62,336 bases of DNA from a virus (Duplodnaviria > Caudoviricetes), in the IMG/VR virus record IMGVR_UViG_3300045972_000062, positions 1 through 62,336 of that record. One strand, 5' to 3'. Shown piece after piece: positions 1 to 62,336 of the stretch (the first letter of the stretch is position 1; each line of letters begins with the position of its first letter). The position numbers were made by a program, and so were the translations under genes. The notes below the pieces were generated by a model. It ran no database searches, was not told the origin of the DNA, and saw only the letters and a program-made list of their open reading frames with translations.

Positions 1-1
1 A

Positions 2-148
2 ATACTAGTAGACACAGGAATTACAGTAAGTGTGACTAATATAGGACCACTATTCTCACGTAATGCAAAGTATAATGTAGGAGCTACTTATACTGAATTA
101 ATAGCTTCAGGTGGTACTTATACAGTTGATCCAAATATAACTTATTAA
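2..148 (+). CDS. C-terminal fragment of a gene running in from the left edge (probably structural/tail-associated)
   Basis: Frame 2 is open from the edge (ILVDTGITVSV...VDPNITY) to TAA at 146-148. Confidence 0.55.
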   Translation: MLVDTGITVSVTNIGPLFSRNAKYNVGATYTELIASGGTYTVDPNITY

Positions 149-158
149 ACATAAAGTA

Positions 159-596
159 ATGAAAAACGTAACGCACTTAAATACCATCTTATACAATGGT
201 AGTAATTCTGACTTAACTGTTGAATTTAGATACTGCAAAGGAGTAGATATGAGTACTGAAGTTACAGATACAATAATTGTTCCTTATTCAGATGTTGAGT
301 TTTTACCTCTAGAGGAGCTGTGTTGTTCTAAGATACTTAATTCAGTAGATAACATAGTAAGTTTATTTTATCAATCTACTAATATAGATCAGGAGTTAAA
401 TAGAAGAATCTTAATTACTATTAAGGATAATTTATTAGGATTTGTAATTCTTAATATAGAACCTGAATTCAAAATAGTAAATGATATACCAATGTTAGTT
501 AATTCAAGTAATTTTAATGAATCTGAGATATTGAATATAATTGACGTGGCTGGAAATGGAATAGCAATGTATATTCAAAATAAAATAAATGAATAG
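159..596 (+). CDS. hypothetical protein
   Basis: 145-aa ORF in operon orientation with an A-rich translation initiation region. Confidence 0.7.
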   Translation: MKNVTHLNTILYNGSNSDLTVEFRYCKGVDMSTEVTDTIIVPYSDVEFLPLEELCCSKILNSVDNIVSLFYQSTNIDQELNRRILITIKDNLLGFVILNIEPEFKIVNDIPMLVNSSNFNESEILNIIDVAGNGIAMYIQNKINE

Positions 597-651
597 ATTG
601 ATATTATATAATGTAATACTAAGAAATTATTAACCTTTAAAAACAATCAAA

Positions 652-732
652 ATGGAAATGTCACAAAAAATCAGACCGAAAGGCACAAGACCAACTAAGG
701 TAATGCCGAAACCAAAACCAAAAGGCAAGTAG
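652..732 (+). CDS. 26-aa basic Pro/Lys-rich peptide (MEMSQKIRPKGTRPTKVMPKPKPKGK)
   Basis: Read from sequence: ATG at 652 after an A-rich leader (TTTAAAAACAATCAAA); TAG at 730-732, 2 nt before the next ATG. Confidence 0.65.
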   Translation: MEMSQKIRPKGTRPTKVMPKPKPKGK

Positions 733-734
733 TC

Positions 735-1301
735 ATGTCTGCAGTCTATAAACGGATACAACTTCTAAGGATAGTTATGATAATACCATTACTATTTGAT
801 TTTGTATCTGTTTTCGGGCAGTCGGCATTTCCTTCGGCTCCGGACTCATGGATGATATTTGACAATTTTAGGTTAGTTTCTAACATTTCAATGTCTGTAT
901 TGGTATTTTATATTTTTAACTTCTGTTTAAACTCTAGAATAAAGGCGTTTATGATGGGAGTTTCTTTGCTTATGATAAGTACTAGTTTTTTTATGATACC
1001 GTATTATAGTGGCACTTTAACTTATGATTTTACAATATTAATTCATCGGGCAACGATAATGATATTTTGTACGTTATTGTTTTTCTATTTTCATAAATCT
1101 ATTGGTTACGCAGCTTTATTTGGAGCTTTCACCTGGCAATGTATATATCTGTTTAGAACTGAGTTTAACTCGGAAGTTACTGATGTAAGTATATCAGAGT
1201 CTTTAAAAGATTTCTTGTTTATTTACGCTATTTCATTAACTTTGACTTATCTATTCACTCATATAAACGCAACAAGGAATGAAAGCGAAGGAGACGTTTA
1301 A
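735..1301 (+). CDS. multi-pass (about 6 TM) membrane protein upstream of the lysis genes
   Basis: 188 aa with about six hydrophobic segments. Confidence 0.75.
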   Translation: MSAVYKRIQLLRIVMIIPLLFDFVSVFGQSAFPSAPDSWMIFDNFRLVSNISMSVLVFYIFNFCLNSRIKAFMMGVSLLMISTSFFMIPYYSGTLTYDFTILIHRATIMIFCTLLFFYFHKSIGYAALFGAFTWQCIYLFRTEFNSEVTDVSISESLKDFLFIYAISLTLTYLFTHINATRNESEGDV

Positions 1302-1683
1302 TTTATATGGGAGCATAACTAGTTTTATAAAGAAATACACGCTACAAACGATTATAGTAGCTTTTGGACTAATCGAAGCTCCTAAAGTCTTTGAGTTTGC
1401 AGATTTAAAAGAAGAGAACGCTACTCTAAAGAAACAGGTAGTAAGACTTCGTGTTGATATTGTAAATATGAAAAGGGCTTCTGAATATCAATATAGGGTT
1501 AATGAAAATTCTAATGAAAGAATTATAAATTTAGAGAACATGCACAGTTGTTTAAATGTCTTTTTGAATAAAAAAACTAAAGAAGATATGGATAATTACT
1601 TATATTTGAATAAATTTACGTTAAATAAGAAATCGGAAGTAAGAACTACTGATTTGACCGACAAAGAATCTTTAACTGAATAA
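1279..1683 (+). CDS. single-TM coiled-coil protein (holin/antiholin-like accessory)
   Basis: N-terminal hydrophobic stretch then coiled coil (LKEENATLKKQV); lysis-cassette position. Confidence 0.55.
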   Translation: MKAKETFNLYGSITSFIKKYTLQTIIVAFGLIEAPKVFEFADLKEENATLKKQVVRLRVDIVNMKRASEYQYRVNENSNERIINLENMHSCLNVFLNKKTKEDMDNYLYLNKFTLNKKSEVRTTDLTDKESLTE

Positions 1684-1684
1684 T

Positions 1685-1861
1685 ATGAAACTATCTAATT
1701 TAAATAAGCCTACCGAAGCCAAATGGGTTAAAATAGGCACTGCATTAATATCTGTTAGTGGCTTTATTGCGACTTACGCTTTAACTCAAAATAATGCTAC
1801 CGTAGGCTTTTTAGGATTGGGATTTGGAGGTATTGGAACTTTTATAATTGCATTTAAATAA
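1685..1861 (+). CDS. putative holin, 58 aa, 2 TM
   Basis: Not in ORF track: MKLSNLNKPTEAKWVKIGTALISVSGFIATYALTQNNATVGFLGLGFGGIGTFIIAFK; stop overlaps the endolysin ATG. Confidence 0.75.
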   Translation: MKLSNLNKPTEAKWVKIGTALISVSGFIATYALTQNNATVGFLGLGFGGIGTFIIAFK

Positions 1862-2367
1862 TGAGCCGGTTAATAACTGACTTAACTACTGAGATGCAGG
1901 TGAAAGTTAATAAGGCTATCGAGTTATGTAAGTCAAAAGGCGTAAACCTAATGGTTACTGCTACTTTAAGAACTCTTGAAGAACAAGCTGTTTACTACAG
2001 ACAATCAAGAACTATAGTAGAGATAAATGCTAAGATAGCATTGTTCAAAAAAAAAGGATTTGACTACCTTGCTGATGTTCTTGAGAAGTGTCCTCCATGT
2101 TCAGGTAAGTTTGTAACTAATGCAGCTCCCGGGGAGTCATGGCACAATTATAAGATGGCTATAGATGTAGTTCCTGTTTTTGGTGGTGTTGCTCAATGGT
2201 CTGATCCCAAGTTGTGGAATGTATGGACTTCGTGTGCTAAAGAAGCTGGATTGTTTACTCTTGACTTTGAAAAGCCGCATGCTCAGTTTTATTCTACCGG
2301 GAATCCGTTAACAGGAAAAACTACGTCAGAAATAAAAGTATTATTAACTAAAAACGGATTACTATAA
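1861..2367 (+). CDS. endolysin, M15 family (L-Ala-D-Glu) peptidase
   Basis: Motifs RTxEEQ, VTNAxPGESWHNY, AIDVV, EKPH. Confidence 0.92.
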   Translation: MSRLITDLTTEMQVKVNKAIELCKSKGVNLMVTATLRTLEEQAVYYRQSRTIVEINAKIALFKKKGFDYLADVLEKCPPCSGKFVTNAAPGESWHNYKMAIDVVPVFGGVAQWSDPKLWNVWTSCAKEAGLFTLDFEKPHAQFYSTGNPLTGKTTSEIKVLLTKNGLL

Positions 2368-2957
2368 TGACAAGGATTGCATTTACATTCGGACTTATGT
2401 TATTTGTAGCTTTGATAGCTACTTCTGCATTTTATTACAACAAGAGCCTTAAAATTGCCGGATTAGAGATTCAGAATAGAATTTCCGAAGGAAAGGTTGT
2501 TACTTATAAGAACAATGAAGGTCATTGGGTAACTTGCTTGCAGGAACGTAATGCTACTATTGAGGAATTAAAGCATAATTTAGCAGTAAAAGAAGTTGGA
2601 GTTAAGCCAAGGCAAGTTTCTAGCGTTTCTACTAACACTACAGAACGTGTAGATACGTTTTTTATGCCTATTAAACACGATACGGCTTACATAATACTTA
2701 ATGGAGTAAAAACTATCGATTCTGTAACTAAAGTATCTTACAAGGATGCCTTTTATGACATTAATGGCGTAATATTTAACAATGACTTATTTAGGTTAAA
2801 TATAAAGTCATTTGATAGTATTACTCAGGTAGTTAAGAGATATAAGGAAGGATTTGTGTTATTAAAACCGTTCAAAAGATGGAAGTATCAACAGTTCGTT
2901 TTTTCATCAAATCCTAATTGTAAAATTAAATTTTCAGAGTACTTAAAAATAAAGTAA
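2367..2957 (+). CDS. spanin-like membrane-anchored lysis protein (DUF6549-like)
   Basis: N-terminal TM, coiled coil, DT-rich beta region; directly follows the endolysin. Confidence 0.6.
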   Translation: MTRIAFTFGLMLFVALIATSAFYYNKSLKIAGLEIQNRISEGKVVTYKNNEGHWVTCLQERNATIEELKHNLAVKEVGVKPRQVSSVSTNTTERVDTFFMPIKHDTAYIILNGVKTIDSVTKVSYKDAFYDINGVIFNNDLFRLNIKSFDSITQVVKRYKEGFVLLKPFKRWKYQQFVFSSNPNCKIKFSEYLKIK

Positions 2958-3799
2958 TGAAATTAGAAGACATCATATACGACATACGTACTTTAATGGA
3001 TCAGTCCAGCGAGGATTCTCGACTGGATGATTCTTTTTTAGCGTATAAGATAAACGAATATCGGGCGTTATTAATCCAAAAGAAATATGCCGAAACAAGA
3101 GAGATTGATCCTATATGGTTACAATCTATTCCTATTTCTCAATTTACTTGCGTAGGAACCGGAGATGATCCTAATGTTTTAGGTGAAACTACTCGTTTAG
3201 GAAAGTGTACTCTTCCTGCGGTGGTGTCATTGCCTAGAAATTTAGGGTTATATAGAATGTCTTCAAGTTCAAGACAGAAACAGATATACCCTACTACGGA
3301 GCATGAGTTTTATATGATGTTAGAAACCGGAGATGACAGGTTAAGGCATTTTGAATATTATTATCCAATAGGAAAGTCGCATTATATTTATCCATATAGA
3401 GAAAAAGGAACAGCGACATGTATTTTAGAAAATCCATTAGAAGCACAAGGGAAGTTAACAGAGATAATCTCAAACGGAAATTTATTAGCTGGAACAGATT
3501 ACATAGTAACTCAGGAAGCGATAGTGTACGGAGGAGTGATGTATCTTCCAGGTCAGCTATTAACAGCATCGACAACAAACGGTAGTTTCTATGAAGGTTC
3601 CGGGGTGTTATTCTTAAAGAATAAATTATATACTCTTGATACTAGAGATGATTATCCTTGTGATGCCGGCATGGCAGAAATGATTATTATTGAGGTGTTA
3701 ACTAAAGACTTTAAGTTAGAATCGTCATTTGTTACTGATTTGCGTCAGGATTTTGCCGACCATTCTAAAGTTATGAGGGCTATGATTTCTAAAAGATAG
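2957..3799 (+). CDS. tail ring / tail tubular protein (crAss-like)
   Basis: N-terminal LxDIIYDIR...YRALLI and C-terminal DDYPxD features; position before IHF-ring-muzzle genes as in Crassvirales. Confidence 0.75.
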   Translation: MKLEDIIYDIRTLMDQSSEDSRLDDSFLAYKINEYRALLIQKKYAETREIDPIWLQSIPISQFTCVGTGDDPNVLGETTRLGKCTLPAVVSLPRNLGLYRMSSSSRQKQIYPTTEHEFYMMLETGDDRLRHFEYYYPIGKSHYIYPYREKGTATCILENPLEAQGKLTEIISNGNLLAGTDYIVTQEAIVYGGVMYLPGQLLTASTTNGSFYEGSGVLFLKNKLYTLDTRDDYPCDAGMAEMIIIEVLTKDFKLESSFVTDLRQDFADHSKVMRAMISKR

Positions 3800-3803
3800 T
3801 ATT

Positions 3804-4208
3804 ATGTTAACTAAAGGACTTGAAGATGTGATAGATGTAATGATGGACAAGAAGTTCAAATATCGTCATTTAGGCAAGGATAACATAACTGTTATTATGC
3901 AGCAATACTTCAAAAAAAGCAGGGCGGTAATTGAGTCTGGAGAACCATTTTCATTTCCTAATAGATTTGGCACCATGCAACTTGAATTTAGGAAGAGAAA
4001 AGTTAATGAAGAAAAGCCTTTTGGAGCTTTTTTAATACCGGATAAAATTATTGTAGCATTAGGATATTGGGCTTACATTGACTTTAGAAGTTCTCATATA
4101 ACTATAAATTTAGGATATCAATATAAAGCTTGTAAAAAGTTTATAAAATGGTTTAATCATAAGTTATTTACTACCGATTATTTTTACGAATTAAAAAACA
4201 AGAAATGA
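3804..4208 (+). CDS. IHF/HU-like DNA-binding protein of the crAss-like virion module
   Basis: IESGEPFSFPNRFGTM motif; conserved position between ring genes. Confidence 0.7.
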   Translation: MLTKGLEDVIDVMMDKKFKYRHLGKDNITVIMQQYFKKSRAVIESGEPFSFPNRFGTMQLEFRKRKVNEEKPFGAFLIPDKIIVALGYWAYIDFRSSHITINLGYQYKACKKFIKWFNHKLFTTDYFYELKNKK

Positions 4209-4954
4209 GCATAGCAAGAAAGATTTCGATAAAAAAGGCATTAATGAATGTCGTAGACGAAACGAGCGAAGATGTAGCAAGAGAATTGCCTTTAATGTAC
4301 AAATGGGCTTTGCATATCAACCGAAAGATAGATAGTATAAATCAGTTAACAAGAAGCGTTACAGTTATTGATGTAGTTGGATGTACGGTTCAGATCCCGG
4401 CACATGTAGAACATGTTGTTGCTATTGTTATGGGAGATAACGGATGTTGTTGTGATGCTTTTTGGAACTTGAAAGATAATACTTATGTTTGGGAGCCTGT
4501 ATCTCAGATTAGCCAAATAGGTGTTACTAATATATATGCTTTTGTTGATGATTTGTGGGAAGGTCAGAATGATTTAGATTACCATATTCAGGATGATAAG
4601 ATTGTATTTACTAGAAACTATACCGGTAAAAAAGTAACATTACTAACATTAGGTTACGAGCAAGACGAAGAAGGAAGTCCTTTGGTTAGTGAAAATAACG
4701 TAGATGCTATTGTTAAGTATGTAAAGTTACAAATGGCAGAAAGAGAGAAATGGAAACTTATGAAAAAAGCTGTTCCATTAAATCAAATTTCGGCAGAAAT
4801 AAATGGCTTAAGGTCAGAGGTTAATTATTATGTAAGTCAAGCCAGAGATAATAGTAATGAACTTTCTAAATCTCAGCAATCTCAGATTTCAAATTTATTA
4901 AATAATCCTATAACCGGATATAGAACTTACTTATTACAAAACTCTTGGATTTAA
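4205..4954 (+). CDS. tail ring protein (crAss-like)
   Basis: YHIQDDKI...VTLxxxG...DEEGSPLV motif; directly precedes the muzzle gene. Confidence 0.75.
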   Translation: MSIARKISIKKALMNVVDETSEDVARELPLMYKWALHINRKIDSINQLTRSVTVIDVVGCTVQIPAHVEHVVAIVMGDNGCCCDAFWNLKDNTYVWEPVSQISQIGVTNIYAFVDDLWEGQNDLDYHIQDDKIVFTRNYTGKKVTLLTLGYEQDEEGSPLVSENNVDAIVKYVKLQMAEREKWKLMKKAVPLNQISAEINGLRSEVNYYVSQARDNSNELSKSQQSQISNLLNNPITGYRTYLLQNSWI

Positions 4955-4955
4955 T

Positions 4956-7900
4956 ATGAACTCTAAACAGCTAGTAAATAAAGGTTCTCATTTAGATAAT
5001 GATGAATCTTTTCAGCCGAAAGACACGTTTAGACATGCTATGAATGGCATGTTGATAAGTTATAATGATGGTAATTATTCATGGCAAAACTCGATAGGAA
5101 ATAAGGTTTCTTTTAATGTAGGACTTAATATTATCGGGTGGTGTAATCTTAGAGAAGATTTAATTATTTTCTCTACTGATGAAGTTATTGGAGCTATTGA
5201 TAAAGTCGTATTTAATGGACTAGGAGAAGCTACGGTTTACCCTCAATATGCTTTAGATGATTTTGGATTCTCACAATTACACCCGATCGTTAATGAATGT
5301 GAAGGCTATTACGAAAGCCAAAAAATTCAGAGGGTTTATTGGACTGACTTTAAGAATCAGTTTAGATCTTTAAACTTAAGCCAAATAAAATATCTGCACA
5401 CTAATGAGCCGAATATAATTACAGTTTCTTTTGTGCCTAATAAACAATATGTGGTAGTTTCAGGAAGCGTAGTTGTCCCAAGTGGAACTTATACTAAAGG
5501 GCAGTCTTTTTCTTCTCCTACGACTCCTATAATTTATGATCTTACAAATACTGTTATTGCTGAATATTTATCGGCAAATAGCATGAACTCTAGTCCTGTT
5601 GTGACTTGGGGAGATATAGGATTAAATCAGATACTTCAAAATCAAGGCACAGTAGGATATGGTCAATATTTTTTCTGTTATCAATATTATTCCTTAGATG
5701 GGAGAGTTACTAACTGGTCTCCGTTAAGTAATGGTATTGCAATGATAAATATAGGTAATACTTATCAAGGTCAGCAAGGAGGTCAACAATTAGGATCTGG
5801 AATCACAGGAACCGACATTGGGAACGGCAATTCAAACAATGCTTTTGAGCTTAAGATTACTAATGTAGAAACTATATACGATCATATAAGATTTGGGGTA
5901 TTTACCTCTTCAGAATATAATACTATAAATCCTGACGGGTTCTCATTTTCTGAAGTAGCTACATCTCCTGATCATAATAAAGAGCAGTTAGTAATTTACT
6001 TCGGAGACAAAACTCATATTAAAAAAATAAGTCTTGACGATGTATTGATAGGTAAAGCTGCAATAGAGAAGGTTAAAACTTTCTGTATTACTCAACGCTA
6101 TTTAATAGTAGCTAATACTGTAGAAAGTGGAGAATTTAACAATACTAACGTCACCGCAACTATTACTATAAGTCCAGAAGTGTACGAGATAGTTTCTGAT
6201 GCTAGAGGTAATGTTTATAGTCCAAATGGAGATTTGACTGGACACGATAAAATGGCAGGAGTATCTAGTGATATTTATGTAAATCAGTGGTACAAAGTTA
6301 AAAGTTTGACAATTTCTTACAATTCTATCAGTTATTCAATTGGAGATCTGTTTAAAGGAATAGTAGGAATTACACATTATGTAGGAAGCGGTTCGGTTGT
6401 TCCTGTAATAAGAAAAAAGAAATACAAGAAATTTGACAACTCTTACGTATATGATGTAATTGAAATTCCTAATGATTATCTTGACTACAAAAGTCCTATT
6501 GTTTCTGAAAATGCAGTAGGATATTGGGGAGGGGAGACGTATCGGTTTGGATTATTGCCGTATGATAAGCAAGGAAGAGCAATGCATGTTAGATTTGGTG
6601 CCGATATTAAGTTCCCAGAAAGGAATATTCAAGGAAATACTTACCAACTAAATGGTAATTCTATGCCATGCACTGCTTCAAGTATGGTCAATGACGCTTT
6701 AGGTAACGGTACTTATTCTCAATCTAATTTAAACATAATGTCAGCCTTAATTGATGGCATTGACATTACTGATATTATAGATCAGATTTCAGCTATAAGT
6801 ATTGTGAGATGTAGTAGAGATGGTCAGGAATCTACCTTATATGAAGGATTATTGCAACCTTTAGTTAGGGTTACTGAGGAGTTTCCTGCACCAACAAATG
6901 AAGGTCATGTGTTATATCCTGCTGAAACTCATTTTTCTGATGGGTTTGAAAGGTTTTCTCATAGTAGTTACTTTGAAAGGAGACCTTACTGTTATGCTTT
7001 GTATTCTCCTGAGAGGATGTTTTATTTTAATTCAGACATTCCTTCCATAGGAGACTCTTTGAAGATAAATGGTTTTTTTGAGCAAATAAATCCATTAAAT
7101 AATGGACTTGGGCAGAATACTGCATTCTCAAATTTTAATCAGAAATTTTATAAAGAATGCAATCCTATAGACAATACATTATCTATCGGTAAGGTTAATG
7201 AGGTAAATATAGAAGCCGGATTTCAGGAAGTAGATTCAGCTAAAAACATATTGAGTGGATCCAACCATAGTGCTAATATGCAGGTGCCTTTATTGGATGT
7301 AGGAAATCTAAACAATGACACTATATATTCTTATACTACAGAATTACTATGGAGTAGGGCTTCTATATTGCCAGGTGGCGATGCTGGTTATTTTAAAAGA
7401 TCAACTATTACTAGAGCTTCCATATTAGAGACCAACTATGGAGAGGGCAGTCTGTCTGCAACTTTCCCTAATGGATTTGTAGATCAACAGGGAGATTATA
7501 GAGATAAGACTACTGTTACTTACGTCCAATATAAAAGACGTAACGCAAACTTATATGGAGGAACTACTGACGAAGCTAAGGCTTTGAATTTGTATTATAC
7601 TATTGGTCATTATCTACCTATAACTACTGAGTTAAAAAATGATATTATAAATTCCAATGGAAGGTATGTTTTAAATGGATTGCAGGTTTTTGGAGGGGAT
7701 TGCTTTATTAATTTATTCGATTTTAATTTAGCAACTTATGACTCTAATTGGGAGAAGATTACATCTCCTATTATAGGAGGCAACACATATTACGATTCAT
7801 GGCAGCTAGAAGTTGTATTCCCTGTTCAATCTTCTGTAAATACAGCTTTTAGGCAAGGATTCCATACTGCTAAAGATAGGATGTGGGGTAAGGGTATTTC

Positions 7901-9158
7901 AGGAAACTCTACCGGATTGAGGGTTAATGTATCTCCTCCTCATATTGAGAATTATAATAAGACTATAAATCAAAGTAGTATTAATGAAGCTTATTTGACA
8001 TGTTATTCTACAGATAAGAAGAAGATAACTCTTAAATCATTACCTACAAACTTTGAGTTCGAAACAGAATTTGACTATAGGATCCGGTGGAGTCAACTTA
8101 AAAGTAATGGAGAAGATGTAGATAAGTTTATGATATTCGACTCTCTACAATTCTTAGATGTTGAACCAAATCATGGAATGATTAATAATGTAAGGACTGA
8201 AGCTAATAGATTATTCTACTGGCAAGAACATGCCGTAGGTAGTGTTCCTGTTAATGAGAGAATGGTAGTGACTTCTGCTGTTGGAGAAATGGTAAATTTG
8301 GGAGTTAATAGTGGGGTTGGTTTAGGGAATGGCAGGTTTGACGAAAGGCATAGTTTTTATGGTAATCAACACCAACATTCTTTAATTAAAACTACTAATG
8401 GATTCTGCTGGTATGATTTATCAAATTCTGCATTTGTTCACATGAATACTAAACTTGGTATAAATAACGACAGTATAATAAAAGGATATTATCAATTTTT
8501 TAGGAATGAAATAGATCCTTTATTGTATGAGAATTTTAATCCTGTAATTAGTCGAGGAATTGTTGCTGGATATGATGAAGTTTACAGAACTGTTTACATG
8601 ACATTTTTCGCCATAGACAAGAGTAAATTCAGTAACCATACAATTGCCTTCAATGACGTAACAAATACGTTTGTAGGAGAACATTCATTCTTCCCTACGT
8701 TATATGCTAAACTTCATGGAAGGTTTATAACTACAGAAGGAGTTGCTACAAATATTGGATTAGGATGGATTCATGATACTGCTGATAGCGGAAGAGGAAA
8801 TTACTTTGGAGTAATTAAGGATTCTACTATTGAGCTTATTGTCAATTCAAACTTTGACATGTCAAAAATATTTGATACTTTTATGGTCGAAGGTAATGAT
8901 AAGTTCTTCTACAAGATAGAGTGCTGGACAAACAATCAGTACGGAGTAGATGAAGATATTATTGACAAGACTACATTAGAGCTATTGAGTGACAATGTGG
9001 AGTATAGAAATCAAACATGGGTAGGTAATTTGCCGTTAACAGGTGAAAGCGATAGATTTACTGACAACTGGTTGAAAATAAAGTTCTACTTTGACAATTC
9101 TCAGAACAAATTAATAAAATTATTGAGTCTACAAACTAATTACAGACAAGCAAGATAA
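4956..9158 (+). CDS. tail stabilization / muzzle protein (crAss-like)
   Basis: 1400 aa; KGxxxD...AxNG start, VYWTDxxN, GETYRFG, FGGDCFI, RIRWS motifs. Confidence 0.88.
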   Translation: MNSKQLVNKGSHLDNDESFQPKDTFRHAMNGMLISYNDGNYSWQNSIGNKVSFNVGLNIIGWCNLREDLIIFSTDEVIGAIDKVVFNGLGEATVYPQYALDDFGFSQLHPIVNECEGYYESQKIQRVYWTDFKNQFRSLNLSQIKYLHTNEPNIITVSFVPNKQYVVVSGSVVVPSGTYTKGQSFSSPTTPIIYDLTNTVIAEYLSANSMNSSPVVTWGDIGLNQILQNQGTVGYGQYFFCYQYYSLDGRVTNWSPLSNGIAMINIGNTYQGQQGGQQLGSGITGTDIGNGNSNNAFELKITNVETIYDHIRFGVFTSSEYNTINPDGFSFSEVATSPDHNKEQLVIYFGDKTHIKKISLDDVLIGKAAIEKVKTFCITQRYLIVANTVESGEFNNTNVTATITISPEVYEIVSDARGNVYSPNGDLTGHDKMAGVSSDIYVNQWYKVKSLTISYNSISYSIGDLFKGIVGITHYVGSGSVVPVIRKKKYKKFDNSYVYDVIEIPNDYLDYKSPIVSENAVGYWGGETYRFGLLPYDKQGRAMHVRFGADIKFPERNIQGNTYQLNGNSMPCTASSMVNDALGNGTYSQSNLNIMSALIDGIDITDIIDQISAISIVRCSRDGQESTLYEGLLQPLVRVTEEFPAPTNEGHVLYPAETHFSDGFERFSHSSYFERRPYCYALYSPERMFYFNSDIPSIGDSLKINGFFEQINPLNNGLGQNTAFSNFNQKFYKECNPIDNTLSIGKVNEVNIEAGFQEVDSAKNILSGSNHSANMQVPLLDVGNLNNDTIYSYTTELLWSRASILPGGDAGYFKRSTITRASILETNYGEGSLSATFPNGFVDQQGDYRDKTTVTYVQYKRRNANLYGGTTDEAKALNLYYTIGHYLPITTELKNDIINSNGRYVLNGLQVFGGDCFINLFDFNLATYDSNWEKITSPIIGGNTYYDSWQLEVVFPVQSSVNTAFRQGFHTAKDRMWGKGISGNSTGLRVNVSPPHIENYNKTINQSSINEAYLTCYSTDKKKITLKSLPTNFEFETEFDYRIRWSQLKSNGEDVDKFMIFDSLQFLDVEPNHGMINNVRTEANRLFYWQEHAVGSVPVNERMVVTSAVGEMVNLGVNSGVGLGNGRFDERHSFYGNQHQHSLIKTTNGFCWYDLSNSAFVHMNTKLGINNDSIIKGYYQFFRNEIDPLLYENFNPVISRGIVAGYDEVYRTVYMTFFAIDKSKFSNHTIAFNDVTNTFVGEHSFFPTLYAKLHGRFITTEGVATNIGLGWIHDTADSGRGNYFGVIKDSTIELIVNSNFDMSKIFDTFMVEGNDKFFYKIECWTNNQYGVDEDIIDKTTLELLSDNVEYRNQTWVGNLPLTGESDRFTDNWLKIKFYFDNSQNKLIKLLSLQTNYRQAR

Positions 9159-10759
9159 TGGCAAAGAAACAATCATATGAAGAAATGCTAACTTCCTTTA
9201 TAAAAAGTAAGGGTAAAGTTCAGAAAAAAGCATCTGGAGGAGATATTTACGCTAAAAACATGTTAGAGTTCGGAGTTCAAGGAGCTTCTTTAGGAGCTTC
9301 CGTAGGTTCTGTAGTTCCTGTCGTTGGGACTTTATTAGGAGCAGCTATAGGTACCGGAGCTGGTCTTATTGGTGGCGGAATTAAGTCCGTTGTGGATGTT
9401 AGAGAGATGAACAAGTCTAAGTCAGAATACGATCAGGCAATTAAGAATATGATAAGTTTACAAAGACAAAATAGTCCTCAAGGAATCCAGCTTGCTGATG
9501 GTGGTTATGTTAACGGAGGAGGAACAGGAAAGTCTGATAGTATTAGTGCTAATATTAAGCCTAATAGTTTTGTAATACCGGTAGATACTCCGTATCCAAC
9601 TGAAGCTAAATTGCTAATGAAAGCTTTAGGAACTAACAATAAGCCGGCAAACTTAAATTCAGGTTCAGAGCCTGTAAAATTAAGCAAAGGTGAATTATTG
9701 GTTTCTGCAGAACAAAGAAGTGATGCTGAAAAGTTGTTATCCGGATTAGGTATTCAAGGAGGATTAGCTTCTTTGGCTCCTAATGCTAAAGTTGGTAATA
9801 AAAAGGCTGATGGAGGATTTTCGTTTTCTGACACTACTTCTTATGATCCTAATGATTATAACGAATGGAGAGCTAAAATATCTAAATTAAAACCTGATTA
9901 TTTTAATAAAAAATCAGAAGAAGATGCTTTAAATTCGTTTCAGGCTTATCAAGCAGAAAATCAAAAAGGACAGTTTTCCCCTCAAAACGCAGAAGGAGAA
10001 ACTAGAGCAGAAACTCCAACCCAAAAATCATTAGGAGAGTCGTTAATGTCTGGACTTAATCCTGACAAGAACTCTAAAGCTATTGATGTCCCTTATAATG
10101 GTTTTGGAAATGCTTCTGACAAATCAAATGCGATAGGTAATTCTGGAACTAATAAATCGGTTGGTTCAAATACTCCATCTTTAGGAACTATAGCTTCTAT
10201 TGGACAGGGAGTGTTAGGTGCGGCTAATTTACTATCAATGGATAAAGAGCCGAAAAGAGAAGTATCTCCTGAATTACGTACCCAATACGCTTCTGCATTA
10301 AAAGAAGCTCAGTACGGCATGACAAATGCTCAAAAGCAAGGAATACTACAAGATGTTGAAATGAACCGCAGAACGTCTTTAAATGCTCTTGTAAAATCAG
10401 GAGGAATAAGAAGTTCTCAAGATGCTTTAGCTAGAGCTATGGCAGTAGGACAGCAAGCAAATAGAGCTGCGTTAGATCTTAACGTAAAAGATGCTCAATT
10501 AAAAGCACAAAAACAGGCTAGAGTTGATTCTATGGCAGCAAGACTTGCCGGAGAAGAGTCTGCAGTTTATGGAGCCGGAGAACATAAATACGAAAGAGAC
10601 CAGAGAGCTTCTGGAGCTTTACTTCAGGCAGGAATAAACAATGTGGTGGAGATAGATAGACTTAAGCGTTTGACAAAGGATCCTGAAGCTTTAAAAGCTT
10701 ATTTGGATTTAATGGACAAACGAGGGCTTTCAAGAATGACAACAGGTAAAATAAATTAA
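9158..10759 (+). CDS. virion cargo/ejection protein
   Basis: Gly-zipper TM segment, repeated A(D/S)GG, GGGTGKSDSI motif; first gene after the muzzle. Confidence 0.7.
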   Translation: MAKKQSYEEMLTSFIKSKGKVQKKASGGDIYAKNMLEFGVQGASLGASVGSVVPVVGTLLGAAIGTGAGLIGGGIKSVVDVREMNKSKSEYDQAIKNMISLQRQNSPQGIQLADGGYVNGGGTGKSDSISANIKPNSFVIPVDTPYPTEAKLLMKALGTNNKPANLNSGSEPVKLSKGELLVSAEQRSDAEKLLSGLGIQGGLASLAPNAKVGNKKADGGFSFSDTTSYDPNDYNEWRAKISKLKPDYFNKKSEEDALNSFQAYQAENQKGQFSPQNAEGETRAETPTQKSLGESLMSGLNPDKNSKAIDVPYNGFGNASDKSNAIGNSGTNKSVGSNTPSLGTIASIGQGVLGAANLLSMDKEPKREVSPELRTQYASALKEAQYGMTNAQKQGILQDVEMNRRTSLNALVKSGGIRSSQDALARAMAVGQQANRAALDLNVKDAQLKAQKQARVDSMAARLAGEESAVYGAGEHKYERDQRASGALLQAGINNVVEIDRLKRLTKDPEALKAYLDLMDKRGLSRMTTGKIN

Positions 10760-10762
10760 TAT

Positions 10763-12478
10763 ATGGCACTAATGAGTTTTGGCATGGCTGAAGGGCTTGC
10801 GTATAAATACAAGGCAGATAAAGATGTTGCTTATTTTTCGGCACAGGAGAAAGCAAAGTCTTTAGCTAAAGATAAATTACTTAAAGAAACTCAATCTGAA
10901 TTGAAAGATTTTAAGATTAAGCCTTTGAATTTTGAATATAATGTCAATAGGATGAATTCTGAATATGAGAAGTCAGGAAAAGAGATTGGAGCTATTCTTA
11001 TGGATCCAACATTGGATCCTATTAGTAAGCAAATTCAGGTTAACCTTAAGAAGAACAATACAGAAAACCACCCTATTTATGCCGAAGATAAAAAGGTTAA
11101 AGAAGCTTATGGTAATTTATTGAAAGATATAGACGCTAGGGATATTACAGAAGAAGTAGGCTCTGCTCTTAAAGCTCAATTTGACCATTATGCTAAATTT
11201 GGTGGAGAAGCTCCGGATTATACACCAAGGCCTAAAGATACTTCATTAAAAGATGCTCAGGAAGTTGGTCATGGACTAAGAACTAGAGAGAGTGGAACTT
11301 TCTGGGGAACTCATGGAGTGTATGATACTACTTCTAGCACTAAATCTGTCCCAGATAAATCCATAGAAGACGCTACTTATGCCTTCTTAGCAGGAGCTGC
11401 AGGAGAGCAAAGAACAAAAAATTATAATGAATTAAGAGAAAAAGCAAAGCAGGAAGGAAATAAAGCATTTTTGGAATCTTTCCCTACAGATCATGAGTAT
11501 TGGAAAGCTATAATTAAAGAAGCTACTCCTGTAGATAAGCAGTATGCAGTTCATTCTGATCCTAACAAAAGAGGTTCAGGTAAATATCAAGGAATGGATG
11601 GAACTCCTTATAATCATGATATTTTAAGTGGAAATGGCTTGGGAGCTGACATTCAAAATCCTAAACTTAAATCATTTATTCTTAGAGATAAAAATGACTT
11701 CATGATGGTAGATGTAAATAATACCAATAAATATATGAACGAAGTTGAGATAAATACTGGTATTTTAGATCAAGATGGCAGTCCTCAGATTATGAAGATG
11801 CCAATTAAAGGGAATAAGATAAAAGTAGTAGGAGCGACTTCCGGGGAGTTCATTAAAGATGCTTTTGGTACTGGTGGAGGAATTGTAAACGGTAAAGTTA
11901 AGATTGATGCTTTAAATACCGACAAGAATCAGAAGTATCTAATTAACGTTCAGGATCCTAATACAGGAGCTTGGAGTAGAGAAACTTTAACTTACGATCA
12001 GATTACTAAGGGTAATTATAAAAACAGAATTTCAAAAGCAAAAGATCAAGCCGGAAGAGGATCTGAAGAGATGGATGCTGTATTCCATGTCAATTATTTA
12101 AATAGAGCAGGTATTGACGAGTATCATGGAGTTAGTTCTGGAAGTAAAAAAGATTTATATCCTCAGTCGTTATCTGCTCTGGAGCAGATAGAGTTAAATA
12201 TATATGATATTAATAGAAGAGCAAGAGAAAGGAGGTTGATTAATACGAAGCCTATTTCTGCTAATTCTTTAAAGCCAAACGCTACCACTACGACAAGATC
12301 TTCAGCCGCTGGCAATAGGGCTACTCCTTCTGCAAGTAATTCTAATTCTAAAACTGAGCCTTACCAAGCAGGAAAGTCTTATAAAAAGGGATCTAGAGTT
12401 ACTATATCTGGCAAAACTGTAACGTTAAAGGATAATGGTAAATGGAGTGATGGTAACCAAGACTACGATATAAAATAA
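10763..12478 (+). CDS. virion cargo protein
   Basis: 571 aa, hydrophilic, in cargo locus. Confidence 0.6.
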   Translation: MALMSFGMAEGLAYKYKADKDVAYFSAQEKAKSLAKDKLLKETQSELKDFKIKPLNFEYNVNRMNSEYEKSGKEIGAILMDPTLDPISKQIQVNLKKNNTENHPIYAEDKKVKEAYGNLLKDIDARDITEEVGSALKAQFDHYAKFGGEAPDYTPRPKDTSLKDAQEVGHGLRTRESGTFWGTHGVYDTTSSTKSVPDKSIEDATYAFLAGAAGEQRTKNYNELREKAKQEGNKAFLESFPTDHEYWKAIIKEATPVDKQYAVHSDPNKRGSGKYQGMDGTPYNHDILSGNGLGADIQNPKLKSFILRDKNDFMMVDVNNTNKYMNEVEINTGILDQDGSPQIMKMPIKGNKIKVVGATSGEFIKDAFGTGGGIVNGKVKIDALNTDKNQKYLINVQDPNTGAWSRETLTYDQITKGNYKNRISKAKDQAGRGSEEMDAVFHVNYLNRAGIDEYHGVSSGSKKDLYPQSLSALEQIELNIYDINRRARERRLINTKPISANSLKPNATTTTRSSAAGNRATPSASNSNSKTEPYQAGKSYKKGSRVTISGKTVTLKDNGKWSDGNQDYDIK

Positions 12479-12489
12479 TATATAAATAT

Positions 12490-15400
12490 ATGCCAGAATT
12501 AATTCCAGTACAGAAATCAACACCTAATGCTAATGAATCTGAACCTACATTAGTTCCGGTGTCAAAATCTTCTTCTGAGCCTAAATTAACTCCGGTTAGT
12601 TCTGGAGAAAATGATAGTTTGTCATTATATAAATCTTTACAGGAGAAAAATAAGCCTGCTACAGATAAGCCTTTTTATGAAACAGCTAAGGAAACTACGG
12701 CTGATAACTACACATTAAAAGGAGCTATGAAAGTAAAGGAGTCTAATGTAAATTCTTTTGCTAAAATAAGTAAGGTTAAGGCTAGTAAAGATGCGTTCGA
12801 GAAGGACTTGTTTACTTATGCCGACCAAATTCCTTTTGACGATATTATAAAAGAAAAGAAAGCATTACAAGGTGTTGCTGAGGAAAAACAAAGACAACAG
12901 TCTTTAAAAGCTAATCAAGAGATTCCTTTTTCTGAGAGAGCACAAAGAGAAGGTAAAGATGTTAGTATTGGGTCTACTTATTTTGAGTCTGATTCAGAAA
13001 AACAAGCTAGATTAGCTTCTAACAAAAGCAAGGAATTTGTAGATCTAGGTAAGGAAATTGCAATTTTAGAGAAGGCTAAGGCTCAAAACATGATGTTTAA
13101 GCAAAGAGCTGAAATTGAAACTAAATTTCCAAATAAAGATATTTATGAAAAGCATGAGGAGTTTTTAAAAAAATACTATCCTGAGCAATATGCTAAATAT
13201 ACTACATCTAATGATCCTTTAAATAAAGAAATTGCTTCTTTAGAAAAGAAACTTAACGATTATGACAAAGAGAATGTAAGAAAAGGAAAAGGGTTCGATT
13301 ATACTGCAGAAACGCTAGAGGAGCAAATTCGTGATCTTAAGATTATATCTCAGAAGAAAAGTCAAGAATTTTCAGTAAATGCTATAAACTCTAATTTAGA
13401 GTATTTATCAATGTCATCGACAAAGATGGAGACTCCTGAGTTAAAAGATAAGTTATCTGAATTAAGGAATGTATCTAATCAGCTAAAACCTATAGACAGT
13501 CAGCTCCTTAAATTAAAAAGAGATATTGAATTGGCTAGGTCTGTAAATAATGTAGAGAAGTATAATAAGTTAGTTGGTGAGTATAATAAAACTTACTCTT
13601 CGAATAAGTCGTTGATAGAAAAACATTCCGAATTAGTATCTAGTCCTGAATTATCTAAATATAATGAGATACAACAGGCGGCAAATGCGGCTCATGAGAA
13701 CTCTAAAAAAGAGTTAGAGAATATGCAATACTATTATCCTGAATTAGCTTCTCACAATAAGGTTCAGCAAGACAAAGCATTGACATTAGATAAGGCTTTT
13801 AAAGAAAGTCCTGCTTATAAATTTTGGTATGCTACTGGATCTGCTATATTTAAGAATGCTAATGAGTTAAGTCTTGGCATCTCTACTATACCTTCAACTG
13901 TTACTAATTTATTTGGAGATAGTTATGGAGTTACTGATAAATGGGCTGATTTGGCTACATTGCATAATGAAAAATTAGCTTCTGGAATTGTTTCAGGGAC
14001 TCCTAGCCCTATGGCATTATCTTTAGTTCATGACTTTGATATGTTAAAGGACAAGAACAAGGATTATAAAGTAATTGTAGATGCCGATGGTAAAGCTCAA
14101 ACAGTAAGAGATAAGCAAGGATATAAGATTAGTCCTGAATTAGAATCAGAGCTGATAGGAAGATATAATAATCTTAATGAAGACCAAAAGAATATTAAGA
14201 AGGATTACGATCTAAAAATGGGTGGTGTTAAAGCTGTAAATTCAGTAATGTACCAAGTTGCTCAAATGTACTCTTTCGGGGCGTTAGGTAATGGATTTTC
14301 AAAAGGAGCTAAGTTGGCTTCTATGATGAAAATGGGGGAGACTACTGCCGATGTTACTGGAATGATTGCTGCTAATTTAGTTATAGCTCATAAAGGCTAT
14401 TACGATCAAGCAATGTCAAATCCTAATATGGGTAAAAAGGAAGCTGCATGGTTTGCTTTGATGGCTTCTGGAGTTGAAGGGTTTTTAGAACGAATAAATC
14501 CTATGGAGCTAAATGCTTTTAGAGGAGGAGAAGCTAGTAAAGCTTTCTCTAATGTATTTGCGTCTAAATTGGCAGAAGGTTTAACTAAACAAGAAGCCTT
14601 TTCTTATGCCTTGTCAGGATTAGGCAAGAATATGAAAAAGGAAGTGTTTGAAGAAGTTCTTCAAAATTATGCCGTAGGAGTTACTGGAGAAGCTTTTAAT
14701 TTTGTGTTAAATAATGACAAATTAAACGCTATGCCTTCTGTTAATGAGACTATAGAAACTATTATTGTTACAGCGTTATCTACGGCTCCTATGGGCATTT
14801 CTCAAGCTGTTAGAGAAGGTCGTGTTTCTAGTATCGATAGAGACGCTATGTATGCTGTTACAGAGAAAGGTAATGAAGTAAAATATAACATGAGACTATC
14901 TAAAATGTTATCCGAAGGTAAAATCACTCAGGAACAATTTAGTTTAGCAAAAAGTCGTATTGAAAATATTAAAACTGCAAATTCTAAATTGCCGGTAGAC
15001 ATGGAAAGTAGCGAACGCTATTCCTTATTGCCGATAATGAATAGAAAGGTAGAGTTAGAGAATGAAATTAAATCTTTAGATCCGGCATTAAGAGTTAGGA
15101 AGAAAGCTGAGTTAGCTAGAGTAGATGCTATGTTAGTTAATAAGGTTGCTTCTATTGATAAGAAAAAAGAAGAAGAATCTTTAGCTGAACAACAATTAGC
15201 TACTGATACGGATATTTCGCCAACTACAACTGACGAGGTTACTTTAAATAAGCCGGAAGTGGATGTTAAGGTTGAATCTGAAGTTTCTACAGAGGAAGAA
15301 AAACCTAAATCTTCTCCTGAAGTAAAACGGGTAATTCCTAGAGTTAAGGCAAGACGTATAGAAAAGCAGTCTGAATCTGAGATTGAATCTAAGCAAGCTG

Positions 15401-16893
15401 AAATTATGACAGCTCAGGAGCAAGAGGTAGTTGCTGAATCTTCTGTAAAATCTAACAAGAAATATAGAGAAGCCGTAACTAAAGGCGAAATAAAAGAATT
15501 ACCTGATTATTCTAAGAAGAGTATTGAAAGCCTTCCTGAAGAAATTAAGCAAGAAGTTAAAGCCGACATTGAAGAAAAGAATGATATTACGTTAAAAAAT
15601 TATAGAGAACATATTGCTATTCGTGATTCTAAAATTCAGGCGGTAGCTGATGTTGTAAAAGCTACTCCAATTACTGAAGTTAAAGAAACCGGTCAGGAAG
15701 GGCTTATAGATAATATGGATTCGTTGGTAGATAGTGTTAAATCTAAACTTAAGAAGTCTGAGTTGCCAGAATTGCTATCTAATCATTATGCCGGAAAATC
15801 AATAAAAGCCATGAAGGCTGATCCTGTGTTTATGATTAAATCTCAGGGTCACTTAGAGAATATTATATCTAAATACAATTCAGCAAATGGAACTACTTTC
15901 GATGTTTCTAAAGCAGCTGATGTTAGATCTGTTCTTGAGGCTACATATACTGATAGAGTTATTGCTAGAGAGATAGAAAAAACTCAATCTTTATACGATA
16001 TGAATAAATGGGCTGAGAACGTATCTAAAGAGAAGTCAAATAAAGTAGATGCTAAACGATTTAATGTAAATGTTCTTTTGCCATTAAATTCAATTATAAG
16101 GAAATTTGTAAGTCAAGGCATTACTTCTCTAAAGCAAATAGCGTTAGAAATAAAAGAAGATACAGGAATAGATATTTCTACTATGCCGGAGTTCTTTTCT
16201 ATGTCAAATCTTTATCTTTCTTCCGGAGGTCTTAGGGTTAAGGGGTTATATATTGATATTTCTTATGAATCTAAAGCTAAAGCTAAGGTTTCTTCTAAAT
16301 TGAATCCAGAAAACAAGAAGGGCGTAGAAGTTGCTTCAAATTTAAAAACTAAGAAAGCAAAGTTAAATAAAGATAAAGTTGGAAAATCTTTTTCTGAAAA
16401 ATTAGCTTTAGAAATTGCGTTCGTAAAAGACATTACCGGATTAGATGTTTCTGAATTAATAGGAGCTAACATTAAGGCTTACGAGAAAGTTGAAGGGAAA
16501 CTTGTTGAAAGAGTTTTTGAATCTCCTAAATCTATGGATAAATTAATGTCAGATAAAATGCTATTTAATAAGAATGGTACTTTATTTACAGGAAATGCAA
16601 TATTGGCATCTATTCAAAGTAAGATTTCCAACAATGAAGAAGCGTTACCTCAGCAATTAGATAATATTATTACAGGAGGAAATGAATGGGGAGACAATCC
16701 TTCAATTACAGATAAAGTAGAGCCTAGTGAAATGATAGATAATGCTTCTGATTTAGAATCTGAAGGAGAAGAGATGAAGAAAGCTTGTAATCATATCCCT
16801 AAAGGAGGTATTGCTAATATTGAATCCGGAGAAGCTTTACGTAAAAAATTAATGGATAACGGAATTGAAGAGCGAGATGACAATGTGTTTTAA
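12490..16893 (+). CDS. large virion cargo protein
   Basis: 1467 aa, coiled coil plus Gly/Ala amphipathic helices (ExxEE motif) typical of podovirus ejection proteins. Confidence 0.65.
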   Translation: MPELIPVQKSTPNANESEPTLVPVSKSSSEPKLTPVSSGENDSLSLYKSLQEKNKPATDKPFYETAKETTADNYTLKGAMKVKESNVNSFAKISKVKASKDAFEKDLFTYADQIPFDDIIKEKKALQGVAEEKQRQQSLKANQEIPFSERAQREGKDVSIGSTYFESDSEKQARLASNKSKEFVDLGKEIAILEKAKAQNMMFKQRAEIETKFPNKDIYEKHEEFLKKYYPEQYAKYTTSNDPLNKEIASLEKKLNDYDKENVRKGKGFDYTAETLEEQIRDLKIISQKKSQEFSVNAINSNLEYLSMSSTKMETPELKDKLSELRNVSNQLKPIDSQLLKLKRDIELARSVNNVEKYNKLVGEYNKTYSSNKSLIEKHSELVSSPELSKYNEIQQAANAAHENSKKELENMQYYYPELASHNKVQQDKALTLDKAFKESPAYKFWYATGSAIFKNANELSLGISTIPSTVTNLFGDSYGVTDKWADLATLHNEKLASGIVSGTPSPMALSLVHDFDMLKDKNKDYKVIVDADGKAQTVRDKQGYKISPELESELIGRYNNLNEDQKNIKKDYDLKMGGVKAVNSVMYQVAQMYSFGALGNGFSKGAKLASMMKMGETTADVTGMIAANLVIAHKGYYDQAMSNPNMGKKEAAWFALMASGVEGFLERINPMELNAFRGGEASKAFSNVFASKLAEGLTKQEAFSYALSGLGKNMKKEVFEEVLQNYAVGVTGEAFNFVLNNDKLNAMPSVNETIETIIVTALSTAPMGISQAVREGRVSSIDRDAMYAVTEKGNEVKYNMRLSKMLSEGKITQEQFSLAKSRIENIKTANSKLPVDMESSERYSLLPIMNRKVELENEIKSLDPALRVRKKAELARVDAMLVNKVASIDKKKEEESLAEQQLATDTDISPTTTDEVTLNKPEVDVKVESEVSTEEEKPKSSPEVKRVIPRVKARRIEKQSESEIESKQAEIMTAQEQEVVAESSVKSNKKYREAVTKGEIKELPDYSKKSIESLPEEIKQEVKADIEEKNDITLKNYREHIAIRDSKIQAVADVVKATPITEVKETGQEGLIDNMDSLVDSVKSKLKKSELPELLSNHYAGKSIKAMKADPVFMIKSQGHLENIISKYNSANGTTFDVSKAADVRSVLEATYTDRVIAREIEKTQSLYDMNKWAENVSKEKSNKVDAKRFNVNVLLPLNSIIRKFVSQGITSLKQIALEIKEDTGIDISTMPEFFSMSNLYLSSGGLRVKGLYIDISYESKAKAKVSSKLNPENKKGVEVASNLKTKKAKLNKDKVGKSFSEKLALEIAFVKDITGLDVSELIGANIKAYEKVEGKLVERVFESPKSMDKLMSDKMLFNKNGTLFTGNAILASIQSKISNNEEALPQQLDNIITGGNEWGDNPSITDKVEPSEMIDNASDLESEGEEMKKACNHIPKGGIANIESGEALRKKLMDNGIEERDDNVF

Positions 16894-16924
16894 TATTTTT
16901 GTATCTTTATAAAAAATAAATAGC

Positions 16925-18217
16925 ATGAAAATAGTAGATTCTTTAGGAAATAAACTTGAACCTGTTAATTACAAGGATAAAACAATCTGTTTTTACGGAC
17001 ATGGAGCTGATTTAGCGTTAGCTGAATCTATGGTTGGAATCTTTGGTCGTGTATTATACTTCATGCCTTGGAAGGACGCTTTTCCTGCTTCTGTTAAAGC
17101 TAAGATTGGTTCCGGAATAAAAGGAATTGAAAGAATCGAACATTTCTTTGATTATATCGACCAGATTGACATTATAATTTTCGGAGACATATACGATGGC
17201 GACTTACAACTTCATCTTGAAAGTTTAGGCAAGAAAGTTTGGGGTAGTAGAAAGGCTGAGGATTTAGAAAATAAGCGTTATGAAACTAAAGTCATGATGC
17301 GAGATAAGTTAGGGATGGCTGTACAGCCTTTTAGGCGTATTGTAGGCTTTGAGAAGCTTTGTAATTATTTAAAAACAACAAAGGATCAATACGTAAAGAT
17401 AAACAACTACAGAGGAGATTGCGAAACATGGCATCATGAGAACTGGGAGCTTTCTGAACCTAAGTTAAATGAGATGGAATATGATATGGGAATCTCTAAA
17501 GATTTAGTAGAATTTGTCATTGAAGATTCATTGCCTAACAAGTGTGAAATCGGATATGATGGATGGTGTATTGACGGGAAATATCCTAATAGTCAACTTT
17601 GCGGAGTGGAAATTAAGGATGCTGGTTATTTAGGTAAATTTACTAAATATTCTGACTTGCCAAAAGAGATAACTTCAAGTAATGATAAATTTGCCAAAAC
17701 TCTTGCTAAGTTAAAATGCCGGTCTTTTGTATCTACCGAGATTCGAGTAGGTAAGGATAAAGTTCCTTACATGATTGATTATACAGCTAGAACTCCTCTT
17801 CCTCCGGGAGATATTTACACTAACATGTATAGTAATCTTGCCGATATTTTATGGTTTGGAAGTCAAGGAATTTGCATAGATCCAATAACCGAATATAAGT
17901 TTGGACTTATGCTTATTATTAAGTCTCATGAATCTATGAAGCATTGGACTAAGATTTCATTTCCTCCAAAATACAAAAAGAACGTAAAACTAAAATGCTA
18001 CATCATTCACAATGGAGAGTATTGGTTAGCTCCTTCAGGAATGGAAGAGATGGGATCTATTGTTTGTGTAGGTAATACTGTAGAAGAAGTTATTGAGGAA
18101 GCTAAAAAGATAGCTTGCGAGGTAAAAGGTTACGGCATAGAATGTCATACTCATGCTTTAGGTAAGGCTCAAGAAGAGATTAAGAAGTCAGAAGAATTTG
18201 GTATTAAATTATTTTAA
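16925..18217 (+). CDS. PurD (GAR synthetase)-like ATP-grasp ligase
   Basis: VWGS..AEDLENKRYETK, YVK, EFVIED..CEIG, YxIDxTxR motifs matching the ATP-grasp/GARS fold. Confidence 0.78.
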   Translation: MKIVDSLGNKLEPVNYKDKTICFYGHGADLALAESMVGIFGRVLYFMPWKDAFPASVKAKIGSGIKGIERIEHFFDYIDQIDIIIFGDIYDGDLQLHLESLGKKVWGSRKAEDLENKRYETKVMMRDKLGMAVQPFRRIVGFEKLCNYLKTTKDQYVKINNYRGDCETWHHENWELSEPKLNEMEYDMGISKDLVEFVIEDSLPNKCEIGYDGWCIDGKYPNSQLCGVEIKDAGYLGKFTKYSDLPKEITSSNDKFAKTLAKLKCRSFVSTEIRVGKDKVPYMIDYTARTPLPPGDIYTNMYSNLADILWFGSQGICIDPITEYKFGLMLIIKSHESMKHWTKISFPPKYKKNVKLKCYIIHNGEYWLAPSGMEEMGSIVCVGNTVEEVIEEAKKIACEVKGYGIECHTHALGKAQEEIKKSEEFGIKLF

Positions 18218-18226
18218 GTTATATAT

Positions 18227-21200
18227 ATGTCTACTATTATTTGCCCGAACCGTAAAAGCCCTGAGTGGGCTAATTTATTGCATAGCATAAAAACTGTATT
18301 TAAGATTAATGAAGATCAGAAGTATGCTCAAAACAGAGTAGAAAGCATTGCTTCTGCTTTGTGGAATAAATATGATGGAGAGGTTACCGAAGATATTGTA
18401 ATGTCAGAATATGAATCTATAGCTAACCCTAAATTGTCTGAGCTTTCTAATACTTTAGCTACTCATGAAGAGGTTGGAGTATTTAAGCAATTAGCAAAAG
18501 AGTTAGGTAAAGTTTTTAAGGGCGTTACTGTTAACTTTATGGCTATGGAAAGTAATAAGCCGGCAGAGAACATAGACTATGTAAGTACAAGGACTGATTA
18601 CGAAACTAAAAAACAAATAGAAACTATAAAAAGAGTTTTAGTTATTAACACTAATGAACTTAAGGCTAATTCTAAGATTGTATCTTTAGGTCATGTTTTG
18701 CTTAATACTAAAGAAGTTACAGCTCAATCTACGTATCAAAAAGATATAGAGTTGTTATTGAAAAAATCAGAAGAATTTAAAAAGTCATACGAGAAAAATG
18801 CCGGATCCAAATATTCAAAAGGAGATAGGTTAAATAAGCTTGCTGCAGATTCTGCTGTAATAGAGATGTTAGATAAATATACTGCTAAAATTATCTCTCA
18901 ACCAAACGGAGAATTAGCTCCATTGAGAAAGATTAGAAATAGCATGAATGAAACTTTACAAAAGATGTTAGAGAAACAGGGAGTAGATAGTGCTTCTGAG
19001 TTTACTATAGAATCGTCTATTGCAAGTTTTGCTAACATGCTTAAAGAGCAGAATGGTGAAGCTTATTTTGCTTCTCAAAATTCAGCTTGGGAATCTGTAT
19101 TTCATAAGGTAAATAAAGAAGGAGTTGAAGGTAGAGAAGTTTCTTCAGAAGAAGGATTTGCCGGAGGAGTGATAGAAGGAAGTGGAGGAAGAGAAATTAA
19201 CGTATTCTTTCAAGATGAATCTGATATGCTTGATGCTATTAGTGATTTCCCTAATGCTATTGCTGATATTATTGAGCCATCTGAAGATATGCCGTACTAT
19301 GTGTTATCTATAATTGCTCCTGAAGGATATTCTGCTGATAATAAATTTGAGTCTTTTCAAAATAATAAACAAAGTAAACTTGTGTATAAAGAAGGATCGT
19401 ACCAAAAGGTAGATTCCGAAGGAGATAGTTATGACGGTAAAAAATACACTACAGCTTCAAAAAAGGTAGGAGAGTTTGTTGAAGATTCCGCTGATAAAGC
19501 TGAAAATTTCAATAAAGCTTTTGATTCGGAAGTTAGAAAATTAAGAAATGCAACTAACGCCCAGAAGAATGATGAAGGTAAATTTGTAGATGAAAATGGA
19601 GAAGTATTACCTCTTCAGGATAAGGCAGCTTTAGCTTCAAGATATGGAGCTGTAAGAGCTGAGTTTTTGAAAGATTACGAATCTAAAACTAATGAGAATT
19701 ACAGCAAGGGATATAGCGTTATTCATTCTTTAATGAAGTTGTTTTATACTCCAATGATTGATACTGATGTTATCAAATCTCATTTGTCTAGTAAGATTAA
19801 AAACGAAGAAGTTCTTTCTGATTTCTCGGATCAATTAGCAGATGTTATTGATAAATATGGCAAGTCGTCAGGAGGTAAGATTCTAGCTACGGAGTTAAGT
19901 TTTATTGACAAGGAAGCTTTGATTGCCGGCAGATCTCATTTAGTGGTTCAAGAAACGGTGGCTGGGAAGAAGATTACTAAGATGATTAAATTCAAAGTCA
20001 TGCCGGACGCTTATTTTACTGATGGTAAGATTAATGATAAATATACTACGAGTCTTCGTGATAAGCTTTTTAAGAATCCATTAAGAACAGTAAAGGCTTC
20101 GATGTCTAATAAAGATGAAATAGAATTAGGGTTGGAAGCTAATGCTATTTCTAATGGCACTCAATTTACTATTCAGGAGATTGAAATTATTCCTATATTA
20201 ATTAACTTTGATAACAAAAATGAGATTTCATCATTAAAAATAGCTGAAAATATAAAGGTTAAACATGATTCTTCTTCTAAAGATAGAGTAGAAAGAGTTC
20301 GGTCTCATGTGCAAAGAATCGAAAAACTTTATGAAGATAATATTGTAGCTGAGATTAAGTATGATGATAAAATGAATCCTGAATACGTTTCTCGAATGAA
20401 GGAAGCTGTAAGGTCATTAATGGGAGCCTTTGGCACTAAAAAGCTATCTGATATAAGTTTAGAAATGTTTAATTCGGCTTTAACCGAGGAGGGTAATAAT
20501 TTCAAGGGAATACTTATAGATTATCTTGGATTTACTATTGAGGATATTGAAAAGAAAGGGGTAGCAGAGACATTATCTGCTTTTGGATTAGGGGTTCCTA
20601 AAAACGAAGTAGCAGATCATGCAGGATTTCTTTCTAAAGTTAAAAATACCGTAACTAAATTAGCTAAAGATGCTAAGGGTAATGTTATTAAAACATTTAC
20701 TGGAAAAGATTTAGTGATAACTGTTAAATCTAATGATCCAGAATTAATGTTGGCTGCCGATAAGAAGGCTGTAGACGAGATTATGAAAGATTTAGAAAAG
20801 GAGCTTAGTAAGGTTCCTGGAACCGTTATCGATAAGTTGAATAATTTCATAACCAATGAAAAGTTGTTATTGAAGTATAATGATTTACTACAACCATTTA
20901 GTGCTGATGTAAAATGGCATTATACTGACACTATTCATAAAGCATTATTTGTTCAGACTTTATTTAAAGATTTTGTAAGAGAGAACAAAGAAGGATTTAA
21001 GTATGCTAGATTAGCTACTATGCTTGTTGCCGATGCCGTAAAAACTGGAGCATTCCAGATTAATGATTTCAACTATAAGCTAGGCAAGGTGGCGGCTAAT
21101 TTCATTCTTGACAGAATGATCGGAGATGATAAAATGTTAATCCAATACCTTAACAATAAAAAGGGAGAAGCTGCTTATCGTCATATAAATAAGGTAAATG

Positions 21201-23752
21201 AACTTAAGAGCAAATTGGATTCTTATAAAGATATTGATTTTTCTAAAATAACTAAGGACAATGGATCTAGGTTAGTATTTAAAAAGGCAAGTGATGTTAC
21301 CGGAAAGATAGAGAAAGAATTTTTAGCTTACATTGAGGATCTGCATGTAAAGTTTAATACCGATCATAGTGTAGATGCTGAGCAGAATCAAGAAATTAAT
21401 GTACCTTCTAAATTTATGAACTCTTTAACTTTCTTAAAAGAATATGGAGGAGGATTAGGATTAAAAAGGTTAAGAGCTAAATCTTTATATAAATTACTGA
21501 AAAATAAGCCTTACGACCATGTTAATGTTCAAAAGGAAATTAATAGTACAGAATCCTTTACTTTAGGTCAGTTAAAAGACATGTTAATTAACGAGCAGAA
21601 GTATGGCTTAGGATTAGATAATCATAATTCGATGAAGCAACTTCTTGGAGATAAGTATGAATCTACTAAGGAGAATCTGAAAAGATGGGATAAGCAAGCT
21701 AAGAGGTTTTATGAAAAAACAAAGGTAGATTATAAAGGAAAATCTGTTATTTACGATCAGAAAGGAACTTATGTTTCGGGTCAAAGAAGATTAGATAGTT
21801 TAGTTGCCGACCCTAATAACATGGTAGCATTAAAGGAATATTTATTCTCTATGGTAAATAAATATGAGATGGATAAACTTATTCCTTTGGCTGATATTGT
21901 TACCGATAAATATGAAGGACAAAAAATAGCATCTAAATATTTAGAGCAGATTGTAGATCATGATATTTATGGTAAGGATATTGATATAGACCATGCTTGG
22001 ATTAGGAATATACTAAAAGCAATAATGTCTCTTACTTATTATTCAAGAATGGCTTTTGGGTTAAAAACTGCTGTATTTAACAGGCTTGCTGGAGTTGTAG
22101 ATAATACTGTTAATCACCCTGAAATGGCTTTTAAAATGACAAGATCTTGGGGTAGTAATTTATCTACTCCTGAAGCTAGAGCTAGATTTAGCAAGGCTAT
22201 GAAGGTAATGGAGAACATGAACATTGGTCGTATGGCTACAGAACGTGAACATGGTAATAAAGGAGAAGTGTTAGAGTATCTTAATAAGATTGGATCTATG
22301 CCGCAGAATATTGCAGAGAAGTACAATCAGGGGTCTTTATTCTTAGGCGTGTTATCTCAATTAAGAACCATGGAAGTTATGGATAATTATGATGAAAAAG
22401 GATTCCCTATTCCAGGACGAGAAGATTATATAATTCAGCCTGAAGAGTTAAGAATGATAGAAAATACTATTCGTAATGTTCATGGAGATTACGGCAAAAA
22501 CAGACCTCCGTTATCTTATTACATTTTAGGTAGAGTTTTTGGTCAGTTTGTTTTAGGATGGGGTCAGGCTAAGATTCTTAATCATTTTGGAGCTAAGATT
22601 ATAGATTCAAATGGGATAGAGCAACAAGGTTTTGTAAATAGGAATATAGAGAACTTAACAACTGTTTCTAAAAGGTTATTTAAAAGCAAAGAGTATAAAG
22701 ATGCTAATCCTATTAATTTCACTAAAAAAGACGCTAACGCATTAAGAACTTTAGCAATTGAAGTAGCTTTAGGAGCCTTAGCTTCGTTAGCTTATCATAA
22801 TTTAAAAGATGAAGATAAGAGGAAGCGTAGACTTAAGCCTGTAAGAGGAACTGATGGTCAATGGGAGGTTTATTATCTTGACGAAAAAGGAAATGAGATT
22901 CTATATAATAAAGCCAGAAGTTTAAAAGATCTTACTGAGAAGGAATCTTGGCATTATATGTTAGTAGATATGGCTAAATATACTTTAGGTAGAGCAATTG
23001 GAGATCTTGTTGCTGCTTATCCTATTATTGATGGTTGGATGATTGATAAGAAAGGTAGTGGACAGCAAGTAGGTGGGCTTTGGGACACGTTTACGGCATC
23101 TAAAATCCCTCCGGTTATCGCTACTATCCTTGATATGGTAGAATTAGCTCAAAAGTTAGAAAAGTTAGTAGTTGACCCTATGTCTGACAAGATTAAGAAG
23201 GCTGATTACACTAGGGAGCTTGGAGGTTCTGAATTTATGAACGAAGCGGCAAAACTTGCTAGTCCTAAAGGTTTGGTAGATATTTATTCTATTTATAGAG
23301 TTGCTACTAATGCTCCTTATGAAGAAAGTAAGGCTGTGAGTAAAGAGAATAAACTTAAAAGCTATTTTGTAGATTACTTTTCTAAAGAATGGGAAAATAA
23401 TGATAAAGATGTATATCTTGTAAATGACAAAGGAGTAAGTGAAATTAATCCGGCATTTGTAGATTACATTAAGACTTCTTTAGAAAGTGGAGGAGAGGAA
23501 TTGATGGATAAGATTTCTGCTGAGTACGGCTACGATCATGGTAGTGACGAGAATTTTAATAAATTGTCAGCTACTGAACGTCAAGACTATATTAATCAAG
23601 AAAGAAGGATAGAGCAGGATAGGATTAAGGATGCTGAAGAGCGAGTTAGGAATGCCGATAGAGAGAAAGTAAATTATGCTATATTCGAAGATGATGACAT
23701 GATTGAAGAAACTATGAACAAAATAAATGCTAAAGATAAAAAAGAAGAGTAA
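18227..23752 (+). CDS. large virion cargo protein with degenerate zincin and PD-(D/E)XK-like domains
   Basis: 1841 aa; CPNxxxPEW start; degenerate motifs; helical C-terminus (HGDY...GQF) typical of phage ejection proteins. Confidence 0.7.
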   Translation: MSTIICPNRKSPEWANLLHSIKTVFKINEDQKYAQNRVESIASALWNKYDGEVTEDIVMSEYESIANPKLSELSNTLATHEEVGVFKQLAKELGKVFKGVTVNFMAMESNKPAENIDYVSTRTDYETKKQIETIKRVLVINTNELKANSKIVSLGHVLLNTKEVTAQSTYQKDIELLLKKSEEFKKSYEKNAGSKYSKGDRLNKLAADSAVIEMLDKYTAKIISQPNGELAPLRKIRNSMNETLQKMLEKQGVDSASEFTIESSIASFANMLKEQNGEAYFASQNSAWESVFHKVNKEGVEGREVSSEEGFAGGVIEGSGGREINVFFQDESDMLDAISDFPNAIADIIEPSEDMPYYVLSIIAPEGYSADNKFESFQNNKQSKLVYKEGSYQKVDSEGDSYDGKKYTTASKKVGEFVEDSADKAENFNKAFDSEVRKLRNATNAQKNDEGKFVDENGEVLPLQDKAALASRYGAVRAEFLKDYESKTNENYSKGYSVIHSLMKLFYTPMIDTDVIKSHLSSKIKNEEVLSDFSDQLADVIDKYGKSSGGKILATELSFIDKEALIAGRSHLVVQETVAGKKITKMIKFKVMPDAYFTDGKINDKYTTSLRDKLFKNPLRTVKASMSNKDEIELGLEANAISNGTQFTIQEIEIIPILINFDNKNEISSLKIAENIKVKHDSSSKDRVERVRSHVQRIEKLYEDNIVAEIKYDDKMNPEYVSRMKEAVRSLMGAFGTKKLSDISLEMFNSALTEEGNNFKGILIDYLGFTIEDIEKKGVAETLSAFGLGVPKNEVADHAGFLSKVKNTVTKLAKDAKGNVIKTFTGKDLVITVKSNDPELMLAADKKAVDEIMKDLEKELSKVPGTVIDKLNNFITNEKLLLKYNDLLQPFSADVKWHYTDTIHKALFVQTLFKDFVRENKEGFKYARLATMLVADAVKTGAFQINDFNYKLGKVAANFILDRMIGDDKMLIQYLNNKKGEAAYRHINKVNELKSKLDSYKDIDFSKITKDNGSRLVFKKASDVTGKIEKEFLAYIEDLHVKFNTDHSVDAEQNQEINVPSKFMNSLTFLKEYGGGLGLKRLRAKSLYKLLKNKPYDHVNVQKEINSTESFTLGQLKDMLINEQKYGLGLDNHNSMKQLLGDKYESTKENLKRWDKQAKRFYEKTKVDYKGKSVIYDQKGTYVSGQRRLDSLVADPNNMVALKEYLFSMVNKYEMDKLIPLADIVTDKYEGQKIASKYLEQIVDHDIYGKDIDIDHAWIRNILKAIMSLTYYSRMAFGLKTAVFNRLAGVVDNTVNHPEMAFKMTRSWGSNLSTPEARARFSKAMKVMENMNIGRMATEREHGNKGEVLEYLNKIGSMPQNIAEKYNQGSLFLGVLSQLRTMEVMDNYDEKGFPIPGREDYIIQPEELRMIENTIRNVHGDYGKNRPPLSYYILGRVFGQFVLGWGQAKILNHFGAKIIDSNGIEQQGFVNRNIENLTTVSKRLFKSKEYKDANPINFTKKDANALRTLAIEVALGALASLAYHNLKDEDKRKRRLKPVRGTDGQWEVYYLDEKGNEILYNKARSLKDLTEKESWHYMLVDMAKYTLGRAIGDLVAAYPIIDGWMIDKKGSGQQVGGLWDTFTASKIPPVIATILDMVELAQKLEKLVVDPMSDKIKKADYTRELGGSEFMNEAAKLASPKGLVDIYSIYRVATNAPYEESKAVSKENKLKSYFVDYFSKEWENNDKDVYLVNDKGVSEINPAFVDYIKTSLESGGEELMDKISAEYGYDHGSDENFNKLSATERQDYINQERRIEQDRIKDAEERVRNADREKVNYAIFEDDDMIEETMNKINAKDKKEE

Positions 23753-23792
23753 AATTGAAAAATAATTTATAAATTTACAAAAACATAAAGAC

Positions 23793-24413
23793 ATGAGTTT
23801 AATACTTAGTTCATTGATTCAGCTTAATTCAGGCAACACTTCACTTACGATGTTTGATAATACTGGAGACTATTCTTTACTTAATCCTGGAGGGTATGGC
23901 ACTCCAAATCCTGCGACTTCTGACGTAACTAAAGCTACTTTGACTATAGATATTCAAGGTTATAATAGTTATGCTCCGGTTACGGTAGATATTACAGCTA
24001 ATTTTGCTGATTTATTTACTACCGGATATGTTCTTACAGCAATGTCGGCTTTAAACTTGCCGGTGTTTCCTGACGGATGGTATAAGTTTACTTACTCCAT
24101 TATCGCTTTAGGTATAGAGTATAACTACATTAATACCAATGCTTTTTGGGGAGACGTTCAATGTTGCGTTAAGAAGGCTGTTTTGCAACTTTCTATTCCG
24201 GTAACAGACGTTAAAAAGGCTGAACAAGTTCATTACTTAGCTTTAGTTTTCGATTCGTTAACTTCTTCTGCTTGTTGTTCTAATATGGATTCATTTACAT
24301 CAAAACTTAAAGAGCTTAAAAAACTTTGCGGTGGATGTGGAGACTCTAATTACTTAAATAGTACAAATACTAACGGATCGTATTCCGGAGGGTGTAAGGG
24401 AGGGTGTAACTAA
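23793..24413 (+). CDS. Cys-rich tail/fibre-associated structural protein
   Basis: DxTGxYS..NPGGYG and FPDGWY motifs; Cys-rich C-terminus. Confidence 0.65.
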   Translation: MSLILSSLIQLNSGNTSLTMFDNTGDYSLLNPGGYGTPNPATSDVTKATLTIDIQGYNSYAPVTVDITANFADLFTTGYVLTAMSALNLPVFPDGWYKFTYSIIALGIEYNYINTNAFWGDVQCCVKKAVLQLSIPVTDVKKAEQVHYLALVFDSLTSSACCSNMDSFTSKLKELKKLCGGCGDSNYLNSTNTNGSYSGGCKGGCN

Positions 24414-24676
24414 TGGCTACATTTAACTTTACTCAGGAAGAACTTAATACGTTCATAAATAATTCTCAATGCTGCTTTTCTTCAAAGGTTGATACTTTGA
24501 TAAATTTAAAGAACATTGGAGATGATTCTTACGATCTTTTTAAAGCCGAATGTATGACTCTTGATGTAATGTTAAGAGCGATATCAACGGATATATCAAC
24601 AGAGGTATGTTTAACGCAATCTGACTTTGATTATATCTTCGAGCAAATTAATAAATCATGTTGTAACTGCCGTTAA
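24413..24676 (+). CDS. small Cys-rich structural protein
   Basis: CLTxxD...CCNC; translationally coupled to the previous gene. Confidence 0.6.
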   Translation: MATFNFTQEELNTFINNSQCCFSSKVDTLINLKNIGDDSYDLFKAECMTLDVMLRAISTDISTEVCLTQSDFDYIFEQINKSCCNCR

Positions 24677-24677
24677 T

Positions 24678-25577
24678 ATGGAATGTATACAAGCAAATAA
24701 TATGCAAATCTTCTCCGGACAACCGGGAAAGAATCCTTACTACTCTACATTGAGTTCTTACCATATAACATTGCCGGTAAATAGTGCTAATGTGGTTACT
24801 GATTATACCGGTGCCGAAACTATGTTTAGGTTTTTTATTGGTAATCAGGAGCAAAATGTAGATGCTAGTCATCTTGTTACATTCCCTAGTTCCGGCTCAG
24901 ATGTAACTTATAGTTTAGCTAATGAAGTTGGAGGTAAAGGAGTAGTTTTTACAGTAACAAATGTAGCTGACTATGTTGACAGTCAAGAGTTAGTAACAAT
25001 TAGATATACTTTGGGTGGAGTTAATTACGAGCAAGTTTATGCCTTAACGAAATCTATTGCTACTGAGAATATAGATAGCTGTTTAGTTAGTTCTCAGACT
25101 GATATTGTTTATGCCGTACCTTCTACTACTGAGCAGTTGGTAAAGGCTATAAGAATACCAGCAGGCACAATGAAAGCTAGTGGAGATATTTTAGAATTTA
25201 GCGTACAAATAGGATCCATAAATCAAATTACAGATGGAATGCCTTTTACTAGTTATGTAAATATATCGATAGATGGATTGGTTTTGATAAACTGTCCATT
25301 TTATCATTTAAACAAAAAGACGGTAACTTTTAAGATAGATTACAATAATCTTATTTTAGAAACAAGAAATGAGTCAGGATCAACTAATCCAAGTATAAAC
25401 ATGAGTCTTAGGTCTCCTAATGCAAATACTAAATTAGGTTTTACTTCGATAGATTGGTCGGTAGATAATTTCATAAACGTAGTTAGCTTTATTGACGCTG
25501 CATCTATTCATGCCGATGTTAAAGTCCCTTGTAAGGAATTTAAGTTAGAATATAAACATAATCTTAATTCTCATTAA
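24678..25577 (+). CDS. putative tail fibre/spike subunit, paralog 1
   Basis: Start moved to ATG 24678 (MECIQ); beta-rich; similar to the next two ORFs. Confidence 0.6.
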   Translation: MECIQANNMQIFSGQPGKNPYYSTLSSYHITLPVNSANVVTDYTGAETMFRFFIGNQEQNVDASHLVTFPSSGSDVTYSLANEVGGKGVVFTVTNVADYVDSQELVTIRYTLGGVNYEQVYALTKSIATENIDSCLVSSQTDIVYAVPSTTEQLVKAIRIPAGTMKASGDILEFSVQIGSINQITDGMPFTSYVNISIDGLVLINCPFYHLNKKTVTFKIDYNNLILETRNESGSTNPSINMSLRSPNANTKLGFTSIDWSVDNFINVVSFIDAASIHADVKVPCKEFKLEYKHNLNSH

Positions 25578-25578
25578 T

Positions 25579-26520
25579 ATGATACCAGGTTGTAATAGTA
25601 CGACAAGTACATCTATATCCGGAACCGATGCTATATATTCTTTCTTAGAATCTGATTCTATAGTTTTGGTTAAGAATAGCAATGGGGGATATAAAAGTAT
25701 TCCTTCTGCTTTCCCTAATATGTTTACTGTTCAGCAAGGAGGAGTTAATGTATTTTTGGATCCAAGTATCATAACTTATGTTTCTGAGAACCCATTATTG
25801 TCTTTCGAGTTCTTTTCAGATCCTTCAGGAAGTTTAAGAATATACTTTGATAATGTGCCGGCAGGAATAATTTCTACTTATGTGGATTTTTCTTATGCTT
25901 ATGGAGGGGAAATGTTTACTAATAGATGGACTATAGATGCCGTGCAAGACGGATCAGAAAGCTCTACGTTAGTTTATTCATCTCCTACTCTTATCGCTAA
26001 ACAGGCAGATCATAATTACACTACGGTCGTAAATGATATTGAGAGGGTAATTAAAGAGGTGTTTACTTCAGGAATGTTCAGGTATAAAGGAGATGTTGTG
26101 AAGATTTCTTTTTATGCAACTTCGGACATTACTTCAAGGTTAGGTAATTATTTTGCCGTTAGAATTGGAGCGAATAATGTTTTCAACTTAATATTTAAGT
26201 TTGATATTCCTCAAAACTCAGATAGTATTGGCAAGTATGATATTGTTTTAACTGCCGTAAATGGATCTTATGACACTCAGTTTCTAAGTAATCAACAGAT
26301 TCAGTTAAATGTAGCAAATTATGCTACTTCAACAACAGCTTCTGGAGCTTCTTATTTATCTGACATTTATACTAATGAACCGGTAGATCTATTGGTATCT
26401 AACACTAATATGGGAACCGTTCAGTTTATATACAACTACGTAGAAACGTTAGGTAATGGAAGGTTTATTAAAATGTGGAATTTCACTATTGAAAAATTCC
26501 CTAATAAAAATATTTTATAG
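25579..26520 (+). CDS. putative tail fibre/spike subunit, paralog 2
   Basis: Beta-rich; shares N- and C-terminal motifs with its neighbours. Confidence 0.6.
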   Translation: MIPGCNSTTSTSISGTDAIYSFLESDSIVLVKNSNGGYKSIPSAFPNMFTVQQGGVNVFLDPSIITYVSENPLLSFEFFSDPSGSLRIYFDNVPAGIISTYVDFSYAYGGEMFTNRWTIDAVQDGSESSTLVYSSPTLIAKQADHNYTTVVNDIERVIKEVFTSGMFRYKGDVVKISFYATSDITSRLGNYFAVRIGANNVFNLIFKFDIPQNSDSIGKYDIVLTAVNGSYDTQFLSNQQIQLNVANYATSTTASGASYLSDIYTNEPVDLLVSNTNMGTVQFIYNYVETLGNGRFIKMWNFTIEKFPNKNIL

Positions 26521-26522
26521 TT

Positions 26523-27413
26523 ATGACAAAGATAAGATGTACAAGTTTAGGAGTAAATCCTAGAAATGGATTAGATGCTGCTTATCCTTATCTTTCGATA
26601 GGGTCTATATTGCTGAGTGCTTCAGATTACGGTACTGTTTCTGATTATACTCAAGCTTCTAGTGTATTTAGATTTTATGCTGCAGGGCAGGAGGTAGATT
26701 TAAGCTCTGCCATGCTAACTGTTGTGCCGAGTAATTTAAGGATTTCTTATTCTATATCGAATGAGATTGGAGGATTAGGTAAGGTCGTATCTATTATTCA
26801 AATTGCTAGTACTTATTTTCAGGAGTGGTTAGATATTTCATTTGTATATAATGGAGTAACTTATAAGAAAAGGTTAAATATTGCCAAGGTAAAACATGGA
26901 GGAGTAGGCAATCAGATTATATATAATGATTCAGTTAATCATGTTATAGCCGTAAGTTCTGTAAATCCTTTTACAAAAACATTAACTGGAATGAAATTAG
27001 GTGCCGGAGATGTTATTACAGGAAGATATTTATTTTCTTCTACGGCAGTAAATTCTGTAGTATTTGAAACGTTAGGAGTGTCTATAACTCAGCAGTTGAA
27101 TAGTGATCCAGTATTAGGGTCTAGCTTTATGGATATAAATATTCATGTAGTAAATTACAATGTTAGTACAGGTCAGTTAGATTTTTATATATCTCATATT
27201 TCAGGGAATCACTTCCCTTCTACAAGCAATTCTTTTCAAGGTTACAGGTATGAACATACGATTATATTGCCGTATCAATCTACGGTTTATTTAACGGCAG
27301 GAAATCCTATTATTTCTTTTGGAATATCAACAGCATTAACCAATTTAACTATACTGAAAAATTTCAGTGTAGAATATAAACAAAACTTTAATAACACTTT
27401 ATTCGTATGGTAA
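26523..27413 (+). CDS. putative tail fibre/spike subunit, paralog 3
   Basis: Beta-rich; shares N- and C-terminal motifs with its neighbours. Confidence 0.6.
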   Translation: MTKIRCTSLGVNPRNGLDAAYPYLSIGSILLSASDYGTVSDYTQASSVFRFYAAGQEVDLSSAMLTVVPSNLRISYSISNEIGGLGKVVSIIQIASTYFQEWLDISFVYNGVTYKKRLNIAKVKHGGVGNQIIYNDSVNHVIAVSSVNPFTKTLTGMKLGAGDVITGRYLFSSTAVNSVVFETLGVSITQQLNSDPVLGSSFMDINIHVVNYNVSTGQLDFYISHISGNHFPSTSNSFQGYRYEHTIILPYQSTVYLTAGNPIISFGISTALTNLTILKNFSVEYKQNFNNTLFVW

Positions 27414-28642
27414 ACTATACTTCTCAATCAAATACGCTAACTGCAGGCGGTGGCGTGATAACATTAAGTTTAGGTAGAGCTGAAGCTTTATTGATATTAA
27501 CCGGCTCGGCAGTATTAACAGGAAGTTGGTCTGTTACGGCTCCGGGGACTCCTATAATCGGTCAAAACATAAAAGTGCTATACAATGCTAGTTTAAGTAC
27601 TAGTACTGGAAATACTGTAGCTATTTTAGGTTATGTGTTATCAACAGAGGAGATGGCTCATTATGGTATTTATGATTGTACATGGACTTCTTATGGATGG
27701 TCGGTAACTAACATTCCTACGTTTGAAGGCACCGGTTGGATAAAAGGAAATAAGATTGTTCCTGGATCTATTCCGGGATCGTCTATGACGGCAGGTTCTG
27801 TTACTAATGCTATTTTAGCTACTATGGCAAGAGCTTCTGTGAAGATAGGAAATGCTACGAATGTAGCTTCTGACGTACTCCCAAGTGTTGCAGGTCAAAT
27901 TCTGCAGTACAATGGAACAGATACTGTATTTCAAGCAATGTCTGGAGATGCTACTATAAGTTCATCAGGATCTGTCACTTTAGCTTCAGGAGCAGTAACT
28001 AATGCTAAGTTAGCTCCGATGGCAAGACGTACTGTAAAGGTTGGTATTTTGGGGAATGTGGCTTCGGATTTAGCCGTAGGGGATGGTCAGATAGTTGTAG
28101 GTAATGCTACGGATATTGCAGCAGTAACTCCTTCCGGAGATGTCCTTTTAACAAATACAGGAGCAATGACAATTCAGCCTAGTGTTATTGACGAGACTAA
28201 GGTTACGTGGGTTAAAGATGCTAATAATGTGTATGCCGGAATAGCTACAACCAGGCTTATTGAAGACGGGGAATTAAGAGCTTATCTTGATGGCACAACT
28301 AGAAATTTGGTGGCTGTAAAAGCCGGAGATATTATTATCTCAGCAAGAATGACAATTACTACTGCTTCAGGAACCGGAACCGATAGGATTCAAGTGGGAG
28401 TAGATTCTAATGTAAGACCTGCAGGAGCAGTTGTCGATGGATTATTATTAAATGTTACTCCAAACGTTCCTGGAATATATGCTACTACTTCTGCTAGTGG
28501 ATTTTCTACTTATGTAGGATCGTTAGCTAAGATAGGTTATCAACATGTAACTGCAGATGGATTTGTGACAATAACAAGTAATGTTAATATCTCAGCTACA
28601 GCAGTTAATTTAGCTTTAATTGTAGAGGTTATGAGTAAATAG
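27407..28642 (+). CDS. tail fibre protein
   Basis: Duplicated VTNAxLAxMAR..VKxG..NVASD segments and SGDxxxxxxG repeats. Confidence 0.75.
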   Translation: MVNYTSQSNTLTAGGGVITLSLGRAEALLILTGSAVLTGSWSVTAPGTPIIGQNIKVLYNASLSTSTGNTVAILGYVLSTEEMAHYGIYDCTWTSYGWSVTNIPTFEGTGWIKGNKIVPGSIPGSSMTAGSVTNAILATMARASVKIGNATNVASDVLPSVAGQILQYNGTDTVFQAMSGDATISSSGSVTLASGAVTNAKLAPMARRTVKVGILGNVASDLAVGDGQIVVGNATDIAAVTPSGDVLLTNTGAMTIQPSVIDETKVTWVKDANNVYAGIATTRLIEDGELRAYLDGTTRNLVAVKAGDIIISARMTITTASGTGTDRIQVGVDSNVRPAGAVVDGLLLNVTPNVPGIYATTSASGFSTYVGSLAKIGYQHVTADGFVTITSNVNISATAVNLALIVEVMSK

Positions 28643-28663
28643 GATATAAGTAAGAGTAAAAAT

Positions 28664-28690
28664 AAAAGCCCCTTAATTTGGGGCTTTTTT
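28664..28690 (+). terminator. intrinsic terminator, probably bidirectional
   Basis: AAAAGCCCC-TTAATTT-GGGGCTTTTTT after the last tail gene. Confidence 0.88.
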
Positions 28691-28712
28691 ATTAAAATAA
28701 ATATGGTTAATT

Positions 28713-28787
28713 AATGGACAAATAAAACATATAAATTTATATATATATAAAATGGACAAATAATATAATTAATTTAATGGACAAATA
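28713..28787. repeat. three 12-bp direct repeats AATGGACAAATA
   Basis: Copies at 28713, 28751 and 28776 in an AT-rich spacer. Confidence 0.85.
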
Positions 28788-28808
28788 GGATAGTTTAATT
28801 TATTTTCA

Positions 28809-28816
28809 TATATTTG
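28809..28816 (+). promoter_or_regulatory. Bacteroidota -7 promoter box
   Basis: TATATTTG 25 nt before the KilA-N ATG. Confidence 0.7.
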
Positions 28817-28841
28817 TATAGTAATTTTAATACGTAAATAT

Positions 28842-29444
28842 ATGATAACGGAAGTGATAATGAAGCGAGAGTTATTTGGGTGTCAAATATCTCAAAAAAG
28901 CAAGAGCGAGTTTTTTAGTGCTACGGACTTGGTGAAGGCAGGTAATAAATGGAGAATGTCTAACGAGATGGTTGGATTTAATCTTGGAGCTTATTTTAAA
29001 AGCGTTAAAGCTAAAGAGTTTATTAAAGAAGTTGAGGGCAAATATGGGGCTTCCATAATTTCAGGTAGAGGAAGAAACAGTCATACGTGGGTTCATCCTT
29101 TAGTATTTATAGATATAGCTTTAGATATAAATCCAAAGTTGAAATTAGAAGTTTACGAGTGGATTTTTGACCAGTTAATTAGGTTCAGGAATGATTCAGG
29201 AGATTCTTACAGGCAAATGTCTGCAGCAATATTCTCTAGGTATCAAAACGTAAGAGAATTTCAAAAGTATATATCAGGAATTGCTATCTGTATTAAAAAT
29301 AATATTGGAGTTAAAGACTGGGAGCATGCTACTGAATGTCAACTGAAAAGAAGAGATAAGATACATAGTAGTATTGTTACGTTAAGTAACGTAATGCAAG
29401 ATACTGATGCTATAGTTAGGCTTGCTATTGAAATTAATAAGTAA
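28842..29444 (+). CDS. KilA-N domain DNA-binding protein
   Basis: FFSATDL, GRGRxxxTWVHPxVFIDIA, RNDSGDSY. Confidence 0.88.
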   Translation: MITEVIMKRELFGCQISQKSKSEFFSATDLVKAGNKWRMSNEMVGFNLGAYFKSVKAKEFIKEVEGKYGASIISGRGRNSHTWVHPLVFIDIALDINPKLKLEVYEWIFDQLIRFRNDSGDSYRQMSAAIFSRYQNVREFQKYISGIAICIKNNIGVKDWEHATECQLKRRDKIHSSIVTLSNVMQDTDAIVRLAIEINK

Positions 29445-29464
29445 CATTTAAATTTATATATATT

Positions 29465-29638
29465 ATGAAATCAGAAAAAAAGAAACTAAATAATTTAGTT
29501 TGTGCTGAAATGGCAATTAATGGATTTTTAGAAATGCCGGAAAAGGCTAAGTTAATTTATTTGGATTGCCTATTAAAGCCTTTATTGCCAGTAATAAGAT
29601 TAACTTCAAAGGAGGTGTTAGATTTGATATTGAGATAA
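29465..29638 (+). CDS. 57-aa hypothetical protein
   Basis: Short ORF MKSEKKKLNNLVCAEM...LDLILR read from sequence. Confidence 0.45.
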   Translation: MKSEKKKLNNLVCAEMAINGFLEMPEKAKLIYLDCLLKPLLPVIRLTSKEVLDLILR

Positions 29639-29709
29639 TAATGAGGATATTGTAATTTAAGACAGGTCTAAAATTATAGGAATTATTAACTTGTATGCAA
29701 TTAAATTAT

Positions 29710-29733
29710 AAGCCCCAATTAAGGGGCTTTTTT
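29710..29733. terminator. intrinsic terminator at the +/- convergence
   Basis: AAGCCCC-AATTAA-GGGGCTTTTTT. Confidence 0.85.
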
Positions 29734-30163
29734 ATTTAACAACTTGCATAAATTTGAATAATACTTGGTCGTAATATTCTCTAAAAGTTCTATCGGTAGT
29801 GTATAGGCTATTAAAAGTATCTACAGTTCTCATACATGTAGAATGATTCCTATTTACATATAGACCTATGTAGTAATAAGGAATGTTTAACACTTCCCAC
29901 ATTATCTTTACGGCAATAAATCTTGAGTACATTAGCTCTGGTTTATTCTTACGTATGCGGAAAATATCTTCAATAGATATCTTACATGTCAATGCTGTAA
30001 TTTTTAAAAGCATATCTACATTAAGTTGCTCGGTAGTCTTATTTTGTATTACATAGCATACTTTAACTTCTACTCCAAGTAGATTAGTCAAATCTATTGC
30101 AGCTCTTTCTGTTAAGCGTTCAGCTTTTGCCAAATCTTCTCGTTTAAATTCCGTATTCTTCAT
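29732..30163 (-). CDS. DnaA C-terminal-like HTH DNA-binding protein
   Basis: RFIAV..IGxYVNRNHST resembles the DnaA domain IV RDHSTV motif. Confidence 0.75.
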   Translation of the reverse strand: MKNTEFKREDLAKAERLTERAAIDLTNLLGVEVKVCYVIQNKTTEQLNVDMLLKITALTCKISIEDIFRIRKNKPELMYSRFIAVKIMWEVLNIPYYYIGLYVNRNHSTCMRTVDTFNSLYTTDRTFREYYDQVLFKFMQVVK

Positions 30164-30668
30164 ATTCTATTGTATGGTGTGTAAAGTAAGGATTTTCAAA
30201 AATATCTTCCGGAGTTATTTTATAGACATAAGGGAAGAAAGGAATTGAAGTGATATTATTATAAACGAAAGAAACAAATTCAGCACAATTAAAGACTAAA
30301 CCTTTATTTCTACCTATCCATATTCTTTTGCCGGATAATATATAAACCGGCTGAGCAACAAATGAGTTAAAGTAGCTATAAGGGGTGTTTCCTACCATTG
30401 GCAGCATGAACTTACCTATCTCTACTCCGTTTATTGGAATTCTAGGTTTTTGTAGATGTAAATTAACTCCGGGCTTGAGATAATCTTTAAAAGGAGTATT
30501 TCTAACTCCAAACTTATCTGATTCTATTACGAATAACTCTCCGTAGCACCACCAGAAGATCGCTGTGTGGCTCCATTTTGATTTAGTGAACCATTGTATC
30601 TTTTTACTAAGAAAAGATGAAGAGGACGTTACAAAAACGTCCCCAGTATTAATCTCATTAATTCTCAT
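30144..30668 (-). CDS. permuted papain-like NlpC/P60 (YiiX/YebB-like) amidase
   Basis: GDV...I.WFTKSKWSH.AI and FNCAEFV; start moved to ATG 30668. Confidence 0.82.
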   Translation of the reverse strand: MRINEINTGDVFVTSSSSFLSKKIQWFTKSKWSHTAIFWWCYGELFVIESDKFGVRNTPFKDYLKPGVNLHLQKPRIPINGVEIGKFMLPMVGNTPYSYFNSFVAQPVYILSGKRIWIGRNKGLVFNCAEFVSFVYNNITSIPFFPYVYKITPEDIFENPYFTHHTIEYEEYGI

Positions 30669-30882
30669 GTTGTAAGTTTTTAAAGTAACCATCTTGATTA
30701 TCTTGTCTATTAGTAAAGTTACAAGGAATATCTTTACAGAAGCTATAATCTTCATAATAAAAATCGCATTTATCGCAACCTTCTTCAGAAGTATTCATTT
30801 GCTTAATAAAATCCTTCCTAGACCCGTCCGGACAAGCTATACAATTCTCGTCCGGAGAGATTAAAATTAAATTAAGATTCAT
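30658..30882 (-). CDS. small Cys-rich protein
   Basis: CxxCxF...C...C...RxD..DGYF. Confidence 0.7.
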   Translation of the reverse strand: MNLNLILISPDENCIACPDGSRKDFIKQMNTSEEGCDKCDFYYEDYSFCKDIPCNFTNRQDNQDGYFKNLQHEN

Positions 30883-31111
30883 TTATTTTTTTATTAGGTA
30901 ATTTAGTTTGAATAAAATATCCATCCATCCTGTCTTTCCTAATTTCTGCAGAGCAAGGAGCAAAAGTTTTGCATATCTTTAAGGATTCATTTTTAAAAGC
31001 ACAGCTTTCACATTGTGCGATTCCTTCTTGATATTTAAATTCAAATTCTGCTCCGTTAGGTAAAGATATAATGTTTTGGTCTTTAGATAAGTAAATGTCA
31101 TTTATTTTCAT
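30872..31111 (-). CDS. small Cys-rich protein, paralog of the previous gene
   Basis: Same Cys pattern and RxDxxDGYF; start at ATG 31111 (MKIND). Confidence 0.7.
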   Translation of the reverse strand: MKINDIYLSKDQNIISLPNGAEFEFKYQEGIAQCESCAFKNESLKICKTFAPCSAEIRKDRMDGYFIQTKLPNKKINES

Positions 31112-31334
31112 TGTCTTCTTTATTAAATTTAATGTAATATCCATTTTCTTTTTTACACCATCCATCTTTGTGGAATATAGGGTTATTAATAACTGGAGAT
31201 TCACAATGAGGAATACGATGTCCTTCTTCTTTTCCGTGTTTGTGAGTTTCTTGGCAAAAAGGACATTTTATTTTGCCATTTATATCAGAAACTACCAATG
31301 GGTAATTTACTCCATCTTTTACAATTGTTTCCAT
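31098..31334 (-). CDS. small Zn-binding protein
   Basis: CPFC..HxHG...HR..HC. Confidence 0.7.
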   Translation of the reverse strand: METIVKDGVNYPLVVSDINGKIKCPFCQETHKHGKEEGHRIPHCESPVINNPIFHKDGWCKKENGYYIKFNKEDNENK

Positions 31335-31759
31335 TATTTTTCAGTATATAAAGTTTTAAAAAAATATTCATCGTACTCAGTAAATGACAATCCTAAAGCA
31401 GAAAGTATCATACGTTCTACTGTTTCTGACGTTTGATGTTCTATACGGTAAGGGCTTCTAGGGTCATCTCCTGGTTCGGCTTCTGGAGAGTGCAATCCGG
31501 CTTCTTGTTCTTTGCCGAACATTTCATCGTGAGCCTGAATATCTTCTTCTGTAACTCCATGAAACTCTGTCATTGTAATCTCTACAAGCTCGTGGATCAT
31601 AATTAAATTTTCAAATAGCTTTTGGTATCTTTCGTCAATATCTCCACGTAGAGATGATACTTTTATAACTTGATCGCCATTGTCTTTGTAATAGTAGTCT
31701 CCAGCACCTTCTGTTCGTTGTTCTGCGTGAGGAATTACCTCTATTTCTATCTTTCTCAT
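31334..31759 (-). CDS. small zincin-like metalloprotein
   Basis: HELVE (HExxE) plus EPGDDPxxPYxxEH motif. Confidence 0.65.
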   Translation of the reverse strand: MRKIEIEVIPHAEQRTEGAGDYYYKDNGDQVIKVSSLRGDIDERYQKLFENLIMIHELVEITMTEFHGVTEEDIQAHDEMFGKEQEAGLHSPEAEPGDDPRSPYRIEHQTSETVERMILSALGLSFTEYDEYFFKTLYTEK

Positions 31760-31762
31760 ATT

Positions 31763-32380
31763 TTATTTATTATGGTTAAAAAATTCATTAGCAAACCCTT
31801 GACTGCATAAGCTCCTAAAATCAGCATCGTTTTTAACAAATGGTTTAGCAAATTCAAATTCAGGTATGAAATTAATTGCTGATTTATGCAAAAATGCTAA
31901 AGCAGGTTTAGGTCTTCCTGGTCTGATATATAATTTGTTATTCTTAGGCACAACTCCCCAATTAGAATATAATGGAGGAGGGATTTTAAACTCTCCCCAT
32001 AAAGCTGTTTTTTTCGTCCATGGGCTACCATATTCCCAAGGTTGATATGTTAATTTCGGGGTTCCTAATATATCTTTAAGTTTGCCATTAAATGGATTTT
32101 CTAAAACCCAGAATTTAGGATTGCAGTCTTTTATGATCCTTAAACAATGATTAACTAATATCATACCTTTGTCAATATCATTGCTTTTATGAAACCCTTT
32201 AGCCGTAGATAGCTCCGTGCATACAGGGTTCGCTATAATTCCATAAACTTCCATATTTGGAATATAATTTTCAACCCCAATACTTTCTCCTATCATTATA
32301 ACATCGTATTCTTCATTTAATTGATAAGGTCTACTATCTGAGCCTATATCTGCACAAAGATGCAATATTATCTTTCTCAT
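31763..32380 (-). CDS. phage C5-cytosine DNA methyltransferase-like protein
   Basis: Motif IV PVCTE, motif VI LENP, motif VIII K.T.LWG. Confidence 0.75.
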   Translation of the reverse strand: MRKIILHLCADIGSDSRPYQLNEEYDVIMIGESIGVENYIPNMEVYGIIANPVCTELSTAKGFHKSNDIDKGMILVNHCLRIIKDCNPKFWVLENPFNGKLKDILGTPKLTYQPWEYGSPWTKKTALWGEFKIPPPLYSNWGVVPKNNKLYIRPGRPKPALAFLHKSAINFIPEFEFAKPFVKNDADFRSLCSQGFANEFFNHNK

Positions 32381-32985
32381 TAGTTTATAAATATTAGTTC
32401 GTTAGCAAAAGGAAGTGTTTTAATCCAGTCAATAAAAATATGCCATTGAGGTAGCTTGTGTGAAGACCTCTGCAGCCATATCCTACGTAATGTTTGGTAG
32501 TTATAGTTAATAACTCTTTCTTGTAAATATCCGTTAGGGATAGTGCTTTTTATAAATTCTATAGGAACATCTCTTGTTATTAATCCTTGCAATAAGAACA
32601 GTTCGCTTTCTATTAAAGGATATTCAAAATTATTATTACTTAATTTCTCTTTCTTCAACGTGTGCATAGTTGATTCAGAGCAACCACGAGTAACTCCAGA
32701 AGTATAAGTATTTTCTTCTGACCACCAAAACAAAGGGGCGTTAATTCTTGCCGTAGCGTTCATAAGTCTTACAGTCTTACTATGCTCGTCTCCTTTGCGT
32801 ATTAACGATTGAATTAATGCAATGTCTTTAGGGTCTAATGTAACAGAACTAGTATAGTTAATTTCTAATCCTACTTCTACGTCATAATATGATTCGCATA
32901 CAGACCTGCATTCTTTTTTGAAAGGCAAACGTAGCGATTCAAATGCTCCTACGAATCCTGCCGTTTCTATGGTTTCTATCTTCAT
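32380..32985 (-). CDS. ThyX-like (flavin-dependent thymidylate synthase fold) protein
   Basis: GDEHSK, APLFWW, SESTMH, NYQTLR..QR..HKLPQW. Confidence 0.7.
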   Translation of the reverse strand: MKIETIETAGFVGAFESLRLPFKKECRSVCESYYDVEVGLEINYTSSVTLDPKDIALIQSLIRKGDEHSKTVRLMNATARINAPLFWWSEENTYTSGVTRGCSESTMHTLKKEKLSNNNFEYPLIESELFLLQGLITRDVPIEFIKSTIPNGYLQERVINYNYQTLRRIWLQRSSHKLPQWHIFIDWIKTLPFANELIFIN

Positions 32986-33205
32986 CTTCGTATTTTTTTA
33001 ATTGTTTATAAACTGATTGTTGATTCCATTCTTTTACCGTTCTTACGTTAGTAACAGTATCTGTATTTGATATGTACATTACTCCGTTATTCCACCATAC
33101 TGAGTCTGTCCTGTTATTATCATGAACGGCTTTAGAAATTGTAAACTTACTTCCGGTGGTATGGTGTATCTGAATTATTAGTAACGTAAAAAATAATATT
33201 CTCAT
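32939..33205 (-). CDS. hypothetical protein
   Basis: ORF in operon orientation. Confidence 0.4.
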   Translation of the reverse strand: MRILFFTLLIIQIHHTTGSKFTISKAVHDNNRTDSVWWNNGVMYISNTDTVTNVRTVKEWNQQSVYKQLKKYEDEDRNHRNGRIRRSI

Positions 33206-33208
33206 AAA

Positions 33209-33580
33209 TTAGTAAGCTTTACCATGTTTATTTGGTCTTGTAGAGTTATATCTCATTTTAAGTTCTACATGTTTCTGTATGTCTATTTCATAATATCCAC
33301 ACAAATCGAAAATTCTAATTAATGTGTCGGCAATTTCATCTTCAAAAGTATCTTTAATGTTATTTCTAAAGCTTATGTCAAACTCTTCAGGAGCACTTCC
33401 TTCGTTAAAATCATCTAAATCTATACGATAAGCAAACTGGTCTTTCCTATCAGCTTCTAAAGCTTCTCCAAGCTCCGAGACTATAAGCATTAATAAAGTT
33501 CCAGTTTCTTTTTTATCTTCATAGAATCCTTTGCTTACAGCCATCTCGTGGGCTTTATTTGATAGTTCTGTTAAGTTCAT
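33209..33580 (-). CDS. MazG-like nucleotide pyrophosphatase
   Basis: SELGEALEA...EDEIADTLIR; start at ATG 33580. Confidence 0.85.
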   Translation of the reverse strand: MNLTELSNKAHEMAVSKGFYEDKKETGTLLMLIVSELGEALEADRKDQFAYRIDLDDFNEGSAPEEFDISFRNNIKDTFEDEIADTLIRIFDLCGYYEIDIQKHVELKMRYNSTRPNKHGKAY

Positions 33581-33602
33581 GTTTTTAATATTTAAAATAA
33601 AT

Positions 33603-33634
33603 AAAAATAAAAGCCACAACACAAGTCATGGCTT
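33603..33634 (-). terminator. possible intrinsic terminator
   Basis: AAGCCA/TGGCTT stem with a T-rich tail on the minus strand. Confidence 0.45.
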
Positions 33635-33644
33635 AATTAATTTG

Positions 33645-34094
33645 CTACTTCGTGATAATCTTTGGAACTCTAAGTTTTTTAGGTTCGTCAAGAGTAATGA
33701 TTTTCTGACTAAAAGGAAGCTTAATTTCATCTTCCGGATTAACCCAGCACCAACCTTCGCCTTCTTTACCTAAATCGTCATACCCTCTAATTTCCATAGA
33801 AGCGATAAAAAGATATCCTATGCCTGTATTTTCATCATAGAACACTCCAAAAGAAGGCTCGTCAATAGTAGTAACTTTAGTGTGCTTATTTTCTACAATA
33901 GCATTCCATGGTCTTACTGCCATTCCTACTTTGATATAATCCTTTCCAGAGAATGTTTCAGATATTGCTACTACAACATACTTAGGTCTTAACGGAGTAA
34001 TAATGCCGTTAATCATTTTATCTTCGGCTTTATGGTATTGAACAAATACTCCATCGCCATAAGGCTTAACTGTTGGCTTTCTTAATTTAAACAT
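33645..34094 (-). CDS. GroES-like co-chaperonin
   Basis: KPxGDxVxV...GIIxP...VVAI...IKVGxxV pattern. Confidence 0.6.
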   Translation of the reverse strand: MFKLRKPTVKPYGDGVFVQYHKAEDKMINGIITPLRPKYVVVAISETFSGKDYIKVGMAVRPWNAIVENKHTKVTTIDEPSFGVFYDENTGIGYLFIASMEIRGYDDLGKEGEGWCWVNPEDEIKLPFSQKIITLDEPKKLRVPKIITK

Positions 34095-34106
34095 AATTTT
34101 ATAATT

Positions 34107-34853
34107 TTAATTGTTAATAAATGAAATAGTTTTGTGTACTGGGATCCATTGGTGTATAGCTTCAAGGAATGTTTCTTTTGATGCCATTTTACCTCGTAAG
34201 ACTTCGTCAGGGAGGTTTTCTTTCTTCAATGCCGCAATGTACTTATTCTTAACTTTTCTAAAGTCTATACAGTCCGAATAGTCTACATCGAAAAGATGGC
34301 ATTTATCATTAACTCTACGGTACATTTTAACATCGTCAAGAAGATCGTATATTGCCTGAGGGTTGTATAGTTCTTTTGAAGCAACAATTACTCCTTCAAG
34401 ATCTGAAACTTTATATTCCCTATCCTCAGAAACTCCTAAGAATAAATATGCCGGAGCTTTTAACTGTTGAGCTACATGAAGTCCGAATTGACCCCAGCCA
34501 TTAGAATAGTGGTTACAATCTTTTTCCCATGTTAATGATGCCGGTAGATATAGAATACCATTCTTTCCCCATTGTTCCGGAGAAGTAACTTTAATGTTAT
34601 CAAACTCTTCATCTGTAAGGTAAGAATATAAGCTGTCTTTAATTGACTTGTTAATATCATCTATACCTAATTCAGGTTTAAAGTTTACAATAACAATCTT
34701 TACATCTTCAGGCTGAATCCAACCAGTAAAGGCAAATGTATCTTTAGGCTCCGGGAATACTTCAACTTCCGTTCTTCTTTGCTTTACGAAAGCTTTACAA
34801 TCTACCATTATAGTAGATTCTAAGTAATAGTTAACGATCTCAGCCCAGGTCAT
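34107..34853 (-). CDS. degenerate family-1 uracil-DNA glycosylase homolog
   Basis: VFP..DxFAF...PEDVKIVIV, WxxNGILYL..SLT, H..GW..F are retained; GQDPY and HPSP are absent. Confidence 0.7.
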   Translation of the reverse strand: MTWAEIVNYYLESTIMVDCKAFVKQRRTEVEVFPEPKDTFAFTGWIQPEDVKIVIVNFKPELGIDDINKSIKDSLYSYLTDEEFDNIKVTSPEQWGKNGILYLPASLTWEKDCNHYSNGWGQFGLHVAQQLKAPAYLFLGVSEDREYKVSDLEGVIVASKELYNPQAIYDLLDDVKMYRRVNDKCHLFDVDYSDCIDFRKVKNKYIAALKKENLPDEVLRGKMASKETFLEAIHQWIPVHKTISFINN

Positions 34854-35148
34854 TGAATTGTGTTTTAAGGTTAAGTAAAGCCTGAGTCTCATTATAAGGC
34901 AAGGCATCTACGTTAAGAGTTAGTGAAATGCAGTATCTAATACTAAGCCAGATTATATCTTCTTCCTTAAGGGCATTTGTCGGATTGTCTTTATTCAAGT
35001 ATCTTGACAACTTCTCTTTGCAGATAGAATTGCGACCTAATTTTATAGCATCATTTACTACATCTACGTTACGTAATTCTAGCTGTATTAGTCTAGCCTT
35101 AATTACGCTTCTTGTTAGAAGTGATGATTTTACAATTGATTGTCTCAT
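34840..35148 (-). CDS. XRE-like HTH protein
   Basis: ICKEKLSRYLN recognition-helix pattern; start at ATG 35148. Confidence 0.5.
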   Translation of the reverse strand: MRQSIVKSSLLTRSVIKARLIQLELRNVDVVNDAIKLGRNSICKEKLSRYLNKDNPTNALKEEDIIWLSIRYCISLTLNVDALPYNETQALLNLKTQFNDLG

Positions 35149-35149
35149 G

Positions 35150-35602
35150 TTATTTAATTTGTTTGTATTCTTCTGGATTTCTAATGTAGATATCGTATTC
35201 GGTGGCAAGGTGTGCGATAAGTTTATCGATATAAGTTTTAACTTCTTCTCTATTATAAGAGTTGAAATCCGGAACAAACATCTTAACACTCTCTTCTCCT
35301 TTTTTGTCAATATAAACCTTTGGATACTCTTCTAATTCTCTAAACAGCTCTTGATGTATTTCTTTCTCTGAAAGCCCGGAGAAGGCATTAGAATTCATAC
35401 ATTCAGATTTATATATCCCTCCGAATAAAAAGCCAAGTTGAGAAGGAGTCTTTTTTATATTCTCCTCCTCAATTGTAATAAAGTATCTGCTAGTAGGCTT
35501 AAGTCCTTCAATTTCTTTTATCCACATTTCGGGGTTGTCAAAAACTATCTGACTTTTATTAGCCTTTTTTCTAACAGCATGTTTATATATGGCTTTTTTC
35601 AT
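35150..35602 (-). CDS. NinB/Orf-like recombination accessory protein
   Basis: TxxQxxFxFG...IHxxL...YIDKL pattern. Confidence 0.6.
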   Translation of the reverse strand: MKKAIYKHAVRKKANKSQIVFDNPEMWIKEIEGLKPTSRYFITIEEENIKKTPSQLGFLFGGIYKSECMNSNAFSGLSEKEIHQELFRELEEYPKVYIDKKGEESVKMFVPDFNSYNREEVKTYIDKLIAHLATEYDIYIRNPEEYKQIK

Positions 35603-35603
35603 A

Positions 35604-36314
35604 CTACCATTCTTCTTTTACTGCTCCGATTTCATCTGTAGGATTGTTGATCCCGGTTTGATCTACATCTGTTTGAACTGAAGAGTTTGCAGTTTTGTAC
35701 TCATTGGAGTTTTTAAGTTGCTCTACTCTCCACTGCCATTGTTTAGGAACTGCAGCTAATTCTTCTTCAGTATAATCAAGAACATCAAGAATAAGTTCAG
35801 GCATTATAGCTGGAGGAACTGTTACTCCTTTCATCACTGGAGATATTGATTTGATCTTTAAGAATGAATTACCTTTCTTTGTTACGGCTTTCTCTACGTT
35901 AAGAGTACAAGCTTTACCAAGTAAGTCGTAAAGGTTAAAAGCTTTAGCTTCTGCTGTTGTGCCGAACTTTTTAGGATTCCAAGCTTGCATAGCTTTGAAT
36001 AACCCGGACTTGTCTGAAATGATTTTAGAAAATTCAATTGCTGCAGTAAAAGGTTTTTCTCCTTCGCCTTCCCAGAACTCAGCAATCTCAGTAGGTAGTT
36101 CGAACTCTAAAACAATAGCATCTTTGAATTCTTTATTACCGAATCCTCCACTGCCATCGTCTTTGCCGAAAAATTGGTTTGGTTGATTACCGATAGCATA
36201 GATGCCGAATAATCGTGCTGAGTAGGTTCCTGACTCAGGATATGCTACTTCTAATCCCTTTCCTGTTCCTTCAGGAATAATCATTGCTTTGCGTTCTCTT
36301 TTTGCTTCTGACAT
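35604..36314 (-). CDS. ssDNA-binding / replication protein (NGO0469-like)
   Basis: GTYxAR..G.Q, FELP.E, KSxL, LLGKAC.L.V; acidic C-terminal tail. Confidence 0.75.
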   Translation of the reverse strand: MSEAKRERKAMIIPEGTGKGLEVAYPESGTYSARLFGIYAIGNQPNQFFGKDDGSGGFGNKEFKDAIVLEFELPTEIAEFWEGEGEKPFTAAIEFSKIISDKSGLFKAMQAWNPKKFGTTAEAKAFNLYDLLGKACTLNVEKAVTKKGNSFLKIKSISPVMKGVTVPPAIMPELILDVLDYTEEELAAVPKQWQWRVEQLKNSNEYKTANSSVQTDVDQTGINNPTDEIGAVKEEW

Positions 36315-36359
36315 AATGTTAAGTGTTTAATTGTTTATATATAAATGTTAATTAGTAAT

Positions 36360-36668
36360 TTAAAATCCGTAGCCGTAGCCGTAGCCGTTGCCGTAGCCGT
36401 TGCCGTTGCCGTTGCCGTAGCCGTAGCCGTAGCCGTCGCCGTCGCCGTTGCCGTCGCCGTTGCCGTAGCCGTAGCCGTTGCCGTAGCCGTTGCTGTAGCC
36501 GTTGCCGTTGCCGTAGCCGTTGCCGTTGCCGTTGCCGTAGCCGTTGCCGTAGCCGTCGCCGTAGCCGTTGCCGTCGCCGTCGCCGTTGCCGTTGCCGTAG
36601 CCGTTGCCGTCGCCGTCGCCGTAGCCGTTGCCGTCGCCGTATGAATTCTGAGAATTTTCAAAATTCAT
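36360..36668 (-). CDS. Gly-X (X = D/N/Y) repeat protein, 102 aa
   Basis: ATG 36668 (MNFENSQNSY) lies 8 nt after the upstream stop. Confidence 0.7.
   Translation of the reverse strand: MNFENSQNSYGDGNGYGDGDGNGYGNGNGDGDGNGYGDGYGNGYGNGNGNGYGNGNGYSNGYGNGYGYGNGDGNGDGDGYGYGYGNGNGNGYGNGYGYGYGF
36366..36642. repeat. hexamer tandem repeat GCCGT(A/T/C), about 46 units
   Basis: Seen directly in sequence. Confidence 0.95.
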
Positions 36669-36676
36669 GGCGATTC

Positions 36677-37006
36677 TTATATTTGAGTCCATTTGGTTTT
36701 GTCTACAGTCAAGGTGTGTACTACTGTTAGCCAGTCGAACTCTACTACGCCTTCGCATTTGTCAAGTTTAGTAGAAGATGTTGCTCCGTGTACTAATTCA
36801 GGAAGACCTTTTGTCGTCCCCCATGACCTAATATTGTAGGCATTTAGTAATTTGCAATCATTGCCTTCTCTTACGAATTTACCGATGTAAATCCATCCAC
36901 GTTGTAGGACTACTATCTTTATGTCACCGTTAAATGCAGGTTGCGTTTTAATAGAATCTTCTCTAACGTACTTAACGTTATCTATTGTTATTGTTTCTGG
37001 TGTCAT
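36677..37006 (-). CDS. Sm/SH3-fold-like protein (DUF6948-like)
   Basis: IVVLQRGWIYIG...IRSWGTTKGLxEL. Confidence 0.65.
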   Translation of the reverse strand: MTPETITIDNVKYVREDSIKTQPAFNGDIKIVVLQRGWIYIGKFVREGNDCKLLNAYNIRSWGTTKGLPELVHGATSSTKLDKCEGVVEFDWLTVVHTLTVDKTKWTQI

Positions 37007-37032
37007 TTTTATAATGTTTAAATAGTTAAATA

Positions 37033-37332
37033 TTAATTAATTTTAATTCCGTATATAGTCAAATCTTCTTCTTCGCAAAGCTCTAACTGGCGTATGTTAA
37101 AGAAGTCTTCAGATTCTCTTTCGTTACTCATGGATCCGGTTTTAGGATTGTACCACTCGAAAGTATCTTCAAGTATTTCTACTATCTGAACCGGCTTAGT
37201 GTAATTCTGAGATTTAATCATATCTCCAACTTTAATGTCTGATTCTGTGTTATAACTGTACTTTTTTGCTTTGGCTAACTCTGTCGAGTCAGTTACTATC
37301 ACATTTGTGAAAATTGCTAAAATAGTCTTCAT
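37033..37332 (-). CDS. hypothetical protein
   Basis: ORF with its own promoter. Confidence 0.7.
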   Translation of the reverse strand: MKTILAIFTNVIVTDSTELAKAKKYSYNTESDIKVGDMIKSQNYTKPVQIVEILEDTFEWYNPKTGSMSNERESEDFFNIRQLELCEEEDLTIYGIKIN

Positions 37333-37366
37333 TTTGTTAATTGTTTATTTGTTTATAATTCTAGAA

Positions 37367-37394
37367 TACAAAGTTATTAAAAAAAACAACAAAC
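37367..37394 (-). promoter_or_regulatory. repeated 28-bp phage promoter, copy 1
   Basis: Minus strand GTTTGTTG-TTTTTTTT-AATAACTTTGTA, containing TAACTTTG. Confidence 0.75.
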
Positions 37395-37654
37395 TACTTC
37401 TTTTTAGGATATTTTTTACCAAAAAGTAATTTATTAGCCCATAATTTTCTCGGCAGACTTGTAGAGTCTCCTTGATAAAAGAACCTACCGAAGTTAGGAA
37501 TGTCAATATGGTATTTAAGCCTAGTTAGCTTCCTTATTCCATTGCAAGAAAAGAAGTCATTAACTATTTCTGTTATCAATTCTTTAGAATATATGCCTTT
37601 AAATTCAGCATATAGCTTATTGATAATATCTCTATTAGATGTTGGCTTAGGCAT
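37394..37654 (-). CDS. HU/IHF-like protein
   Basis: IxIPNFGRF motif. Confidence 0.65.
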   Translation of the reverse strand: MPKPTSNRDIINKLYAEFKGIYSKELITEIVNDFFSCNGIRKLTRLKYHIDIPNFGRFFYQGDSTSLPRKLWANKLLFGKKYPKKK

Positions 37655-37656
37655 GA

Positions 37657-38505
37657 TTAATGTCTTATTGATTGTTTTTGAAAAAATCTTACACCTTCAA
37701 TTTTAGGTTCCGGCATAGAAGCTTTATTTGTTTTGATATACTCCTTTAATTTAGATTCATCTACCATTAAGAATTCTCTAGGAATAGTATTAATGTCAGT
37801 AATTTCAAACGTCCAGGTGTTTACTAATCCTACTTCTTGAGATTTAATTTCGGCAGCAATAATACTTTCATCTACTTTAAATTCTATAGCTTCAACTTTA
37901 GCTACTGTTTTACCTTCCAGTTCTTTTTGTTTAATATAAATAACTTGTGAAAGGTAAGAGAAAAGTTCTTCGGCTTGTGGTTTAGCTTTTCCGAAATCTT
38001 CAGGATCAGGGAACTTGGTGGTAAGAAAATATCTAACCTCATTACATTGCTCCGGCTTAGTTAATGCTACGTAAGGAATCTTACTTCCGGTAATAGTTAA
38101 AGCTTCTCCTCCATTAAGCATAATCATAATCCTGTTACGCATAACTTCTAACCGGTCTAAATGTGGCTTCATTTCGGTAGCAAGCTCTTCTCTTAATCTG
38201 TTAGCTTCAGCATTCTGCCAATCTATCATTTTTTGATTAACTCCTTTCTTAGCTCCTGCAATCCCGTCAAGGATCTCTTTTTTTGCTACGTCCCATTTCT
38301 TTCCTTCAGCTAAAGCAGGAGCCTTCCCTTCTTTATGAATACGTTCAACTTCCTTTTCAATTGTGCCGGCAAGTTTTAATGTATTGTTCGCAATAAGTAA
38401 TGATTCTCTGCTGTCAATAGTTATGGCTTTTATTGTTTTTAACAAACCATCTCTTTGAGATAGTAAGGCGGCTGAAAAGCCTGTGAATTTAGTTATCTGT
38501 GTCAT
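37657..38505 (-). CDS. Gp157/Gam-like coiled-coil phage protein
   Basis: C-terminal WTFEITD..IPREFLMVDE..IEGV. Confidence 0.55.
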   Translation of the reverse strand: MTQITKFTGFSAALLSQRDGLLKTIKAITIDSRESLLIANNTLKLAGTIEKEVERIHKEGKAPALAEGKKWDVAKKEILDGIAGAKKGVNQKMIDWQNAEANRLREELATEMKPHLDRLEVMRNRIMIMLNGGEALTITGSKIPYVALTKPEQCNEVRYFLTTKFPDPEDFGKAKPQAEELFSYLSQVIYIKQKELEGKTVAKVEAIEFKVDESIIAAEIKSQEVGLVNTWTFEITDINTIPREFLMVDESKLKEYIKTNKASMPEPKIEGVRFFQKQSIRH

Positions 38506-38516
38506 GTCTTTAAGTT

Positions 38517-38804
38517 TTAATCTAAAAATAATTCGTCAATTGATAGTTGCACTTGGTCTTCCATTTCTACTGAAAGAAGTTCAAAGAAGTGATCGGGGAT
38601 TTCATAAACCTCAAGTTCCGTTTGGAAAGCGTTTATCTCCTCCTGGTATTTATGAATAGCCCTGTTTCTTGTTTCTCTATGTCCTGAATATATCTCCAGC
38701 TCTGAGAAGTCGAATTTCTTGGTAGTTACTACTACTCTATCGACAATAACATCTACTGTAGTGATGTTGTCGTCTGTTTCAAATGATAATCTAGCTTGCT
38801 CCAT
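38517..38804 (-). CDS. hypothetical protein
   Basis: ORF downstream of promoter copy 2. Confidence 0.65.
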   Translation of the reverse strand: MEQARLSFETDDNITTVDVIVDRVVVTTKKFDFSELEIYSGHRETRNRAIHKYQEEINAFQTELEVYEIPDHFFELLSVEMEDQVQLSIDELFLD

Positions 38805-38828
38805 GATTATAAGTTTTAAATATTATTA

Positions 38829-38856
38829 TACAAAGTTATTAAAAATAGCAACAAAC
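38829..38856 (-). promoter_or_regulatory. repeated 28-bp phage promoter, copy 2
   Basis: 26/28 identical to copy 1. Confidence 0.75.
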
Positions 38857-38863
38857 ACAAATG

Positions 38864-39100
38864 TTACATATACATTTTTTCGATTATTTTATTATAAGCT
38901 TTATTTGTGTATATAGTATTGCTAAGATTGAATGATTTAGCATATCCTGCAAAAGTTCTAGCGTTAGTATTTTCTGCTGTTTCTAGCCATTCTTGCAGGT
39001 ATTTCTTTATGCTAAATTCTAGGTCGTGATGGATTTTAAATTCATTAAGCTGTCCATTTTGTTTCACAAACCTTATAGTTTCGCATGTTAGTTTTGCCAT
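38864..39100 (-). CDS. hypothetical protein
   Basis: Coupled to the primase-helicase stop. Confidence 0.6.
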   Translation of the reverse strand: MAKLTCETIRFVKQNGQLNEFKIHHDLEFSIKKYLQEWLETAENTNARTFAGYAKSFNLSNTIYTNKAYNKIIEKMYM

Positions 39101-39101
39101 G

Positions 39102-40994
39102 TTAAAAGTCTATTTCTACTCGTTGAGTTAATGGTTCTATTGTTTCAAATGTTAATTCCGGTTGAGCCTTGCTTAGAAGTTTAAATTTTCCTAGAGGAAA
39201 AACTTTATCTCCGGAAGGTAATATTTCGTAATATCGTTGACTCTTCCTGTTAAACATTATACAAGGTGGAGAATTAGGGTCTGTTCTTATTCCTGAAAGC
39301 TTTTGATTCTTTACTTTCTGAACATGAACTTCTACCATTGTATTGTCAGGATCATCGCTATTACATATGTGAATACATATAGCAATGAATACTTTATTCC
39401 AAAACATAGAGCCTCCAGATAGATCAGAAACTTTAGGAGCTGACATTAGTTGTTTTTGATCTTTAGCTGTACGAGGGTGGGCGTTAATCCAAACGATAAT
39501 GTTGTAAGTAGTTCCTAGTTTTACGTAGGCTGACAGCTCTTTATTAAGCCGTTCATCTTCTCGACCGCCTTCGCCTAATCCCTGATCTTTAGTAATAGCA
39601 TTGTAAGGATCAATAATAAGACCGGCAATACCTAACTTTTGAACCATAGTCTTTGCTAGTGCTCTTAACTCTTCATGACTCCAGTCTTCTTCTCTGTTGT
39701 CAATAAAGAATATATGATCCTGAATAAAAGCTAAAGCTTCTTCTGCTTCTGAGAACATCATTCTATTAGGATTATCTTTGTCTGAGGTGTTACCTACTAG
39801 CATTTCTACACATGTTCCTAAAATTGTAGTTATAGGATAGTTCTCCGGAGAGTATATAGCCCATTTCCAACCATAAGTTAAAGACATATATAAGGCTATT
39901 TGTAGCGTAAAAGCTGTCTTACCATTATTTGGGAAACCGTTCAGAACCACAAGTTCGCCTAGTCGCAAATTTAAATGGTTCTTTAGCTTCTCAAATCCAA
40001 CCGGCATACCTTTTGATTGTCCATGAAAAAACTCATGCTTATATTGGGAGTAAACGTCCATTGCAAATACTACTCCATCAACCGGATATTGTTCTGCTTC
40101 ATCTAAGGTTCTAGCTAAAGCTTCTTTGCCAAAGTGTATAAGCATTTCGTTTGCATCTTTACAAGACTTCTCTACTCCTTCGGCATCTTTGTATTTGTAC
40201 TTATGGAATTTAATCTTATAACACCTTTCTTTGCCTAGTCTCCTTACAAGCTCCTCTTGAAGCTTATATCCGGCAACGTCAGAATCGGTGGCAATGTAAA
40301 TCTTCTCCATCTTATCAAAAGACTCAAAGCATTCTGTAAGGTATTCTAGGTTCTGCTGATTCTCTGAAATTAATGATCCGGTCTTTATGAAATGCTCTTT
40401 TTCTGCAATGCTAACATTTGCTCCTGTTGGGACAGATACGCAGTTTTTAATGCCGGCTTCCCAAAATGCAAGTTTATCAAACTCTCCCTCTACCCATACG
40501 CATTCTTTATGTCCTTTAATGTCATCAAATCCGTAAGGAATAGGTTTAGTATCTACAGCTTTCTTGATAGCGAAGTTCTTATGGTTATCTCTAAGTTTTA
40601 CCATTCTTAATACTCCATGCCAAAAATATCTAAAGATTATAACATTAGTTGTGCTGCCTATCCCAGATTGTCTATTATGAATAAATTCTCTGCCGTGCCC
40701 TACTTTGCAATCTAGTAAAGTTTGCAAGCTAAACCCTCTACTTGACATGTAAGCCATTAGAGGTGCTGGAAAATCTTCTGAGACTTCTATTTTTAAAGGA
40801 ACGAAAGTTGCTTTCCTTACGTATATAGACTCCGAGCAATGCTTACATATTCCTACCTGTTTCTCTACGTTCCAAGACAATGTCTTTGCGTTTGATTTCT
40901 TCCTAGAATCGGAACATTCAGGGCATCTTATTGAGATATTTCCAGTAGCTCCTCTAGGGATACTTAACGATTCTAAGTTTATTGCTTTGCTCAT
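39102..40994 (-). CDS. primase-helicase (T7 gp4/Twinkle-like)
   Basis: Zn finger CPEC..CKHC, TOPRIM VEGEFD and ATDSD, Walker A GFPNNGKT, IIDP. Confidence 0.93.
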   Translation of the reverse strand: MSKAINLESLSIPRGATGNISIRCPECSDSRKKSNAKTLSWNVEKQVGICKHCSESIYVRKATFVPLKIEVSEDFPAPLMAYMSSRGFSLQTLLDCKVGHGREFIHNRQSGIGSTTNVIIFRYFWHGVLRMVKLRDNHKNFAIKKAVDTKPIPYGFDDIKGHKECVWVEGEFDKLAFWEAGIKNCVSVPTGANVSIAEKEHFIKTGSLISENQQNLEYLTECFESFDKMEKIYIATDSDVAGYKLQEELVRRLGKERCYKIKFHKYKYKDAEGVEKSCKDANEMLIHFGKEALARTLDEAEQYPVDGVVFAMDVYSQYKHEFFHGQSKGMPVGFEKLKNHLNLRLGELVVLNGFPNNGKTAFTLQIALYMSLTYGWKWAIYSPENYPITTILGTCVEMLVGNTSDKDNPNRMMFSEAEEALAFIQDHIFFIDNREEDWSHEELRALAKTMVQKLGIAGLIIDPYNAITKDQGLGEGGREDERLNKELSAYVKLGTTYNIIVWINAHPRTAKDQKQLMSAPKVSDLSGGSMFWNKVFIAICIHICNSDDPDNTMVEVHVQKVKNQKLSGIRTDPNSPPCIMFNRKSQRYYEILPSGDKVFPLGKFKLLSKAQPELTFETIEPLTQRVEIDF

Positions 40995-41098
40995 AATTTT
41001 AAGTTAAATTAAAGTGCGTGACTAACTGTTGAAGATTGAAGTATTAATAAAATCAATAAAAAAAGACTAGCGTAATTATAAATGCACGCACTTGTAGA

Positions 41099-41350
41099 TT
41101 ATTGTTGTTTCCCTTGTTTTATAATTTCATCGGCTATTTCGTAACATACTGTTACTTTTGGTTCCACATTAGCCCATTCTCTATTAGACATACATCCTGC
41201 CATTAATCTTACTGCAATTTCCTGCCTTTCTATTGAATGTAATTCATTTTGCATTAAGTCTAATACATCTTCTTGCAAATCGAAAATATTTTTATCTTTA
41301 GATTCATCTTGATTATATTTTTCAAATAAATCTCTAACTTTATCATACAT
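41099..41350 (-). CDS. hypothetical protein
   Basis: ORF in operon orientation. Confidence 0.6.
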   Translation of the reverse strand: MYDKVRDLFEKYNQDESKDKNIFDLQEDVLDLMQNELHSIERQEIAVRLMAGCMSNREWANVEPKVTVCYEIADEIIKQGKQQ

Positions 41351-41364
41351 AATTTCATCAAGTT

Positions 41365-41814
41365 TTAGTCGTTAAATAAATCTGTAATTGATTTTGCCGG
41401 AGTATTTGTTACCGGTGTTATAGTTTTACCTTGCTTTCTTAACTCAGCGTTAGCTTGATCCTTCCAATCTTCCTCCCAACGTTTAGTTGTAGTATTTAGA
41501 AAGACTGAAGCCCCCATAACCATACGGTCAAATGAGCATACGGCAAGATAAGAGAAGTAGTCATTTTTGGCTATAATAAGAGTAGTAACGTCAACTTCTT
41601 TTAAAGCTTTGTTGAATTTATTCTTAGCATCTGACTTGCTTCCTGTCCATTTCTTACCGTATATAGGTGACCAGAATCGTTCAAAATCTTCATCCGTACT
41701 TGCCGGAGTTAATGTTTTAAGATAATCATCGGCAATGCTTTTGTGCATATTAATGCTAAGCTTATCATCTCTTAACCATTCAAGGAATTTTACTATTTCT
41801 TCTTTAGTTATCAT
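41365..41814 (-). CDS. phage replication-initiator-like protein (C-terminal type domain)
   Basis: FERFW..Y..K..SK..A...F pattern; lies between helicase and primase. Confidence 0.6.
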   Translation of the reverse strand: MITKEEIVKFLEWLRDDKLSINMHKSIADDYLKTLTPASTDEDFERFWSPIYGKKWTGSKSDAKNKFNKALKEVDVTTLIIAKNDYFSYLAVCSFDRMVMGASVFLNTTTKRWEEDWKDQANAELRKQGKTITPVTNTPAKSITDLFND

Positions 41815-41815
41815 A

Positions 41816-43288
41816 TTATATAATTTTAGATTTTTCATATTTATTTTTAGCTTCTTGATATTGTCCTAAAGTTGCTCCTAAAGATACATCGTACTTCCAT
41901 GAAGCTAACTTATTTAGGTGCCAGTCACTTGCCGGACATTGGCTGATGTACTGATTAGCCATAGCTTTAGTGTACTCATTATTTTCATCATAAACTCCTA
42001 ATTTTTTCATGAAGTCTATTTGAGATTCTGTAGCCGGATCTTGCATCTTATAACTATTAGATACTTTTACTTCCGGCAATTTAAATAAGTTTACTCTTAC
42101 ATCTGTTTTGTGTGCTGTTTGTAAATAAACTTTTCTTGCTTCTGCTATCTTATCTGACTGCTCCTTTCTTTTTTTATCGGTAATAAATACTCTTTCTTCA
42201 ATAGGTTTACTACTATCTAACGACCAAGTATTGACTAATGTATGTTTTGAGAATAGATCCACGAAGTCAAGAACACAACCAATTTGTCCATGCTTAGCTA
42301 CATATTCAGCATCTTTAAGCCGGTCGCAACGTCCAATTTGTTGTAAGTATAAAGCTAATGACTGAGTCGGTCTAGCCATCATAAGAATGCCTATGTTATT
42401 ATAGTCGAACCCAGTAGATAAGATATTGATATTAACTAGAACATCTAATTCTCTACGTTTAAAACTTGCAACAACTTCTTGTTTATCTTCAGTAACATCT
42501 TTATTACTTACAACTATTGCCGATCTTATTCCTTGAGCTAAAAATGCTTCATTTAGATGTATAGCGTGCTGTGTTTCGCACGCAAAAGCCAAACCTTGCC
42601 TTCCTAGTCCATATTTAACATAAGAGTCTACAACGAGCTTATTTCGTTCAGGAGTATCAACGGCATTTGCCAGTTCATCAATTTTAAAATCTCCCATAGC
42701 TTTATGAGTCGAATCTAAGCTAACATGAGTCTTAATTCGGATAGCGTCAATTTGTGCTAAGTATCCTTCTTTTATAGCTTGTTCCATGCTATACTCGAAT
42801 ACTATTTTATCATACAAATTATCCATCCCTAAGCCGTCTGCCCTACAAGCGGTGGCAGTTAATCCGATAAGAAGCTTTGGAGTGAAAAATTTTACAGCTT
42901 TCATCCATGTCTTTGCCATGAATAAATGCGTTTCATCGATAACTACAAGGTCGAACTCTTCAGAATCGAATTGCTCTACCCTTCTAATTAATGTTTGAAT
43001 TGAAGCTACGACAATTTTTGTTGTCATTTCATTTCGTGCAGCTTTAACAATGCCGACTTGCATCGGGTGGAATTTCTCGAAATCCTCAACCGCTTGCATG
43101 AGTAAATTCTCTTCATGTACTATGAACAATGTACGTTTAAACTTTGTAGATAGATGAACTCCCATGAAACGTTTACCTGTTCCTTGTGCCGAAACTATTA
43201 ACCCAGCCTTACCTCCAGATTGGTAGTATTCTTTTACTTTATCGAAGCAGTCTTGCTGGTAAGGTCTAGGTTTCAATAGTGTTGTCAT
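41816..43288 (-). CDS. SF2 DExH helicase (ResIII/Irc3-like)
   Basis: RPYQ, GTGK, DETH, GLTAT, LSTGFD, QQIGR. Confidence 0.92.
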   Translation of the reverse strand: MTTLLKPRPYQQDCFDKVKEYYQSGGKAGLIVSAQGTGKRFMGVHLSTKFKRTLFIVHEENLLMQAVEDFEKFHPMQVGIVKAARNEMTTKIVVASIQTLIRRVEQFDSEEFDLVVIDETHLFMAKTWMKAVKFFTPKLLIGLTATACRADGLGMDNLYDKIVFEYSMEQAIKEGYLAQIDAIRIKTHVSLDSTHKAMGDFKIDELANAVDTPERNKLVVDSYVKYGLGRQGLAFACETQHAIHLNEAFLAQGIRSAIVVSNKDVTEDKQEVVASFKRRELDVLVNINILSTGFDYNNIGILMMARPTQSLALYLQQIGRCDRLKDAEYVAKHGQIGCVLDFVDLFSKHTLVNTWSLDSSKPIEERVFITDKKRKEQSDKIAEARKVYLQTAHKTDVRVNLFKLPEVKVSNSYKMQDPATESQIDFMKKLGVYDENNEYTKAMANQYISQCPASDWHLNKLASWKYDVSLGATLGQYQEAKNKYEKSKII

Positions 43289-43289
43289 A

Positions 43290-43505
43290 TTATTTGTCTT
43301 TGTTTTGTTCATCCAAAATTTCAAGGAATGGTATTTTCTCTTTTATTCCTAACAATTGATTATACTCTAATTCTACCTTTATGGAGTTAATTATTTTACC
43401 AGCGGTATTAGCAAGCTCTTTGCCTACACCTAACGACATTTTGCCAGCTTTCATTTTTGTGTAATTATCAGCTAGGCTCTCTCTTAATCCTGTAATGTTT
43501 TGCAT
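43290..43505 (-). CDS. small helical conserved phage protein
   Basis: ANTAGKII.S.KVE.EY. Confidence 0.7.
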   Translation of the reverse strand: MQNITGLRESLADNYTKMKAGKMSLGVGKELANTAGKIINSIKVELEYNQLLGIKEKIPFLEILDEQNKDK

Positions 43506-43885
43506 AATCTTTTAGTTTTTAATAATAATCTTTGTACTTCTAATATATTAGGGTCTATTTGTTCTTTCGTAAACCCCTTATTTCTTAACTTATCTTTAAC
43601 ATAATAGTCTGACAGATCTTCTATACCTTTTCTATTACTTTTATTACGAATAACTCTAGTCTGTTCTAGGTTGTTTTTATTCCAAATACTTCCAGTTTTA
43701 CAACGGTGAGTTTTACGATATTCTATCGCCTTTAAATTAGCACGTTGAAATTTGACATTATATTTAGATTTGCAATTTTTGCAAGATCCTAACTTACCAT
43801 CTTTATTTGTTTTTGAATTATAAAAATCATCAATATGCTTTTCTTTATTACAAGTGTAACATATTTTTGTAATTAAACTTTTCAT
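43484..43885 (-). CDS. Zn-finger protein (HNH-associated type)
   Basis: CxxC..K...F...K..KDG...CKxC; LSDYYV. Confidence 0.7.
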   Translation of the reverse strand: MKSLITKICYTCNKEKHIDDFYNSKTNKDGKLGSCKNCKSKYNVKFQRANLKAIEYRKTHRCKTGSIWNKNNLEQTRVIRNKSNRKGIEDLSDYYVKDKLRNKGFTKEQIDPNILEVQRLLLKTKRLCKTLQD

Positions 43886-44034
43886 CTTTTTTTAGGTTTG
43901 TTTAATAACTTTAAAGCTTCTTGCTTTGTGTAATAAGAGCCTTCATTGTACAAGTTGGCTTTTATTAACAATTGTATCTGACCAGGCGTAGCAGGCTCTT
44001 GTAATGCCTTAATTCTATCTTCTTTGCTATCCAT
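43882..44034 (-). CDS. 50-aa protein resembling the helicase C-terminal module
   Basis: Not in ORF track: MDSKEDRIKALQEPATPGQIQLLIKANLYNEGSYYTKQEALKLLNKPKKR. Confidence 0.7.
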   Translation of the reverse strand: MDSKEDRIKALQEPATPGQIQLLIKANLYNEGSYYTKQEALKLLNKPKKR

Positions 44035-44035
44035 A

Positions 44036-44281
44036 TTACAGGTTTTTAAATACTTCTGTTAGCAACTCGTCTTTTGAAGCGTAGCACTTATTTTCGGCAC
44101 AATCTTGATAAGCTCCGAAATGATAGAGATAGAACACCTTGTCCGGCTCTAAGTCTAATGAATGAGCAAGAGTATTAATCTTGCCAATCATGCTTGTTAT
44201 GCCGACAATTACTTTTTTTTGGGGAGTACTGCCTTCCATATAAAAAACAGTATCTCCGATATTGAATTTAGATTCTTTCAT
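44036..44281 (-). CDS. small SH3-like hypothetical protein
   Basis: KFNIGDTVF...YASKDEL. Confidence 0.7.
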   Translation of the reverse strand: MKESKFNIGDTVFYMEGSTPQKKVIVGITSMIGKINTLAHSLDLEPDKVFYLYHFGAYQDCAENKCYASKDELLTEVFKNL

Positions 44282-44301
44282 TTTATTTATTTTTAAATTG
44301 T

Positions 44302-45585
44302 TTACGATTCAAATATTGGTTGATTAAATTCTTCTTTGAGGTTCAGTAATCCTACGTCTCCGTGCCTTATTTCGATTTTTTTATTATTAAAAGTCCATGC
44401 TTTTGCTTCCCAACAATTATTATGCTTAGGAACGCACAGGTAGTATTCTCTTAACGTAGAAGGGTCTACTACGTTTAGGAAGTAAATATAATCGTCAATT
44501 AATGAATCTTTCTCTTTAGTCCTGTAAAGCTTGATAGGGTAGTTAAATTGATCTACATCTTCATCTATAACTTCAACATCTAATAGTTTTATTAGATTTT
44601 CGTTACCTAAAATTTCTTTTAAACAACGTCTTTTTTCCGCATTTTTTTCATTAATGAACAGTTCTTTATTAATTAGTTCTGGATTTAAAATCCATGATTT
44701 AGAAACTTCTATTCCATGCCAGAAGTAAATTTCAAAACCATCTTTGAAATGAATAGCTGAATTATTTCCACAATGCAACCTACCTTGCTCGTCTCTTTCT
44801 ATTCTGTCAGGCAGTGAACTTACGATACAGAATCCTTCAAGTTGAATCATATCATAAATGCCAGATAGTAATAAGTTTTTTAATTTATTAAATCCTTCAT
44901 TATTTACAATTCCTATTTGTGTGAAAAAATCATAAAAAGAAACCCATCCATAGTCCGAAACATTTCCATAGTAAGAGAAAGATTCATAATCCCTAACTGA
45001 ATCCCTAACTGAATCCCTAACGGAATCCCAAACGGAATCCCTAACGGAATCCCAAACGGAATCCCTAACGGAATCCCAAACGGAAGCCCTAACTGAATCC
45101 CTAACTGAATCCCTAACTGAATCCCTAACTGAATCCCTAACTGAATCCCTAACGGAAGCCCTAACTGAATCCCTAACTGAATCCCTAACGGAATCCCTAA
45201 CTGAATCCCAAACGGAATCCCAAACGGAATCCCAAACGGAATCCCTAACGGAATCCCAAACGGAATCCCAAACGGAATCCCAAACTGAATCCCTAACGGA
45301 ATCCCAAACGAAAGCCCTAACGGAATCCCTAACGGAATCTGTTTCTTTATTTATTTTTTTCAAAAATTCTTTCAAGTACATATTGGCAATTTGGCAACTC
45401 ATAGGGCTGTCAACGTATATAACTTGAGGTTGTTTTAGTTTTGCTAAATCGTAAATAAAATCAATTCCAATTTTAGATTGTTCTTTATTTATGTCATTTT
45501 TGCAACTAAAAATATAATCAAGCCAAAAGTTCTTAACTTCTGTCATTTTAACCTCTTGTTCCGGTGTTAATTTTTCTAATTTCAT
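44302..45585 (-). CDS. DUF6745-like protein with an internal DSV(R/W) repeat
   Basis: DSP, GRLH...AI.F.DG...YFWHG, NAExRR, VVDPST.REY.L.VP. Confidence 0.8.
   Translation of the reverse strand: MKLEKLTPEQEVKMTEVKNFWLDYIFSCKNDINKEQSKIGIDFIYDLAKLKQPQVIYVDSPMSCQIANMYLKEFLKKINKETDSVRDSVRAFVWDSVRDSVWDSVWDSVWDSVRDSVWDSVWDSVWDSVRDSVRDSVRDSVRASVRDSVRDSVRDSVRDSVRDSVRASVWDSVRDSVWDSVRDSVWDSVRDSVRDSVRDYESFSYYGNVSDYGWVSFYDFFTQIGIVNNEGFNKLKNLLLSGIYDMIQLEGFCIVSSLPDRIERDEQGRLHCGNNSAIHFKDGFEIYFWHGIEVSKSWILNPELINKELFINEKNAEKRRCLKEILGNENLIKLLDVEVIDEDVDQFNYPIKLYRTKEKDSLIDDYIYFLNVVDPSTLREYYLCVPKHNNCWEAKAWTFNNKKIEIRHGDVGLLNLKEEFNQPIFES
44989..45339. repeat. 12-bp tandem repeat (about 29 units) encoding DSVR/DSVW
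   Basis: GAATCCC(T/A)AAC(T/G) units. Confidence 0.95.
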
Positions 45586-45588
45586 AAT

Positions 45589-45885
45589 TTAGTCTTTAAC
45601 TTGTTGGATTAACTTTGAATAAGGGTCATACTCTACTTGCTGAACAAATTCATATATTGAATTGTCTTTTAGAGAAATATCTTTATGCTCTTTAGTCCAC
45701 ACTTCAAAGCCTTGTTCAACGAAATTAGATTCTAATAAATGCTTGATTGCACATCCTGTTTTAGTTTTAATGATAGTTTTATTATCAATTAATTCTACTG
45801 TACATTCTCCTGTTACAATATGAGAATGCCCTGATACTTCTCCTCTAGCTACAATACGCTTCATGCGTTCTTCTTTAGTTTTCAT
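45589..45885 (-). CDS. His-motif beta protein, neighbour of the DUF6745-like gene
   Basis: ARGEVSGHSH...H...EH...QVEYDP....V.D. Confidence 0.75.
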   Translation of the reverse strand: MKTKEERMKRIVARGEVSGHSHIVTGECTVELIDNKTIIKTKTGCAIKHLLESNFVEQGFEVWTKEHKDISLKDNSIYEFVQQVEYDPYSKLIQQVKD

Positions 45886-45921
45886 GTTATTTAGTTTTAA
45901 ATTGTTATTTGTTTAAGGAAT

Positions 45922-45949
45922 TGTAAAGTTATTAAAAAAAACAACAACA
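45922..45949 (-). promoter_or_regulatory. repeated 28-bp phage promoter, copy 3
   Basis: 24/28 identical to copy 1. Confidence 0.7.
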
Positions 45950-45957
45950 ATGATAAT

Positions 45958-46398
45958 TTATTTTACTTTTTTTATCTCTCTCATTGTCCAATTGTTTCTT
46001 TGCTTAATTAAAGTAAGCTTATATTTCGGGTCGTTAGCTAACATAGCACATAAGATTTTCCATCTTAATTTCCATACATCCGTGGCGTGCCCTTTAGTCT
46101 CCTCGAGTTCTATTGTCCCATCTAGGTTATGTACTTCAAAGTCTATCTTATATGTTCCTACTTCGTAGCCGTTTACTATAAGCTTGTATGGTACTTGAGT
46201 TTTGTAGTCCAGTATTTGTTTTGCTAGGACTTTTAGTTTTAGAGTTTTATCCCTATCTGCTTCAAACTTGCTATCAAACTTTTCTTCCCCTACTGTTATC
46301 TTAGAAGAGTTCGACCATCTTTTACCTACTGCTTTTTTTTCTTTCAATTCAGCATATTTTTTTGCCGGAAAGCTTTCTGTTTTATTTTTACAAGCCAT
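45958..46398 (-). CDS. DUF1064 PD-(D/E)XK nuclease
   Basis: FDSKFEA, YKIDF, EETKG. Confidence 0.85.
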   Translation of the reverse strand: MACKNKTESFPAKKYAELKEKKAVGKRWSNSSKITVGEEKFDSKFEADRDKTLKLKVLAKQILDYKTQVPYKLIVNGYEVGTYKIDFEVHNLDGTIELEETKGHATDVWKLRWKILCAMLANDPKYKLTLIKQRNNWTMREIKKVK

Positions 46399-46627
46399 CG
46401 ATAATAGATATTAATTCATTTTTACTATGGTCTTTAAGAAGTCCTTTAATAATGTCACTAGTACCCCCGTAGTTTATGTACTTTTCTGGATTAATAAGTT
46501 CCATAAACTCCTCATAATTTGTGCCGTCAACAATTTCATGAGCTTTTGCTCCTTCAATTTCAACTATTATTGATCCAGTTCTATTAGGTCTGACCTCAAC
46601 TGTATCTACTACTAATACTAAGTTCAT
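46388..46627 (-). CDS. hypothetical protein
   Basis: ORF in operon orientation. Confidence 0.6.
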   Translation of the reverse strand: MNLVLVVDTVEVRPNRTGSIIVEIEGAKAHEIVDGTNYEEFMELINPEKYINYGGTSDIIKGLLKDHSKNELISIIDGL

Positions 46628-46629
46628 AT

Positions 46630-47166
46630 TTAATCCTCCTCTTTAATTATTTCGTAGAAATCCTCTACGTAGTCTTTATTGTACCTATCCTCTTGCTCGA
46701 ATTCATCCATAAGCAAGTCTGCGTCTGTTTCATTATTCCTTGTCGCTATAACCTCTCCAGTTTCACGGCAAGCTATTTTATAAATTGATATTGTTTTTAA
46801 AATTTCTACAAAACTTTCCGGAAAATGAATATTTTCTACATTTTTTGCTCTTGAAAATAAAGGAGCTATTTCTTTGGGAGTATATCCTGCGATACCACAA
46901 CCTATATCAGTAACAAGAAATGTTAAATCTTTATTTTCACTAGCAAATGTTATAAATCTATTAACACATCTACTCATATATGAGTATCCATCCATTGTAG
47001 GTATTGCAAAGCATTTACCTTGCAATCCAAAACCTTGTCCCCATATAGCTCCCCAAAGCATCGCTTGTTTTGCTGCTCCTGAAAGATGATTTCCTTTCTT
47101 ATTTGAACCAAAAACAAATACTTCATTGTCTTTTAGCTCTGTTATATTTTTAGGGCTAGTCTTCAT
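46630..47166 (-). CDS. macrodomain-like protein (A1S_2505 family)
   Basis: VFVFGSN..G.H..GAA, FAIPT, VTxIGCGIAG. Confidence 0.85.
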   Translation of the reverse strand: MKTSPKNITELKDNEVFVFGSNKKGNHLSGAAKQAMLWGAIWGQGFGLQGKCFAIPTMDGYSYMSRCVNRFITFASENKDLTFLVTDIGCGIAGYTPKEIAPLFSRAKNVENIHFPESFVEILKTISIYKIACRETGEVIATRNNETDADLLMDEFEQEDRYNKDYVEDFYEIIKEED

Positions 47167-48265
47167 CTTTATATTCCTCAAATTTCCCGTTAATTAATAT
47201 ATACTCCGTATTTTCTTTTATTTCAATGCCGTCTACTTTAGCTAATTTAGCGTCAATAATTTCGTAGTTTTCATTTTGTTCAGACAAGCAAATCCAAGAG
47301 CCTAATATTCCTTTTGCTCTATTACTAAATCCCCAACCTAAAGAAATTCCATTATTTCCAGAATTAGAAGCTACACTATTATTTCCAGAATTAGAAGCTA
47401 CACTATTATTTCCAGAATTAGAAGCTACACTATTATATCCCGAATTAGAAGCTACACTATTATATCCCGAATCAGAAGCTACACTATTATTTCCAGAATT
47501 AGAAGCTACACTATTATTTCCAGAATTAGAAGCTACACTTTTATTTCCAGAATTAGAAGCTACACTTTTATATCCCGAATTAGAAGCTACACTATTATCT
47601 CCAGAATTAGAAGCTACACTATTATATCCCGAATCAGAAGCTACACTATTATTTCCAGAATTAGAAGCTACACTTTTATTTCCAGAATTAGAAGCTACAC
47701 TATTATATCCCGAATCAGAAGCTACACTATTATTTCCAGAATTAGAAGCTACACTATTATCTCCAGAATTAGAAGCTACACTATTATTTCCAGAATTAGA
47801 AGCTACACTATTATCTCCAGAATTAGAAGCTACACTATTATATCCCGAATTAGAAGCTACACTATTATCTCCAGAATCGTGATTTGTGTTATTATTAATT
47901 TCGGCTTTTTTCTCAATATATTCTTTAGCAATTCTAATTAATGTATTAAAGTCTACTTCTGTAACTATTTTAATTATAGATGAAGATATTTTAGAATCGT
48001 CAGATCCTTTGTCAATTTCTCCACTACATTCACAAATAGCAAAAATAGAAGTTGTAGCATCGTAGTAGTTTAGAATATCAAGAGGATTTTCGCAAGAATG
48101 AAAGCCAAATTCAGTACATCGTACAGCTTTATCGGTTGTGTAAGTTTCGCCTACTTTGTACTGAAAATCTCTACACGTCCAATCTTTGTTAAAACCCTTG
48201 TAGGTTATTAATTTAGGAGTTTCCTTAACTTTTTTAAGTCTGCCAACTTTTTTTTTAGTTTCCAT
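47156..48265 (-). CDS. DUF7666-like protein with a 9-aa SNSGxxSVA repeat
   Basis: YKGF..D..CR.FQY..G, GFHSCENPLD..YY; C-terminal VDG.EIK. Confidence 0.82.
   Translation of the reverse strand: METKKKVGRLKKVKETPKLITYKGFNKDWTCRDFQYKVGETYTTDKAVRCTEFGFHSCENPLDILNYYDATTSIFAICECSGEIDKGSDDSKISSSIIKIVTEVDFNTLIRIAKEYIEKKAEINNNTNHDSGDNSVASNSGYNSVASNSGDNSVASNSGNNSVASNSGDNSVASNSGNNSVASDSGYNSVASNSGNKSVASNSGNNSVASDSGYNSVASNSGDNSVASNSGYKSVASNSGNKSVASNSGNNSVASNSGNNSVASDSGYNSVASNSGYNSVASNSGNNSVASNSGNNSVASNSGNNGISLGWGFSNRAKGILGSWICLSEQNENYEIIDAKLAKVDGIEIKENTEYILINGKFEEYKDED
47351..47880. repeat. 27-bp tandem repeat, about 19-20 units
   Basis: CCAGAATTAGAAGCTACACTATTATTT units. Confidence 0.95.
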
Positions 48266-48270
48266 ATCTT

Positions 48271-48717
48271 TTATTTTTTAAATTGTTTATTATTTTCTCT
48301 GTTAAATATTTTCGGAAATTCAATTTTCATACGTTCTTTAAATTCCTCATACCAATCTACGCCTTGCAACTGCTCAATTGAAGCACTATGATAGGCATGG
48401 TGGCACTCTGAATGTACAGGCTTTAGATTATCTTCATCAGTTAATAAAGTCTCTGTACGCCCTAATGCGTGGTGTAGTTCGGGAAGTTCATGAAATTTAC
48501 TACCACAAAACCAACACTTAACCTTATCGTAATTCATGTCTTCTAACATTTGATGCCTAAGTTTTGAATATTGCACTTCTTGACCTTTTCTTTTATCTGA
48601 ACGGGGGGCAATCTTATCTTTACCTTTTGACTTATAATAAATCCCTCGATGTTCATAACAATAACCATGAGTGAATAATTTGCTTTCGTTACAATTTTCA
48701 GCTAAACATTTTTTCAT
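48271..48717 (-). CDS. HNH-like endonuclease
   Basis: CWFCG..ELHH...N...H.ECH..H. Confidence 0.7.
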   Translation of the reverse strand: MKKCLAENCNESKLFTHGYCYEHRGIYYKSKGKDKIAPRSDKRKGQEVQYSKLRHQMLEDMNYDKVKCWFCGSKFHELPELHHALGRTETLLTDEDNLKPVHSECHHAYHSASIEQLQGVDWYEEFKERMKIEFPKIFNRENNKQFKK

Positions 48718-48722
48718 AATAT

Positions 48723-49139
48723 TTACTTTAAAATTGTTTCTATTACCATGTTTATTTTCTTGATTTTATTAAAGAATAAAGGATTGAAATAATACATACC
48801 ATTGCTATTTGCCGGATAGATTATTTTAGCCGTTATAAGCTCACCTAACGAGGAGTAAACCCTACCCTTATTCATTACTTCAAACGAGGATAAACAGCTA
48901 TTCATATCGAACAGAATTAAGTCATCCTTTCGTGGCAATGTTGTAAGATGTTTTAATATGCCGATGGTGGTATTTGTAAAATCAAATTGCTTCTTTAAGT
49001 AATTGTGATATTCTTTTTCGAACTCAATTGCCTTTTTTGTCTGTACTTTTTTAGAATATAAAATACCCTCTGAATTGTTCAAAGGGAATGGATTTTCTTG
49101 TTTTGGCTCAAATGATTTAATTCCGGTATAAGTTCTCAT
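48723..49139 (-). CDS. RepL-like winged-helix protein
   Basis: L.ELI...II......YYFNPLFF. Confidence 0.55.
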   Translation of the reverse strand: MRTYTGIKSFEPKQENPFPLNNSEGILYSKKVQTKKAIEFEKEYHNYLKKQFDFTNTTIGILKHLTTLPRKDDLILFDMNSCLSSFEVMNKGRVYSSLGELITAKIIYPANSNGMYYFNPLFFNKIKKINMVIETILK

Positions 49140-49233
49140 TTTTTAATGTTTTTACAAATTAATACTCTTACTAAATAGCCAGTAACGCAACCAAATAGAA
49201 ACATTAGTACGGCAACTATAATTATTACGTCCA

Positions 49234-49458
49234 TTATAGTACTGGATTTTCAAAGTTCTTAACCATAACCTTAGTATATTTCGGGCAGGCTTTTAATATG
49301 TTATGCAACCCCGATACTAATTCAACATTTTGACTAATTAAACGCTCATAAACTTCAAGAGCTTGTTGCTCATCATTAAACACAAATACTATAAAGTTTT
49401 GTCTAACTTCCTGACTGAATGCCGTAATAGCATAATATTCTTTTTTTACTTTTTTCAT
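49234..49458 (-). CDS. hypothetical protein
   Basis: ORF downstream of the promoter at 49558. Confidence 0.5.
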   Translation of the reverse strand: MKKVKKEYYAITAFSQEVRQNFIVFVFNDEQQALEVYERLISQNVELVSGLHNILKACPKYTKVMVKNFENPVL

Positions 49459-49549
49459 TATCTTATTTTTTTAGTTATTAATAGCTTATTTTATTTCGTG
49501 TGCAGGCATTTGCCGTAGTCCATACTGCCTTAATTTCGCCTTTTAAATC

Positions 49550-49609
49550 CAAGGTTACAAAGATAGATTTAGAATTATAAAATCTTATTTTTTTAACTTT
49601 GTAACCTTG
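49550..49609. promoter_or_regulatory. 13-bp perfect inverted repeat overlapping divergent -7 promoter boxes
   Basis: CAAGGTTACAAAG / CTTTGTAACCTTG; TATCTTTG on minus (49558-49565) and TAACTTTG on plus (49594-49601). Confidence 0.7.
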
Positions 49610-49629
49610 ATCGAGTAATTGCTTTAAGG

Positions 49630-49845
49630 TTAGCATACTATTGCAATTACATTTTCTATAAAGAAATTTACGGCTTCAAAATCTGACTTCAAAGGTAATT
49701 CCATATCGCTAATAAAATCAATTTCTTCGCCATCTAACCAAATTTCAACCCCGATTTCATTGGAATGAATATCTTTATATTCTATGAACAAATATGTTAA
49801 GCCGTCAATTTTATAACTTCTTAACTTTTTACATTTACAGTTCAT
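49630..49845 (-). CDS. small early hypothetical protein
   Basis: ORF with A-rich leader. Confidence 0.55.
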   Translation of the reverse strand: MNCKCKKLRSYKIDGLTYLFIEYKDIHSNEIGVEIWLDGEEIDFISDMELPLKSDFEAVNFFIENVIAIVC

Positions 49846-50401
49846 ATCTTTAGTTTTTTGCCGTTAATAATAAATAAATCGAAGCTATAAGAAAGCCTAT
49901 AACAATTAGATACAAGCATTCAATTAAAGTAATACTATACATTAAAGTATTCCCAATTCATCAAGTAAATAAAGAACGTCTTTAATTACAATAGATTGAA
50001 CTTTTACAAAAAAAATACATTCGTCTATTGTAACCTCATAGTTATCTAATTTTGTTTTGCTTATAAAATACTGTACATCTTTGCAAGGACTTACATAATT
50101 AAATTTGCTCATATTATTTAAGTTTTAAAATTGTTTTTGAGTACTATATATTATTTTATTACCATCATTAACACAAATTAATGTACCTATTAATTCTACT
50201 TTTAAAATCCCTTTACTATTAAGACTTTCAAGTTCTTTGATTAATTCTTTTATATTAATTTCTTTCATCTTATTTGAGTTTAAAGGGTTTATTTTTTAGT
50301 AACATCTTTGAGTATCTTAATTCAACTTTTGCATGAATTAATTCTAACTTAATTCTTTTTTGAATTATAGCCAACTGATTAAAATACAAGTCGTACATAT
50401 A

Positions 50402-50932
50402 TTAATAATTTTCACCATCAATAGTAAACTCATTCTCATTTGCAATTAATGTTTCTTTAATAGCTTCATTGCTTTGTAAATATTCGCACTCATTTTTTAA
50501 GATGATTAAATAATCTTGCAATAAATCTTTTAAAAATTCACTTTCTAAATCATCACATTCACTGTCAAATAAATCATTATTTTCTTCAGAAACAATTTCT
50601 GTATTTATTTTGTCAGAATGTCTACAAACAAGATTATCATAGTCTGTTATAAATGTTTGTGCCGTTTTGTGCGTTTCGCAATCCTCCCCGTGCTCTTTTA
50701 TTATTTTAATTGCAACCTCATAAGCTGAAGTATTATTTAAAAAATTTCCTGTTATATCTTTACTTTCAGTGTTGAAACTGGCAATTTTAAGCCAAACATT
50801 TTCTGCATCTTCGTAAGAAGATTGCCACCAATTAAAATTTACATTAATATCTGAATTATTGCTAATTGCTTTTTCTTTTGCTTCCTCATTTAATTCATTG
50901 AATAAATAAAGATTTGTTTCTATTATTCTCAT
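50402..50932 (-). CDS. acidic early phage protein
   Basis: Y.F.EL.EEAKEKA...EYL.S.EAI.E...AN..EF..DG pattern; start at ATG 50932. Confidence 0.75.
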   Translation of the reverse strand: MRIIETNLYLFNELNEEAKEKAISNNSDINVNFNWWQSSYEDAENVWLKIASFNTESKDITGNFLNNTSAYEVAIKIIKEHGEDCETHKTAQTFITDYDNLVCRHSDKINTEIVSEENNDLFDSECDDLESEFLKDLLQDYLIILKNECEYLQSNEAIKETLIANENEFTIDGENY

Positions 50933-50955
50933 AATGTAAAATTTTAAGTTATTAA

Positions 50956-51022
50956 TTTGCTCCCGATATTGGAATCGAACCAACACAACCGTATTATTTT
51001 AGGTCGCAACCGTTACGGGAGA
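50956..51022 (-). ncRNA. tRNA-like intergenic element (acceptor stem plus T-arm)
   Basis: CTCCCG...TGTTGG-TTCGATT-CCAATA-T-CGGGAG-CAAA. Confidence 0.55.
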
Positions 51023-51032
51023 ATGTTTTAAT

Positions 51033-51464
51033 TTACAAACATGTAGGTGTTTGTTGACATAATTTTTCACATTCAGATTTTGTCAAAAATCCCAATTTAG
51101 TTAATTTATGAATGATTGAATAGTTTGTATGAAAAATCATATTCATACCACAACCCGAAATAGGAAATCCGTCACCTTTTCGACCTTCTTTGTAACCTAA
51201 TGCTAGAAAAAAACAATTGTATTGACGATAATAGCAATTATTTTCTTTGTTAATTTCGGTACTATTAAACTTAATAACTCGACTCTTTCCGCTTGTCGAT
51301 ACTGATTTAATAATACAGAACATTCTACCAGTTTTTATTGCTTGTATGTAGTTGTTTGCGTCCGAAATGAAACGCTCTGCATCATAAAACCTATCATTGT
51401 TAAAGTATTTCATTAGGCTTTTGTCTGCACTAAGTTTTTCGGTTATAATTTCAATAGTTTTCAT
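51033..51464 (-). CDS. conserved early phage protein
   Basis: VSxSGxSR...GCGMxM motif. Confidence 0.75.
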   Translation of the reverse strand: MKTIEIITEKLSADKSLMKYFNNDRFYDAERFISDANNYIQAIKTGRMFCIIKSVSTSGKSRVIKFNSTEINKENNCYYRQYNCFFLALGYKEGRKGDGFPISGCGMNMIFHTNYSIIHKLTKLGFLTKSECEKLCQQTPTCL

Positions 51465-51727
51465 AATATTAAGTATGTATGTTTTGTTTGTAAATTATTT
51501 AATTCTTTCCTGTTAATTGTACGTGTTGGATAGTTTGTTAAACGATATTCTTTTAAATCATGTTCTAGTGTTAATTCTCGTTTGCGTCCGTTTTTTAACT
51601 CTCTAAAACTGCCCGACATTTCAGAAGTTACGCCGTTTGAATTGCTTTCGTAAAAACTAACATCTTCCCAACCATACCCGTAATTTTGTTGTATAACTAC
51701 GTAGTATTTATATTTATTTGCTTTCAT
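51461..51727 (-). CDS. small early phage protein
   Basis: VIQ.NYGYGWED...LKEY. Confidence 0.7.
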   Translation of the reverse strand: MKANKYKYYVVIQQNYGYGWEDVSFYESNSNGVTSEMSGSFRELKNGRKRELTLEHDLKEYRLTNYPTRTINRKELNNLQTKHTYLIL

Positions 51728-51941
51728 ATCAATAAGTATTAAGGTTTATAATTTTCAGGAGCAACCGTCAACCGAATGACGGAAGATTTATTAAATCTTA
51801 GCTCAAAAGCTTTGCCCGTATAATTTATTGCAAGTTGGATTTTTAAGAATCTTGCAAAACATCAATATTTCAAATAACTCAATCAGTTAACAATGTCATC
51901 AAGTGGTGGTTTGATGTATTACATTCTCTAATTCTGATATA

Positions 51942-52074
51942 CAAATATACTACAAGTTATAATACTGTGCAAGTATTTATGTAACTATTTTTACATAAAA
52001 ATGAAAATAAATTATAACTACCTGAGATTCAATCTAGTAATTTTTGCATATTACTAAAAATAGTTTTATATTTG
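51942..52074. promoter_or_regulatory. divergent Bacteroidota promoters
   Basis: Minus TTG-N20-TATATTTG (51972-51942); plus TTTG-N20-TATATTTG (52043-52074). Confidence 0.8.
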
Positions 52075-52106
52075 ATAACATTTAATAATTACTAAATTAT
52101 ATATAT

Positions 52107-52454
52107 ATGAATCATACAACAAATGAATACATTAGAACCTTAGCATTGTTATACAAGCTTAGTACTAATGAGGTTATGGTATTACAAAACATATGTAATG
52201 CAGTTGATGGCGATAATTGCTTTAAAACTAAGCCATTATATCAAATCTTAACTCAGAAAAATAAGCTTGATTATAATGTATACAAGAATATTATATCAAG
52301 GCTTAAGAAATCTCTATTCATTCACAATGTTTCCCGCTCTGAATACATGCTCAACAAATCATTGTTTTGCTCAAACATGAATCAAATTAAGAGTGTTACA
52401 ATTCAAATTAAAATCATTGACGGGGTAAAACAACTTACTTTGAAATTTGCATAA
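52107..52454 (+). CDS. RepL-like winged-helix protein
   Basis: ISRLKK..FI......YMLN..LF; has its own promoter. Confidence 0.65.
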   Translation: MNHTTNEYIRTLALLYKLSTNEVMVLQNICNAVDGDNCFKTKPLYQILTQKNKLDYNVYKNIISRLKKSLFIHNVSRSEYMLNKSLFCSNMNQIKSVTIQIKIIDGVKQLTLKFA

Positions 52455-53590
52455 TATAAGATTTACTAATCTTAATTTCGGTGGCAGAAAAGAACAGAGA
52501 AGCAAACATACTACATAACATATAAGAATAACATAAACACAACAGGCGAAGCCTGAGCGAAGCGAAGAAACAAAACAAGTTACGCAACTATTACAAGCAT
52601 ACTCAAGCAATAGCCTATATAAGCTTTGAAAACAACTAACAGCAATCAATAGTATTATATAGGCTTTCATGTGCTACATAACTACACGAATATGTGCAAT
52701 ATAATAGCACAATTCTAGCCTAATTACACTGCATTACAAGCGTTTACGTATCTATCCAATAGAATACACTATCAAGCAAAACAGCCGCCTAAAACAAGCA
52801 ACAAAAACCATAAAAACACGTAAAAAATCGCGCTACCCATACAAGCGGCTCTTGGAACTGCTTATTTGCGCTGTTGTTCTCTGACTATTTATGAACGTTC
52901 GGCAGTCAATTACGGCAGTAGATTTATGTAGATTTAGGTCAGATTATGGCACAGGAATGCTACAAAAGGCGTTTAACCGTCAATTCGGGGGTATTTTATG
53001 GGTATTTTTGCGAAAAGTGTAATTATGGAGTTTGTTGGCTAGCAGATAGTTAGTCTTGTTCGTTCCCCGTGGAGTATCAAGTCTAAAAAATGGAAAGTGT
53101 AATTACGAATTGAGTGCATTTGTAGGCTATTGCAGGCTATTGTATTGGTTTGACTTGTAGGATCGCAAGCCTTGTAGGTTAGCTTAGTGTTGTAGGTTGA
53201 TAGATGATATAAAGTTTAGTTGTGTTGCTTTGGTTGCGTCTGCTAACTATTGAACGCCGAACACTAGCAACGGCAAGCACTCGACTGCGCCGCCACCACG
53301 TTTATAAATTGCAAGCCTTTCAAATTTATATGCCGGCATGCTGAATTAATTCCATTCCAAATAAGGAAGCAACAAGCATACAAGAGGGTAACGCTTGAGA
53401 AAGTCAAGAAAAAGTATTGCAACCCGTTAATTTTTGCCTGAGAACTAAAAAACACTCCCCCGTACACCAAGCATCGGGTGGAAATCTCCGGCTGCGCCTC
53501 CGTCACTATGTAGGCATAGCAATAAAAATTTTTTATTTTATTTTATTTTTTTGAGTTGCATTTGACCGTTCAATGACAGCTGTAAAAATT
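52455..53590. other. non-coding region with skew inversion, dyad elements and GCGAAGC hairpins (candidate origin or genome end)
   Basis: AC-rich left arm, GT-rich right arm, nested short inverted repeats. Confidence 0.45.
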
Positions 53591-53593
53591 TTT

Positions 53594-54304
53594 TTATTTT
53601 ATTTTTTTGAATTTATGGCTATATATTTTTTTAAGTTCTTGAATAGTTTGTGAGAAAGAGGTTATGTAATTCATTTCGATTGCGAAAGCTATTTTTCGTT
53701 CTAGTAGTTCTAGTTCTTTTAGTTGATTTTGGGAAGCGGACTGTCTTATTCCGGTAATATGTTTATTAAACACTATAAGATTTAGAGCTACGGCAAGTTC
53801 TTTATAGTTTGGGTTTTGGAATTTGGATATTTGATTGGTAAGTCCTTTGTACATATTTCCGGCTTCTATACGGTTAAGTATTAGTTCATCTGTAAGCCAA
53901 GTAACGGCTGTTCCGTATATTTCTGGGGAGAACTCCATTGCAAGTAGCATCCATACGTATGGGTTCGCCCAGGTTGTCTTTGTTTGTCTGGCTCCGGTAG
54001 TTTTCCACGCTCCGATTTCTTTAAGGTATTTTGTAATTCCCTTATTTTTAATGTGTTCTATAAACGTAGACATTTCTATGTTTATAACTTCCTGATTTTT
54101 AAGTATATAATATATACGTTCTTTATTATCTGTTCTTGCTATGACTTCTGAGGTATGTTTTACGGAGTATCCTGCTATGATATTTCTTTGTTTCGCTACT
54201 GTTTCTAGGTCTGAGATGCACAGCATTGAGTTTTTTGTTTGTTGTCTTATAGTTGTACCGAAGAGTGTTCTATCGGAAGATGTCATTATTACATTTGTTT
54301 CCAT
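53594..54304 (-). CDS. KilA-N-like protein
   Basis: ISDL...TWANPYVW...EFSPE..W..D.LI..R..AG..Y; start at ATG 54304. Confidence 0.8.
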   Translation of the reverse strand: METNVIMTSSDRTLFGTTIRQQTKNSMLCISDLETVAKQRNIIAGYSVKHTSEVIARTDNKERIYYILKNQEVINIEMSTFIEHIKNKGITKYLKEIGAWKTTGARQTKTTWANPYVWMLLAMEFSPEIYGTAVTWLTDELILNRIEAGNMYKGLTNQISKFQNPNYKELAVALNLIVFNKHITGIRQSASQNQLKELELLERKIAFAIEMNYITSFSQTIQELKKIYSHKFKKIK

Positions 54305-54331
54305 TTGTTTAGTTTTTAGTTGTTTATAATT

Positions 54332-54363
54332 CAAATGTACTAAAAGTTTTTATATAAAACAAA
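54332..54363 (-). promoter_or_regulatory. Bacteroidota promoter
   Basis: TTTG-N20-TACATTTG. Confidence 0.75.
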
Positions 54364-54386
54364 TTACTGTTTATGTATTATAGTAT

Positions 54387-54419
54387 AAAAAGTAAACCCC
54401 GAGTTTTTGTCTCAGGGTT
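54387..54419 (-). terminator. intrinsic terminator
   Basis: AACCCTGAG/CTCGGGGTT stem then TACTTTTT on minus. Confidence 0.65.
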
Positions 54420-54433
54420 GTTTTGTGTTTATG

Positions 54434-54955
54434 TTATACTTCTTGTTTTTTAAGGTATTCGTAGTATTGTTCGTATGTTTTCATTTTTTTGATATCTTTT
54501 TCATTATCATCTTTTTTGCCTAATCTGAATCTATATTTGTAGCTAGTTATCTTAGCCCACGCCATAAGTTCTTGTTTTGAGAACATTTTCTCCATTATTT
54601 CTATTGCTTGAAATCCTCCTATCATTTCGTAGTGTTTGGAGTCATTGTTTACTAGAGGGTGTTCAGGTTTAGGTTCTATTATTAGAGTTGCGTTATTCAT
54701 GTTGTCTTGTTTTATTTTAGCTTGTGCTATATCGTTATCGTCTTTTATGGATATGTTTGCTGTAGTTTTTATTATTGACTCTTCGTATGGTTTTGGCTTT
54801 TCTGTTGTTATTGATTTTGCTTTATAACCTTTAAGCGTTCCTTTAGGAGTTTTTACTACTACATCTCCGTTATCCCAGGTTGATTTGTATGTTCCGACAA
54901 GTTTTCCTATTGAACGAGAGTAGATGTTTGTTCCTTCTTTGATTGTTGTTTTCAT
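54434..54955 (-). CDS. DUF3310 domain protein
   Basis: VN...HY.....AI....KY..R.GKK....DIKK...Y. Confidence 0.75.
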   Translation of the reverse strand: MKTTIKEGTNIYSRSIGKLVGTYKSTWDNGDVVVKTPKGTLKGYKAKSITTEKPKPYEESIIKTTANISIKDDNDIAQAKIKQDNMNNATLIIEPKPEHPLVNNDSKHYEMIGGFQAIEIMEKMFSKQELMAWAKITSYKYRFRLGKKDDNEKDIKKMKTYEQYYEYLKKQEV

Positions 54956-54959
54956 GTTT

Positions 54960-55187
54960 TTATCCTCCGATTATAGTTTTTAGTTCTTGAAGTCTTGTTA
55001 GGTATTGTTTGAATATTTTGTTACCGTTATTGTATCTTGCCATGCTTATGTGGGAAGCTATGAAAGACTTTGGGTCTATTATTGTACCTTTTTTAAAAGA
55101 TATTGTCTTAGGCAGTGTTTTTGTAGCGAAGAATGCTTCTAGTTCGTCTATGGTAGAAGTCCAGTCTTCAGTTTTAGGTTTGTTCAT
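54960..55187 (-). CDS. small Bacteroidota phage protein (DUF6965-like)
   Basis: IxELExFF...LP...I.D...FI.SH...Y..RL.EL. Confidence 0.65.
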   Translation of the reverse strand: MNKPKTEDWTSTIDELEAFFATKTLPKTISFKKGTIIDPKSFIASHISMARYNNGNKIFKQYLTRLQELKTIIGG

Positions 55188-55192
55188 ATGGT

Positions 55193-55429
55193 TTATATTT
55201 TTACAAGATGACGACATTGAACGGTATATTCGAATTCTGATATATTTACAAGATACTTGCTATGAACATATGTTACATTAGATTTAAAACCTACTTTTAG
55301 GTTAGAATATCCTCCATCGTTTATTACTTCAACTTTATCTCCAACTTTAAATTCTTGATTAGGTACGGCAATAATTTCTGGTTCCGGGTTTTGTTTAAAA
55401 TAAACATCTCCTATTTTTTGAGATTTCAT
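55193..55429 (-). CDS. hypothetical protein
   Basis: FKVGDKV SH3-like pattern. Confidence 0.55.
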   Translation of the reverse strand: MKSQKIGDVYFKQNPEPEIIAVPNQEFKVGDKVEVINDGGYSNLKVGFKSNVTYVHSKYLVNISEFEYTVQCRHLVKI

Positions 55430-55573
55430 GTCTACTTTTTTATTTTCAGGTTCTTTTATGCCGGCATTTTTAGGTTTGAAGTTTTTAAAATCGTCTGAGC
55501 ATGTATGGCAGGTATTGTTTAGAAATTCACAGTCATTACATTTCTCTACTTCTTTAAAAGTATCTGAAGTATT

Positions 55574-55861
55574 TCATGGTTGTTCGTAAGATTCAATATA
55601 TTCTTTTGTTGGTGCCGGATCTTTTACTTCTTCCACAGGAGTGGTGACATTAATATCTTTACAGAATTTTGAGAATCTGTCTTGAGATCTTTTATGCCAG
55701 TATCTTCTTACTTCGGTAATGTCGCTGAGAGATGTTTTGTGTTTACGTTTGTCGATAAGTGTTGACATGGCTAATGCGATGTCTATAATGTCTGTTGATA
55801 GCGTAATATCGCAGGCTACAAGAGCGAGTCTTACGTATTCTAATTTTTCTTCTGGTGTCAT
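55574..55861 (-). CDS. hypothetical protein
   Basis: ORF in operon orientation. Confidence 0.6.
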   Translation of the reverse strand: MTPEEKLEYVRLALVACDITLSTDIIDIALAMSTLIDKRKHKTSLSDITEVRRYWHKRSQDRFSKFCKDINVTTPVEEVKDPAPTKEYIESYEQP

Positions 55862-55865
55862 AGTT

Positions 55866-56186
55866 TTATATATTAAATTGTGTTTTTATAGTTTGTAATA
55901 GTTCTTGTTCTTGGATTGTTAATGTGCCGGCAACTTGTTCTTGTAGTTCCAGCGAGTATATTATAAGCTTAGCTTGTTCTATATCTATATTCATAAGATA
56001 ATGTTTATTAGCTGTTGTGAATATGTATCTTTTGTTTTTTGTTTCTACGGCAGCACTAATGTTTGATATAACGAATGTTATTCCGTGATTGACTATAGTA
56101 GTGCCTATCGGCAATATGAAGTCTGTAACGGAGTCTGATTGGTCGTTATCAACATTAAAGTTTATGTTATTGATTATTTTTTTCAT
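55866..56186 (-). CDS. hypothetical protein
   Basis: ORF in operon orientation. Confidence 0.5.
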   Translation of the reverse strand: MKKIINNINFNVDNDQSDSVTDFILPIGTTIVNHGITFVISNISAAVETKNKRYIFTTANKHYLMNIDIEQAKLIIYSLELQEQVAGTLTIQEQELLQTIKTQFNI

Positions 56187-56193
56187 GCCGTAC

Positions 56194-57072
56194 TTAAAAT
56201 AACTCAGGTTTAGTTTGTTTTATCTTTACTGTAGTTAAAAAGAATAATGTTTTAAAATTTATTGTAGGGTTTTTAAATTCCTTAACAAAGTTCCAGCACT
56301 CTTCAGTAACTAGGCAATAGTAAATTACATTTAAAAGTCTTGGAATCATTTTAGAACTACAGCCGGATTCGTTTTGTATTTTACTAAATTCCTTATCTAT
56401 CAATGATAATGTTACATATTTGTTTACAATATCTTGCTCAATAATATTACATTCTTTTAGTTCTGTAATTTGAGTTTTAGAATGTTTTGCTTTAAATTCA
56501 TTTGTAACAATTTTAGCCCAAGTTATTCTACCGAATTTATTTTTAAAGTTATAATTTTTAATTACTATACCTTCTCCAATACCTTTACCATCTTCAATAA
56601 GGTAACCATTTTTTTCTAATTGATTCTGTAATCTTTCGTATATAGGATTATCTACCTTGCATATCGGAGGAATATATTCTATACCGAACTCTTCTAATAT
56701 TGATTTATATGTTTCGTATGTTAAATATTCTCCACCATTAGTAACATCAAAGACATAGAAATTATTCCACGAATCTTTATTATATGTTCTTAATGAATGA
56801 GGCACTAACCATTCTCCGTATAATCTAATTGTAGGATATTTTTCAAATAGTTTATAAAAGCAAATTTGCTTTACAGCCCAATTGTAAAATCCGGCATTAT
56901 CATTATCTAAAGATAACTGTCTATTTCTACTACCAGCTTGTATAGCTTCATTAAACCATAGTTGAGAGTTCGTTCCATCTATTTTAGGAAACACATAGCA
57001 TGTTCCATATTCTATTCCTTCTGTTTCGACTGTTCCAAGTCTTTCTACGTGTTGATATTTTTCAAATTCCAT
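56194..57072 (-). CDS. ATP-dependent RNA ligase (Rnl2-like)
   Basis: KIDGTN (motif I), YGEW, FYVFDV, EGIVIK, AKIV; start at ATG 57072. Confidence 0.85.
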   Translation of the reverse strand: MEFEKYQHVERLGTVETEGIEYGTCYVFPKIDGTNSQLWFNEAIQAGSRNRQLSLDNDNAGFYNWAVKQICFYKLFEKYPTIRLYGEWLVPHSLRTYNKDSWNNFYVFDVTNGGEYLTYETYKSILEEFGIEYIPPICKVDNPIYERLQNQLEKNGYLIEDGKGIGEGIVIKNYNFKNKFGRITWAKIVTNEFKAKHSKTQITELKECNIIEQDIVNKYVTLSLIDKEFSKIQNESGCSSKMIPRLLNVIYYCLVTEECWNFVKEFKNPTINFKTLFFLTTVKIKQTKPELF

Positions 57073-57095
57073 AACAATATTCTTTTTAAATAACA

Positions 57096-57210
57096 AACCC
57101 TCTGTCAGGTAGAGCAAGTACCATCGGAGGGTTCTATGGATTATTAATCCAGTTTCTTTGTTCACATCCTTGCTCGATGTTAGTCTTTCGAAGAAGACAT
57201 TACAAATATA
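57096..57210 (-). promoter_or_regulatory. promoter plus structured leader (loop-pairing hairpin) of the RNA ligase gene
   Basis: TATATTTG at 57210-57203; hairpin loop CTTGCTC complementary to upstream GAGCAAG. Confidence 0.6.
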
Positions 57211-57258
57211 GTAATGTTATTTAATTTAACAACTATAAATGTTTATTTATTTTAATTA

Positions 57259-57501
57259 TTAAAATGGAATCTTCATCCACCTGACAACAGTATCATTTAT
57301 TAACCAGTCGTTATTATTTATCTCGTCAACTTGATACCAATCAAAAAAGTTAACACCATCCATAACTCCTTCATAACATCGTCCAATAAACTGCTTACCA
57401 TTATTTGTTTCTCCTATAACTAGGTCGCTTTGTTTTCCGTCCCAATGTCCTAACTCAAAACATATAGGAAGTTGCTCTGTTGATTCAATCCAGTCTTTCA
57501 T
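57259..57501 (-). CDS. DUF551-like small protein
   Basis: WI....LP...V.RWM.IP. Confidence 0.65.
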   Translation of the reverse strand: MKDWIESTEQLPICFELGHWDGKQSDLVIGETNNGKQFIGRCYEGVMDGVNFFDWYQVDEINNNDWLINDTVVRWMKIPF

Positions 57502-57513
57502 TTTAGTTTTGTT

Positions 57514-57696
57514 TTATATAAATAAGTTTTTAATGTAATCTATTAGTTTAAAGAAGTAGTGAAATAAAGATACCCATATAACAAGCATTATTAGCACAAA
57601 TAAGAATGCACATATAAAAGACATTATCCATAATATTGCTGATCCTATACTATATCCGGTATTACTTGTTATTAAGAAGTTATGTATAGTTTCCAT
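57514..57696 (-). CDS. small membrane protein
   Basis: One long hydrophobic segment. Confidence 0.55.
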   Translation of the reverse strand: METIHNFLITSNTGYSIGSAILWIMSFICAFLFVLIMLVIWVSLFHYFFKLIDYIKNLFI

Positions 57697-57713
57697 TTTA
57701 TTCTCCACCGATT

Positions 57714-57959
57714 TTATTTTTGTAAAACTCCTTGTTCGTACCATAACTTACCATTGCATTTGTCATACCATTTAGGTGTAACATCATCTGAGTAAAGACA
57801 GCATGATACTTTAATCAAACATTCTTTTAACTCTTCCGGCATGCCTTCTTTTGCAATGTCAGACAATTGCCTTTTAGTTTTAGGAAATGAACTTCCGGTA
57901 TCTAATCTTCTAATCCCTTGCTCACCGTCAACGTAAGTGTAAATAAATTCAATTTGCAT
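57714..57959 (-). CDS. hypothetical protein
   Basis: ORF in operon orientation. Confidence 0.55.
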   Translation of the reverse strand: MQIEFIYTYVDGEQGIRRLDTGSSFPKTKRQLSDIAKEGMPEELKECLIKVSCCLYSDDVTPKWYDKCNGKLWYEQGVLQK

Positions 57960-57964
57960 ATTAT

Positions 57965-58636
57965 TTAGTTTTTAATTGTTAATTTAAAATTTTCGGTAAA
58001 ATCAAACATTCGCCTATGTCTTTCATCTTTTGATTTTTTTTGCTTAAGCATGTTTATATTTAATATTTGCAATCTATTCATTAAGTCTAACTCTTGTTCT
58101 GTTGCTAAATCTCTCTTACCTCCCTTAACTTCTCCAAAAACTAACTTGTTTAAATAATTTGCTTCCTTAACAAACAATAAAGGGTCTGGCTTACTTCCGT
58201 AACAATATTCATAACGATTAGTCATAACATCACACATCTCTTTATAATGATCTCCTGCTTGATGCCTAAAGTCTATCAAGTTATCATATACCCATTTTAT
58301 TACCTTAACTTCAAATTCAGGAGATAACCAAAAGCAAAACTTAACAAACAAATAAGGATGAACCCAAGTAGCCCCATATCTTCCACGCTTAGAATCAATA
58401 ACTTCCAATTGTAGGGAATCCCCTATATTTAAAAGTTCATTTTTCAAAGCTTCAATAAACCCCTGAGTGCCTTGATTGCTAAAAAATTCCGCAAGAACTT
58501 TATTCGTAATGTTTTCGTTTTTGTTGTTATTAAAGTATTGCAGCATCTCTGTTGCATTGAAGAAAGAATCAGAAGTCCTTTGAGAAACAATAGCATCATC
58601 AAAGTTTCTTTTCATTATATGTTCAGTCTTTAACAT
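57965..58636 (-). CDS. KilA-N domain protein
   Basis: QRTSDSFFNATEM, RGRYGATWVHPYLF...WLSPEFE; promoter TTG-N20-TATATTTG at 58689-58659. Confidence 0.9.
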   Translation of the reverse strand: MLKTEHIMKRNFDDAIVSQRTSDSFFNATEMLQYFNNNKNENITNKVLAEFFSNQGTQGFIEALKNELLNIGDSLQLEVIDSKRGRYGATWVHPYLFVKFCFWLSPEFEVKVIKWVYDNLIDFRHQAGDHYKEMCDVMTNRYEYCYGSKPDPLLFVKEANYLNKLVFGEVKGGKRDLATEQELDLMNRLQILNINMLKQKKSKDERHRRMFDFTENFKLTIKN

Positions 58637-58794
58637 TTGTTTTAGTTTTAATTATACACAAATATACATACAAATAAACTTAGAAGCAAGAATAAATAAA
58701 CATTTAATGTTAAATAAATTAAAAAATGTTAACATATAAAAATAACGTGTTAAATATTTGCACAATTAAAAAAATTTCTTTTACTTTGTTTCAA

Positions 58795-59250
58795 TTATTA
58801 AAGAATGCTGTATTAGATTTCATATCTTTTAACGAGGGTCTTTAGTAATTAACATGAACAAGAAATAAGAAACCTTTGGACGGGCTCAGGAGTAAGATTA
58901 TATAGGACAATGTCCAATAGAATAAAAAGCCTGATAGAGCCCGTCCAAGTTATCAGGCTTTGTTATTTTAGTCAAGTTTGGACGGGAAGAACAGTAACGT
59001 CAGCGAATATTGATTAGTAATCTCCTACTGGGATAGCGACAGGAGTACCCGAATACAAGTGAGAACGGGAAAGCGGATTGCGTGCCATCTAACACGTTTA
59101 GCTCACATAAGAACCGAATTATATGGATAGGTTCTTCGAAGCGATAGACCCGATGCCTACAAGCATTGTGACAGCTAAAGCAGGAAGTATCAAAGTTGAA
59201 ATTTAACAGTTTCGGCTTTGGATTTCCTACGCCTTCTCTCCTGAGCCCTC
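58795..59250 (+). ncRNA. candidate large structured RNA
   Basis: Near-consensus promoter at 58757-58788; several stems with G-U pairs on +; 11-bp long-range helix 58882-58892/59238-59248. Confidence 0.55.
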
Positions 59251-59673
59251 CTCCTTAAGCATAGCAACAAAAAACAAAGAGTATCCCTAGAATCTCCTGA
59301 GTTGTTATATAGTACGCACGAGCGTATACACGCATGACGCACGCACGAGGAAACCGTAACTAGACAACATTACCTCCCAAAAATAAAAAGATAGTAATTC
59401 TTAAATGTTACGCTTTAAATTAAATTCGAGGGATAATTTATATGCCGTAAATAAGAAAAGCAAATAGATGCGATTTAAGACGTTAAAATAGTTTAGATGA
59501 CAAAAGTATTAACTCTAGTACTAAAGTCTTAAAATTAGCCATCCTGATTGCTAAAAAAGGATATTGTGTAAATTTAATTGATGCCGGAAAATTAAAATAA
59601 GTTCTAGTTTGTTCGAGAAAGTAAGAGAATCTCGTAATTTTACGTCTAGGTTACGTCTAGATTTTTATGCCGT

Positions 59674-59705
59674 AAAAGAGAAAGGCAGATGAAATGTCAC
59701 CTGCC
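59674..59705 (-). terminator. intrinsic terminator after the tRNA-like element
   Basis: GGCAGGTGA-CATT-TCATCTGCC-TTTCTCTTTT. Confidence 0.7.
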
Positions 59706-59760
59706 AACGATAGGACTAGAACCTACGACCAAAGGTTCTAACCAACTGAACTACGTTTTT
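59702..59760 (-). ncRNA. tRNA-like element lacking the anticodon arm
   Basis: TA-GTTC-AGTTGGTTA-GAAC (D-arm), CTTTGGTC, GTAGG-TTCTAGT-CCTAT (T-arm), CGTTGGCA. Confidence 0.65.
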
Positions 59761-59903
59761 ATCTCTCGAACGTTGGATCCACTTTCCTTTTGCAATTTTC
59801 GGGTTTGCTAACCTTATCAATACATTTTTCGTATTGCTAATGCTAAGGTAATTAATATTTGTTTACGAAATCGATTTTATGACATTTATTTAATGCCGTA
59901 AAT

Positions 59904-59997
59904 AAAAAAGAGCCACCGGATGGCAGCTCTTGAAGTTGAATTGAATTGTAAACAAATAACAGTGATGAGGAAGGATCGGAACGAACGAATAAATTAA
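59904..59997 (-). ncRNA. candidate ~95-nt sRNA
   Basis: Promoter TTG-N20-TATCTTTG (60034-60004) and terminator AAGAGC...GCTCTTTTTT (59931-59904). Confidence 0.55.
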
Positions 59998-60061
59998 GTT
60001 CATCAAAGATAAGAAATTATTACTAAACTATCAATATTTATTAAATTTAACAACAATAGAC

Positions 60062-60091
60062 TTGTAATTTAAATATAATTCACTATCTTTG
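60062..60091 (+). promoter_or_regulatory. Bacteroidota promoter
   Basis: TTG-N19-TATCTTTG. Confidence 0.78.
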
Positions 60092-60111
60092 GTATAACAA
60101 ATTAAGTTTAC

Positions 60112-60525
60112 ATGAAAAGAAAAGTTGCAGTTGATTTTGATTTGACAATCTGTGTGTCAGAACATAAAGATGGAGTTACGTATATCATTAGAGATAATGA
60201 AGGAGCTAAAGAAGTTGTTAAGAAGCTTATTGATTCCGGTAATGAAGTTTTTATTTGGACTGCAAGAGATAGCAAGAATATGCCGGAAGTAAATAAGTGG
60301 GTTAAAGATTCAGGATTAAAGTTTGCCGGAATAAATGAAGATCCAAAAGCAACAACCGATTCACGTAAACTAAGATTTGATATTCTTATTGACGACAAAT
60401 CATTAGGATGTCCATTGAAGTATGATCGTAAGATAAACAAGGATGGAGAGTTTGAAAACTCAGGAGAACCTTACGTAGATTGGGAGCGAGTTGCAAGTTA
60501 TCTTAAACAAGAAAAGTATTATTAA
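60112..60525 (+). CDS. HAD-superfamily phosphatase (capless; BT0820/PNKP-phosphatase-like)
   Basis: DFDLT (DxD), WTAR, K...D..IDDK. Confidence 0.85.
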   Translation: MKRKVAVDFDLTICVSEHKDGVTYIIRDNEGAKEVVKKLIDSGNEVFIWTARDSKNMPEVNKWVKDSGLKFAGINEDPKATTDSRKLRFDILIDDKSLGCPLKYDRKINKDGEFENSGEPYVDWERVASYLKQEKYY

Positions 60526-60545
60526 CCAATTAACATAGAGCAAGT

Positions 60546-60995
60546 ATGAAGTATTTTGAAATAACAGAAGTGGCAGTTAAGCCAATCTCAGAAGGGTTTA
60601 TTGTAGCCGGAAGAAGATTTGAACAAACTATTAATAATCTTATTCCTACAAAAGGAATTTCAATTGAGCAGTTAAGAACTATCTTAACAATAGCGATGGA
60701 TAGCGTAGAGAACGGAGAGTTTGTAGACAAGTCAGAAGGAGTAGTGATAGTTCGTGAAGAACCGGAAAGTAAATGCGGTGGTAATTGCCAATGTAATAAG
60801 CCGGAAGTAAGTATTATTGACGAAATAATGGATAGTATTACTCCTGAATACATTGCTAAAGTAAAACTGGATATGGAGAACGAAACTAAAGCTTTCAATG
60901 CAAAGAAATCCAAACAAAAGAAATCTAAAATTATTAAGCCGGTAGTAAATGACGCACTATCAAAATTTCAATCAAAACATAAATTAATCGATTAA
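60546..60995 (+). CDS. hypothetical protein
   Basis: ORF in operon orientation. Confidence 0.65.
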   Translation: MKYFEITEVAVKPISEGFIVAGRRFEQTINNLIPTKGISIEQLRTILTIAMDSVENGEFVDKSEGVVIVREEPESKCGGNCQCNKPEVSIIDEIMDSITPEYIAKVKLDMENETKAFNAKKSKQKKSKIIKPVVNDALSKFQSKHKLID

Positions 60996-61006
60996 TTATA
61001 TATATC

Positions 61007-61786
61007 ATGGGAATTACAAAAATTCATTCATTCAGTCTAGTTCAAGAAGGATTAGCAGGAGTAAAAGCAGACGTAGATTATCAAGGAATTGATAAAAAAG
61101 GTAATACAGTAATTGACTTAGTAAAGTCTTACCATAGACCTTTGCCGATTCCTTCTTATCTTGATGAAGCATTAACTTCTTTAAAGTATTACTTTTTAAT
61201 AACTACCGGTCATTGGGACTTTGAATGGGATAAGTATCTTCGTTCAGATAAGAAACCGGTTGATGCAAGTAAGCCTTTAGAAAATTTCGAGGACTTCAAA
61301 AAAGTTATGGCATTATACGAAGGAACAAAAGTTCTAAGTGTAAAGTATAACGGAAGTTTTATCGTTCTTAAGGGAGAGATTAGAACTGTTGGAGATAAGG
61401 TTATCAAAGTAACTTCTCCAAATATTCTTGAAGATGACGATGAAGATATTAACTTCTTGTTCTCAGAGTTTGTAGAAAAATGTGTTGCTGCATTGGATTC
61501 TGTAAAGACTTACCTTGCTTCAAGCAAAGGAGATCTTATGAAAGGTCGTGACTTCTTAATGAGAACTGAGAAGAGTCCAGAAAGACGTAGTGCATTAGAA
61601 AGCATGTCAGATGCAGAATGTGAAGCGTACATGATCGAAGAGTTGTCTAAGAAGAACTTCTTAATCATGAAAGGATCCGATTTAGAATTAATGGATATTA
61701 ACGAAGAAGAAGAACCTACAACTACTGTTGAAGCATTACTTGCAAGTATTCCTGAGAAAGAATTAGTTCCATCTGATTCATTCTAA
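61007..61786 (+). CDS. hypothetical protein
   Basis: 259-aa ORF with acidic C-terminus. Confidence 0.75.
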   Translation: MGITKIHSFSLVQEGLAGVKADVDYQGIDKKGNTVIDLVKSYHRPLPIPSYLDEALTSLKYYFLITTGHWDFEWDKYLRSDKKPVDASKPLENFEDFKKVMALYEGTKVLSVKYNGSFIVLKGEIRTVGDKVIKVTSPNILEDDDEDINFLFSEFVEKCVAALDSVKTYLASSKGDLMKGRDFLMRTEKSPERRSALESMSDAECEAYMIEELSKKNFLIMKGSDLELMDINEEEEPTTTVEALLASIPEKELVPSDSF

Positions 61787-61787
61787 C

Positions 61788-62336
61788 ATGTCAAAAGTAA
61801 ATAATGAGTTTGTAGTGATAGTGCCTTACAGAAATTGTAAGGCATTTATTGCTGAATGCCTAGGTAGCATTGCATCTCAAAAATATAAAAATTTCAGCGT
61901 AATTGTAATTGACGACCATTCCGATGATAATAGTTTTGTGGAAACTTCTAAAGTTCCTCTAAAGAACTATATGTCATCTTGTATGCCGGAAAGAAAGTAT
62001 GCTTTATACAATACCGTTTATGCTTTAAATAAGTCTGAATGGTTCAATCCGGAAACGATAGTTCTTATCGTTGATGGAGATGACAAGTTAGAGCATGATT
62101 ATGTTTTAGACATTCTAAACGATTTTTATAACGATAATGAATGTTTGCTTACTTATGGAAATTGTACCGTAACAGCACCATCGCAGGCTGCAAATTTATG
62201 CTGCTCTTACACTAAGGAAGAGTTTGAACACTTACGACTACATTCTTTCAGATGTTCTCATTTAAGAACTTTCAAATATAAATTGTGGCAACATTTAAAA
62301 GAACAGGATCCTGAATTTTTATTTGCTCGTGAAGAA
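61788..62336 (+). CDS. family 2 glycosyltransferase (runs off the right edge)
   Basis: Not in ORF track: VIVPYRN...CLxSI.SQ.Y..F.VIVIDDxSDD, VDGDD, SHLRTF. Confidence 0.88.
   Translation, partial: MSKVNNEFVVIVPYRNCKAFIAECLGSIASQKYKNFSVIVIDDHSDDNSFVETSKVPLKNYMSSCMPERKYALYNTVYALNKSEWFNPETIVLIVDGDDKLEHDYVLDILNDFYNDNECLLTYGNCTVTAPSQAANLCCSYTKEEFEHLRLHSFRCSHLRTFKYKLWQHLKEQDPEFLFAREE

Follow-up and report, generated by a model that had tools for sequence, protein, structure and literature searches.

A candidate early RNA with a predicted length-dependent fold switch in a probable Bacteroidota phage

Introduction

Between its leftward and its rightward genes, an uncultured phage of the Caudoviricetes carries 1.47 kb of DNA without open reading frames (ORFs), part of which is markedly richer in GC than the rest of the genome. 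What might such a stretch encode, and would an RNA transcribed from it hold a single fold or exchange one fold for another? A preliminary description of the locus proposed a structured noncoding RNA of ~450 nt at 58795-59250 in which a long-range helix excludes local structure, and suggested a switchable RNA such as a replication primer. We examined this proposal by computation on the window, by which we mean the entire stretch of DNA analysed, 62,336 bp in length and equivalent to the complete IMG/VR record IMGVR_UViG_3300045972_000062, which is linear and ~80% complete. All coordinates below are those of the window, and the plus strand is the strand as presented there.

Results

The gap and its surroundings

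The features that define the setting of the candidate are as follows.

58637-60111: ORF-free gap of 1.47 kb, separating the leftward from the rightward gene block
57965-58636: KilA-N protein gene, in the leftward block
56194-57165: RNA ligase gene, in the leftward block
60112-60525: HAD/polynucleotide-kinase-like phosphatase gene, the first of the rightward block

The host is probably a member of Bacteroidota, and the phage itself probably represents a deep, distantly crAss-like lineage that is essentially a singleton. These assignments are drawn from the TAnnTTTG boxes described below, from the primase-helicase, whose nearest cultured relatives are phages of Flavobacteriia at no more than 31% identity, and from the C-terminal third of a 1400-aa virion protein, whose best cultured matches are phi14:2 g071 and crAss-like phages (24.5% identity, E 4e-16). 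A protein of 1841 aa matched nothing, and the DFDxD motif of RNA polymerases was absent from the five large proteins checked. Within the 62-kb contig, ~80% complete, there was no match to PF00589, the tyrosine integrase that would accompany attP or an integration module, and none to PF00078, the reverse transcriptase expected of a retron; no transposase was found in the contig either.

The candidate region is present in a single copy in the contig. Its GC content of 0.42-0.44 compares with a window mean of 0.331 (sd 0.043 for 300-nt windows), and it adjoins a stretch of 17% GC at 58600-58799 where the skews switch sign. An excess of A over T on the plus strand across 58800-59700 speaks for an RNA from that strand, whereas the negative GC skew of the same strand at 59100-59400 speaks against one. 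Another GC peak, at 36300-36700, is explained by a Gly/Tyr/Asn/Asp repeat protein.

The proposal that this DNA is noncoding held up well. No ORF of at least 60 aa is found in 58795-59250 under translation table 11 or with TAG read as Q, the sole frame of that length being a 65-aa minus strand frame with one reread codon under table 4. Since a gene with a recoded stop would have only this frame to draw on, that explanation was rejected. Seven small ORFs gave no Pfam family above noise. Assignment to a known RNA family, in contrast, failed: in the whole window, Rfam 15 (including GOLLD, ROOL, HEARO, OLE, group I and II introns, 6S and RNase P) produced no match at gathering thresholds, and at E<=10 the interval 58790-59400 gave only microRNA and sRNA noise of at most 20 bits. 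ARAGORN reported no tRNA or tmRNA at its default threshold and only tRNA-like folds on the minus strand at a relaxed one. A tmRNA was rejected because ARAGORN was negative for it at both thresholds and the Rfam tmRNA model was absent at E<=10; as a positive control, the same model finds the tmRNA of phi14:2. The two programs likewise led us to reject a tRNA, a tmRNA or an intron on the plus strand.

A promoter-like site upstream of the region

The preliminary description placed a TTTG, a spacer of 20 nt and a second box ahead of the region, and this arrangement is indeed present.

58757-58788, plus strand: promoter-like site, with -33 TTTG at 58757-60, a 20-nt spacer and the -7 box TTACTTTG at 58781-88

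TTTG/TAnnTTTG is the sigma-A promoter motif of Bacteroidota, with TAnnTTTG as its -7 box. The site fits 11 of the 12 consensus positions of this motif and predicts a transcription start at ~58795. Counting against it is the remaining position, where the -7 box carries a T in place of the conserved A. Two sites that match the full consensus, at 52043 and 54363, have the same spacing between the -33 and -7 elements. Over both strands TAnnTTTG occurs 96 times, and 10 of these sites lie 21-38 nt upstream of a gene start (63 starts listed).

Interlocking helices

Downstream of the predicted start, the region can form the following structures.

58795-58848, plus strand: hairpin H0, AU-rich, at the 5' end (-10.5 kcal/mol on the plus strand, -4.3 on the minus strand)
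58876-58887, plus strand: segment a, TTGGACGGGCTC, the 5' arm of helix A, overlapping the 5' arm of the long-range helix
58937-58948, plus strand: segment c, GAGCCCGTCCAA, the 3' arm of helix A and also the loop of hairpin T
58876-87/58937-48: helix A, 12 bp, perfect, TTGGACGGGCTC/GAGCCCGTCCAA
58882-92/59238-48: long-range helix, 11 bp, perfect, GGGCTCAGGAG/CTCCTGAGCCC, whose 3' arm is segment z
58926-58969, plus strand: hairpin T, terminator-like, with an 11-bp stem (58926-36/58951-61), a 14-nt loop and a U-rich tail to 58969
58978-58986, plus strand: segment a', a second copy of TTGGACGGG, a possible alternative partner of c
59022-45, plus strand: stem CTCCT/AGGAG, weak
59048-69, plus strand: stem CCCG/CGGG, weak
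59109-36, plus strand: stem AAGAACC/GGTTCTT, weak
58969-59016, 59072-103 and 59141-81, plus strand: other inner hairpins, weakly supported
59182-59228, plus strand: hairpin H9, 21 bp with 5 G-U pairs (-20.3 kcal/mol on the plus strand, -8.1 on the minus strand; P 0.95)

Every stem listed in the preliminary description was recovered at its coordinates, including the perfect match between 58882-58892 and 59238-59248, an 11-bp helix that reaches 17 bp in all (58878-96/59233-51) with one bulge and one internal loop, and the hairpin at 59182-59228, whose G-U pairs favor the plus strand as had been claimed. The three perfect helices interlock: two of them compete for one arm, and one of these two takes its remaining arm from the loop of the third. 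This third element, hairpin T, also has a U-run on the side of the minus strand. Its 14-nt loop is unusually large for a terminator, which counts against that role, and the hairpin is missing from our terminator scan because the scan allows loops of 3-8 nt only. A loop size of 14 nt, which several hairpins share, was considered as a motif and dismissed as not significant (reached in 113 of 1000 shuffles). Segment a' is unused in the predicted ensembles (P 0.00), which were computed without pseudoknots, and a pseudoknot between a' and the loop of T is possible. Among the inner hairpins only the one at 58969-59016 is clearly biased toward the plus strand (-9.9 versus -2.0 kcal/mol).

Statistical support and strand

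Perfect inverted repeats of at least 11 bp number three in the 466 nt of 58795-59260, compared with a mean of 0.026 in 500 dinucleotide shuffles, none of which reached three. Over the same interval the minimum free energy has a z-score of -3.83 on the plus strand (-131.7 kcal/mol; 0/100 shuffles as good) and -2.16 on the minus strand (4/100). The helices are thus nonrandom and lean to the plus strand, as originally suggested. The claimed size of ~450 nt fared less well. The strongest signal comes from the 5' 178 nt (z -5.10 on the plus strand, 0/200 shuffles), and the structural signal lies in this part and in the hairpin at 59182-59228, but the middle 265 nt (58970-59235) are weak (z -1.88, with 10/200 shuffles as good), and 450 nt of structure is too generous. 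Further downstream the z-scores are -1.52 for 59250-59420 and -0.12 for 59250-59660.

Three hairpins, at 59182-59228, 58969-59016 and 58795-58848, are 6-12 kcal/mol more stable on the plus strand than on the minus strand because they use G-U pairs. Together with the z-scores and the promoter-like site, these pairs favor reading of the region as a plus strand RNA. The order of the segments leads to the same preference: on the minus strand the interlocking helices would be useless because T would terminate transcription before the partner segment exists. Perfect helices are themselves strand-symmetric, however, and could be sites in DNA, which counts against an RNA reading.

Both strands might also be used. 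A short plus strand RNA would then converge on a ~450-nt minus strand transcript starting from a TATTTTTG box at 59385-78, both RNAs would end at T as a bidirectional terminator, and the minus strand RNA might encode a peptide of 26 or 50 aa. Such an arrangement would make use of the U-runs that flank T on both sides, and the TAnnTTTG box at 59385 lies 35 nt upstream of the GTG of a 50-aa minus strand ORF (59342-59190), a distance inside the 21-38 nt range at real genes; the GC skew at 59100-59400 favors G on the minus strand. On the other hand, the candidate minus strand transcript, 59372-58915, is unstructured (z -0.45), its box has no -33 TTTG at the proper spacing, and a -7 box of this kind is expected about once per 1.3 kb given 96 sites on two strands. 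The peptides lack a Pfam match above noise, and the interlock of a, c and z would be left without a role, as would the G-U hairpins of the plus strand. We regard a convergent pair as very unlikely.

A fold that depends on transcript length

Equilibrium ensembles were computed with ViennaRNA, without pseudoknots or kinetics, for 18 positions of the 3' end. For 3' ends from 58950 to 59245, helix A has a probability of 0.90-0.91 and T of 0.00. At 59249 and beyond, the long-range helix (0.99) and T (0.97) replace helix A, with the probability of the long-range helix rising from 0.00 at 59245 to 0.99 at 59249. This flip is unchanged at 10, 20, 30 and 37 C. In a transcript ending at 58972, folds with helix A dominate, helix A being ~12 kcal/mol better than T, and the fraction with T is 5e-9; in one ending at 59260, the fractions are 0.93 for the long-range helix, 0.77 for T and 1e-4 for A. 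Coexistence of A and T as a pseudoknot appears to be ruled out because the linkers would be 0 and 2 nt. The competition between two folds that had been proposed is therefore reproduced in the computed ensembles, where the exchange occurs once the 3' end reaches 59249, so that the computation, made on a single sequence, supports a switchable RNA.

The arrangement has several features of an antiterminator or attenuator. A hairpin with a U-tract (stem 58926-36/58951-61 followed by GUUAUUUU) lies 3' of the promoter-like site at 58757-88, with the caveats that its 14-nt loop is atypical and that it is absent from the consensus terminator scan. An alternative pairing that excludes this hairpin also exists, in that helix A takes the loop of T and the probability of T is 0.00. 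A regulated downstream gene with a sensing step was not found, and no aptamer, leader peptide or binding site was recognized. The next plus strand ORF begins at 60112, behind a -7 box of its own, TATCTTTG, at 60083-90, which counts against such a role. The terminator scan revealed no plus strand terminator following the RNA, and no plus strand gene follows within 1.1 kb.

A simpler possibility is that only the 5' part is functional, as a small RNA or leader of ~175 nt (58795 to ~58969) made of H0 and a long rod, with the downstream "domain" and the long-range helix either incidental or part of something else. The 5' 178 nt have by far the best z-score, compared with that of the middle part; in the short RNA, helix A extends into a long irregular rod in which the U-tail pairs with an upstream A-rich run; and the unit would consist of a promoter and a hairpin with a U-tract. 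Yet T is predicted to be absent from precisely this RNA, which leaves the end at 58969 unexplained. Moreover, of the three repeats observed where 0.026 were expected, one is the perfect 11-bp long-range helix that engages the same 5' segment, and the strong, strand-specific hairpin H9 lies downstream. We consider a functional unit confined to the 5' part unlikely.

Other elements of the gap

The preliminary description noted that origin-like repeats follow the region. Repeats are present, namely three 22-nt copies with the core TATGCCGTAAA at 59438, 59663 and 59889, but they are spaced by 225 and 226 nt and each sits just after a minus strand hairpin. Of these hairpins, those at 59931-59908 and 59705-59684 resemble terminators. 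In the other long gap, beside a minus strand -7 box, the repeat takes a palindromic form, ATGCCGGCAT, at 53330-39. Rather than iterons, the repeats look like a DNA motif associated with promoters or operators, and the features of this part of the gap suggest small minus strand RNA genes and a DNA-binding motif. The other long gap itself (52670-53594) was considered as the source of a paralogous RNA and rejected, with z +0.7 on both strands and only short words in common with the candidate.

A tRNA-like relic lies on the minus strand at 59702-59777; it scores 27.6 bits with Infernal against a gathering score of 29, and ARAGORN detects it at the relaxed threshold only. The presence of this relic and of the terminators means that the intergenic region contains several elements, not a single one.

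The nested palindromes and the ATGCCGTAAA repeats raise the question of whether the locus acts as DNA, through protein-binding or cruciform sites that belong to a replication origin or to a region of early regulation. A transcript might then also open or prime the origin. Its place between divergent gene blocks, beside the 17% GC stretch and at a change of sign in the skews, would suit such a role. The motif is repeated three times here, with 8 matches in the window at up to one mismatch against 1.17 expected, and its palindromic variant recurs in the other long intergenic region. The phage also has its own primase-helicase, and the ColE1 primer, RNA II, likewise refolds with length. Nevertheless, hairpins that depend on G-U pairs and a folding asymmetry between strands are meaningless for duplex DNA, and arms shared among alternative partners are typical of RNA switches rather than of operators. 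The 225-nt spacing of the repeats differs from that of iterons, no initiator gene was identified, and the RNA just 3' of segment z is pyrimidine-rich, which by a general rule is poor for a lasting RNA-DNA hybrid. We judge a DNA-level element to be decidedly unlikely. As for the replication primer put forward in the preliminary description, nothing specific points to it, and we give that identification no support.

Search for relatives

The homologs that could have revealed compensatory changes did not come to light: no homologue of the RNA and no syntenic phage was found in viral, metagenome or genome contigs, phage records, 401 genomes or a sequencing-run index. Against 50,697 phage records, blastn with the 1471-nt gap gave no match, and with a 561-nt core at E<=5 it returned two records that hold the same 38-nt piece of a Lactobacillus phage coding sequence (E 2). 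Searches of viral contigs with a 15-mer, the stem pattern and the repeat-pair pattern retrieved 32, 9 and 10 stretches, none of them alike beyond the seed.

Neighboring genes were used in the same way. KilA-N relatives in viral contigs lie at two loci, neither of them syntenic, and the 259-aa protein, the HAD protein and the primase-helicase have no relatives there. The RNA ligase is the only neighbor with many relatives, at 26 viral-contig loci with 50-70% identity, 22 of which share the ligase alone with the window, and there was no similarity to the RNA; when the whole records of 20 ligase loci were compared, 8 gave only matches of 13-21 nt with E >=0.055. In metagenome contigs, 573 pattern matches included no relative of the 149-aa protein, and a triple-motif pattern retrieved 71 stretches, all unrelated and without a blastn match, most of them a conserved high-GC gene or repeat arrays. 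Genome contigs contained no KilA-N relative and four ligase loci that share the ligase alone. The 401 genomes came from one Bacteroidota class, that of a Lutibacter MAG; matches in 14 of them were 23-58 nt long and at chance level. The sequencing-run index lists no RNA run; of its DNA runs, one is probably the source sample and a second holds only unlike pieces of 35-91 nt.

That a homologue was found nowhere among the collections searched would fit decayed or foreign DNA without function, such as what is left of a tRNA/tmRNA island or of a small mobile element bounded by terminal inverted repeats of 11 bp. The minus strand has a degenerate tRNA-like sequence at a distance of 450 nt, phi14:2 has a tmRNA in a comparable intergenic region, and the candidate forms a GC island within an AT-rich genome. 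However, the region is single-copy in a contig in which no transposase, integrase or reverse transcriptase was found, and ARAGORN and Rfam give no tmRNA or tRNA signal on the plus strand. Three perfect interlocking helices and a 21-bp hairpin with G-U pairs are also unlike the products of decay. A nonfunctional relic is, in our estimation, highly improbable.

Discussion

The region most likely encodes a noncoding transcript of the plus strand. As the best explanation for its architecture we propose, at a confidence somewhat short of one half, an early plus strand RNA whose built-in antiterminator leaves T as a stop for leftward transcription only, and whose refolding is triggered by length. 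Under this model, host RNA polymerase would start at the promoter-like site, with the first nucleotide at ~58795. As the RNA emerges, segment a (58876-87) would pair with segment c (58937-48) to form helix A, the built-in antiterminator. Because c is the loop of T and would be held by a, T would be unable to close at its U-tract, and polymerase would read through. Leftward transcripts would reach T with no competing helix, and T would therefore stop leftward transcription only.

Completion of the RNA would reverse this choice. Once 59238-49 has been made, segment z would capture a, with AGGAG at 58888-92 as the toehold. Pairing of z with a would close a domain of ~370 nt with the 17-bp stalk, free c and allow T, which once formed would show c in its 14-nt loop. 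The mature RNA would therefore be a different molecule from the nascent one, and the flip of the ensembles accordingly predicts that T is bypassed during synthesis and formed only in the complete RNA. What the computation shows directly is the helices and their statistics, the preference for one strand and the abrupt flip with length.

Transcription itself, read-through at T and any function of the closed form are steps that we infer. Our best guess, by analogy, is a stable early regulatory RNA like the early intergenic RNAs of phi14:2. By acting on nascent copies, the c loop, once exposed, may restore termination, and the 17-bp stalk could be a processing site. An antiterminator that is always on would need an extra factor before it regulated anything, and this counts against the proposal.

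One way in which these elements might be joined is a phage regulator that times itself. The antiterminator would turn a two-way terminator into a one-way gate, completion of 59238-49 would set off the toehold-driven refold, and the 14-nt loop exposed in this way would match, with perfect complementarity, the 5' segment of the same RNA while it is nascent. Completed molecules could then bind growing ones in trans and force a stop at T. The outcome would be an autogenous feedback on early rightward transcription, resembling copy-number control, with a single RNA species and no protein or antisense gene. Gate, refold and trans feedback taken as one joint reading seem to us improbable. The whole model is best regarded as a well-defined, testable prediction rather than as a discovery.

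A precedent is offered by Cellulophaga phage phi14:2, which is crAss-like. As far as the cited account goes, two long intergenic regions of this phage are transcribed early and rightward, above most genes, into RNAs without a known function (bioRxiv 10.1101/2020.03.07.982082). Both phages have a long ORF-free intergenic region that heads an early gene block, phi14:2 being a phage of Flavobacteriia, and the two share a distant virion protein. The candidate RNA has no sequence similarity to the phi14:2 intergenic RNAs beyond AT-rich noise, and homology to them was rejected for lack of resemblance. Unlike the candidate, the phi14:2 region 2935-3545 shows no unusual structure (z -0.07), and NC_021806 4031-4502 reaches 46 bits with the tmRNA model (gathering score 47, E 2.6e-16), which the candidate does not match. 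Moreover, the phi14:2 RNAs are described as products of a virion RNA polymerase (bioRxiv 10.1101/2020.03.07.982082), and the promoter predicted here is of the host type. The likeness is thus one of genome position and kind, not of family.

In its mechanism the proposed RNA would resemble terminator/antiterminator attenuators, in which a hairpin with a U-tract near the promoter is excluded by an upstream segment and the choice is made during transcription. These attenuators include the antisense-RNA-driven ones of plasmids pT181, pIP501 and pAMbeta1, where a complementary RNA binds the nascent leader so that the terminator can form. The exposed c loop could play the part of the complementary RNA here. 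Unlike in those systems, the antiterminator is ~12 kcal/mol stronger than the terminator and pairs with the terminator's loop, not with its stem, and the candidate has no recognized sensor and no gene within 1.1 kb downstream. The possible "antisense" loop, moreover, would be on the same RNA and would appear after the long-range refold only.

Two other systems change their folds as they grow. Like the candidate, ColE1 RNA II is a transcript of several hundred nucleotides with many stem-loops whose 5' region swaps partners during growth, but no RNA I-like gene, origin, G-rich hybrid segment or RNase H site was identified in our case, the phage has a primase-helicase of its own, and there is no similarity in sequence or in Rfam. 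In hok-type mRNAs, pairing between the 5' and 3' ends switches the 5' fold, and the nascent, full-length and 3'-trimmed forms differ. The plus strand of the candidate, by comparison, has no hydrophobic toxin ORF, its only ORF being one of 35 aa without a family match, and no antisense gene was identified.

If the model is true, the locus would provide a small natural RNA that takes its fold according to its own length, one segment acting as an antiterminator early on and then forming half of the stalk that closes the domain, a principle that would bear on the design of co-transcriptional RNA devices. The GC-rich gaps of AT-rich uncultured phages could likewise be screened for switches starting from a single sequence. 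To our knowledge, almost no RNA-level regulators of the timing of early transcription are known in Bacteroidota phages. The candidate described here would bear on how that timing is controlled, and on the role of the abundant early intergenic RNAs of crAss-like phages.

Minus-strand elements and repeats in the non-coding gap

The 1.47-kb ORF-free gap between the leftward and rightward gene blocks (58637-60111) holds the following elements:

59233-59256, + strand: 24-nt pyrimidine tract (22 of 24 positions)
59438-59459, 59663-59684 and 59889-59910: 22-nt repeat in three copies, core TATGCCGTAAA
59702-59777, - strand: degenerate tRNA-like sequence (Infernal tRNA model and ARAGORN)
59900-60011, - strand: candidate small RNA of ~95 nt, with a TATCTTTG box and a terminator-like hairpin

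With the Infernal tRNA model, the tRNA-like sequence scores 27.6 bits (E 0.0035) against a gathering score of 29 and lacks an anticodon arm. ARAGORN reports it at a relaxed threshold only, as tRNA-Pro(UGG)-like, and gives it an acceptor stem of 6 bp. A terminator-like hairpin (59705-59684, minus strand) directly continues this sequence, and an 8-bp hairpin, TAGAACCT/AGGTTCTA, is an alternative fold that competes with the cloverleaf. The candidate small RNA has its box at 60011-60004, and a U-run comes directly after its terminator-like hairpin (59931-59908); the fold of 59900-60100 on the minus strand has a z score of -3.33.

The 22-nt repeats are spaced by 225 and 226 nt, and each is adjoined by a minus-strand hairpin. 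A palindromic variant occurs in the other long intergenic region, where it adjoins a minus-strand TAnnTTTG box, and the repeat motif and its variant may represent a DNA-binding or promoter-associated motif. The pyrimidine tract, purine-rich when read on the minus strand, ends in CCTCCTTA and shares positions with the 3′ arm of the long-range helix, the pairing of 58882-58892 with 59238-59248 predicted for the candidate plus-strand RNA.

Other intergenic regions and the flanking genes

Elsewhere in the window, the relevant features are:

28842-29444 (phrog_6095) and 57965-58636 (phrog_129): KilA-N-type proteins
36360-36650, - strand: GC maximum of the contig (up to 0.65)
52670-53594: second long gap lacking ORFs, 0.9 kb in length; GC reaches 0.44 at 53200-53500
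53330-53339: palindromic repeat variant, ATGCCGGCAT
56194-57165, - strand: RNA ligase (PF09414, phrog_548)
60112-60525, + strand: HAD/polynucleotide-kinase-like phosphatase (phrog_1238; phrog_415 weak)

Unusual structure is absent from the second gap on both strands (z about +0.7). The GC maximum corresponds to a low-complexity Gly/Tyr/Asn/Asp repeat (GYGNGDG-like) within a small protein.

Two long intergenic regions of the crAss-like Cellulophaga phage phi14:2 (NC_021806) have been reported, with no function assigned to either, as abundant early RNAs. One of them, 4031-4502, scores 46 bits with the tmRNA model against a gathering score of 47 (E 2.6e-16); tmRNA genes are reported in the literature for other flavobacterial phages. 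Within the second, a ~100-nt piece (3256-3364) is 74-75% identical to unannotated DNA of Cellulophaga phages phi4:1 and phi17:2 (7 records) and may be a small conserved RNA.

Each gene block of the window has one KilA-N-type protein, at its end. The RNA ligase is a mobile module, present both in unrelated viral contigs (26) and in bacterial genome assemblies (4), with identities of 50-72%. Together with the phosphatase it flanks the non-coding gap, and the two make up an RNA-repair-like pair beside RNA-like elements.
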